Below are positions 1-64,000 of a DNA stretch of 64,000 nucleotides, piece by piece. A program made the position numbers and the translations under genes. The stretch's first letter is position 1; each line of letters opens with the position of its first letter. The stretch is from Eledone cirrhosa (lineage: Eukaryota): assembly GCA_964016885.1 (NCBI GenBank), contig OZ024744.1:117738001-117802000 (forward strand), given 5' to 3'. Below the pieces are notes generated by a model. That model was not told the origin of the DNA and ran no database searches. It saw nothing but the letters and a program-made list of their open reading frames with translations.

Positions 1-699
1 CTCATTTCTAGTACCAAACCCATAGCCTCCATGGATTTCGTCGTAGCCGTCACAATGTTGTCCAACGTGACCGTTTAGGTCGCCTGCAATAATTATATAG
101 TCACTGTCGGTTATTTGGGAGGTAGTGAGCATCAGTGTCTCATAGAATCTGTCTTTTATAGTGCTGGGCAGTGCGGATTGGGGTGCGTACGCGGATATTA
201 CTGTCACCATGGTTCTATTGAGGACAAGTCTTATTTTAATTATTCTGTCGTTCACTCTATTTACGTCTATTATCTTATCTGCCCACTTTTCTGCTACCAT
301 GATTCCTACCCCACCCAGCCCATTGTCGTTTCCCACCAAGAAAAGCTTATAGCATCGTTTTCTACCCACAATGAATCTAGCAGATCCACCCCTCCACCTG
401 GTCTCTTGAATACAACAAACATCGACCTCCTTACGTTCAAGCATTTCTACAACCTCGTTAGAGCGACCCTTTAAGGTGCCTACATTCAAGGTACCAAATC
501 TGAAGTTTTGGATTGCGTTTGGGGGGTGGGGAAGGTGGGGAGAGGGGGGAGATGGGGTTGTGTTAGCCATCCGCGGCCGAAACAAAGAGGCATGTTCGCA
601 TTCTCGTCCACGAGGTGTGTTTGTCTTTAACTTTGGCATTGTCGCTGAGCGTCCAGATTTTTCTCTCTTCAACTCTCCGGAACTCCGAAGTCCTTCCAT
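1..699 (-). CDS. RTE ORF N-terminus, APE endonuclease (partial; absent from the ORF track because there is no stop inside the window)
   Basis: In-frame ATGs at 699, 639 and 570; no stop down to position 1; GTLNV, QET, SAYAP and GDLN motifs present. Confidence 0.85.
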   Translation of the reverse strand, partial: MEGLRSSGELKREKSGRSATMPKLKTNTPRGRECEHASLFRPRMANTTPSPPSPHLPHPPNAIQNFRFGTLNVGTLKGRSNEVVEMLERKEVDVCCIQETRWRGGSARFIVGRKRCYKLFLVGNDNGLGGVGIMVAEKWADKIIDVNRVNDRIIKIRLVLNRTMVTVISAYAPQSALPSTIKDRFYETLMLTTSQITDSDYIIIAGDLNGHVGQHCDGYDEIHGGYGFGTRNE

Positions 700-1078
700 C
701 CTACATATCGAAGGCGACCAGGTAAGCGATAGTATAGGCCTCTGGCTTATGATTGGTCCACGTAATAATAATGGTGGTGCGTGGGGGCGGGAGGGAGGGG
801 TGTTGAGTTGTTAGCGAGAAGAATAGGTTTAAGTTAGATCCTAGTATTTAACGAACGTAAACAAAAATACAAGATTTGTTTAGCACGATACGCCAAAAAC
901 TTCCGTATCTTACAATCAGGACAAAATACAAGAGATTTGTTTTGGAAAATACAGGAGGAAATAGGTTTGGAAGGACTATGGAATAAGCGGATGTTAGAAA
1001 GCTAGAAAAATGAGTACATTACATTTTACCATGAAAGAGAATCTGCCACGAATTGGCGAAAGTGAGTTACTTTATCTT
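1..1078 (-). mobile_element. 5' end of an apparently full-length RTE-clade LINE (5' UTR plus start of APE endonuclease), running off the left edge
   Basis: Manual minus-strand translation is open from 810 to 1 (first ATG 699): FRFGTLNVGTLKGRSNEVVEMLERKEVDVCCIQETRWRGGSARF...TVISAYAPQ...IIAGDLNGHVG...HGGYGFGTRNE. These are APE motifs, homologous to the ORFs at 7.5 kb and 37.6 kb. About 380 bp of non-coding leader abuts the (TA)n tract. Confidence 0.9.
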
Positions 1079-1111
1079 ATATGTATATATATATATGTAT
1101 ATATATATATG

Positions 1112-1172
<61 letters not shown>

Positions 1173-1700
1173 GTATATATATATGTATATATATGTATAT
1201 ATATATGTATATATGTATATATATATATATGTATATATATATATGTATATGTATATATATGTATATGTATATATATATGTATATGTATATATATATGTAT
1301 ATATTTATATATATGTAGATATATATATATGTATATATATGTAGATATATATATATGTATATATATATGTATATATATATATATGTATATATATATGTAT
1401 ATATATATGTATATATATATGTATATATATATATATGTATATATATATGTATATATATATGTATATATATATGTATATATATATGTATATATATATGTAT
1501 ATATATATATATGTATATATATATGTATATATATATGTATATATATATGTATATATATATGTATATATATATGTATATATATATGTATATATATATGTAT
1601 ATATATATGTATATATATATGTATATATATATGTATATGTATATATATATGTATATGTATATATGTATATGTATATATACATATATATATACATATATAT
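1079..1700. repeat. Degenerate (TA)n / (TATATATATG)n microsatellite
   Basis: Direct reading. Confidence 0.98.
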
Positions 1701-2312
1701 TGTGTCAGGTCACCAGTTGGTGCTACTGGTAACATGTATCCCAGTACAACCTGTCCCATGGTCGGGTCGTTGGCGACTAAACTGGCAACCCCACCAAGGT
1801 TTCTTGGCGAGGAGGGTGGCTTTGGACATCCTGCAGGACTAAAAACAAAACCTGTCAAAGGGCAAAGAAGCTCTTTAGAGTCAATGGCCATCCAAAATCA
1901 CTGGGAGAAATGACCCCTTAGCCTTTGTCAAGGCAGAATTCTAGGAGAAGGAAAACTCTGATATAACACCTGCAACCCTGATGGTATCCAATGATGTTGA
2001 CTTGTTCTTCTTTTTGGTAAATATTATCTTGGTTAAGAGAGTGGGACTGGCTTTGTGCAGTGCCTTTGCTCACTATAAAAGCTTCACGGCACAGGCATTG
2101 CTTTATATCTGGAGATCTCTCTGCACTTGTCGTCACATGGTACCATGGGCCCAGCACTATGTGTCAATAATTGTCACAAGTGTAGTGTTTGTACCAGAGT
2201 TTTCAAGTCGCTGGCTGGACTAAAAAGTCACACTCGTTCAGCGCATCGGTAGGGGTTCTCCTACATGGATATAAAGTAATGGCCGTACTCGAAAACGAGT
2301 TGGCAGCCACCA
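1701..2312 (+). mobile_element. Short non-autonomous RTE derivative (5'-UTR-like half fused to the RTE C-terminal zinc finger and 3' end)
   Basis: CTAGGAGAAGGAAAACTCTGA motif typical of RTE 5' UTRs (recalled, not searched). 2181-2252 encodes [23 protein letters not shown], a C2H2 finger like the end of RTE-BovB-type ORFs. Terminal hairpin ACTCG-AAAA-CGAGT. Flanked by TA tracts. Confidence 0.6.
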
Positions 2313-3120
<808 letters not shown>

Positions 3121-3580
3121 TGAAACTGAAACTTTACTCACTCCAACGTCGCCGTGAGCGTTATATTATCTGCATGATGTGGAAAATGTTCCATCATCAC
3201 TGCCCAAATGATGTTGGCATCGCCTTCAAGATACACCCAAGGCTTGGGCCCCGTGCTATCCGTCCCATTCAAAAATCTAAATCGCAACTCATAACAACAA
3301 TACGGCACAATTATTTCACCTCAATCGGCCCTGCTCTCTTCAACATCACACCAGGACACGTCAAAACAGAAACTGACCACACAAAATTCAAGAAGTCTTT
3401 GGACAAATTCCTCCAAGTAATCCCGGACAAACCACCCACACCCGGATATGTCTCCGCAAACAGTAATTCTCTTCTCGAATGGGCCATGGTGCCCAAATCC
3501 TGAATTGAAAGACTTCGCCAGGTGGTGCTATTAAGTTAGACATGGCCTGGGCCAAAACATTTCAAAGTTATTCAAAGTTA
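3121..3580 (+). mobile_element. 3' fragment of a CR1/L2-group LINE
   Basis: Encodes [21 protein letters not shown]...GPALFN...FKKSLDKFL...PDKP up to the stop at 3503, homologous to the C-terminus at 26461-27162. Short 3' UTR ends in (TTCAAAGTTA)2. Confidence 0.8.
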
Positions 3581-3596
3581 TATGTGTATATATGTA

Positions 3597-3689
<93 letters not shown>

Positions 3690-3900
3690 GTATATATGTA
3701 TATATATATATGTATATATGTATATATATATATGTATATATATGTATATATATATATGTATATATATATATGTATATATGTATATGTATATATATGTATA
3801 TATATATATGTATATATGTATATGTATATATATGTATATATATATATGTATATATGTATATATATATATATATATGTATATATATGTATATATGTATATA

Positions 3901-3941
<41 letters not shown>

Positions 3942-4021
3942 GTATATATGTATATATATATATATATATGTATATATATGTATATATGTATATATATATA
4001 TGTATATGTGTATATATATAT
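3581..4021. repeat. Degenerate (TA)n microsatellite
   Basis: Direct reading. Confidence 0.98.
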
Positions 4022-4022
4022 G

Positions 4023-4357
4023 TTGTTATATTTGGGGAGGGTCATATTTGCGTAATATTGCCAGAATTAATAACAGAACACACTCACTGTTTGGTTGGTT
4101 TTCGCTTCTCGCTGTCTTTTATATATATATATCTGCGATCTAACTTACTCGGTCCTCAATGTTGCCATTGACTGACCGGCGGTCAAAAATAATACAGATA
4201 CAATATAGACAAACACATATATATATAGTTTACATAAATCTTTCGTTGCACATCTGCAACATCGTCAGTGGTGTTATATTCATTGTTCCTCCTGTTGTGT
4301 TGTATGTCTACGCCATTTTTTTTTTTTTTGTTCAGTCTGTCTCAATGACAGACTGAA

Positions 4358-4393
<36 letters not shown>

Positions 4394-4740
4394 GTAGACA
4401 TACAACACAACAGGAGGAACAATGAATATAACACCACTGACGATGTTGCAGATGTGCAACGAAAGATTTATGTAAACTATATATATATGTGTTTGTCTAT
4501 ATTGTATCTGTATTATTTTTGACCGCCGGTCAGTCAATGGCAACATTGAGGACCGAGTAAGTTAGATCGCAGATATATATATATAAAAGACAGCGAGAAG
4601 CGAAAACCAACCAAACAGTGAGTGTGTTCTGTTATTAATTCTGGCAATATTACGCAAATATGACCCTCCCCAAATATAACAATATCTGTTTCGACACACG
4701 ATTTCATATAAAAAACCTCGCAAAACTAATTCATCGCCGC
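4023..4740 (+). mobile_element. Fold-back insert, probable solo PLE pseudo-LTR with an inverted copy
   Basis: Arms 4023-4341 and 4347-4682 are reverse complements apart from T14 versus A31, with a 5-nt loop. The right arm extends to 4740 and carries a hammerhead-like core. Confidence 0.7.
4435..4472 (+). ncRNA. Degenerate minimal hammerhead-like motif (mirror copy on the - strand in the left arm)
   Basis: CA-CTGACGA-T-GTTGCA gatg TGCAAC-GAAA-GATT-TA-TG. The core and 6-bp helix II are good. Helix III AGAUUU is self-complementary only with G.U pairs, and helix I is only 2 bp. Confidence 0.45.
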
Positions 4741-4850
4741 TATATATATATGTATATATGTATATGTATATATGTATATATATATATATATGTATATGTA
4801 TATATATATGTATATATATGTATATATATATATGTATATATATATGTATA

Positions 4851-4891
<41 letters not shown>

Positions 4892-5234
4892 GTATATATA
4901 TGTATATATATGTATATATATGTATATATATATATATATATATATGTGTGTATATGTATGTATGTATATATATGTGTGTATATGTATGTATGTATATGTA
5001 TGTATGTATATATATATATGTATGTATATGTATGTATATATATATATGTATGTATATATATGTATATATATATGTATGTATATATATGTATATATATATG
5101 TATGTATATATATGTATATATATATATGTATGTATATATATGTATATATATATATGTATGTATATATATGTATATATATATGTATGTATATTTATGTATA
5201 TATATTTATGTATGTATATATATGTATATATATT

Positions 5235-5293
<59 letters not shown>

Positions 5294-5364
5294 GTATATA
5301 TATATATGTATGTATATATATGTATATATGTATATATATATATATATATGTATGTATATATATG

Positions 5365-5396
<32 letters not shown>

Positions 5397-5514
5397 TATA
5401 TAGGTATATATATATATGTATATATATATATGTATATATATATAGGTATATATATATATGTATATATATATATGTATATATATATATGTATATATATATA
5501 TGTATATATATATG

Positions 5515-5545
<31 letters not shown>

Positions 5546-5560
5546 GTATATATATATATG

Positions 5561-5615
<55 letters not shown>

Positions 5616-5692
5616 GTATATATATGTATATATATATATGTATATATATATATATGTATATATATGTATATATATATATATGTATATATATG

Positions 5693-5739
<47 letters not shown>

Positions 5740-5758
5740 ATATATGTATATATATATG

Positions 5759-5805
<47 letters not shown>

Positions 5806-5824
5806 ATATATGTATATATATATG

Positions 5825-5859
<35 letters not shown>

Positions 5860-5924
5860 GTATATATAGATGTATATATATATGTATATATATATATATA
5901 TATATAGATGTATATATAGATGTG

Positions 5925-5956
<32 letters not shown>

Positions 5957-5980
5957 TAGATGTATATATATATGTATATA

Positions 5981-6012
<32 letters not shown>

Positions 6013-6058
6013 GATGTATATATATATGTATATATATATGTATATATATATGTATATA

Positions 6059-6110
<52 letters not shown>

Positions 6111-6158
6111 TAGATGTATATATATATGTATATATATATGTATATATATATGTATATA

Positions 6159-6208
<50 letters not shown>

Positions 6209-6218
6209 GATGTATATA

Positions 6219-6256
<38 letters not shown>

Positions 6257-6263
6257 TGTATAT
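4741..6263. repeat. Degenerate (TA)n microsatellite, about 1.5 kb
   Basis: Direct reading. Confidence 0.98.
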
Positions 6264-7366
6264 ATCATCATCATCATCATCATCATTTTACGTCCGCTTT
6301 TCCCTGCTTGCAAGGGTGGGACGGGTCTTATTCAGCACAGCATCTCTCCACTCGTCACGGTCCCTCGTCATCTCCACCGTGAGCTTCAATGATCTGAGGT
6401 CTGTTCTCACCACCTCCGCCCATGTTTTTCGTGGTCTACCTCTACCACGTCTTCCTTCAACTGGCATGTCCTGGCACTTCTTCACCCATCGGTCATCCTC
6501 CATGCGCATCACATGTCCATACCACCTCAGTCTCCTCTCCCGTACACTACATTCTATCCCTCTCAGACACAGTTTCTCTCTCAACACATTTATGCTGGGT
6601 CGTTCACGCACATTTACACTGCACATCCAACGGAGCATGCTTGCCTCATTTCTCTCCAGCCGTCGCATATCTTCTGCGGTAGCTGCCCATGTCTCACTAC
6701 CATGCAGCATCGCGCTCCTCACACAGGCATCATACAACCGGCCTTTCGTACGCAGGGAGAAACCCTTCTTCGTCAACAGAGGAAGCAGCTCCCTAAACTT
6801 CTTCCAACCCGTCCTTATTCTAGATACTATGGCCTCGGAACACCCTCCTCCCATGCTAATCTGATCTCCTAGGTACCGGAAGCTATCCACCACTTCTATA
6901 GCGCCCTCTCGCATTTGAAAAATGTGTCTATCAGTGCGACTTCTACTGTCTAATTTCCCTGTACATCTACTGCATACATATTTCTCCCTACCTGTTAGTT
7001 TGCCTGCTATCCCGCTACATCTCTTGTGTACCCAGGACCTACATTGTGTGCATTTTATAGAATTTATGCCAGTTCCTTTTCTGCATATCGAACATGGCCA
7101 TTTCCCTGACGGAATCAGGGTTTTGTCCTCTTTTCTACTCATCAACACTTTTGTCTTAGCTAGATTTACTCTCAGTCCTCTTGCTTCCAACTGCTGTTTC
7201 CATAGCCGGAATTTATTCTCTAGCTCCTCTACTGATTCTGCCATAAGAGCCAGATCGTCAGCATAGAGAAGTTCCCATGGACAGCCAGTCTTAAACTCCT
7301 CTGTTATGGCTTGGAGGACTATAATGAACAAGAGCGGGCTGAGGACCGAACCCTGATGTACTCCTA
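6264..7366 (-). mobile_element. 5'-truncated RTE LINE, family A (3' 1.1 kb)
   Basis: Reverse complement of 9265-10368 with about 5 substitutions seen; [14 protein letters not shown] and PHD motifs; (ATG)n tail. Confidence 0.95.
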
Positions 7367-7372
7367 TATATG

Positions 7373-7420
<48 letters not shown>

Positions 7421-7518
7421 GATGCATATATATATGTATATATATGTATATATAGATGTATATATATATATGTATATATAGATGTATATATAGATGTATA
7501 TATATATGTATGTATATA

Positions 7519-7565
<47 letters not shown>

Positions 7566-7568
<3 letters not shown>

Positions 7569-10343
7569 GTTGTAGGTAGGAGACTACTGACAATCATCTC
7601 GGTCTATGCTCCCCAAGCAGGCCTAGGCAAAGATGAGAAAGACTGCTTTTATGAGCAACTTTTGCAAACAACCACAATGACAGAGGACGGAGACATCGTT
7701 ATGCTAGCAGGAGACTTCAATGGTCATGTTGGACAGCTCCAGGATGGTTACACTGGGGTACATGGTGGGCACGGTTACGGTTCAAGAAATGAAGAAGGAG
7801 TGAGACTTCTTGAATTTTGTGATGCAAGTACATTGACTATTTGCAACACAAACTTCCAGAAACCTGCCAATCACCTAATAACCTACAAATCTGGTGAGCA
7901 CATAAGCCAGATTGACTTCCTGCTAGTTAGGCAGCGGGACAGGCAGATAGTGTCTAATACCAAGGCATACCCTGGGGAAGAATGTACCCCACAGCATAGG
8001 TTAGTTGTTAGTGATATCTCAGTAAGCAAGAGATGGAATGAGACATATAGGAAGGTGTGGAGAAGAAAGGTCTGGAAGCTAAAAGACCTTTCATTAAAAT
8101 TCAAATTTAGGAAAGCCCTTCAAGATGTATATGACGAAAAAGAAGACGATTTAGAGACGTATGACATAGATAATAACTGGAAGTTCTTACGTGACAACTT
8201 GCTGAAGGCTACTGATGAAACCTGTGGCTGGAGCAGAGCTCCAACCAGACAGAGAGTGACCTGGTGGTGGAACAGCAGTGTAGATAAGGCTATTAGAGAC
8301 AAAAGACTAGCATGGAAGGCTTGGAATAAGGGTGGGAGTAGGGAAGAATATACAGCCACTAAGAGAGAAGCTAGACGTCAGGTGTACTTAGCACGCAGGG
8401 AGGCAGAGAGTAGGAGGTTTGCCAATGTTCTGCGACGGGAAGATCAGAGGCGTGCGGTGTTCCACATTGCAAGGCAGTGTGTCAATGCAAATCAGGATGT
8501 TGTTGGTGATAAATGTGTCCGGGATGATGCCGGTGTACTTAGTGTCACGAATGACCAGAAAAAGGTGGCCTGGAAATGTCATTATGAGAGACTGATGAAT
8601 GTGGAGAACGAATGGGAGAGAGAGAAATTACCCTTGGTAGATCCGACAGAGGGACCAGCTATTGAGATTGACGAATATAGGGTCCAAGAGGCGATTAGGG
8701 AAATGAAAAATGGTAAGGCGGCCGGACCATCGGGAATAGTTGCTGAGATGCTGAAGGCATCAGGGGACGTAGGCACTAAACTGGTTGCACGCATAATCAA
8801 TCAGGCTATATATGGTGGTGTCATACCCAAAGACTGGTGCAGCAGTATTCTCATAAATTGCTACAAAGGTAAAGGGGATGCTTTGGAGAGGAGCAATTAT
8901 AGGGGTATAAAACTGATAGATCAGGTTATGAAAGTGGCAGAAAGGATTTTAGCACAACTAATTAGAGAAAGGGTCAAACTAGATGAGATGCAGTTTGGTT
9001 TTGTGCCTGGGAAGAGTACAACAGATGCCCTCTTCTTGGTGAGACAAATGCAAGAGAGGTTCTTAGAGAAGAATAAGCCACTATACTTAGCCTTTGTTGA
9101 CCTAGAGAAGGCCTTTGATAGGGTACCCCGATCTGTCATCTGGTGGTCCCTAAGGAAGCTGGGTGTTGAGGAATGGCTTGTAAGGACAGTGCAAACTTTG
9201 TACAGAGGTACTCTCAGTAAAGTCAGGGTAGGAATGGAGTTTAGTGAGGAATTCCAGATACAAGTAGGAGTACATCAGGGTTCGGTCCTCAGCCCGCTCT
9301 TGTTCATTATAGTCCTCCAAGCCATAACAGAGGAGTTTAAGACTGGCTGTCCATGGGAACTTCTCTATGCTGACGATCTGGCTCTTATGGCAGAATCAGT
9401 AGAGGAGCTAGAGAATAAATTCCGGCTATGGAAACAGCAGTTGGAAGCAAGAGGACTGAGAGTAAATCTAGCTAAGACAAAAGTGTTGATGAGTAGAAAA
9501 GAGGACAAAACCCTGATTCCGTCAGGGAAATGGCCATGTTCGATATGCAGAAAAGGAACTGGCATAAATTCTATAAAATGCACACAATGTAGGTCCTGGG
9601 TACACAAGAGATGTAGCGGGATAGCAGGCAAACTAACAGGTAGGGAGAAATATGTATGCAGTAGATGTACAGGGAAGTTAGACAGTAGAAGTCGCACTGA
9701 TAGACACATTTTTCAAATGCGAGAGGGCGCTATAGAAGTGGTGGATAGCTTCCGGTACCTAGGAGATCAGATTAGCATGGGAGGAGGGTGTTCCGAGGCC
9801 ATAGTATCTAGAATAAGGACGGGTTGGAAGAAGTTTAGGGAGCTGCTTCCTCTGTTGACGAAGAAGGGTTTCTCCCTGCGTACGAAAGGCCGGTTGTATG
9901 ATGCATGTGTGAGGAGCGCGATGCTGCATGGTAGTGAGACATGGGCAGCTACCGCAGAAGATATGCGACGGCTGGAGAGAAATGAGGCAAGCATGCTCCG
10001 TTGGATGTGCAGTTTAAATGTGCGTGAACGACCCAGCATAAATGTGTTGAGAGAGAAACTGTGTCTGAGAGGGATAGAATGTAGTGTACGGGAGAGGAGA
10101 CTGAGGTGGTATGGACATGTGATGCGCATGGAGGATGACCGATGGGTGAAGAAGTGCCAGGAAATGCCAGTTGAAGGAAGACGTGGTAGAGGTAGACCAC
10201 GAAAAACATGGGCGGAGGTGGTGAGAACAGACCTCACATCATTGAAGCTCACGGTGGAGATGACGAGGGACCGTGACGAGTGGAGAGATGCTGTGCTGAA
10301 TAAGACCCGTCCCACCCTTGCAAGCAGGGAAAAGCGGACGTAA
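7566..10343 (+). CDS. RTE APE-RT polyprotein with PHD finger insertion (5'-partial; the start in the ORF track lies in the microsatellite)
   Basis: [23 protein letters not shown] (APE); [39 protein letters not shown] (RT); RRLRWYGH and GRPRKTW (RTE C-terminus). Confidence 0.93.
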
Positions 10344-10368
10344 AATGATGATGATGATGATGATGATG
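7567..10368 (+). mobile_element. 5'-truncated RTE LINE, family A
   Basis: Uninterrupted ORF from mid-APE through the RT. The stop at 10343 is followed directly by the (ATG)n tail. TA tracts on both sides. Confidence 0.97.
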
Positions 10369-10377
10369 TATATATAT

Positions 10378-10724
10378 ATCATCATCATCATCATCATTTC
10401 ATTTTACGTCGCTTTTTCCCTGCTTGCAAGGGTGGGACGGAAATTGATTCTGGCTTGATTTCTACAGCTGGATGCCCTTCCTAACACCAACCTCATTTAC
10501 AGTGAGTGCTGGGTGCTTTTTTGCCGTGGCACCTCCACGGCCACTTTACAGTGGAATGATATGGACCCCAGTCCCTATCAGCTCATTTCTACAGCTGAGT
10601 AAACTGGAGCAATGTGAAATAAAGTGTCTTGCTCAAGGAAACAACACATCACCCGGTCTGGGAATTGAACTCACAACCTTTCGATTGCAAGGCCAATGCT
10701 CTAACCACTAAGCCATGTGCCTCC
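10378..10724 (-). mobile_element. tRNA-derived CORE-type SINE with RTE family A 3' tail
   Basis: Minus strand has A box TGGCTTAGTGG, B box GTTCAATTCC and CORE-like CCTTGAGCAAGACACTT. The last about 45 nt match the family A terminus, followed by an (ATG)n tail. Confidence 0.88.
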
Positions 10725-10725
10725 G

Positions 10726-11400
<675 letters not shown>

Positions 11401-13766
11401 CTATCTAAGGCGGGTAAAATTCCCGAGATCCATGGACGAGCTCTCTCCAGCGGTCTCTGTCCCTCATTATCGCTGCCATGTCCTGCGTCTCCAACAGACC
11501 AGTGTCTGTCCTTAGGGCATCAACATATGTTAACCTTGGTCTTCCTCTTCCAGTGTGTCCATGTAGGGGCTCCCAAAGGAGCACGGAGTGCAATGTCAAC
11601 TCTGGATGTCGGTGAGCATGTCCAGCCAACCTCAGTCTCCTCTGTGTCACTTTTGAGCTGACTTTTGGGAGGCTCCCATACAGCTCTGAGTTTTTCATCC
11701 TCAGTGTATACTGATTAATGTTCAGAGCCATCCTCAGCATTCTCGTGTAGCACCCATCCACCATCTGAGTGAGTCTCTTGGTCAGTGTCCAAGTCTCAGA
11801 CCCATACAGCAGCACAGACTCCACTACAGCAATGAAGAGGCGGATTTTCAGGTCTCTACGAAGGTCCGACTTCCACACCGATCTCAAGCTGTGGCACGCC
11901 GCCCAGGCCTTGCTCTTCCTCTCAACCACATCATCTTCCGTATTCCCAATCTTTGCTCCCAAATACAGGAAGTCCTCAACCAATTCCAGCGGCTTCCCGC
12001 CTACATTAGTGATCCCCTCTGGCTTCTCAACATTCTCTACCAGATATTTTGTTTTAGTCTCATTCATTCTCAGCCCCACACTCATCGACACAGTCTCAAC
12101 CTCCCGCATCAAATCCTCTGCCTCCTTCACTGTATTTGTCACCAAAACTATGTCGTCGGCAAATTCAGCATCCGATACCTTTTTCGCCCCAACTCTCCTG
12201 CTCTGAGCCGGTGCTACAGTAAAGCCAGAGTCCTGGTGTTTCTCCAGTGCAAGGCGCATACAATAGTCCACTACGATGACAAAAAGGTAGGGAGCCAATG
12301 TATCTCCCTGGAGCACTCCAGCCAGTATCTCAAAGAACTCTGTCATCCCATCAGGTGTAATGACTTGGGCTTTGGTGTTGGTGTAGAGCAGTGATATCAG
12401 GTCCACTATCTTCTTGGGGATTCCATAAGCCTGTAAGATCTTCATCAGGCAGTAACGGTCCACAGAATCAAAGGCCTTCCTAAAGTCAATGAAAACCATG
12501 ACCGCAGGAAGGCACTTTGCTCTAGCTCCCTCTAATATCCTCCTCAGCATCAGGATGTGACTGGTGGTTGATCTACCCTCTCTGAAGCCGTTCTGGTTGT
12601 CCCTGAGCTTCTTCTCCATCTCAGGCTGGATCCTGTTAAGAATCATCCTGTTGAGGGTCTTTGCCACAAGTGACGTCAGTGAGATCCCCCGGTAGTTGTT
12701 GGTGTTAGAGAGATCTCCCTTCTTTGGCACTGGGACGATGTTACTGATCCTCCACTGATTCGGGGCAACTCCTTTCTCCAGTGCCCCGTTACAGAACCCC
12801 AGGATGATATCATCAAAATCACACCACTTCATCACCTCTGATGCTACTCCATCTTCTCCATGAGCCTTGCCCTCCTTGATCTTCTTCTTGGCTCTCTGAA
12901 GCTCCTCTCTGGTGAAGGGCTCTGTCTCAACATCCAGTTCCTCAAACAGCCGCCTGATCTCCCCAGTGCTCTGGGCTGTGGAGGGTGGCTCTCCTAGTAG
13001 GGTCCTAAAATGGTCTAGCCATTTCCTCTTCCTATCCTCGGGCCCCGTTCCCTGGATCTGACTCGAACACCTTTTCTTCCTCCCTGTGATCTCGTTGATG
13101 ATCATCCAGCTCTCCTTACATCCAGATCTGTCAACCGCTCTCTCCACACTTCTGATCTTCTCTATCAGTGCCTCCTCTCTGACCTCAGTGTAAGCGGTAC
13201 AGAGCTCTTCCCTCATCACCTCCACAGTCTCCATCCTCTCCTCCGTAGGATCAGCATAGAATTGGTCCCTGGCAGCTTTCAGGTGTTCTCTGGCTGCACA
13301 CACTTTTGGGTCTGCAGAGCTGACGTGCTTCCCTTTGTTCTTTTTCCTCGGCACCAGGGTTTCACTTGCTTTCGCCACTGCATTGGTGAAGTGCCCGTAC
13401 CTCCTCGTCACACTCTCCTCAGTCCATCCAATCTCTCTCTCCTCTGACTCTCCACACAGAGCACTAAACCTGTTTCTCACTTCCACTGTGAACCTCTCCT
13501 GTAGCTTATCATCTTCCTTGAAAGCTCCCCAGTCATAGATTGTTCTCCGGGGCTGAGCCTTGCTCTTTCTTAAGCTCACGCGGACCTCACTCATAACAAG
13601 CCGGTGGTCACTACCCAGTGTACTGAAATAGCTGTATGGTTCCGTGTTCAGAACACTATTCCGCCACTTTTTCCTCACCAGAATGAAATCAATCTGGGAC
13701 TTGGACAGGTGCATATCTGAGATGTAGGTCCACATCTTCCCCAGATTCTTCCTAAACCTTAGGTTG
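11401..13766 (-). mobile_element. 5'-truncated RTE-group LINE of a different lineage (FADD, no PHD finger)
   Basis: 776-aa intact ORF 11405-13735 whose frame continues to about 13765. Motifs [61 protein letters not shown]. The stop runs straight into TAGATA, with no 3' UTR. Confidence 0.92.
11405..13735 (-). CDS. APE (C-terminal end) plus reverse transcriptase, partial
   Basis: ORF track; RT motifs as listed for the element. Confidence 0.9.
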
Positions 13767-13799
<33 letters not shown>

Positions 13800-13838
13800 G
13801 TATATATATATATGTATATGTATATGTATATATATATG

Positions 13839-13889
<51 letters not shown>

Positions 13890-13974
13890 GTATATATATA
13901 TGTATATATATATGTATATATATATGTATATATATATGTATATATATATGTATATATATATGTATATATATATG

Positions 13975-14007
<33 letters not shown>

Positions 14008-14070
14008 GTATATATATATATGTATATATATATGTATATATATATGTATATATATATGTATATATATATG

Positions 14071-14105
<35 letters not shown>

Positions 14106-14138
14106 GTATATATATGTATATATATATGTATATATATG

Positions 14139-14169
<31 letters not shown>

Positions 14170-14170
14170 G

Positions 14171-14203
<33 letters not shown>

Positions 14204-14284
14204 GTATATATGTATGTATATATATATATATATATATATGTATATGTATGTATATATATATATATATATATATGTATATGTATG

Positions 14285-14317
<33 letters not shown>

Positions 14318-14318
14318 G

Positions 14319-14349
<31 letters not shown>

Positions 14350-14350
14350 G

Positions 14351-14381
<31 letters not shown>

Positions 14382-14382
14382 G

Positions 14383-14415
<33 letters not shown>

Positions 14416-14424
14416 GTATATATG

Positions 14425-14455
<31 letters not shown>

Positions 14456-14456
14456 G

Positions 14457-14489
<33 letters not shown>

Positions 14490-14582
14490 GTATATATATA
14501 TGTATATATGTATGTATATATATATGTATATATATATGTATATATATGTATATATATATGTATATATATATGTATATATATG

Positions 14583-14615
<33 letters not shown>

Positions 14616-14662
14616 GTATCTATGTATATATATATGTATCTATATGTATATATATATGTATC

Positions 14663-14705
<43 letters not shown>

Positions 14706-14713
14706 GTATATAT
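13767..14713. repeat. Degenerate (TA)n microsatellite
   Basis: Direct reading. Confidence 0.98.
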
Positions 14714-14746
14714 AAGATCAAAAGATGGTTAAAGGAGTTCAATATA

Positions 14747-14813
14747 TTTTATTATGCGCATTTCAAAAACAAACATCATCAAGCAATAATATTTGTGTTT
14801 TCATCAGATAAAA
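14747..14813 (-). ncRNA. Minimal type I hammerhead ribozyme
   Basis: TTTTAT-CTGATGA-[AAAC ACAAATATTATT gctt GATGATGTTTGT TTTT]-GAAA-TGCGCA-TA^-ATAAAA: 6-bp helix I, long helix II, palindromic helix III ATGCGCAT. Confidence 0.82.
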
Positions 14814-14938
14814 CAGGAGAACATGATATGAAGGCTAAAAAACACTTGTGGATAGTGCAGTTTTAAATCAACATATCAACAGATGTAGGGTCTGTGGTTT
14901 TTCTCACAGAAAAACCACAGACCCTCCATCTCAACTCA

Positions 14939-14976
14939 CCTTTTGAAAAGCAGAAGAACTGCGAAACCGGTAAAGG
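14939..14976 (+). ncRNA. Minimal type I hammerhead ribozyme, U3-A8 core variant
   Basis: CCTT-TTGAAAA-GCAG aagaa CTGC-GAAA-CCGG-TA^-AAGG. C3-G8 is replaced by compensatory U3-A8; palindrome ACCGGT; GUA triplet. Confidence 0.75.
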
Positions 14977-15312
14977 AACCAAATAAATATATATATTTTT
15001 AAAAAAAATAGGACTTCAGTTGCATTTTCGATTTCATCTCTTTTTCTTTATACTTCAACTCGTGTAGGACACCTCGGTTATTTTTCATTTTGTAAAAAAA
15101 ACCTCACTTTTTAATATATGTATATATATATATATATATAGATATAGATAGGTAAATATACACGGGTGTGTATGATTGTGTATAGAAGATTATATTAATA
15201 AGAGGAATTCCAACTTTGTCTGATTTACTCGTTTTATTTACAATCCTTTAAAATATATATAATGGTATTATAATGAAATAGTATGATAGAATATTAAATT
15301 CTAAGTGTTAAT

Positions 15313-15351
15313 TGAACAAGTACTTTCATGCTTTCGCAATCTTCAGGTTCA
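15313..15351 (-). ncRNA. PLE hammerhead ribozyme, copy 1
   Basis: TGAAC-CTGAAGA-T TGC gaaa GCA T-GAAA-GTAC-TT^-GTTCA; 5-bp helix I; palindrome AGTACT. Confidence 0.8.
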
Positions 15352-15726
15352 TGATATGTGGTGACAGTCGAGTTTGCAATTTTCAACTGTAATGAGATGG
15401 GTAAATTTCCTACCTTTTATACATTTTATACAGAGAAAAGTGGCTCCAGAATGCAAAGCCCTGTAAACTGTATTTCGACCAATCAGTGTGTAGTTTCACT
15501 GAATTACTACAGCTGATTGGTTTAAGCGTCACGGCTGGTTGAGCATGCTAACGACCAATAGTCATATCCAACGTATCAATTGTTTTGCTTTTTTGAAATG
15601 ATGAAAATAGCATTTTCTATTAATCATCACCATCAACATCACTTTTATTATTATTATTATTGTTGTTGTTGTTGTTGTTAGTGGTCGTGGTCATAGTGGT
15701 AGTAGAAGTAATACCCCTAGGCGTTA

Positions 15727-18054
15727 TTATTGTTCATTTAGCTTGGGTTTGAATTTATCAATAAAATTCTTTTCTTTGATTTTTCTCTTGATTTCATTTG
15801 GGCTGTGTAATTTGTAGAATGGGAATATTATAAATATTCCCTGACCACATGTTGCCAGGTGGCCGCTTAGGGGTATCTGACGGACATTTGGGTCTCTGAT
15901 TTGTTGACGGTGTACCCGTGCACGTTCCGATAGTGCATTTCCAGTTTGACCGACATATAGTTCTTCACAATTCGGGCATTTAATGCAGTAAATTAGATTT
16001 CTGCTTTTGCAGTTCATATTTGCATTTGTGAATATTTTTCCAGTTTTTGTTTTCATATATTGACCGGCGTGTATGGATTGACATGTGCCGCATCGATTAT
16101 CATTGCATTTAGATACAGTGAATGATTGGTCTTTGTTGTTAAGGTCAAACTTTGCTTTTGTTAGCAATTGCTTCAAATTTTTTGGCTGTCTTTTACTAAG
16201 AGTCAAAGATCGATCTGTGATTAAGCCTTTTAATTCATTACTTTGAGCAATGATCGGTAGGTTTGCTTTGGCAGTGTTGAAGATATTCTGGTGACATGGG
16301 TTGTGTGTCATTATAAATGGTATGACCAGTTCTTGGTTTCTTCTTCTTTGGGTTGTTCTAAGTTGTTGTATAGGTATTTTTATAGCCCGCTGTATGCCAT
16401 TTTCTATAAGTAGAGATGGGTATTTTTGTTTGAGCAAAAATTCTCTTAGTTCTGTTAGGCGTTTGTACCTGGTATTCGTATCTTCTACAATGGTACAAAT
16501 TCTTCTGGCTAGGCAGTATGGGATGTTGCGTTTTGTATGAGGTGGATGGCACGACTTAAAATTCAGATATTGATGGGTGTCTGTGTGTTTATAATATATA
16601 TCCGTGGTAATGGTGGTGTCGTTTTTGATTATCATTATATCTAGGAATGGTAATTTGGTCCTACTCATCTCTTTTGTGAATTGGAGAGATGGGTGTAGGT
16701 TATTCAGGAGGATATTGAACTCATCCAGAGTATCTCGAGATTCTGTCCAGATGATGAAACAGTCGTCAAGGTATCTCTTCCAAGATTTTTCAATGTACTT
16801 TCTAAAGTCAGTACTATATTTTTCCTCTATTTCTTGGTAGAGTTGTTGTTCTAAGTATCCCATTACAGAGTTCGCGTAAACGGGAGCAAACTTCGTTCCC
16901 ATCGCTGTGCCTCTAATTTGGATGTAATTCTTTCCATTGAAGAAGAAAGTGTTGTTTTCCAGAATAAGTTTAACTGCGTCTAATATAAATGGCGCTGTGA
17001 ATCTAATGGGAATCACTTCTCTATGTTTTTCCACCCAGTATTTAACCGCCTTTATTCCTAAATCATGTGTAATGTTGGTGTAAAGGCTTACCACATCAAA
17101 ACTGAGTAGAAGTGAATTCGTTTCCGTGGTTTTGGGAAGATGGGACAGGAAGTCGATATCATCCCGGATGAAACTGGGTATGTGAATACATAGTGGTTTC
17201 AAAATAATGTCAACAAAATTGCTTAGACGGTGAGTGGGGCATGTTGGACCAGCTATAATAGGTCTAAGTTTTAAGTCTTTTGGGTGTAATAATTTAATGT
17301 ACTCACTGTTTTGTTCTCTTACTGCCAGTTGTATTTCTTTTGACTTGTGAACTTTCGGTAGGCCATACAGGTTGCTGGGTTTCGGCTCAAAATTGGTGAT
17401 GTAGTCTCTTTCCTTATCAGTAAATGAGTTGTGGTATTTTGAAGCCAGGTTGTTGATCTTCTTCATGATGTTGTGGTCTATATTTGACGGTATTTTATGA
17501 TAGAATGTTGTGTCTTTCAGTTGTTCCTCAACCAAATCCTTGTAGTATTCAGTATCCATTATAACAACTGCACCCCCTTTATCTGCTTGTTTAATTATTA
17601 TTGTTTTATCATTTTGTATACGTTTAAGTGCAGACATTTCTGATTTGTTAATGTTTGGCCTAACATTAGTATTATGTCTAAGAGGAAATTTAGACAGGAT
17701 GTCAATGTATTGGTCGAGATAGATATTTCTTCCTTTTGGCGGAGTGAAATTTGATTTATTCTTTACTAGTGATTCATCACTCTCATTATTTTTATCAGCG
17801 AAGAATTCTACAAGACGTAATTTTCGACAGAATTCTTGGGTATCCTCCTTCAGTTCTTGGTGGTTGACTGTTGGAGTCGGTGTGAATTTCAGTCCTTTTG
17901 ACAGAATTTGCATTTCATCATTGTCAAGATCTCTTTTAGATAAATTAATTATTTTAGGATCTACGTGTACAGCTGTTTTGGGTATGTTTCCTCCTGGAGT
18001 TTTTCTTTTTCCGGTTTTTGTTGTCCTGACGTTAAAAAATGAATTTTTCTCTGT
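15727..18054 (-). CDS. PLE ORF2: reverse transcriptase, Cys-rich linker and GIY-YIG endonuclease (frame open from 18054; first ATG 17913)
   Basis: IINLS..LSKGLKF, ADKGG, YGLPKVHK, LRPII, FDVVSLYTNI, GTAMG, RYLDD, FLDI, YYKHT; CNDNRCGTC linker; LIYCIKCPNC..YVGQT..R...H. Confidence 0.95.
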   Translation of the reverse strand, partial: TEKNSFFNVRTTKTGKRKTPGGNIPKTAVHVDPKIINLSKRDLDNDEMQILSKGLKFTPTPTVNHQELKEDTQEFCRKLRLVEFFADKNNESDESLVKNKSNFTPPKGRNIYLDQYIDILSKFPLRHNTNVRPNINKSEMSALKRIQNDKTIIIKQADKGGAVVIMDTEYYKDLVEEQLKDTTFYHKIPSNIDHNIMKKINNLASKYHNSFTDKERDYITNFEPKPSNLYGLPKVHKSKEIQLAVREQNSEYIKLLHPKDLKLRPIIAGPTCPTHRLSNFVDIILKPLCIHIPSFIRDDIDFLSHLPKTTETNSLLLSFDVVSLYTNITHDLGIKAVKYWVEKHREVIPIRFTAPFILDAVKLILENNTFFFNGKNYIQIRGTAMGTKFAPVYANSVMGYLEQQLYQEIEEKYSTDFRKYIEKSWKRYLDDCFIIWTESRDTLDEFNILLNNLHPSLQFTKEMSRTKLPFLDIMIIKNDTTITTDIYYKHTDTHQYLNFKSCHPPHTKRNIPYCLARRICTIVEDTNTRYKRLTELREFLLKQKYPSLLIENGIQRAIKIPIQQLRTTQRRRNQELVIPFIMTHNPCHQNIFNTAKANLPIIAQSNELKGLITDRSLTLSKRQPKNLKQLLTKAKFDLNNKDQSFTVSKCNDNRCGTCQSIHAGQYMKTKTGKIFTNANMNCKSRNLIYCIKCPNCEELYVGQTGNALSERARVHRQQIRDPNVRQIPLSGHLATCGQGIFIIFPFYKLHSPNEIKRKIKEKNFIDKFKPKLNEQ

Positions 18055-19310
18055 TCAGGATTTATATTCCTGTTGGTGTTCGCTTGATGAACTTTTGGTC
18101 GTGATATTATATTTGGTTTCGTTATGTATTTTGTCCTATTTTTGGTATTCTGTATATTATTTTTCTTCCTGTTAGCATTATTTTTAACAATCTGGGAAAA
18201 TGACCTAGGTTTGCTTTCAGGTTTAGATCGTTTTTTCGTCCAGTTTCTTGTGGGCAATCTCTGTTGAGATCTTGAGAGTGATCTGGTTATTCTACGTTTT
18301 GTTTCCACATTCCTTGTTGGTAGTCTCTGTTGAGATCTTGAGAATGATCTCCTGGTTTTACTACTTCTCATGGTCTGGTCAAAGGAATACCTATCGTGTT
18401 TGTGCTTTTTGTTCATGTTGTGTGCGATAGGGTGTTTTTGTAGAAAAAGCGAAGAGTTATTACCGTAGTTCTTCTTTGATTCAAGGTAAGGTGAGTGTTT
18501 GTGTTGGCACGTGTTCTGGCGTATGTTGTGTTGATGAGATTGTCCACTTTTAATGCTTTTTCTCAGGGTTCCAGAGTCTTTACCGTAATTTGCAGCATAT
18601 TCATCGAGAAATAATTGTTTCTGCTGCCATACCTTTCTTGATTTGTTTTCTTCTTTTGAGATATCTCCGATCCATAGTTCTCGTAGTTTTTCAGCTATAA
18701 TACCAGTCGTTAGCTTTGAAATTTCAACTTCAATTTGGTCATCAATAGCTTCATATTTGGCTTTGTAGCGGGATTGTTTACATTCAGAAATGGAGATGTC
18801 GGTCCTGAATTTTGTCAATGTAAGTTCCCATCGGAGTTTTGTTTCTTCTTCTGGTTCTCCTGCAATTTCTGTAATTAGGTATTTACGAGGGAGTATGGGT
18901 GCCGTTAGAGAGAGCCATTTCGAATGTGTTTCGACATATTTTTCGCATCTGTATGCTTTCCAGAAATTTTGTTTTCTTATGTTAAGGAATTTTTTCCATG
19001 TCTTCCACATTTCTTTTCTTATTCGATGTGTTTTGTTTTCCAAATTTCTTTCGTTTATTTCTGACATCCAAGGGGGTTGTGGTAGGCTTTCTCTTGTATC
19101 TTTGATAACTGTTGGTATAATTTCAGCTAAATTCTTAATTTCAGAGTTTATATGTTCAGTTATAAGTTTTCCGTCTGTAGATTGTTTTTCTATTTCCTTT
19201 AAAATAGAGGATTGTGTGTCCATCATCGTGATAAGTGTTGATAATTTCGATGATATCTCCTTTAGAATTCTTTCTGATTCTGTTGGTTTCATTTGTTGCT
19301 TTCCAGACAT
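17961..19310 (-). CDS. PLE ORF1, 449 aa, helical N-terminus and basic R/S/K-rich C-terminus with a duplicated 21-aa unit
   Basis: Long intact ORF starting just after the upstream pLTR; RSFSRSQQRLPTRN / RSLSRSQQRLPTRN duplication; overlaps ORF2 by 94 nt in the -1 frame. Confidence 0.85.
   Translation of the reverse strand: MSGKQQMKPTESERILKEISSKLSTLITMMDTQSSILKEIEKQSTDGKLITEHINSEIKNLAEIIPTVIKDTRESLPQPPWMSEINERNLENKTHRIRKEMWKTWKKFLNIRKQNFWKAYRCEKYVETHSKWLSLTAPILPRKYLITEIAGEPEEETKLRWELTLTKFRTDISISECKQSRYKAKYEAIDDQIEVEISKLTTGIIAEKLRELWIGDISKEENKSRKVWQQKQLFLDEYAANYGKDSGTLRKSIKSGQSHQHNIRQNTCQHKHSPYLESKKNYGNNSSLFLQKHPIAHNMNKKHKHDRYSFDQTMRSSKTRRSFSRSQQRLPTRNVETKRRITRSLSRSQQRLPTRNWTKKRSKPESKPRSFSQIVKNNANRKKNNIQNTKNRTKYITKPNIISRPKVHQANTNRNINPEQRKIHFLTSGQQKPEKEKLQEETYPKQLYT
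18033..18039 (-). promoter_or_regulatory. Candidate -1 ribosomal frameshift slippery heptamer U_UUU_UUA
   Basis: ORF1 codons caT TTT TTA lie inside the ORF1/ORF2 overlap; a -1 slip enters ORF2 (N V R T T K...IINLS). Confidence 0.65.
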
Positions 19311-19514
19311 GTTGGCATATACACAATAGGAATATATATATAGATATAGATAGGTAAATATACACGGGTGTGTATGATTGTGTATAGAAGATTATATTAA
19401 TAAGAGGAATTCCAACTTTGTCTGATTTACTCGTTTTATTTACAATCCTTTAAAATATATATAATGGTATTATAATGAAATAGTATGATAGAATATTAAA
19501 TTCTAAGTGTTAAT

Positions 19515-19553
19515 TGAACAAGTACTTTCATGCTTTCGCAATCTTCAGGTTCA
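19515..19553 (-). ncRNA. PLE hammerhead ribozyme, copy 2
   Basis: Identical to 15313-15351. Confidence 0.8.
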
Positions 19554-19584
19554 TGATATGTGGTGACAGTCGAGTTTGCAATTT

Positions 19585-19765
19585 TCAACTGTAATGAGAT
19601 GGGTAAATTTCCTACCTTTTATACATTTTATACAGAGAAAAGTGGCTCCAGAATGCAAAGCCCTGTAAACTGTATTTCGACCAATCAGTGTGTAGTTTCA
19701 CTGAATTACTACAGCTGATTGGTTTAAGCGTCACGGCTGGTTGAGCATGCTAACGACCAATAGTC
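19585..19765 (-). promoter_or_regulatory. PLE pLTR Pol II promoter candidate upstream of ORF1
   Basis: Three CCAAT/ATTGG boxes, TATAAAAG at 19623-19616, and Inr-like TCATT/CAGTT about 25-30 nt downstream, followed by the hammerhead. Confidence 0.55.
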
Positions 19766-19928
19766 ATATCCAACGTATCAATTGTTTTGCTTTTTTGAAA
19801 TGATGAAAATAGCATTTTCTATTAATCATCACCATCAACATCACTTTTATTATTATTATTATTGTTGTTGTTGTTGTTGTTAGTGGTCGTGGTCATAGTG
19901 GTAGTAGAAGTAATACCCCTAGGCGTTA

Positions 19929-20672
19929 TTATTGTTCATTTAGCTTGGGTTTGAATTTATCAATAAAATTCTTTTCTTTGATTTTTCTCTTGATTTCATT
20001 TGGGCTGTGTAATTTGTAGAATGGGAATATTATAAATATTCCCTGACCACATGTTGCCAGGTGGCCGCTTAGGGGTATCTGACGGACATTTGGGTCTCTG
20101 ATTTGTTGACGGTGTACCCGTGCACGTTCCGATAGTGCATTTCCAGTTTGACCGACATATAGTTCTTCACAATTCGGGCATTTAATGCAGTAAATTAGAT
20201 TTCTGCTTTTGCAGTTCATATTTGCATTTGTGAATATTTTTCCAGTTTTTGTTTTCATATATTGACCGGCGTGTATGGATTGACATGTGCCGCATCGATT
20301 ATCATTGCATTTAGATACAGTGAATGATTGGTCTTTGTTGTTAAGGTCAAACTTTGCTTTTGTTAGCAATTGCTTCAAATTTTTTGGCTGTCTTTTACTA
20401 AGAGTCAAAGATCGATCTGTGATTAAGCCTTTTAATTCATTACTTTGAGCAATGATCGGTAGGTTTGCTTTGGCAGTGTTGAAGATATTCTGGTGACATG
20501 GGTTGTGTGTCATTATAAATGGTATGACCAGTTCTTGGTTTCTTCTTCTTTGGGTTGTTCTAAGTTGTTGTATAGGTATTTTTATAGCCCGCTGTATGCC
20601 ATTTTCTATAAGTAGAGATGGGTATTTTTGTTTGAGCAAAAATTCTCTTAGTTCTGTTAGGTGTTTGTACCT
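19929..20672 (-). pseudogene. 5'-truncated second copy of PLE ORF2 (linker plus GIY-YIG)
   Basis: Direct repeat of 15727-16470; one substitution seen near the breakpoint. Confidence 0.9.
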
Positions 20673-21006
20673 ACCAGGTACAAACACCTAACATTAAATA
20701 ATAATAATAATAAAAGTGATGTTGATGGTGATGATTAATAGAAAATGCTATTTTCATCATTTCAAAAAAGCAAAACAATTGATACGTTGGATATGACTAT
20801 TGGTCGTTAGCATGCTCAACCAGCCGTGACGCTTAAACCAATCAGCTGTAGTAATTCAGTGAAACTACACACTGATTGGTCGAAATACAGTTTACAGGGC
20901 TTTGCATTCTGGAGCCACTTTTCTCTGTATAAAATGTATAAAAGGTAGGAAATTTACCCATCTCATTACAGTTGAAAATTGCAAACTCGACTGTCACCAC
21001 ATATCA

Positions 21007-21045
21007 TGAACCTGAAGATTGCGAAAGCATGAAAGTACTTGTTCA
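21007..21045 (+). ncRNA. PLE hammerhead ribozyme, copy 3 (inverted pLTR)
   Basis: TGAACCTGAAGATTGCGAAAGCATGAAAGTACTTGTTCA on the + strand. Confidence 0.8.
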
Positions 21046-21167
21046 ATTAACACTTAGAATTTAATATTCTATCATACTATTTCATTATAATACCATTATA
21101 TATATTTTAAAGGATTGTAAATAAAACGAGTAAATCAGACAAAGTTGGAATTCCTCTTATTAATATA

Positions 21168-21177
21168 TATATATATA

Positions 21178-21220
<43 letters not shown>

Positions 21221-21274
21221 GTATATATATATATATATGTATATATATATGTATATATATATGTATATGTATAT

Positions 21275-21320
<46 letters not shown>

Positions 21321-21953
21321 GTATATATATATGTATATAAATATATGTATATAAATATATGTATATATATATGTATATATATATATGTATATATATATAT
21401 GTATATATATATGTATATATATATGTATATATATATATGTATATATACATGTATATATATATATGTATATATATATATGTATGTATATATATATATGTAT
21501 ATATATATATGTATATATATATATGTATGTATATATATATATGTATATGTATATGTATATGTATATATATATATGTATATGTATATATATATATGTATAT
21601 GTATATGTATATATATATGTATATGTATATGTATATATATATATGTATATATATATATGTATATATATATATGTATATATATATATGTATATATATATAT
21701 GTATATATATATATGTATATATATATATGTATATATATATATGTATATATATATATGTTTATATATATATGTATATATATATATGTATATATATATATGT
21801 ATGTATATATATATGTATATATATGTATGTATGTATATATGTATATATGTATGTATGTATATATGTATATATATATGAATGTATATATATATATGTATAT
21901 GTATATATATATGTATGTATATATATATATGTATATGTATATATATATGTATG

Positions 21954-21998
<45 letters not shown>

Positions 21999-21999
21999 G

Positions 22000-22030
<31 letters not shown>

Positions 22031-22031
22031 G

Positions 22032-22062
<31 letters not shown>

Positions 22063-22063
22063 G

Positions 22064-22094
<31 letters not shown>

Positions 22095-22108
22095 GTATAT
22101 ATATGTAT
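21168..22108. repeat. Degenerate (TA)n microsatellite
   Basis: Direct reading. Confidence 0.98.
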
Positions 22109-24205
22109 ATCATCATCATCATATCATCATCATCAACGTTTAACGTCCGTGTTCCACGCTTGCATGGGTTTGGACGGGGGTAGTCCCACTTGAGGCAAGA
22201 GTGATTGTCTTGCTCGCATAGGACTGTCTGGCAGGTTTTCTACAGTTGGATGCCCTTCCTAACACCAACCACATTTACAGTGTGGGTCTGGGAGGTTTTT
22301 ACCGTGTTGCCTACACGGCCACATTACAGCGTGGACTGTGTGTTTTTTTGTCGTGACACCTACACGATCTCATTTGTTTCGGCCTCGATGGCGCCGTACC
22401 AACATAACTTTACATAGAACGGGGTGGTGTGGATGGGGTGGGGGTGGTGGCGGTGGGACGGGGTGTATTTTGTTAGAGATGCCTACTGGCTGGAGTAGGT
22501 TTTACTATATATTTAGGTAAGGCGGGTCTTCTCTGTTACTGAGTACCGCCAAAGGTCTCGGTCCAGTGACATTGTCTTGGAGAGGTGTAAGTGTGTGATG
22601 TCGGAGTTTATCAGCTCGTCCCAGGTTTTTCTAGGTCTGCCTATTCCGTGACTACCGTCTATCTTTATTGCCCTGCACTTTGTTATACAGCTATCGACTT
22701 TCATGCGCATCACGTGTCCATACCAACGTAGCCTTCTCTCGAGTAAACAACATCTGATCCCTCTTATCTCTAATTTTTTCCTTAGTTCGTTTATGCTTTG
22801 CCGTTCACGTATATTACTGTTACACATCCAGCGGAGCATGCAAGCTTCGTTCCTCTCTAGTCTGCGTATATCCTCTGCACACAATGCCCAGGCCTCACTG
22901 CCATGCAGCATTGCTGTTCGTATGCAGGCATCGTACAACCTGCCTTTCATTTTTAGGGAGAACCCTTTAGCAGCTAATAGTGGTATAAGCTCTCTGAACT
23001 TTTTCCAACCAGTTCTGACTCTAGCTACAGTACTTTCAGAGCACCCTCCCCCACTGCTGATTTTATCGCCCAGGTAACGGAAGCTGTCCACTATTTCTAT
23101 AGAACCCTCTGCGCAATTGAAAGAGCTAGTATTTCGTGGGCACTTGCTGCTACTTATTGCACCAGAACACCGGCCACATGTAAAATCTATGTTCTTAGTT
23201 AGCTTACCTGTGATCCCACTACATCTTTTATGCACCCATACTTTGCATTTAGGACATAAAATGGAGTTTCTACCTACGCCTTTCCTACATACCGAGCACG
23301 ACCATTTCCCAGAAGGGACCGCCGCCTTGTTTTCTTTCCTACAAACAAGTACTTTGGTCTTAGCCAGGTTAATTTTAAGTCCTTTTGACTCTAGGCCGTG
23401 CTTCCATGTTTGGAATTTCTTCTCTAGCTCGGCCATTGATTCCGCTATGAGTGTCAGGTCATCTGCGTATAGGAGTTCCCATGGGCAGCCTGTCTTGAAC
23501 TCCTCTGTTATAGCCTGAAGGGCAATAATAAATAGTAGGGGGCTGAGAACAGAGCCCTGATGGACGCCAACTTTTACGCTAAACTCTTCACTATATTCGT
23601 TGTTAATTCTAACCTTGCTGACTGTTTCTTTATACATGGCTTGTATAGCCCTCACAAGCCATTCGTCAACGCCTAGTTTTCTAAGAGCCCACCAGATAAT
23701 GGAGCGGGGGACTCTGTCGAAGGCTTTCTCCAAGTCGACAAAAGCTAAGTAGAGGGGTTTACCTTTAGCTAGGTACTTCTCCTGTAGTTGTCGTACTATG
23801 AAAAGAGCGTCTGTGGTACTTTTGCCTGACACAAACCCGAACTGCATTTCATCTAGGTCAATTCTCTCTCTGATTAGTTGCGCTATTACTTTTTCCGTGA
23901 CCTTCATGACCTGGTCGATTAATTTAATGCCTCTATAGTTACTCCTATCTAGGGCGTCTCCTTTACCCTTATAACAGTTAACGATGATGCTGCTATGCCA
24001 GTCCTTCGGAACAACCCCATTCTGTACGACTTGGTTAACTATGCGGGTGACCATGGTGTGTCCCACCGTGCCAGATGCCTTCAGCATCTCAGCAACTATT
24101 TCCGAAGGCCCAGCCGCCTTACCCGTCTTCATATCCTTGATTGCCTTACTTATTGTACTCCCCTCGACTAACACTGCTGGTCCCTCTATTGGGTCGATAT
24201 GGGGA
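22109..24205 (-). mobile_element. 5'-truncated RTE LINE, family B, with a 3' UTR of about 400 bp
   Basis: Intact RT+PHD ORF 22513-24174 (frame open to about 24204). The 3' UTR contains the AGGAAGGGCATCCA module and ends in an (ATG)n tail. Confidence 0.95.
22513..24174 (-). CDS. RTE reverse transcriptase with PHD finger, partial
   Basis: ORF track; [24 protein letters not shown]4HC3, FRYLG. Confidence 0.9.
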
Positions 24206-24253
24206 TGTATATATATGTATATATATGTATATATGTATATATATGTATATATG

Positions 24254-24300
<47 letters not shown>

Positions 24301-24477
24301 GTATATATATATGTATATATATGTATATATATATGTATATATATATGTATATATATATGTATATATATATATATGTATATGTATATATATGTATATGTAT
24401 ATGTATATATATGTATATATATATGTATATATATATATGTATATATATATGTATATATATATATATGTATATATATG

Positions 24478-24537
<60 letters not shown>

Positions 24538-24575
24538 TGTATATGTATATATGTATATATATATGTATATATATG

Positions 24576-24674
<99 letters not shown>

Positions 24675-24819
24675 ATATATATATATGTATATATATGTAT
24701 ATATATATATATGTATATATATGTATATATATATATGTATATATATATATATGTATATATATGTATATATATATATATATGTATATATATGTATATATAT
24801 GTATATATATATATGTATA

Positions 24820-24858
<39 letters not shown>

Positions 24859-24866
24859 ATATATAT
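24206..24866. repeat. Degenerate (TA)n microsatellite
   Basis: Direct reading. Confidence 0.98.
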
Positions 24867-25056
24867 ATCATCATCACCGTTTTATGTCCGTTCTTCCACG
24901 CTAGCATGGGTTAGACGAGTTGACCTGTTGTGGGCAGTGTCTGGTCGGTTGACCATGCCTTGCTCATACAGGAACTGATTCTGGCTTGATTTCTACAGCT
25001 GGATGCCCTTCCTAACACCAACCTCATTTACAGTGAGTACTGTAAATGAGGTTGGT
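24867..25056 (-). mobile_element. Truncated 3' end of RTE family C with an 18-bp snap-back at its 5' junction
   Basis: Near-identical to about 34808-34980; ends ACCAACCTCATTTACAGT gagt ACTGTAAATGAGGTTGGT. Confidence 0.88.
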
Positions 25057-25119
25057 ATATGTATATATATATATGTATATATATGTATATATATATGTAT
25101 ATATATATGTATATATATA

Positions 25120-25356
25120 GAAAGATTTGAATGGATACAGTTTAGTTGAAAGGAATTTATTGACACGTGTTTCTATAACAGTTACATAACCTAAAACAGC
25201 TATCTACAAACTTTTAGTTATGCAGACATTCAATATTTCAATGTTATTATTTACTGTCATTTCATCAGAATAATATTACTGAGGACCTATTTAGTTTTTA
25301 TAGAGAATATTAGGAGGGAGTGTAATATTTATATTACAACACAACGGAAAATACTG
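25120..25356 (-). mobile_element. Short hammerhead-bearing insert (solo PLE pLTR-like)
   Basis: AT-rich unique 240 bp between TA tracts, containing the motif at 25157-25273. Confidence 0.6.
25157..25273 (-). ncRNA. Minimal type I hammerhead with a greatly extended helix II loop
   Basis: TTATT-CTGATGA-A ATGACAGT [about 70 nt] ACTGTTAT A-GAAA-CACGTG-TC^-AATAA; palindrome ACACGTGT; GUC triplet. Confidence 0.75.
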
Positions 25357-25896
25357 TATATGTATATATATATGTATATATATGTATATATGTATATATA
25401 TGTATATATATGTATATATGTATATATGTATATATATATATATATGTATATATATGTATATATATGTATATATATATATATATGTATATATATGTATATA
25501 TATGTATATATATATATATATGTATATATATGTATATATATATATATATGTATATATATGTATATATATGTATATATATGTGTATATGTGTATATATATG
25601 TGTATATGTGTATATATATGTGTATATGTGTATATATATGTGTGTATATGTATATATATGTGTATATATGTATATATATGTGTATATGTGTATATATATG
25701 TGTATATATGTATATATATGTGTATATATGTATATATATGTGTATATATGTATATATATATGTGTATATATGTATATATATGTGTATATATGTATATATA
25801 TGTGTATATATGTATATATATGTGTATATATGTATATATGTATATATATGTATGTATATATATATATGTTTGTATGTATATATATATATATATATA
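25357..25896. repeat. Degenerate (TA)n/(TG)n microsatellite
   Basis: Direct reading. Confidence 0.97.
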
Positions 25897-26353
25897 TACG
25901 ATATTAAATAAATGGAAACTATATTTATAAAACCATATTTATTTCATTATATATATTTCAGGGATATCATATTAACAATATGCTATGCCTTCCTCAGACA
26001 AAATACAATATAAACAGTTTTATAGATAAATAGATTTGACATACCGTACAGCATCGACTTGTATTTAAAAAGTCTCCACCTCAACCACTGCCTTTTCAAA
26101 TACAAGTCGATGTTGTACGGTATGTCAAATCTATTTATCTATAAAACTGTTTATATTGTATTTTGTCTGAGGAAGGCATAGCATATTGTTAATATGATAT
26201 CCCTGAAATATATATAATGAAATAAATATGGTTTTATAAATATAGTTTCCATTTATTTAATATCGTAAATATACTCCAAATACTTGTCGAGTGCTTTTAT
26301 ATCAGTTATAAATATTTACTAGTTGTAACCCAACAATTTAAATATAACTTTCC

Positions 26354-26356
<3 letters not shown>
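25897..26356 (+). mobile_element. Fold-back PLE pLTR-like insert (176-bp arms, 19-nt loop)
   Basis: 25897-26072 is the reverse complement of 26092-26267 with 2 mismatches. The right arm continues to 26356. Each arm carries a hammerhead. Confidence 0.8.
26159..26224 (+). ncRNA. Minimal type I hammerhead (mirror copy on - at 25940-26005)
   Basis: TATTTTGT-CTGAGGA-AGG c ATA g CATATT gtt AATATG a TAT c CCT-GAAA-TATATA-TA^-ATGAAATA; helix I of 8 bp with two G.U pairs; palindrome ATATATAT. Confidence 0.78.
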
Positions 26357-26384
<28 letters not shown>

Positions 26385-26387
<3 letters not shown>

Positions 26388-28055
26388 TCTTTTACTCTCT
26401 TACCTGTTTCAGCCATCCGGCTGAGGCCATGCTGGGTCACCGCCCTTGTTGCTACACATTTTATCTCCAGCCTGTATAGGTTGGCCACTGCTGTAGGAGG
26501 AAGTTCGTTGTTTCTGCCCTTAGGTTTCCCTCGTGTCTTGCTGTGGGCTCATCCAGGATCCTGGATAGCAAGGTGTCGAAATGTTTCTTCAAGACATCCA
26601 CGTCCACGTCATGCAGATCTCTCAGATTCCTCGGCAGCCTGTTGAAGAGTTGAGGGCCCTTGAACCCCAAGCTATTGCAATATCTGCTCCTTATTCTAGA
26701 TGTGGAAGAAGGGACCTTTGGTGCCACACAGTGACATCCTGTTCGACGGTTGGTCCAGCTCCCAGTGCCAAAGTTTGGTGCTAGTCCCTCCAGGATGTTC
26801 CACATGTAGATCACTGTGTATCTCTCCCGTCTTCGCTCCAAGGAGTAGAGGTTCAGTTCTTTTAGCCTCTCCCAGTAGCTTATCTCCTTCATCATCGCAA
26901 TCTTCTTGGAGTAGCTTCGGTGGATTGACTCAAGCTCCGTGGTTAGTTTGACAGTATGGGGTGACCACAGCTGGGAACAGTAGTCCAGGCGGCTTAGGAC
27001 AAATGTCCTCCATAGTGTCAACATGGTGTCTCGGTCTCTTGTCCGGAAAGTCCTCAAGATCCAGCTAGCGAGTCGTCTGCACATTGTCGACTCTTTCATG
27101 TGTGATGAAAAAGATGCATCATCGCTCATGTCTATACCCAGGTCTCGTATCAATTTTGACATGGGAATATCGGTCCCTCCTAGTCCAGTGTAACTGTGTT
27201 GTACTGTATTTGTGTTTGCAGGTTTGTATTGTAGGGCTTGTAATTTGCCAGCATTAAACTACATGTTGTCTTCCACACATTTGTATATTGGCATCCAGAT
27301 CTTGTTGTAAAAGGGCGTCAGCCGGGTTTTTGATTGCCTGTGCTATCTTAGTGTCATCAGCAGAGCTAGTAAGGGATGTTGTTGTATATACTACAGAGGG
27401 CATGTCTGAGAGAGTCATCAAAAACAGTAGTGGTCCCAGGACTGTGCCTTGGGGCACCCCACTTGTTATTGATATTTCCTTTTAGAGGGCCCCATTTGCT
27501 GCGACTGCCTGGCTTCTGTCCCTTAGGAAGCCATGCAGCCACTCACCTACTTTTCCAGTTATGCCGAGTCCGTGTAGTTTGTGACATATCATTCCGTGGT
27601 TGACCTTGTCAAAGGCCTTCGCAAAGTCAAGATATATCACGTCCACATGTGAGCTGTCTAGTAGTTGTCTTAGTTCTTGGCCTCCGCTCTGCTACCTCCT
27701 TTATGGATAGGGCATATTGTGCCTTCTTTCAGCTCCCTGGGTAGTACACCGCTAGCCAAGGAGCTTCTGAAGAGCATCTTCAGTGGAGTTGCTAAGGCCC
27801 GCTTACATGTTTTTAAGAAGTCTGCTGGGAATCCATCAGGTCCAGCAGCCGAGTCTGTTCTAATTTCATCAATGGCGTACACCACATCCTCCTCCGTTAT
27901 GTCTATGTGGTTGATGGTTGCCATTTCCTCATGTAGTGTTGTGGCATCAAAGAACTCCTCTGGCTTCATTATTTGCATGTGCCTCAGTGGACATGTGAAC
28001 ACACTTTTGTACTGTTCGTTCAGTATTTCACTTATCTCTTGGGGATTCTCGGTCA
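26385..28055 (-). mobile_element. Decayed CR1/L2-group LINE fragment
   Basis: SAAGPDG, PIHKGG, YLDFAKAFDKV, GVPQGTVLGPLLF, ADDTK and LYSLERRRERY spread over several frames; internal deletion near 27670; (TAAAAGAG)-like tail. Confidence 0.88.
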
Positions 28056-28287
28056 ATATATATATATGTTTATTTATGTAATAAACTACTGATAAATATA
28101 TCAGAAAGCCAGTACAATGCGGTAGAAATATAGAAAGGGTAAAGTATGACAAATAAAACAAGTAATGTTTTAGCCAGTATATTTCAACATATTTCAGGGT
28201 AATAACTCCTTTTTCAAATGTGAAATGAAAATGGGTCAAAACAATGGCTCAATCTTGATTTGTCTTTTTTTTTCTAACTTTTTTCAG

Positions 28288-28558
28288 GTTATGGTTTCCT
28301 GTTAACAGATGGAGAGTAAAAGAACTAAAGAATCATTATTGGATTGTGGCTAGTCTGCTATGTTAAACCATGTCATCTTCATCTCCACCTCAACCACTGC
28401 CACCCTCACCTTCATCACCGTCCAATCTTCAGACCACTAATCAGTTATCAGCTGTTGTTAATGACCACTGCTTCCAGTTGGTCACTGAATTCTCTTCAAT
28501 ACCACTTATGCAGGGCAACAGACTTGCACCTTCACAGAACTTCCCTGATAACACTCCT

Positions 28559-28589
<31 letters not shown>

Positions 28590-29486
28590 TTAGCCTCACT
28601 TCAAATATCTTTACAATTCCTTTGACCACCTCAGCTGGACTGGCTTATGCTTTGACTGAAAATAACAAAATTGGTATACAGCGCCTCATAAAACCGAAAA
28701 ATATTTTGGATAAAGATGCAAACAGCAACAATAACAGCAGCAGCAGCAGCACAAACAACAGCAATAACAACAACAGCAACAATGTGACGTCTCAGAAACA
28801 AGATTCCCATCCACAGAGTCATAGACTTTTGGTAGATTCTAACAGTGTGGCGGCAGTGGTAGCAGCAGCAGCAGCAGCAGCTAACATGAACCAAGTCCAA
28901 AATCTAAATGGATCCCAGTTCCAGAAATTTAGTTTTAACCCTGGGAGGCTTCTCAAAGATCAACAGCAACAACAACTCCAAGGAGAGATAACTATGTCAC
29001 ACCAGGAAGACAAATCATCACCATCATCATCAGCAACATCATCATCATCATCTACATTGCCCATCACATTTGCTCCCGATCAATCTCAACAGCAGCAGCA
29101 CGTCAGTATGACCCCGATAGCCACACCGTCGACAGTAGTAGCAGCAGCAGTAACAAATATTGTCACACCAGCAGCAACGGCAGCAGTAAATGTCGCTGTC
29201 CAACCCGTCAGCTCTCAGAACAACAACAACAACACCAACACCACCACCACCACCACCACCAACACCACCAACACCAACAACACCACGACCAGCAGCAGCA
29301 ACAACAACAACTCTATACAATACCAGTCACCTTCAGCTCCCACCGTTGCCGCCACTACTAACACGACCACTACTGCTGCTGCTGCTGCTAACCAAGGGGC
29401 AACAAATGATACTATGTTAAGCGCCACCATTAACTATAATGACAATGAAATGCTGACAGAAGGAACCTTTGATGAAGGAATATTAG
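28288..29486 (+). other. Host gene exon (5' UTR part plus first coding segment)
   Basis: Polypyrimidine tract with CTAAC branch point and TTTTCAG acceptor ending at 28287; AG|GTAATT donor after 29486. Confidence 0.7.
28370..29486 (+). CDS. N-terminal 372 codons of an unidentified host protein; low-complexity, likely disordered (poly-N/Q/S/T/A)
   Basis: ACCATG preceded by an in-frame TAA; 1.1 kb open frame in which the repeats are trinucleotide and frame-preserving; phase-1 donor just before the stop. No recognisable domain. Confidence 0.72.
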
Positions 29487-29546
29487 GTAATTATTAAAAC
29501 AAAATTTCATTGGCATTTCTTTTTGATACTGTTGTTATTGTTATTG

Positions 29547-29765
29547 GCAATATCGGTAGAGCGTCGGACACTGTGCTTTGTATCATAGAGTTACGTCCCT
29601 TTATGTTTTGTGTTCAAACCTCGCCAAGGTTAGCTTTGCCTTTCATCCTTACAGATTCAATAAAATAAAGTACCAGTAATACACTGGTGTTGATTTAATC
29701 GACTTTCTCCCTCCCCTTCAAATTGTTGGCCTTGTACCTAAAGTAGAAACAATTATTATTATTTT
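29547..29765 (+). mobile_element. Diverged SINE with a Nin/Deu-like central domain
   Basis: B-box-like GTTCAAACC, CTTTGCCTTTCATCCTT...ATAAAATAAAGTACCAG motif (family recalled, not searched) and (ATT)n tail. Confidence 0.65.
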
Positions 29766-29769
29766 ATTT

Positions 29770-30135
29770 GCTCAGCCTCTAATGCTGGAGATGTGTTACT
29801 GTGTCTGTTATTCACTGCCAGTGAACTGAGATAACCCCTCTTATTTTTCAAGCTACTTCCAGAATATTCTATTCCAAGCAATACTGTTTTATGCAAGTGC
29901 TCCACCTGTTTTACAACCACTATTTCTTTAATGCTACTATTCCCAGGACCTCAACTATTACTGGTATTACTCCCACCTTTTTCAGTGACCACTTAATCTT
30001 CCAAGCTAACCTGTTGTATCTATTAACTTTCCCTTCTTTATCACATAGCTTGTTATCAGCTAGAGTGGCTATATCTATGATCCAACACTACTTTCTTTCT
30101 CAATGTCTGGTCTACTATGCTCCATCTCATGGAGA
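29770..30135 (-). mobile_element. Decayed 3' end of an R4/Dong-type LINE (restriction-like endonuclease)
   Basis: Minus-strand translation with frameshifts: EHSRPDI...CWIIDIA..D...KE..RYNRLAWKI..WSLKKVGVIPVIVEVLG...EHLHKTVLLG. Confidence 0.65.
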
Positions 30136-30403
30136 AACCATCATTATTATTGTTGCTGTGCTGGTGGTGTTTGTTGTTATTGCTATTGTGATTGTTGCGT
30201 TTATTGTTGAGGTTTCTGCTAGGCCCCAAATGCTAAGTACACTTCCTGTATTTGTCTCACTAAGAAGAATACATCAGTAGTGCCTCTCTCAGGCAAAAAG
30301 CTAAACTGTATCTCATCTACATTAATTCTGTCCCTAATCAACTTAGCTATCAATTCTGCAACCTTCAAAACCTCATCTAACAATTTGATGTCTCTCTAAT
30401 TAA

Positions 30404-31173
30404 CTCTCTCTAGTGTGTCACCTTGTAGCAGCTGACAATGACACTGTTACACCAGTTGTGACTCTCTCTAGTATCTCCCTGTAGCAGTTGACAATGATAC
30501 TGTTACACCAGTTGTGTCTCTCTCTAGTGTGTCACCTTGTAGCAGCTGACAATGACACTGTTACACCAGTTGTGACTCTCTCTAGTGTCTCCCTGTAACA
30601 GTTGACAATGACACTGTTACACCAGCCGTGTCTCTCCAGTGTGTCTCCCTGTAACAGTTGACAATGACACTGTTACACCAGTTGTGTCTCTCCAGTGTGT
30701 CTCCCAGTAACAGTTGACAATGACACTGTTACACCAGTTGTGTCTCTCCCTAGTGTCTCCCTGTAACAGTTGACAATGACACTGTTACACCAGCCGTGTC
30801 TCTCCAGTGTGTCTCCCTGTAACAGTTGACAATGACACTGTTACACCAGTTGTCTCACTAGTGTCTCCCTGTAACAGTTGACAATGACACTGTTACACCA
30901 GCCGTGTCTCTCCAGTGTGTCTCCCAGTAACAGTTGACAATGACACTGTTACACCAGTTGTGTCTCTCCCTAGTGTCTCCCTGTAACAGTTGACAATGAC
31001 ACTGTTACACCAGTTGTGTCTCTCTCCAGTGTGTCTCCCAGTAACAGTTGACAATGACACTGTTACACTAGTTGTGTCTCTCTCTAGTGTCTCCCTGTAA
31101 CAGTTGACAATGACACTGTTACACCAGTTGTGTCTCTCTCTAGTTTGTCTCCTCTATCCCTGTAGCAGTTGAC
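30404..31173. repeat. Minisatellite, about 56-bp unit, about 13-14 copies
   Basis: Unit approximately CTCTCTAGTGTCTCCCTGTAACAGTTGACAATGACACTGTTACACCAGTTGTGT, with an internal inverted repeat TGTAACAGT/ACTGTTACA. Confidence 0.95.
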
Positions 31174-31185
31174 TATATATATATA

Positions 31186-31430
31186 AACGACCATCCAACA
31201 AGCACCCAGTCCACCCTCTTAGATGGTTGTTTTGGTGCCATGATATAATGCACTCAATCCAAGCTTTAACATGGTTGGTATTAGGAAGGGCATCCAACTG
31301 TGGAAACGGAGATATAATAGAATTCCATATGAGCAAGACATGGTCACCTGATCTGACTTGTCCCATAATGACAACCTGTCTAACCCAGGTGGGGAAATAT
31401 TAGACATTAATGAGTGGTGATGAGGATAAT
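31186..31430 (+). mobile_element. Old copy of the RTE 3'-UTR/SINE module
   Basis: GGTTGGTATTAGGAAGGGCATCCAACTG...ACAACCTGTCTAACCCA aligns to the reverse complement of 34800-35050; decayed (ATG) tail. Confidence 0.7.
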
Positions 31431-31573
31431 ATGTGTATGTATGTGTCAGATAATAATCATATGGCTCTATGGTAGCTCTATGCGAGTATTGAAGATAAAA
31501 ATCCATACACATACATTTAAACGTATATATACAAACGTACATCTCTCACACACACACATATATATATTTGATA

Positions 31574-31699
31574 TGGTTAGAGCTTCGGGCTTATACAATC
31601 GAAAGATCGTGAGTTTGATTCTTGGACCTGGTGATGTGTTGTGTTCTTGAACAAGACACTTTATTTCACGTTGCCCCAGTTTACTCAGCTCTAGAAATG
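31574..31699 (+). mobile_element. 5' half (tRNA head plus CORE) of the SINE that hosts the satellite
   Basis: Aligns colinearly (roughly 80% by eye) with the head of the SINE at 10724-10580 up to ...CAGCT.TAGAAATGAG, then runs directly into the first satellite unit. Confidence 0.85.
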
Positions 31700-34600
31700 A
31701 GTTGTGATGTCACTGGTGTCAAACTGTATCAGACATTACCTTTCTCTTGGACAACATCATATATAATATATATAGTATATATAGTTTTGATGTCACTGGT
31801 GTCAAACTGTATCAGACATTACCTTTCCCTTGGACAACATCATATATAATATATATAGTATATATATAGTTGTGATGTCACTGGTACAAAGCTGTATCAG
31901 ACATTACCTTTCCCTTGGACAACATCATATATAATATATATATAGTATATATATAGTTGTGATGTCACTGGTACCAAGCTGTATCAGACATTACCTTTCC
32001 CTTGGACAACATCATATATAATATATATAGTATATATATAGTTGTGATGTCACTGGTACCAAGCTGTATCAGATATTACCTTTCTCTTGGACAACATCAT
32101 ATATATAATATATATATAGTATATATATAGTTGTGATGTCACTGGTACCAAGCTGTATCAGACATTACCTTTCCCTTGGACAACATCATATATAATATAT
32201 ATAGTATATATATAGTTGTGATGTCACTGGTACCAAGCTGTATCAGACATTACCTTTCTCTTGGACAACATCATATATAATATATATATAGTATATATAT
32301 AGTTGTGATGTCACTGGTACCAAGCTGTATCAGACATTACCTTTCCCTTGGACAACATCATATATAATATATATATAGTATATATATAGTTGTGATGTCA
32401 CTGGTACCAAGCTGTATCAGACATTACCTTTCTCTTGGACAACATCATATATAATATATATATAGTATATATATAGTTGTGATGTCACTGGTACCAAGCT
32501 GTATCAGACATTACCTTTCCCTTGGACAACATCATATATAATATATATAGTATATATATAGTTGTGATGTCACTGGTACCAAGCTGTATCAGACATTACC
32601 TTTCTCTTGGACAACATCATATATAATATATATATAGTATCTATAGAGTTGTGATGTCACTGGTACCAAGCTGTATCAGATATTACCTTTCTCTTGGACA
32701 ACATCATATATATAATATATATATAGTATATATATAGTTGTGATGTCACTGGTACCAAGCTGTATCAGACATTACCTTTCCCTTGGACAACATCATATAT
32801 AATATATATAGTATATATATAGTTGTGATGTCACTGGTACCAAGCTGTATCAGACATTACCTTACCCTTGGACAACATCATATATAATATATATATAGTA
32901 TATATATATAGTTGTGATGTCACTGGTACCAAGCTGTATCAGACATTACCTTTCCCTTGGACAACATCATATATAATATATATAGTATATATATAGTTGT
33001 GATGTCACTGGTGCCAAGCTGTATCAGACATTACCTTTCTCTTGGACAACATCATATATATAATATATATATAGTATATATATAGTTGTGATGTCACTGG
33101 TACCAAGCTGTATCAGACATTACTTTTCTCTTGGACAACATCATATATAATATATATAGTATATATATAGTTGTGATGTCACTGGTACCAAGCTGTATCA
33201 GACATTACCTTTCCCTTGGACAACATCATATATAATATATATAGTATATATATAGTTGTGATGTCACTGGTACCAAGCTGTATCAGACATTACCTTTCCC
33301 TTGGACAACATCATATATAATATATATAGTATATATATAGTTGTGATGTCACTGGTACCAAGCTGTATCAGACATTACCTTTCTCTTGGACAACATCATA
33401 TATAATATATATATAGTATATATATAGTTGTGATGTCACTGGTACCAAGCTGTATCAGACATTACCTTTCTCTTGGACAACATCATATATAATATATATA
33501 TATAGTATATATATAGTTGTGATGTCACTGGTACCAAGCTGTATCAGACATTACCTTTCCCTTGGACAACATCATATATAATATATATATAGTATATATA
33601 TAGTTGTGATGTCACTGGTACCAAGCTGTATCAGACATTACCTTTCCCTTGGACAACATCATATAATATATATATATAGTATATATATAGTTGTGATGTC
33701 ACTGGTACCAAGCTGTATCAGATATTACCTTTCTCTTGGACAACATCATATATAATATATATAGTATATATATAGTTGTGACGTCACTGGTACCAAGCTG
33801 TATCAGACATTACCTTTCCCTTGGACAACATCATATATAATATATATAGTATATATATATAGTTGTGATGTCACTGGTACCAAGCTGTATCAGACATTAC
33901 CTTTCCCTTGGACATCATATATATAATATATATATAGTATATATATAGTTGTGATGTCACTGGTACCAAGCTGTATCAGACATTACCTTTCCCTTGGACA
34001 GCATCATATATAATATATATAGTATATATATAGTTGTGATGTCACTGGTACCAAGCTGTATCAGACATTACCTTTCCCTTGGACAGCATCATATATATTA
34101 TATATATATATAGTATATATATAGTTGTGATGTCACTTGTACCAAGCTGTATCAGACATTACCTGTCCCTTGGACAGCATCATATATATAATATATATAT
34201 AGTATATATATAGTTGTGATGTCACTGGTACCAAACTGTATCAGACATTACCTTTCCCTTGGACAACATCATATATAATATATATATATATTATATATAT
34301 AGTTGTGATGTCACTGGTACCAAGCTGTATCAGACATTACCTTTCTCTTGGACATCATATATAATATATATAGTATATATATAGTTGTGATGTCACTGGT
34401 ACCAAGCTGTATCAGACATTACCTTTCCCTTGGACAACATCATATATAATATATATAGTATATATATAGTTGTGATGTCACTGGTACCAAGCTGTATCAG
34501 ACATTACCTTTCCCTTGGACAACATCATATATAATATATATAGTATATATATAGTTGTGGTGTCACTGGTACCAAGCTGTATCAGACATTACCTTTCCCT

Positions 34601-34797
34601 TGGACAACATCATATATTATATATATAGTATATATATAGTTGTGATGTCACTGGTACCAAGCTGTATCAGACATAAACTTTCCCTTGGACAACATCATAT
34701 ATAATATATATAGTATATAGTATATATATAGTTGTGATGTCACTGGTACCAAGCTGTATCAGACATTACCTTTCTCTTGGACAACATCATATATAAT

Positions 34798-37689
34798 ATC
34801 ATCATCATCATCATCATCACCGTTTTACGTCCGTTCTTCCACGCTAGCATGGGTTAGACGGGTTGTCCTGTTGTGGGCAGTGTCTGGTCGGCTGACCATG
34901 CCTTGCTCATACAGGAACTGATCTGGCTTGATTTCTACAGCTGGATGCCCTTCCTAACACCAACCTCATTTACAGTGAGTGCTGGGTGCTTTTTCGTGGC
35001 GCCTACACGTCCACTTTACAGTGTGGGCTGGGTGCTTTTTTGCCGTGGCACCTCCACGACCACCTTGCGGTGGGGGGGGGGGGCATATTGTTTATATGCT
35101 TCAGCATGTACCCATGGGAGGTCGGGTACCCTGTATTACTGCGTGACGCCAGAAGTCACGGTCGTGTGTCATTGACTTTGAGAGGTGTAGTTGGGTAAGG
35201 TCGGCTTTTATCACCTCATCCCAAGTCATCTTGGGTCTCCCCACTCCGCGGTTTCCATCAACTTCTAGTGCTCTGCACCTTTTTATGCAGCTGTCATCCT
35301 TCATACGCATCACATGTCCATACCAGCGTAACCGCCTCTCCTGCACGCAGCATTTGATTCCTCTTATGCTCAGTCTCTCTCTCAATTCATTTATGCTTTG
35401 TCGTTCACGTATATTACTGTTACACATCCATCGGAGCATGCAGGCTTCGTTTCTCTCTAATCTACGTAAGTCTTCCACCTTCAGCGCCCAGGTCTCACTA
35501 CCATGCAACATCGCTGTTCGGATACACGCATCATACAGTCTGCCTTTCATTCTGAGGGAGAAGCCTTTTGCAGCTAGCAGTGGTAGTAGTTCCCTAAACT
35601 TCTTCCATCCCGTTCTTACCCTAGTTATTGTACTTTCTGAGCACCCACCTCCGTTGCTAATTCGGTCACCTAGGTAGCAGAAGCTGTCTACTGTTTCTAC
35701 AGGGCCCTCCCAGAGATTGGTGGTACTTGTTTCCTGTGGCTGTTTGCTTGCTGTTTCAGCACAGCTGCTGCATGTGAATCCTACATTCTTAATTAAGCTT
35801 CCTGAGATCCCGCTACATCTCTTGTGTACCCATTGTTTGCATTTGGGGCAAAGAATGGAGTTCCTACCTACACCTTTCCTACATACTGAGCAAGGCCATT
35901 TCCCTGAGGGGATCTGGGTTCTGTTTTCTCGTCTACTTATAAGGACCTTAGTCTTTGTCATGTTGACTTTGAGGCCCTTTCTCTCTAGTCCCTGCTTCCA
36001 GGTTTGGAATTTATTCTCTAGTTCTACCATAGATTCAGCTATGAGTGCAAGGTCATCAGCATACAGGAGTTCCCATGGGCATCCGGTCTTAAACTCCTCC
36101 GTTATTGCCTGCAGGACTATGATGAACAGGAGAGGGCTAAGAACAGAGCCCTGGTGGACCCCAACCTGTACGCTAAATTCATCGCTATACTCATTGCCAA
36201 TCCTAACTTTGCTGACTGCTCCCCTATACATGGCTTGTACCGCTTTCACAAGACATTCATCTACTCCTAGTTTTCTAAGAGCCCACCAGATTACTGCACG
36301 TGGAACTCTGTCAAAGGCTTTCTCAAGGTCGACAAATGCCAAGTAGAGTGGCTTACTTTTAGCTAGGTACTTTTCCTGTAATTGCCTCACAAGGAAGAGC
36401 GCATCAGTGGTGCCTTTCCCTGGTACAAACCCAAATTGCATCTCGTCTATATTCACCCGGTCCCTAATCAGCTGTGCTATAACTCTTTCTGTTACTTTCA
36501 TGACCTGGTCCATCAACTTTATACCTCTATAGTTTCCTCTATCTAGTGCATCGCCTTTACCTTTGTAGCAGTTGACAATGATGCTACTGCACCAGTCTTT
36601 TGGTATGGCCCCCTCTAGTATTACCTGGTTAACGATACGTGTGGTTATAGTGTGACCTACAGACCCAGATGCCTTCAGCATCTCGGCAGCTATACCCGAT
36701 GGACCGGTTGCCTTCCCTATCTTCATATCTCTGATTGCCTTACTTACTACGCTGCCGCTGACTTGTACTGCTGGTCCCTCTATAGGGTCTACGTGGGGTA
36801 GGGTCTCTTCTTCCCATGCATTCTCCTCATTTAGTAATCTATCATAATGACTCTTCCATGCATCTTTCTTCTCAGCACTTGTGAGGGCAAGCTCACCTTT
36901 ATCATTCCGGATACACTTCTCTCCAATGACATCACAACTATCTCTGACACACTGCCTCGCAATCTTGAATACCTCCTGTTTCTGGTCCTCACGTTGTAAA
37001 ACATGCTTGAATTTTCTATCCTCTGCTTCCCTCCTAGCTAAGTATACTTGTCGCCTAGCTTCCCTCTTGGTCTCTATGTAATGTACCCTGCTCCCCCCGT
37101 TCTTCCATTCTTTCCATGCCTGTCTCTTGGCCTTGACTGCTTCATCTACCTTATTGTTCCACCACCAAGTCACTCTCCTCCTGCTTGAGGTCTTACTCCA
37201 GCCACAAACCTCATCCGTCGCCTCTAGTAAGTTATTTTTTAGGAACTCCCAGTTCTCTTCTACGTTAAATGTCTCTATCTGTTCTTCTTTACTGTCGTAG
37301 GCGTTGAGTAAAATATCTTTAAATCTGTTACTGGTTGAGGGGACTTTCAGCTTCCAGGTCTTTCTTCTCCAGGTTGGCCTCTGTTTCAGGGCTCGTCTAG
37401 TTCTGACCGTGAGGTCGCTGACAACTAAGCTATGTTGGGATGTACATTCCTCACTAGGGAAGGCTTTTGTGTTTACGACCGTCCATCTGTCACGTCCTCT
37501 GATGAGGATAAAATCTAACTGACTAGAGTGCTCCCCTGATCTATAGGTGATCAGGTGGTTGTCGGGTTTTTTAAAGTTTGTGTTACATATCGACATGTCA
37601 TTGGCGTCGCAGAATTCTAGAAGTCTGAATCCTTCCTCATTCCTTGTGCCAACTCCATGGCCTCCATGTACTCTATTTAAGCCGTCGCA
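34798..37689 (-). mobile_element. 5'-truncated RTE LINE, family C, inserted in a satellite TA spacer
   Basis: Intact APE(part)-RT-PHD ORF ending at 35101; 300-bp 3' UTR; (ATG)n tail; no clear target-site duplication. Confidence 0.96.
35101..37689 (-). CDS. RTE APE-RT polyprotein with PHD finger, 5'-partial
   Basis: ORF track, 873 aa (the first 11 or so residues are satellite read-in). Confidence 0.9.
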   Translation of the reverse strand, partial: CDGLNRVHGGHGVGTRNEEGFRLLEFCDANDMSICNTNFKKPDNHLITYRSGEHSSQLDFILIRGRDRWTVVNTKAFPSEECTSQHSLVVSDLTVRTRRALKQRPTWRRKTWKLKVPSTSNRFKDILLNAYDSKEEQIETFNVEENWEFLKNNLLEATDEVCGWSKTSSRRRVTWWWNNKVDEAVKAKRQAWKEWKNGGSRVHYIETKREARRQVYLARREAEDRKFKHVLQREDQKQEVFKIARQCVRDSCDVIGEKCIRNDKGELALTSAEKKDAWKSHYDRLLNEENAWEEETLPHVDPIEGPAVQVSGSVVSKAIRDMKIGKATGPSGIAAEMLKASGSVGHTITTRIVNQVILEGAIPKDWCSSIIVNCYKGKGDALDRGNYRGIKLMDQVMKVTERVIAQLIRDRVNIDEMQFGFVPGKGTTDALFLVRQLQEKYLAKSKPLYLAFVDLEKAFDRVPRAVIWWALRKLGVDECLVKAVQAMYRGAVSKVRIGNEYSDEFSVQVGVHQGSVLSPLLFIIVLQAITEEFKTGCPWELLYADDLALIAESMVELENKFQTWKQGLERKGLKVNMTKTKVLISRRENRTQIPSGKWPCSVCRKGVGRNSILCPKCKQWVHKRCSGISGSLIKNVGFTCSSCAETASKQPQETSTTNLWEGPVETVDSFCYLGDRISNGGGCSESTITRVRTGWKKFRELLPLLAAKGFSLRMKGRLYDACIRTAMLHGSETWALKVEDLRRLERNEACMLRWMCNSNIRERQSINELRERLSIRGIKCCVQERRLRWYGHVMRMKDDSCIKRCRALEVDGNRGVGRPKMTWDEVIKADLTQLHLSKSMTHDRDFWRHAVIQGTRPPMGTC

Positions 37690-40600
37690 GTATATATATA
37701 GTTGTGATGTCACTGGTACCAAGCTGTATCAGACATTACCTTTCTCTTGGACAACATCATATATAATATATATATAGTATATATATAGTTGTGATGTCAC
37801 TGGTACCAAGCTGTATCAGACATTACCTTACCCTTGGACGACATCATATATAATATATATATAGTATATATATATAGTTGTGATGTCACTGGTACCAAGC
37901 TGTATCAGACATTACCTTTCCCTTGGACAACATCATATATAATATATATATATAGTATATATATAGTTGTGATGTCACTGGTACCAAGCTGTATCAGACA
38001 TTACCTTTCCCTCGGACAACATCATATATAATATATATAGTATATATATAGTTGTGATGTCACTGGTACCAAGCTGTATCAGACATTACCTTTCCCTTGG
38101 ACAACATCATATATAATATATATAGTATATATATAGTTGTGATGTCACTGGTACCAAGCTGTATCAGACATAACCTTTCCCTTGGACAACATCATATATA
38201 ATATATATATAGTATATATATAGTTGTGATGTCACTGGTACCAAGCTGTATCAGACATTACCTTTCTCTTGGACAACATCATATATAATATATATATAGT
38301 ATATATATAGTTGTGATGTCACTGGTACCAAGCTGTATCAGACATTACCTTTCTCTTGGACAACATCATATATAATATATATAGTATATATATAGTTGTG
38401 ATGTCATTGGTACCAAGCTGTATCAGACATTACCTGTCCCTTGGACAACATCATATATAATATATATAGTATATATATATAGTTGTGATGTCACTGGTAC
38501 CAAGCTGTATCAGACATTACCTTTCTCTTGGACAACATCATATATATAATATATATATAGTATATATATAGTTGTGATGTCACTGGTACCAAGCTGTATC
38601 AGACATTACCTGTCCCTTGGACAACATCATATATAATATATATAGTATATATATAGTTGTGATGTCACTGGTACCAAGCTGTATCAGACATTACCTTTCT
38701 CTTGGACAACATCATATATATAATATATATATAGTATATATATAGTTGTGATGTCACTGGTACCAAGCTGTATCAGACATTACCTTTCCCTTGGACAACA
38801 TCATATATAATATATATAGTATATATATAGTTCTGATGTCACTGGTACCAAGCTGTATCAGACATTACCTGTCCCTTGGACAACATCATATATAATATAT
38901 ATAGTATATATATAGTTCTGATGTCACTGGTACCAAGCTGTATCAGACATTACCTTTCTCTTGGACAACATCATATATATAATATATATATAGTATATAT
39001 ATAGTTGTGATGTCACTGGTACCAAGCTGTATCAGACATTACCTTTCCCTTGGACAGCATCATATATAATATATATAGTATATATATAGTTGTGATGTCA
39101 CTGGTACCAAGCTGTATCAGACATTACCTGTCCCTTGGACAACATCATATATAATATATATAGTATATATATATAGTTGTGATGTCACTGGTACCAAGCT
39201 GTATCAGACATTACCTGTCCCTTGGACAACATCATATATAATATATATAGTATATATATAGTTGTGATGTCACTGGTACCAAGCTGTATCAGACATTACC
39301 TTTCCCTTGGACAACATCATATATAATATATATATAGTATATATATAGTTGTGATGTCACTGGTACCAAGCTGTATCAGACATTACCTTTCCCTTGGACA
39401 ACATCATATATAATATATATATAGTATATATATAGTTGTGATGTCACTGGTACCAAGCTGTATCAGACATTACCTTTCCCTTGGACAACATCATATATAA
39501 TATATATATAGTATATATATAGTTGTGATGTCACTGGTACCAAGCTGTATCAGACATTACCTTTCTCTTGGACAACATCATATATAATATATATATAGTA
39601 TATATATAGTTGTGATGTCACTGGTACCAAGCTGTATCAGACATTACCTTTCTCTTGGACAACATCATATATAATATATATATAGTATATATATAGTTGT
39701 GATGTCACTGGTACCAAGCTGTATCTGACATTACCTTTCTCTTGGACAACATCATATATAATATATATAATATATATAGTTGTGATGTCACTGGTACCAA
39801 GCTGTATCAGACATTACCTTTCTCTTGGACAACATCATATATAATATATATAGTATATATATAGTTGTGATGTCACTGGTACCAAGCTGTATCAGACATT
39901 ACCTTTCCCTTGGACAACATCATATATAATATATATATAGTATATATATATAGTTGTGATGTCACTGGTACCAAGCTGTATCAGACATTACCTTTCTCTT
40001 GGACAACATCATATATAATATATATATAGTATATATATAGTTGTGATGTCACTGGTACCAAGCTGTATCAGACATTACCTTTCTCTTGGACAACATCATA
40101 TATAATATATATAGTATATATATAGTTGTGATGTCACTGGTACCAAGCTGTATCAGACATTACCTTTCTCTTGGACAACATCATATATATAATATTTATA
40201 TAGTATATATATAGTTGTGATGTCACTGGTACCAAGCTGTATCAGACATTACCTTTCTCTTGGACAACATCATATATAATATATATAGAATATATATAGT
40301 TCTGATGTCACTGGTACCAAGCTGTATCAGACATTACCTTTCTCTTGGACAACATCATATATATAATATATATATAGTATATATATAGTTGTGATGTCAC
40401 TGGTACCAAGCTGTATCAGACATTACCTTTCTCTTGGACAACATCATATATAATATATATAGTATATATATAGTTGTGATGTCACTGGTACCAAGCTGTA
40501 TCAGACATTACCTTTCCCTTGGACAACATCATATATAATATATATAGTATATATATAGTTGTGATGTCACTGGTACCAAGCTGTTTCAGACATTACCTTT

Positions 40601-43600
40601 CCCTTGGACAACATCATATATAATATATATATAGTATATATATAGTTGTGATGTCACTGGTACCAAGCTGTATCAAACATTACCTTTCCCTTGGACAACA
40701 TCATATATAATATATATATAGTATATATATAGTTGTGATGTCACTGGTACCAAGCTGTATCAGACATTACCTTTCCCTTACACAACATCATATATAATAT
40801 ATATAGTATATATATAGTTGTGATGTCACTGGTACCAAACTGTATCAGACATTACCTTTCTCTTGGATAACATCATATATATAATATATATATAGTATAT
40901 ATATAGTTGTGATGTCACTGGTACCAAGCTGTATCAGACATTACCTTTCCCTTGGACAACATCTTATATAATATATATATAGTATATATATAGTTGTGAT
41001 GTCACTGGTACCAAGCTGTATCAGATATTACCTTTCTCTTGGACGACATCATATAATATATATAGTATATATATAGTTGTGATGTCACTGGTACCAAGCT
41101 GTATCAGACATTACCTTTCCCTTGGACAACATCATATATAATATATATAGTATATATATAGTTGTGATGTCACTGGTACCAAGCTGTATCAGACATTACC
41201 TTTCTCTTGGACAACATCATATATATAATATATATATAGTATATATATAGTTGTGATGTCACTGGTACCAAGCTGTATCAGACATTACCTTTCTCTTGGA
41301 CAACATCATATATAATATATATAGTATATATATATTTGTGATGTCACTGGTACCAAGCTGTATCAGACATTACCTTTCCCTTGGACAACATCATATATAA
41401 TATATATATAGTATATATATAGTTGTGATGTCACTGGTACCAAGCTGTATCAGACATTACCTTTCCCTTGGACAACATCATATATAATATATATATAGTA
41501 TATATATAGTTGTGATGTCACTGGTACCAAGCTGTATCAGACATTACCTTTCTCTTGGACAACATCATATATAATATATATAGTATATATATAGTTGTGA
41601 TGTCACTGGTACCAAGCTGTATCAGACATTACCTTTCTCTTGGACAACATCATATATATAATATATATATAGTATATATATAGTTGTGATGTCACTGGTA
41701 CCAAGCTGTATCAGACATTACCTTTCTCTTGGACAACATCATATAATATATATATAGTATATATATAGTTGTGATGTCACTGGTACCAAGCTGTATCAGA
41801 CATTACTTTTCTCTTGGACAACATCATATATAATATATATAGTATATATATAGTTGTGACGTCACTGGTACCAAGCTGTATCAGACATTACCTTTCCCTT
41901 GGACAACATCATATATAATATATATATATAATATATATATAGTTGTGATGTCACTGGTACCAAGCTGTATCAGACATTACCTTTCCCTCGGACAACATCA
42001 TATATAATATATATAGTATATATATAGTTGTGATGTCACTGGTACCAAGCTGTATCAGACATTACCTTTCCCTTGGACAACATCATATATAATATATATA
42101 TATAGTATATATATAGTTGTGATGTTACTGGTACCAAGCTGTATCAGACATTACCTGTCCCTTGGACAGCATCATATATAATATATATAGTATATATATA
42201 GTTGTGATGTCACTGGTACCAAGCTGTATCAGACATTACCTTTCCCTTGGACAACATCATATATAATATATATATAGTATATATATAGTTGTGATGTCAC
42301 TGGTACCAAGCTATATCAAACATTACCCTTCTCTTGGAGAACATCATATACAATATATATATATAGTATATATATAGTTGTGATGTCACTGGTACCAAGC
42401 TGTATCAGACATTACCTTTCCCTTGGACAACATCATATATAATATATATATAGTATATATATAGTTGTCATGTCACTGGTACCAAGCTGTATCAGACATT
42501 ACCTTACCCTTGGACGACATCATATATAATATATATATAGTATATATATATAGTTGTGATATCACTGGTACCAAGCTGTATCAGACATTACCTTTCCCTT
42601 GGACAACATCATATATAATATATATAGTATATATATAGTTGTGATGTCACTGGTACCAAGCTGTATCAGACATTACCTTTCTCTTGGACAACATCATATA
42701 TAATATATATAGTATATATATAGTTGTGATGTCACTGGTACCAAGCTGTATCAGACATTACCTTTCCCTTGGACAACATCATATATAATATATATAGTAT
42801 ATATATAGTTGTGATGTCACTGGTACCAAGCTGTATCAAACATTACCTTTCCCTTACACAACATCATATATAATATATATATATAGTTGTGATGTTACTG
42901 GTACCAAGCTGTATCAGACATTACCTTTCCCTTGGACAACATCACATATAATATATATATATAGTATATATATAGTTGTGATGTTACTGGTACCAAGCTA
43001 TATCAGACATTACCTTTCCCTTGGACAACATCATATATAATATATATATATAGTATATATATAGTTGTGATGTCACTGGTACCAAGCTGTATCAGACATT
43101 ACCCTTCTCTTGGACAACATCATATACAATATATATATATAGTATATATATAGTTGTGATGTCACTGGTACCAAGCTGTATCAGACATTACCTTTCCCTT
43201 GGACAACATCATATATAATATATATATAGTATATATATAGTTGTGATGTCACTGGTACCAAGCTGTATCAGACATTACCTTTCTCTTGGACAACATCATA
43301 TATAATATATATAGAATATATATAGTTGTGATGTCACTGGTACCAAGCTGTATCAGACATTACCTTTCTCTTGGACAACATCATATATATAATATATATA
43401 TAGTATATATATAGTTGTGATGTCACTGGTACCAAGCTGTATCAGACATTACCTTTCTCTTGGACAACATCATATATAATATATATAGTATATATATAGT
43501 TGTGATGTCACTGGTACCAAGCTGTATCTGATATTACCTTTCTCTTGGACAACATCATATATAATATATATAGTATATATATAGCTGTGATGTCACTGGT

Positions 43601-46600
43601 ACCAAACTGTATCAGACATTACCTTTCCCTTGGACAACATCTTATATAATATATATATAGTATATATATAGTTGTGATGTCACTGGTACCAAGCTGTATC
43701 AGACATTACCTTTCTCTTGGACAACATCATATATATAATATATATATAGTATATATATAGTTGTGATGTCACTGGTACCAAGCTGTATCAGACATTACCT
43801 TTCCCTTGGACAACATCATATATAATATATATATAGTATATATATAGTTGTGATGTCACTGGTACCAAGCTGTATCAAACATTACCTTTCCCTTGGACAA
43901 CATCATATATAATATATATATAGTATATATATAGTTGTGATGTCACTGGTACCAAGCTGTATCAGACATTACCTTTCCCTTACACAACATCATATATAAT
44001 ATATATAGTATATATATAGTTGTGATGTCACTGGTACCAAACTGTATCAGACATTACCTTTCCCTTGGACAACATCTTATATAATATATATATAGTATAT
44101 ATATAGTTGTGATGTCACTGGTACCAAGCTGTATCAGATATTACCTTTCTCTTGGACGACATCATATAATATATATAGTATATATATAGTTGTGATGTCA
44201 CTGGTACCAAGCTGTATCAGACATTACCTTTCCCTTGGACAACATCATATATAATATATATAGTATATATATAGTTGTGATGTCACTGGTACCAAACTGT
44301 ATCAGATATTACCTTTCCCTTGGACAACATCATATATAATATATATAGTATATATATAGTTGTGATGTCACTGGTACCAAGCTGTATCAGACATTACCTT
44401 TCCCTTGGACAACATCATATATAATATATATAGTATATATATAGTTGTGATGTCACTGGTACCAAGCTGTTTCAGACATTACCTTTCCCTTGGACAACAT
44501 CATATATAATATATATATAGTATATATATAGTTGTGATGTCACTGGTACCAAGCTGTATCAGATATTACCTTTCTCTTGGACAACATCATATATATAATA
44601 TATATATAGTATATATATAGTTGTGATGTCACTGGTACCAAGCTGTATCAGATATTACCTTTCTCTTGGACAACATCATATATAATATATATAGTATATA
44701 TATAGTTGTGACGTCACTGGTACCAAGCTGTATCAGACATTACCTTTCCCTTGGACAACATCATATATAATATATATATAGTATATATATAGTTGTGATG
44801 TCACTGGTACCAAGCTGTATCAAACATTACCTTTCCCTTACATAACATCATATATAATATATATATATAGTTGTGATGTTACTGGTACCAAGCTGTATCA
44901 GACATTACCCTTCTCTTGGACAACATCATATACAATATATATATATAGTATATATATAGTTGTGATGTCACTGGTACCAAGCTGTATAAGACATTACCTT
45001 TCCCTTGGACAACATCATATATAATATATATATAGTATATATATATAGTTGTGATGTCACTGGTACCAAGCTGTATCAGACATTACCTTTCCCTTGGACA
45101 ACATCATATATAATATATATATATAGTATATATATAGTTGTGATGTCACTGGTACCAAGCTGTATCAGACATTACCTTTCCCTTGGACAACATCATATAT
45201 AATATATATATATAGTATATATATAGTTGTGATGTCACTGGTACCAAGCTGTATCAAACATTACCTTTCCCTTACATAACATCATATATAATATATATAT
45301 ATAGTTGTGATGTTACTGGTACCAAGCTGTATCAGACATTACCCTTCTCTTGGACAACATCATATACAATATATATATATAGTATATATATAGTTGTGAT
45401 GTCACTGGTACCAAGCTGTATCAGACATTACCTTTCTCTTGGACAACATCATATATAATATATATATAGTATATATATAGTTGTGATGTCACTGGTACCA
45501 AGCTGTATCAGACATTACCTTTCTCTTGGACAACATCATATATAATATATATATAGTATATATATAGTTGTGATGTCACTGGTACCAAACTGTATCAGAC
45601 ATTACCTTTCTCTTGGACAACATCATATATAATATATATAGAATATATATAGTTGTGATGTCACTGGTACCAAGCTGTATCAGACATTACCTTTCCCTTG
45701 GACAACATCATATATAATATATATAGTATATATATAGTTGTGATGTCACTGGTACCAAGCTGTATCAGACATTACCTTTCTCTTGGACAACATCATATAT
45801 AATATATATAGAATATATATAGTTGTGATGTCACTGGTACCAAGCTGTATCAGACATTACCTTTCCCTTGGACAACATCATATATAATATATATATAGTA
45901 TATATATAGTTGTGATGTCACTGGTACCAAGCTGTATCAGACATTACCTTTCCCTTGGACAACATCATATATAATATATATATAGTATATATATAGTTGT
46001 GATGTCACTGGTACCAAGCTGTATCAGACATTACCTGTCCCTTGGACAACATCATATATAATATATATATAGTATATATATAGCTGTGATGTCACTGGTA
46101 CCAAGCTGTATCAGACATTACCTTTCCCTTGGACAACATCATATATATAATATATATATAGTATATATATAGTTGTGATGTCACTGGTACCAAGCTGTAT
46201 CAGACATTACCTGTCCCTTGGACAACATCATATATAATATATATAGTATATATATAGTTGTGATGTCACTGGTACCAAGCTGTATCAGACATTACCTGTC
46301 CCTTGGACAACATCATATATAATATATATAGTATATATATAGTTGTGATGTCACTGGTACCAAGCTGTATCAGACATTACCTGTCCCTTGGACAACATCA
46401 TATATAATATATATAGTATATATATAGTTGTGATGTCACTGGTACCAAGCTGTATCAGACATAACCTTACCCTTGGACAACATCATATATAATATATATA
46501 TAGTATATATATAGTTCTGATGTCACTGGTACCAAGCTGTATCAGACATTACCTTACCCTTGGACAACATCATATATAATATATATATATAGTATATATA

Positions 46601-49600
46601 TAGTTGTAATGTCACTGGTACCAAGCTGTATCAGACATAACCTTACCCTTGGTCAACATCATATATAATATATATATAGTATATATATAGTTGTGATGTC
46701 ACTGGTACCAAGCTGTATCAGACATTACCTTACCCTTGGACAACATCATATATAATATATATATAGTATATATATAGTTGTGATGTCACTGGTACCAAGC
46801 TGTATCAGACATTACCTCTGCCTTGGACAACATCATATATAATATATATAGTATATATATAGTTGTGATGTCACTGGTACCAAGCTGTATTAGACATTAC
46901 CTCTGCCTTGGACAACATCATATATAATATATATAGTATATATATAGTTGTGATGTCACTGGTACCAAGCTGTATCAGACATTACCTTTCTCTTGGACAA
47001 CATCATATATAATATATATAGTATATATATAGTTGTGATGGCACTGGTACCAAGCTGTATCAGACATTACCTTTCTCTTGGACAACATTATATATAATAT
47101 ATATAGTATATATATAGTTGTGATGTCACTGGTACCAAGCTGTTTCAGACATTACCTTTCCCTTGGACAACATCATATATATAATATATATAATATATAT
47201 ATAGTTGTGATGTCACTGGTACCAAGCTGTATCAGACATTACCTTTCTCTTGGACATCATATATAATATATATAGTATATATATAGTTGTGATGTCACTG
47301 GTACCAAGCTGTTTCAGACATTACCTTTCCCTTGGACAACATCATATATAATATATATAGTATATATATAGTTGTGATGTCACAGGTACCAAACTGTATC
47401 AGACATTACCTTTCCCTTACACAACATCATATATAATATATATAGTATATATATAGTTGTGATGTCACTGGTACCAAGCTGTATCAGACATTACCTTTCT
47501 CTTGGACAACATCATATATATAATATATATATAGTATATATATAGTTGTGATGTCACTGGTACCAAGCTGTATCAGACATTACCTTACCCTTGGACAACA
47601 TCATATATAATATATATAGTATATATATAGTTGTGATGTCAGTGGTACCAAGCTGTATCAGACATTACCTTTCCCTTGGACAACATCATATATAATATAT
47701 ATATAGTATATATATAGTTGTGATGTCACTGGTACCAAGCTGTATCAGACATTACCTTTCCCTTACACAACATCATATATAATATATATAGTATATATAT
47801 AGTTGTGATGTCACTGGTACCAAACTGTATCAGACATTACCTTTCCCTTGGACAACATCTTATATAATATATATATAGTATATATATAGTTGTGATGTCA
47901 CTGGTACCAAGCTGTATCAGATATTACCTTTCTCTTGGACGACATCATATAATATATATATAGTATATATATAGTTGTGATGTCACTGGTACCAAGCTGT
48001 ATCAGATATTACCTTTCTCTTGGACAACATCATATATATAATATATATATAGTATATATATAGTTGTGATGTCACTGGTACCAAGCTGTATCAGACATTA
48101 CCTTTCTCTTGGACAACATCATATATAATATATATAGTATATATATAGTTGTGACGTCACTGGTACCAAGCTGTATCAGACATTACTTTTCTCTTGGACA
48201 ACATCATATATAATATATATAGTATATATATAGTTGTGACGTCACTGGTACCAAGCTGTATCAGACATTACCTTTCCCTTGGACAACATCATATATAATA
48301 TATATATATAGTATATATATAGTTGTGATGTCACTGGTACCAAGCTGTATCAGACATTACCTTTCCCTTGGACAACATCATATATAATATATATATATAG
48401 TATATATATAGTTGTGATGTTACTGGTACCAAGCTGTATCAGACATTACCTGTCCCTTGGACAACATCATATATAATATATATATTATATATATAGTTGT
48501 GATGTCACTGGTACCAAGCTGTATCAGACATTACCTTTCTCTTGGAGAACATCATATATAATATATATAGTATATATATAGTTGTGATGTCACTGGTACC
48601 AAGCTGTATCAGACATTACCCTTCTCTTGGACAACATCATATACAATATATATATATAGTATATATATAGTTGTGATGTCACTGGTACCAAGCTGTATCA
48701 GACATTACCTTTCCCTTGGACAACATCATATATAATATATATATATAGTATATATATAGTTGTGATGTTACTGGTACCAAGCTGTATCAGACATTACCTG
48801 TCCCTTGGACAACATCATATATAATATATATATTATATATATAGTTGTGATGTCACTGGTACCAAGCTGTATCAGACATTACCTTTCTCTTGGAGAACAT
48901 CATATATAATATATATAGTATATATATAGTTGTGATGTCACTGGTACCAAGCTGTATCAGACATTACCCTTCTCTTGGACAACATCATATACAATATATA
49001 TATATAGTATATATATAGTTGTGATGTCACTGGTACCAAGCTGTATCAGACATTACCTTTCCCTTGGACAACATCATATATAATATATATATAGTATATA
49101 TATAGTTGTGATGTCACTGGTACCAAGCTGTATCAGACATTACCTTTCTCTTGGACAACATCATATATAACATATATAGAATGTATATAGTTGTGATGTC
49201 ACTGGTACCAAGCTGTATCAGACATTACCTTTCCCTTGGACAACATCACATATAATATATATAGTATATATATAGTTGTGATGTCACTGGTACCAAGCTG
49301 TATCAGACATTACCTTTTTCTTGGACGACATCATATAATATATATAGTATATATATAGTTGTGATGTCACTGGTACCAAGCTGTATCAAACATTACCTGT
49401 CCCTTGGACAACATCATATATAATATATATAGTATATATATAGTTGTGATGTCACTGGTACCAAGCTGTATCCGACATTACCTTTCTCTTGGACGACATC
49501 ATATAATATATATAGTATATATATAGTTGTGATGTCACTGGTACCAAGCTGTATCAAACATTACCTTTCCCTTGGACAACATCATATATAATATATATAG

Positions 49601-52600
49601 TATATATATAGTTGTGATGTCACTGGTACCAAGCTGTATCAGACATTACCTTTCTCTTGGACAACATCATATATATAATATATATATAGTATATATATAG
49701 TTATGATGTCACTGGTACCAAGCTGTATAAGACATTACCTTTCCCTTGGACAACATCATATATAATATATATATAGTATATATATATAGTTGTGATGTCA
49801 CTGGTACCAAGCTGTATCAGACATTACCTTTCCCTTGGACAACATCATATATAATATGTATATATAGTATATATATAGTTGTGATGTCACTGGTACCAAG
49901 CTGTATCAGACATTACCTTTCCCTTGGACAACATCATATATAATATATATATATAGTATATATATAGTTGTGATGTCACTGGTACCAAGCTGTATCAAAC
50001 ATTACCTTTCCCTTACATAACATCATATATAATATATATATATAGTTGTGATGTTACTGGTACCAAGCTGTATCAGACATTACCCTTCTCTTGGACAACA
50101 TCATATACAATATATATATATAGTATATATATAATTGTGATGTCACTGGTACCAAGCTGTATCAGACATTACCTTTCTCTTGGACAACATCATATATAAT
50201 ATATATATAGTATATATATAGTTGTGATGTCACTGGTACCAAGCTGTATCAGACATTACCTTTCTCTTGGACAACATCATATATAATATATATAGAATAT
50301 ATATAGTTGTGATGTCACTGGTACCAAGCTGTATCAGACATTACCTTTCTCTTGGACAACATCATATATATAATATATATATAGTATATATATAGTTGTG
50401 ATGTCACTGGTACCAAGCTGTATCAGACATTACCTTTCTCTTGGACAACATCATATATAATATATATAGAATATATATAGTTGTGATGTCACTGGTACCA
50501 AGCTGTATCAGACATTACCTTTCTCTTGGACAACATCATATATAATATATATAATATATATATAGTTGTGATGTCACTGGTACCAAGCTGTATCAGACAT
50601 TACCTCTCCCTTGGACAACATCATATATAATCTATATATAGTATATATATAGTTGTGATGTCACTGGTACCAAGCTGTATCAGACATTACCTTTCTCTTG
50701 GACAACATCATATATAATATATATAGTATATATATAGTTGTGATGTCACTGGTACCAAGCTGTATCAGATATTACCTGTCCCTTGGACAACATCATATAT
50801 AATATATATAGTATATATATAGCTGTGATGTCACTGGTACCAAGCTGTATCAGACATTACCTTTCTCTTGTACAACATCATATATAATATATATAGTATA
50901 TATATAGCTGTGATGTCACTGGTACCAAGCTGTATCAGACATTACCTTACCCTTGGACAACATCATATATAATATATATATATAGTATATATATAGTTGT
51001 GATGTCACTGGTACCAAGCTGTATCAGACATTACCTGTCCCTTGGACAACATCATATATAATATATATAGTATATATATAGTTGTGATGTCACTGGTACC
51101 AAGCTGTATCAGATATTACCTTTCCCTTGGACAACATCATATATAATATATATAGTATATATATAGTTGTGATGTCACTGGTACCAAGCTGTATCAGACA
51201 TTACCTTTCTCTTGGACAACATCATATATAATATATATATAGTATATATATAGTTGTGATGTCACTGGTACCAAGCTGTATCAGATATTACCTTTCCCTT
51301 GGACAACATCATATATAATATATATAGTATATATATAGTTCTGATGTCACTGGTACCAAGCTGTATCAGACATTACCTCTGCCTTGGACAACATCATATA
51401 TAATATATATAGTATATATATAGTTATGATGTCACAGGTACCAAACTGTATCAGACATTACCTCTGCCTTGGACAACATCATATATAATATATATAGTAT
51501 ATATATAGTTGTGATGTCACTGGTACCAAGCTGTATCAGACATTACCTTACCCTTGGACAACATCATATATAATATATATATAGTATATATATAGTTGTG
51601 ATGTCACTGGTACCAAGCTGTATCAGACATTACCTTTCCCTTACACAACATCATATATAATATATATATATAGTATATATATAGTTGTGATGTCACTGGT
51701 ACCAAGCTGTATCAGACATTACCTTTCTCTTGGACAACATCATATATATAATATATATATAGTATATATATAGTTGTGATGTCACTGGTACCAAGCTGTA
51801 TCAGACATTACCTTTCTCTTGGACAACATCATATATAATATATATAGTATATATATAGTTGTGATGTCACTGGTACCAAGCTGTTTCAGACATTACCTTT
51901 CCCTTGGACAACATCATATATAATATATATAGTATATATATAGTTGTGATGTCACAGGTACCAAACTGTATCAGACATTACCTTTCCCTTACACAACATC
52001 ATATATAATATATATAGTATATATATAGTTGTGATGTCACTGGTACCAAGCTGTATCAGACATTACCTTTCTCTTGGACAACATCATATATATAATATAT
52101 ATATAGTATATATATAGTTGTGATGTCACTGGTACCAAGCTGTATCAGACATTACCTTACCCTTGGACAACATCATATATAATATATATAGTATATATAT
52201 AGTTGTGATGTCAGTGGTACCAAGCTGTATCAGACATTACCTTTCCCTTGGACAACATCATATATAATATATATATATAGTATATATATAGTTGTGATGT
52301 CACTGGTACCAAGCTGTATCAGACATTACCTTTCCCTTGGACAACATCATATATAATATATATATAGTATATATATAGTTGTGATGTCACTGGTACCAAG
52401 CTGTATCAGACATTACCTTTCCCTTACACAACATCATATATAATATATATAGTATATATATAGTTGTGATGTCACTGGTACCAAACTGTATCAGACATTA
52501 CCTTTCCCTTGGACAACATCTTATATAATATATATATAGTATATATATAGTTGTGATGTCACTGGTACCAAGCTGTATCAGATATTACCTTTCTCTTGGA

Positions 52601-55600
52601 CGACATCATATAATATATATATAGTATATATATAGTTGTGATGTCACTGGTACCAAGCTGTATCAGATATTACCTTTCTCTTGGACAACATCATATATAT
52701 AATATATATATAGTATATATATAGTTGTGATGTCACTGGTACCAAGCTGTATCAGACATTACCTTTCTCTTGGACAACATCATATATAATATATATAGTA
52801 TATATATAGTTGTGACGTCACTGGTACCAAGCTGTATCAGACATTACTTTTCTCTTGGACAACATCATATATAATATATATAGTATATATATAGTTGTGA
52901 CGTCACTGGTACCAAGCTGTATCAGACATTACCTTTCCCTTGGACAACATCATATATAATATATATATATAGTATATATATAGTTGTGATGTCACTGGTA
53001 CCAAGCTGTATCAGACATTAGTTTCCCTTGGACAACATCATATATAATATATATATATAGTATATATATAGTTGTGATGTTACTGGTACCAAGCTGTATC
53101 AGACATTACCTTTCCCTTGGACAACATCATATATAATATATATATAGTATATATATAGTTGTGATGTCACTGGTACCAAGCTGTATCAGACATTACCTTT
53201 CTCTTGGACAACATCATATATAACATATATAGAATGTATATAGTTGTGATGTCACTGGTACCAAGCTGTATCAGACATTACCTTTCCCTTGGACAACATC
53301 ACATATAATATATATAGTATATATATAGTTGTGATGTCACTGGTACCAAGCTGTATCAGACATTACCTTTTTCTTGGACGACATCATATAATATATATAG
53401 TATATATATAGTTGTGATGTCACTGGTACCAAGCTGTATCAAACATTACCTGTCCTTTGGACAACATCATATATAATATATATAGTATATATATAGTTGT
53501 GATGTCACTGGTACCAAGCTGTATCAGACATTACCTTTCTCTTGGACAACATCATATATATAATATATATATAGTATATATATAGTTATGATGTCACTGG
53601 TACCAAGCTGTATAAGACATTACCTTTCCCTTGGACAACATCATATATAATATATATATAGTATATATATATAGTTGTGATGTCACTGGTACCAAGCTGT
53701 ATCAGACATTACCTTTCCCTTGGACAACATCATATATAATATATATATATAGTATATATATAGTTGTGATGTCACTGGTACCAAGCTGTATCAGACATTA
53801 CCTTTCCCTTGGACAACATCATATATAATATATATATATAGTATATATATAGTTGTGATGTCACTGGTACCAAGCTGTATCAAACATTACCTTTCCCTTA
53901 CATAACATCATATATAATATATATATATAGTTGTGATGTTACTGGTACCAAGCTGTATCAGACATTACCCTTCTCTTGGACAACATCATATACAATATAT
54001 ATATATAGTATATATATAATTGTGATGTCACTGGTACCAAGCTGTATCAGACATTACCTTTCTCTTGGACAACATCATATATAATATATATATAGTATAT
54101 ATATAGTTGTGATGTCACTGGTACCAAGCTGTATCAGACATTACCTTTCTCTTGGACAACATCATATATAATATATATAGAATATATATAGTTGTGATGT
54201 CACTGGTACCAAGCTGTATCAGACATTACCTTTCTCTTGGACAACATCATATATATAATATATATATAGTATATATATAGTTGTGATGTCACTGGTACCA
54301 AGCTGTATCAGACATTACCTTTCTCTTGGACAACATCATATATAATATATATAGAATATATATAGTTGTGATGTCACTGGTACCAAGCTGTATCAGACAT
54401 TACCTTTCTCTTGGACAACATCATATATAATATATATAGTATATATATAGTTGTGATGTCACTGGTACCAAGCTGTATCAGACATTACCTCTCCCTTGGA
54501 CAACATCATATATAATCTATATATAGTATATATATAGTTGTGATGTCACTGGTACCAAGCTGTATCAGACATTACCTTTCTCTTGGACAACATCATATAT
54601 AATATATATAGTATATATATAGTTGTGATGTCACTGGTACCAAGCTGTATCAGATATTACCTGTCCCTTGGACAACATCATATATAATATATATAGTATA
54701 TATATAGCTGTGATGTCACTGGTACCAAGCTGTATCAGACATTACCTTTCTCTTGTACAACATCATATATAATATATATAGTATATATATAGCTGTGATG
54801 TCACTGGTACCAAGCTGTATCAGACATTACCTTACCCTTGGACAACATCATATATAATATATATATATAGTATATATATAGTTGTGATGTCACTGGTACC
54901 AAGCTGTATCAGACATTACCTGTCCCTTGGACAACATCATATATAATATATATAGTATATATATAGTTGTGATGTCACTGGTACCAAGCTGTATCAGATA
55001 TTACCTTTCCCTTGGACAACATCATATATAATATATATAGTATATATATAGTTGTGATGTCACTGGTACCAAGCTGTATCAGACATTACCTCTGCCTTGG
55101 ACAACATCATATATAATATATATAGTATATATATAGTTATGATGTCACAGGTACCAAACTGTATCAGACATTACCTCTGCCTTGGACAACATCATATATA
55201 ATATATATAGTATATATATAGTTGTGATGTCACTGGTACCAAGCTGTATCAGACATTACCTTACCCTTGGACAACATCATATATAATATATATATAGTAT
55301 ATATATAGTTGTGATGTCACTGGTACCAAGCTGTATCAGACATTACCTTTCCCTTACACAACATCATATATAATATATATATATAGTATATATATAGTTG
55401 TGATGTCACTGGTACCAAGCTGTATCAGACATTACCTTTCTCTTGGACAACATCATATATATAATATATATATAGTATATATATAGTTGTGATGTCACTG
55501 GTACCAAGCTGTATCAGACATTACCTTTCTCTTGGACAACATCATATATAATATATATAGTATATATATAGTTGTGATGTCACTGGTACCAAGCTGTTTC

Positions 55601-58600
55601 AGACATTACCTTTCCCTTGGACAACATCATATATAATATATATAGTATATATATAGTTGTGATGTCACAGGTACCAAACTGTATCAGACATTACCTTTCC
55701 CTTACACAACATCATATATAATATATATAGTATATATATAGTTGTGATGTCACTGGTACCAAGCTGTATCAGACATTACCTTTCTCTTGGACAACATCAT
55801 ATATATAATATATATATAGTATATATATAGTTGTGATGTCACTGGTACCAAGCTGTATCAGACATTACCTTACCCTTGGACAACATCATATATAATATAT
55901 ATAGTATATATATAGTTGTGATGTCAGTGGTACCAAGCTGTATCAGACATTACCTTTCCCTTGGACAACATCATATATAATATATATATATAGTATATAT
56001 ATAGTTGTGATGTCACTGGTACCAAGCTGTATCAGACATTACCTTTCCCTTGGACAACATCATATATAATATATATATAGTATATATATAGTTGTGATGT
56101 CACTGGTACCAAGCTGTATCAGACATTACCTTTCCCTTACACAACATCATATATAATATATATAGTATATATATAGTTGTGATGTCACTGGTACCAAACT
56201 GTATCAGACATTACCTTTCCCTTGGACAACATCTTATATAATATATATATAGTATATATATAGTTGTGATGTCACTGGTACCAAGCTGTATCAGATATTA
56301 CCTTTCTCTTGGACGACATCATATAATATATATATAGTATATATATAGTTGTGATGTCACTGGTACCAAGCTGTATCAGATATTACCTTTCTCTTGGACA
56401 ACATCATATATATAATATATATATAGTATATATATAGTTGTGATGTCACTGGTACCAAGCTGTATCAGACATTACCTTTCTCTTGGACAACATCATATAT
56501 AATATATATAGTATATATATAGTTGTGACGTCACTGGTACCAAGCTGTATCAGACATTACTTTTCTCTTGGACAACATCATATATAATATATATAGTATA
56601 TATATAGTTGTGACGTCACTGGTACCAAGCTGTATCAGACATTACCTTTCCCTTGGACAACATCATATATAATATATATATATAGTATATATATAGTTGT
56701 GATGTCACTGGTACCAAGCTGTATCAGACATTACCTTTCCCTTGGACAACATCATATATAATATATATATATAGTATATATATAGTTGTGATGTTACTGG
56801 TACCAAGCTGTATCAGACATTACCTGTCCCTTGGACAACATCATATATAATATATATATTATATATATAGTTGTGATGTCACTGGTACCAAGCTGTATCA
56901 GACATTACCTTTCTCTTGGAGAACATCATATATAATATATATAGTATATATATAGTTGTGATGTCACTGGTACCAAGCTGTATCAGACATTACCCTTCTC
57001 TTGGACAACATCATATACAATATATATATATAGTTGTGATGTCACTGGTACCAAGCTGTATCAGACATTACCTTTCCCTTGGACAACATCATATATAATA
57101 TATATATATAGTATATATATAGTTGTGATGTTACTGGTACCAAGCTGTATCAGACATTACCTGTCCCTTGGACAACATCATATATAATATATATATTATA
57201 TATATAGTTGTGATGTCACTGGTACCAAGCTGTATCAGACATTACCTTTCTCTTGGAGAACATCATATATAATATATATAGTATATATATAGTTGTGATG
57301 TCACTGGTACCAAGCTGTATCAGACATTACCCTTCTCTTGGACAACATCATATACAATATATATATATAGTATATATATAGTTGTGATGTCACTGGTACC
57401 AAGCTGTATCAGACATTACCTTTCTCTTGGACAACATCATATATAACATATATAGAATATATATAGTTGTGATGTCACTGGTACCAAGCTGTATCAGACA
57501 TTACCTTTCCCTTGGACAACATCACATATAATATATATAGTATATATATAGTTGTGATGTCACTGGTACCAAGCTGTATCAGACATTACCTTTTTCTTGG
57601 ACGACATCATATAATATATATAGTATATATATAGTTGTGATGTCACTGGTACCAAGCTGTATCAAACATTACCTGTCCCTTGGACAACATCATATATAAT
57701 ATATATAGTATATATATAGTTGTGATGTCACTGGTACCAAGCTGTATCCGACATTACCTTTCTCTTGGACGACATCATATAATATATATAGTATATATAT
57801 AGTTGTGATGTCACTGGTACCAAGCTGTATCAAACATTACCTTTCCCTTGGACAACATCATATATAATATATATAGTATATATATAGTTGTGATGTCACT
57901 GGTACCAAGCTGTATCAGACATTACCTTTCTCTTGGACAACATCATATATATAATATATATATAGTATATATATAGTTATGATGTCACTGGTACCAAGCT
58001 GTATCAGACATTACCTTTCCCTTGGACAACATCATATATAATATATATATATAGTATATATATAGTTGTGATGTCACTGGTACCAAGCTGTATCAGACAT
58101 TACCTTTCTCTTGGACAACATCATATATATAATATATATATAGTATATATATAGTTGTGATGTCACTGGTACCAAGCTGTATCAGACATTACCTTTCTCT
58201 TGGACAACATCATATATAATATATATAGTATATATATAGTTGTGACGTCACTGGTACCAAGCTGTATCAGACATTACCTTTCTCTTGGACAACATCATAT
58301 ATAATATATATAGTATATATATAGTTGTGACGTCACTGGTACCAAGCTGTATCAGACATTACCTTTCCCTTGGACAACATCATATATAATATATATATAT
58401 AGTATATATATAGTTGTGATGTCACTGGTACCAAGCTGTATCAGACATTACCTTTCCCTTGGACAACATCATATATAATATATATAGTATATATATAGTT
58501 GTGATGTCACTGGTACCAAGCTGTATCAAACATTACCTTTCCCTTACACATCATATATAATATATATATATAGTTGTGATGTTACTGGTACCAAGCTGTA

Positions 58601-61600
58601 TCAGACATTACCTTTCCCTTGGACAACATCATATATAATATATATAGTATATATATAGTTGTGATGTCACTGGTACCAAGCTGTATCAGACATTACCTTA
58701 CCCTTGGACAACATCATATATAATATATATTGTATATATATAGTTCTGATGTCACTGGTACCAAGCTGTATCAGACATTACCTTTCTCTTGGACAACATC
58801 ATATATAATATATATATAGTATATATATAGTTGTGATGTCACTGGTACCAAGCTGTATCAGACATTACCTTTCCCTTGGACAACATCATATATAATATAT
58901 ATAGTATATATATAGTTGTGATGTCACTGGTACCAAGCTGTATCAGACATTACCTTTCTCTTGGACAACATCATATATAATATATATAGTATATATATAG
59001 TTGTGATGTCACTGGTACCAAGCTGTATCAGACATTATCTGTCCCTTGGACAACATCATATATAATATATATATAGTATATATATAGTTGTGATGTCACT
59101 GGTACCAAGCTGTATCAGACATAAACTTTCCCTTGGACAACATCATATATAATATATATAGTATATATATAGTTGTGATGTCACTGGTACCAAGCTGTAT
59201 CAGACATTACCTTTCCCTTGGACAACATCATATATAATATATATAGTATATATATAGTTGTGATGTCACTGGTACCAAGCTGTATCAGACATTACCTTTC
59301 CCTTGGACAACATCATATATAATATATATAGTATATATATAGTTGTGATGTCACTGGTACCAAGCTGTATCAGACATTACCTTTCTCTTGGACAACATCA
59401 TATATAATATATATATATAGTATATATATAGTTGTGATGTCACTGGTACCAAGCTGTATCAGACATTATCTGTCCCTTGGACAACATCATATATAATATA
59501 TATAGTATATATATAGTTGTGATGTCACTGGTACCAAGCTGTATCAGACATTACCTTTCCCTTGGACAACATCATATATAATATATATAGTATATATATA
59601 GTTGTGATGTCACTGATACCAAGCTGTATCAGACATTACCTTTCCCTTGGACAACATCATATATAATATATATAGTATATATATAGTTGTGATGTCACTG
59701 GTACCAAGCTGTATCAGACATTACCTTTCCCTTGGACAACATCATATATAATATATATAGTATATATATAGTTGTGATGTCACTGGTACCAAGCTGTATC
59801 AGACATTACCTTTCTCTTGGACAACATCATATATATAATATATATATAGTATATATATAGTTGTGATGTCACTGGTACCAAGCTGTGTCAGACATTACCT
59901 TTCTCTTGGACAACATCATATATAATATATATAGTATATATATAGTTGTGATGTCACTGGTACCAAGCTGTATCAGACATTACCTTTCCCTTGGACAACA
60001 TCATATATAATATATATAGTATATATATAGTTGTGATGTCACTGGTACCAAGCTGTATCAGACATTACCTTTCTCTTGGACAACATCATATATATAATAT
60101 ATATATAGTATATATATAGTTGTGATGTCACTGGTACCAAGCTGTATCAGACATTACCTTTCTCTTGGACAACATCATATATAATATATATAGTATATAT
60201 ATAGTTGTGACGTCACTGGTACCAAGCTGTATCAGACATTACCTTTCCCTTCGACAACATCATATATAATATATATATATAGTATATATATAGTTGTGAT
60301 GTCAGTGGTACCAAGCTGTATCAGACATTACCTTTCCCTTGGACAACATCATATATAATACATATAGTATATATATATAGTTGTGATGTCACTGGTACCA
60401 AGCTGTATCAGACATTACCTTTCCCTTGGACAACATCATATATAATATATATATAGTATATATATAGTTGTGATGTCACTGGTACCAAGCTGTATCAGAC
60501 ATTACCTTTCTCTTGGACAACATCTTATATAATATATATAGTATATATATAGTTGTGATGTCACTGGTACCAAGCTGTATCAGACATTACCTTTCTCTTG
60601 GACAACATCATATATAATATATATAGTATATATATAGTTGTGATGTCACTGGTACCAAGCTGTATCAGACATTACCTTACCCTTGGACAACATCATATAT
60701 AATATATATATATAGTATATATATAGTTGTGATGTCACTGGTACCAAGCTGTATCAGACATTACCTGTCCCTTGGACAACATCATATATAATATATATAG
60801 TATATATATAGTTGTGATGTCACTGGTACCAAGCTGTATCAGACATTACCTTTCCCTTGGACAACATCATATATAATATATATATAGTATATATATAGTT
60901 GTGATGTCACTGGTACCAAGCTGTATCAGACATTACCTTTCCCTTACACAACATCATATATAATATATATAGTATATATATAGTTGTGATGTCACTGGTA
61001 CCAAGCTGTATCAGACATTACCTTTCCCTTGGACAACATCATATATAATATATATATAGTATATATATTGTTGTGATGTCACTGGTACCAAGCTGTATCA
61101 GACATTACCTGTCCCTTGGACAACATCATATATAATATATATATAGTATATATATAGTTGTGATGTCACTGGTACCAAGCTGTATCAGACATTACCTTTC
61201 CCTTGGACAACATCATATATAATATATATATAGTATATATATTGTTGTGATGTCACTGGTACCAAGCTGTATCAGACATTACCTGTCCCTTGGACAACAT
61301 CATATATAATATATATATAGTATATATATAGTTGTGATGTCACTGGTACCAAGCTGTATCAGACATTACCTTTCCCTTGGACAACATCTTATATAATATA
61401 TATATAGTATATATATTGTTGTGATGTCACTGGTACCAAGCTGTATCAGATATTACCTTTCTCTTGGACGACATCATATAATATATATAGTATATATATA
61501 GTTGTGATGTCACTGGTACCAAGCTGTATCAGACATTACCTTTCTCTTGGACGACATCATATAATATATATAGTATATATATAGTTGTGATGTCACTGGT

Positions 61601-63272
61601 ACCAAGCTGTATCAAACATTACCTGTCCCTTGGACAACATCATATATAATATATATAGTATATATATAGTTGTGATGTCACTGGTACCAAGCTGTATCAG
61701 ATATTACCTTTCCCTTGGACAACATCATATATATAATATATATATAGTATATATATAGTTGTGATGTCACTGGTACCAAGCTGTATCAGACATTACCTTT
61801 CTCTTGGACAACATCATATATAATATATATAGTATATATATAGTTGTGATGTCACTGGTACCAAGCTGTATCAGACATTACCTTTCCCTTGGACAACATC
61901 ATATATAATATATATAGTATATATATAGTTGTGATGTCACTGGTACCAAGCTGTATCAGACATTACCTTTCCCTTGGACAACATCATATATAATATATAT
62001 AGTATATATATAGTTGTGATGTCACTGGTACCAAGCTGTATCAGACATTACCTTTCCCTTGGACAACATCATATATAATATATATAGTATATATATAGTT
62101 GTGATGTCACTGGTACCAAGCTGTATCAGACATTACCTTTCTCTTGGACAACATCATATATATAATATATATATAGTATATATATAGTTGTGATGTCACT
62201 GGTACCAAGCTGTATCAGACATTACCTTTCTCTTGGACAACATCATATATAATATATATAGTATATATATAGTTGTGACGTCACTGGTACCAAGCTGTAT
62301 CAGACATTACCTTTCCCTTGGTCAACATCATATATAATATATATAGTATATATATAGTTGTGATGTCACTGGTACCAAGCTGTATCAGACATTACCTTTC
62401 CCTTGGACAACATCATATATAATATATATAGTATATATATAGTTGTGACGTCACTGGTACCAAGCTGTATCAGACATTACCTTTCCCTTGGTCAACATCA
62501 TATATAATATATATAGTATATATATAGTTGTGATGTCACTGGTACCAAGCTGTATCAGACATTACCTTTCCCTTGGACAACATCATATATAATATATATA
62601 GTATATATATAGTTGTGATGTCACTGGTACCAAGCTGTATCAGAGATTACCTTTCTCTTGGACAACATCATATATAATATATATATAGTATATATATAGT
62701 TGTGATGTCACTGTTACCAAGCTGTATCAGACATTACCTTTCCCTTGGACAACATCATATATAATATATATAGTATATATATAGTTGTGATGTCACTGGT
62801 ACCAAGCTGTATCAGACATTACTTTTCTCTTGGACAACATCATATATAATATATATAGTATATATATAGTTGTGATGTCACTGGTACCAAGCTGTATCAG
62901 ACATTACCTTTCCCTTGGACAACATCATATATAATATATATATAGTATATATATAGTTGTGATGTCACTGGTACCAAGCTGTATCAGACATTACCTTTCC
63001 CTTGGACAACATCATATATAATATATATATAGTATATATATAGTTGTGATGTCACTGGTACCAAGCTGTATCAGACATTACCTTTCCCTTGGACAACATC
63101 ATATATAATATATATAGTATATATATAGTTGTGATGTCACTGGTACCAAGCTGTATCAGAGATTACCTTTCTCTTGGACAACATCATATATAATATATAT
63201 ATAGTATATATATAGTTGTGTTGTCACTGGTACCAAGCTGTATCAGACATTACCTGTCCCCCGGGCATCATC

Positions 63273-63409
63273 GGCAGTGTGGAGAGGGGTGACTGGTATA
63301 CATGGGTGACTGTTGGTCTTCCACAAACAACCTTGTCAGGACTTGTGCCTTGGTGGGGAACTTTCTAGGTGCAATGCCATGGTCATTGTTGACTTGAAGG
63401 GGGTCTTTA

Positions 63410-63411
<2 letters not shown>
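63273..63411 (+). mobile_element. 3' half of the SINE that hosts the satellite
   Basis: The last unit lacks the TA spacer and continues GGCAGTGTGGAGAGGGG...GAAGGGGGTCTTTACC, matching my recollection of the continuation of this octopus SINE; followed by (TA)n. Confidence 0.7.

Positions 63412-63478
<67 letters not shown>
63412..63478. repeat. Pure (TA)n microsatellite
   Basis: Direct reading. Confidence 0.98.
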
Positions 63479-63484
<6 letters not shown>

Positions 63485-63729
63485 GTTAAACAATATTCAA
63501 TGATTATGTCAAAGAATGAGTTTTACAGTATATTGGAAGCACTCAACGGAAATAATTTTCTGGAGTTATTAATATTAAAATATAAGTATTAATGAAATAG
63601 ATGTTCTTTTAATCAATTACATTTTATTATACATATTTCGGATGTACAACAGTACATCCTCATCAGACAAAATATAATGATACATGACATACCCTGAGAT
63701 GTTAAATGGTTAAGATTTAATCCAGGTAG
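63479..63729 (-). mobile_element. Short hammerhead-bearing insert (solo PLE pLTR-like)
   Basis: AT-rich 250 bp between TA runs; the flank TATTTTGTCTGA is shared with the 26.2 kb motif. Confidence 0.6.
63621..63673 (-). ncRNA. Minimal type I hammerhead ribozyme
   Basis: ATTTTGT-CTGATGA-GGATGTAC tgtt GTACATCC-GAAA-TATGTA-TA^-ATAAAAT; perfect 8-bp helix II and 7-bp helix I. Confidence 0.85.
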
Positions 63730-64000
63730 ATATATATATATATATATATAGGGAGTGTAAGGGGTGCTGTTACTGTAGTTTCACCCAAGTGAACACTCGA
63801 TGCATAGTTTCCCGTCAGGTAACGAGGTGTAGAACTAAACAGGCAGTACATATGATAGTAAAAGGAGGAATTGTTATGCCTTCATTACGTTTGAGTAGGT
63901 TCGACGTCTTTTGGTTCCATAGTTGGGCCAGATTGAATCAGATCGAACCTTGCGCTGATCAATAGCGAAGCATCAATACTCAATAAACGTAATGAAGACA

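Follow-up and report, generated by a model that had tools for sequence, protein, structure and literature searches.

A 20-nt copy of a nearby host exon at the arm junction of a Penelope-like insertion in Eledone cirrhosa

A fold-back insertion of a Penelope-like element (PLE) in the genome of Eledone cirrhosa carries, at the join of its two inverted arms, a 20-nt copy of a host exon situated 2.3 kb downstream. We observe here a real but rare, locally templated junction insert in an otherwise ordinary PLE fold-back. The insertion join is probably a repair scar without function, and the capture is likely a one-off copying slip at insertion, not the product of a tagging system. As for its origin, the chances are about even that the insert was copied once, when a cDNA end paired through 7 bases with the host sense strand (probably a nascent transcript) and was extended before the ends were joined; repair copying from nearby DNA is nearly as good an explanation. 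All coordinates refer to the window, that is, the whole analysed stretch of 64,000 nt (contig OZ024744.1, positions 117,738,001 to 117,802,000, forward strand).

The insertion, its loop and the host exon

The features of the locus are as follows.

25357–25896, no strand: target tract of (TA)n/(TATG)n repeats flanking the insertion on the left; TA repeats also at 26357–26386
25897–26072, minus: left (inverted) arm, a 5'-truncated pLTR copy beginning at the family's fixed first start and abutting the (TA)n target
26073–26092, plus: 20-nt junction insert, the host exon copy; its first and last bases are common to the element
26092–26267, plus: right arm, a 5'-truncated pLTR copy
26151–26231, plus: putative minimal motif of a type I hammerhead; the left arm has its mirror image on the minus strand
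26151–26166 with 26217–26231, plus: stem I of this motif, followed by CUGAGGA (26167–26173), stem II (26174–26204) and GAAA (26205–26208)
26268–26355, plus: tail (about 88 nt), present on a single arm and reaching to the second fixed start; full-length copies continue from it into the ORF
28288–29486, plus: host exon, with the acceptor ending at 28287, the donor GT at 29487 and an ORF from the ATG at 28370
28382–28402, plus: donor of the insert, the copied 20-mer plus A28402

The inverted arms described in the original prediction (25897–26072 and 26092–26267) are present, pairing over 176 bp with two mismatches (26067, 26051), and so is the identity between the loop and the exon: 26073–26092 matches 28382–28401 at 20 of 20 positions, in the same orientation, with identity extending on neither side. 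The match was said to fill the loop exactly; it does span 20 nt, but T26073 and C26092 fit the element as well, leaving 18 nt that are foreign only and a 1-nt overlap on each side. The 20-mer is found at exactly two places in the whole 3.0-Gb assembly (2,995,841,428 bases), the loop and the exon, so it is neither common genome-wide nor part of the element consensus; places resembling it number two at one mismatch and 96 at two mismatches.

A chance origin, in which scrambled element words and untemplated bases happen to match the exon, could appeal to the likeness of 12 of the 20 nt to words of the element (TCAAC, CACTGCC). However, the probability of such a match is about 1e-7 per loop whatever the origin of the loop, and the genome-wide counts refute this explanation, whose likelihood we consider negligible. 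The prediction had likewise called a chance match very improbable, and the estimates bear this out: none of 100 shuffles of the window reproduced it, its probability within 5 kb is approximately 1–2e-7, and it stays below 0.01 even assuming one chance copy per genome and 2,380 insertions. We rejected the possibility that the loop came down from a master copy or a variant of the element, the 20-mer being confined to these two places in the genome. A reading as a target-site duplication was also rejected, with one arm lying outside the repeat pair and the family targeting TA tracts.

The loop is known from the assembly; in the read contigs (four runs from two samples, 25897–29600) the loop region is dominated by copies of the family, and the reads speak neither for nor against it. 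Hairpins are hard to sequence, and a chimeric library molecule or a bad consensus at the hairpin tip might be suspected, the more so as two private substitutions of the left arm, at 26067 and 26051, lie close to the loop, at distances of 5 and 21 nt (P about 0.001–0.005, given the family rate of 8 in 3,298 nt). Such an artefact is nevertheless improbable: 80 sister hairpins have been assembled with clean loops, the 1-nt overlaps offer no k-mer path between the loop and the exon, and the insert ends on a mechanistically meaningful 7-mer (see below).

The copied 20-mer corresponds to codons 5–11 of the ORF starting at 28370. The predicted host coding sequence is real: two relatives, with 81% and 43% identity, keep the N-terminus MSSSSPP(Q/R)PLP, the closer being an "Uncharacterized protein" of Octopus bimaculoides, and contigs of run X2 follow the exon, covering 28283–29491 in pieces and departing from the DNA at the donor site. 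Unlike run X2, DNA-like runs span both exon boundaries; run X2, the library type of which is not on record, appears to be RNA. On sequence evidence, the exon is the donor and copying ran from the exon to the loop, because the exon's protein is conserved in relatives. This product is of low complexity, and its function is assigned neither by Pfam (nothing above the cut-off for the host ORF) nor by homologues, none having been found among longer proteins. No upstream host exon was located within 124 kb; the insertion would occupy an intron of the host gene, and the gene would be expressed in the germline.

Other features are seen around the exon. The host ORF is without about ten residues (DVSVRNNL-like) near the exon end (29464–29470), present in both relatives. 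A dispersed repeat fragment just upstream of the splice acceptor (28150–28245) has many copies of 85–93% identity and resembles another PLE terminal repeat. Downstream of the exon, about 31 kb (31700–63260) are occupied by an 85-bp satellite, broken by an RTE-like LINE ORF (35101–37728).

The element family and its head-to-head insertions

Judged by its motifs, not by a tree, the element is a young EN+ PLE with Hydra-clade features. The right arm and tail (26093–26357) are 100% identical to many family copies (40 of the 1,379 candidates were scored), and the family shows a pLTR, tandem or inverted copies and a one-sided tail, as is characteristic of EN+ PLEs. Upstream of the right-arm repeat, full-length copies have an ORF of about 740 aa, in which an RT motif YRDD and, C-terminally, a GIY-YIG-type endonuclease motif IVY...YVG, with one Cys between IVY and YVG, were recognized by eye; Pfam gave no match above the cut-off for this ORF. 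The Hydra-clade features comprise RWR (a variant of the RWK-type motif), DKT, CNCRDRSKC (the CxCX5C linker), CDLC (CxxC) and CKH (CxH), with no CCHH, and the (TA)n flanks of the family agree with the target preference of the clade. The Hydra clade is generally short (<3 kb), which is stated as a tendency (Craig et al., 2021, PMC8557442); the unit studied here exceeds this at about 3.9 kb, the cause being a long simple-repeat spacer.

A second, unrelated PLE insertion in a TA tract is seen by eye at 19342–21161, with long inverted arms enclosing a truncated GIY-YIG ORF (19929–20687, minus strand; Pfam PF01541). Elsewhere in the genome, the palindromic insertions L050, L057 and L059 have arms of about 3 kb or more and two opposed partial ORFs.

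The exact 27-mer at the outer end of the left arm is preceded by TA repeats at at least 2,380 places. In a sample consisting of the first 100 listed places (99 loci) and 12 longer copies, many insertions are composed of two opposed arms of any length, one starting from the 27-mer base and the other from the tail end about 88 nt on, both fixed starts abutting the (TA)n target. Inverted arms are an established feature of PLEs (Arkhipova et al., 2013, PMC3846280; Craig et al., 2021, PMC8557442), and a PLE protein has been described to extend both cut strands from two start sites, which define the tail (Frangieh et al., 2024, PMC11167929). The arms fit this mode of synthesis, and the "loop" is thus where the two cDNA ends of an ordinary head-to-head insertion were joined.

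For comparison of the joins we collected short hairpins via exact anchors, obtaining 82, of which 81 are distinct; this set has short loops only and misses sub-variants. The same end base, ...GGCAGT, terminates 28 of the 81 left arms and 17 of the 81 right arms, while only one left arm and three right arms read past it. The stop is kept across subfamilies (ACTGCC/ACTACC), and in 10 of the 28 left arms it is followed by C, which is compatible with a copied cap. We infer that the common stop is the RNA 5' end; this shared strong stop, often followed by C or T, is probably a capped RNA start inside the pLTR. The arms are joined mostly with 0–2 nt overlaps or by short self-copied inserts, 1-nt overlaps being among the commonest types. 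The terminal TTGGCA(GT) is re-copied out of its upstream context in four places (C5:88079634, C9:13509180, C6:17152507, C8:1170483). At the first two of these, TA runs enclose two or three copies of the terminal cDNA 8-mer TTGGCAGT, a pattern that would arise if the polymerase realigned and copied the RNA 5' end anew. These repeats recall telomerase repeat addition, and PLE RTs are sister to TERT.

Capture of host sequence is not systematic in this family. The loops of the other 80 of the 81 hairpins are derived from the element itself (no non-element run longer than 8 nt), only the loop at 26073–26092 being foreign. Among two-ended insertions, which partly overlap the hairpin set, local capture is seen in 1 of 97. 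Thirteen others had non-family runs of at least 8 nt, one of them a nested LINE matching both own and control flanks, and none fitted its own flanks better than control flanks, as compared over 1.3–5 kb a side, a range that more distant donors would escape; hardly any foreign inserts, however, called for a donor. No clear case was found at 37 one-ended starts, where end calls are noisy. In one insertion, L109, a 37-nt non-family segment lies about 1,163 nt in, with no donor within 10 kb.

The arms carry a putative type I hammerhead, with a CUGANGA and GAAA core, three stems and an NUH site, its activity being predicted from the sequence; its stem III has 2 bp and cutting is predicted after 26216. 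Each of the hammerhead core columns is kept in 83–86 of 86 distinct rows (out of 278), position 7 takes all four bases, and stem II has two-sided changes, G-C to A-T in five rows and T-A to C-G in four. An Rfam scan at gathering thresholds gave no hit, and the minimum free energy fold of the region differs from the hammerhead. The proposal of a ribozyme in each arm stands insofar as both arms have the motif, one per DNA strand, but within any one transcript the sense hammerhead would be present once, together with its complement, and not as two ribozymes. We also abandoned the view that the left arm starts at the ribozyme cut, since the best fold cuts after 26216, about 50 nt inside the arm end.

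The loop had been interpreted as a spacer-like tag of the locus, that is, a programmed or selected local capture giving an antisense guide displayed on a ribozyme-bearing stem. The loop is indeed an exact copy of the host CDS start. Still, this is not spacer acquisition, because only one of the 81 hairpins is foreign; recurrent capture at a fixed position across copies, as in CRISPR, is not observed, and no other foreign unique continuation was noticed by eye in 107 strong-stop rows (7 of 7 and 100 of 149). The display of the loop is also a weak point, as the hammerhead fold (–6 kcal/mol) is far weaker than the 176-bp duplex (–267 kcal/mol), which would sequester it. We therefore consider a tag of this kind very improbable.

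Templating of the junction insert

The insert ends with ACTGCC, and the next base of the donor, which was not copied, is A and also matches the element. The word ACTGCCA (28396–28402) complements the cDNA 3' end that is commonest in the family; no other such 7-mer, on either strand, lies nearer to the insertion. Only 1 of 12,358 20-mer positions (23001–29200, both strands) has this property, in a test devised post hoc and applied to one event. The junction thus has the marks of a locally templated insertion: 20 of 20 identical positions at 2.3 kb, 1-nt overlaps and a word of 7 nt that donor and cDNA end have in common. The original suggestion, that the RT of the element or a repair polymerase jumped to a template in host DNA close by or in pre-mRNA, is supported by the unique, non-element 20-mer and by this 7-nt complement in the donor.

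The events could have proceeded in four steps. Both cut strands would prime reverse transcription, and the common arm stop would correspond to the RNA 5' end. The bottom-strand cDNA end (...TGGCAGT) would then anneal to ACTGCCA at 28396 and gain 14 nt, and realignment with 1-nt overlaps would drop 8 element bases and join the product to the trimmed left arm. The sense template would most easily be nascent RNA, because resection to the right of the break should expose the antisense strand; the orientation of the insert fits RNA and DNA templates equally. The last step is needed because the 8 bases AATTCAAC, which simple anneal-and-extend would keep, are missing here and natively present in all family copies. 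Such a second slip is plausible, given that the family realigns with 0–2 nt overlaps and re-copies the terminal 8-mer out of context. The two private substitutions speak against this course of events, as they fit error-prone repair or a poor consensus. In its most specific form, with a Penelope-type RT that reaches the RNA 5' end, pairs over 7 nt with the transcript just being made from the target gene and jumps onto it, the proposal is tentative and, taken as a whole, rather unlikely.

Alternatively, the insert may be DNA-templated. By a polymerase theta-type or microhomology-mediated switch, a trimmed arm end would have copied 20 nt from duplex or resected DNA in the vicinity, be it during the joining of the two cDNAs or afterwards, at the broken tip of the 176-bp palindrome. 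Both arms end 12–13 nt short of the family's usual stop and two substitutions flank the join; iterated self-templated inserts at sister junctions (L021, L165, L188) are typical of such repair, and ACTGCCA could have ended the synthesis, not begun it. Moreover, PolQ adds neighbour-copied nucleotides at retroelement cDNA joins (PMC3280974), and templated insertions exist as germline variants (PMC8421209). On the other hand, resection would expose the antisense strand, which cannot pair with the cDNA end, so that priming would have to occur on 1 nt at a distance of 2.3 kb, and the loss of 8 nt is equally unexplained. We regard DNA-templated repair as a serious possibility, if somewhat short of an even one.

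Relation to known systems

A single scar matters little in itself; it does show a Penelope-type cDNA end drawing on host sequence that lies kilobases from the target. The family is the more useful by-product, with at least 2,380 starts at one fixed base, a second start about 88 nt off and a shared arm stop, and it bears on the origin of PLE inverted repeats, either from two primed strands or from antisense self-priming, as proposed by Arkhipova et al. (2013, PMC3846280). If the jump onto a transcript is true, rare junctions would record which host RNA the germline was producing at the target, and PLEs would have a route for picking up host sequence between their arms. No report of local host capture by a PLE was found in a literature search covering listings and passages of main texts.

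The family resembles known PLEs in its head-to-head pLTR arms, one-sided tail, pLTR hammerhead, (TA)n targets and two RT starts (PMC8557442, PMC3846280, PMC11167929). It differs in the tail, about 88 nt here compared to 30–40 nt there, and in the join, which holds 20 nt copied from a unique host sequence of the locus itself, while the captures described in Adineta are whole genes or segments moved elsewhere.

A nearby pre-mRNA co-inserted with L1 has been read as an RT strand switch, along with twin priming (Nam et al., 2023, PMC10191854). That case is also a rare capture of near-target sequence during retrotransposition; it is, however, a single somatic one in human, while here we deal with a PLE, 20 nt and a 7-nt homology clue, the RNA template being our suggestion. 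In R2, the cDNA 3' end, often at full length, serves as primer for additional synthesis, for the most part on itself and less often on rDNA nearby (Zhang et al., 2024, PMC11371274). The junction studied here resembles these snap-back and extra-template 5' junctions in that a cDNA 3' end primes additional synthesis; unlike it, they arise in engineered insertions into rDNA, and the extra RNA templates are almost always U6. Finally, in Drosophila, joins of group II intron cDNA have been seen to contain extra nucleotides that depend on PolQ (PMC3280974), and templated insertions are described at breaks (PMC11724301; PMC8421209). They share with our locus a short, neighbour-copied insert at the join, but their donors are mostly adjacent, whereas here the donor is 2.3 kb away.
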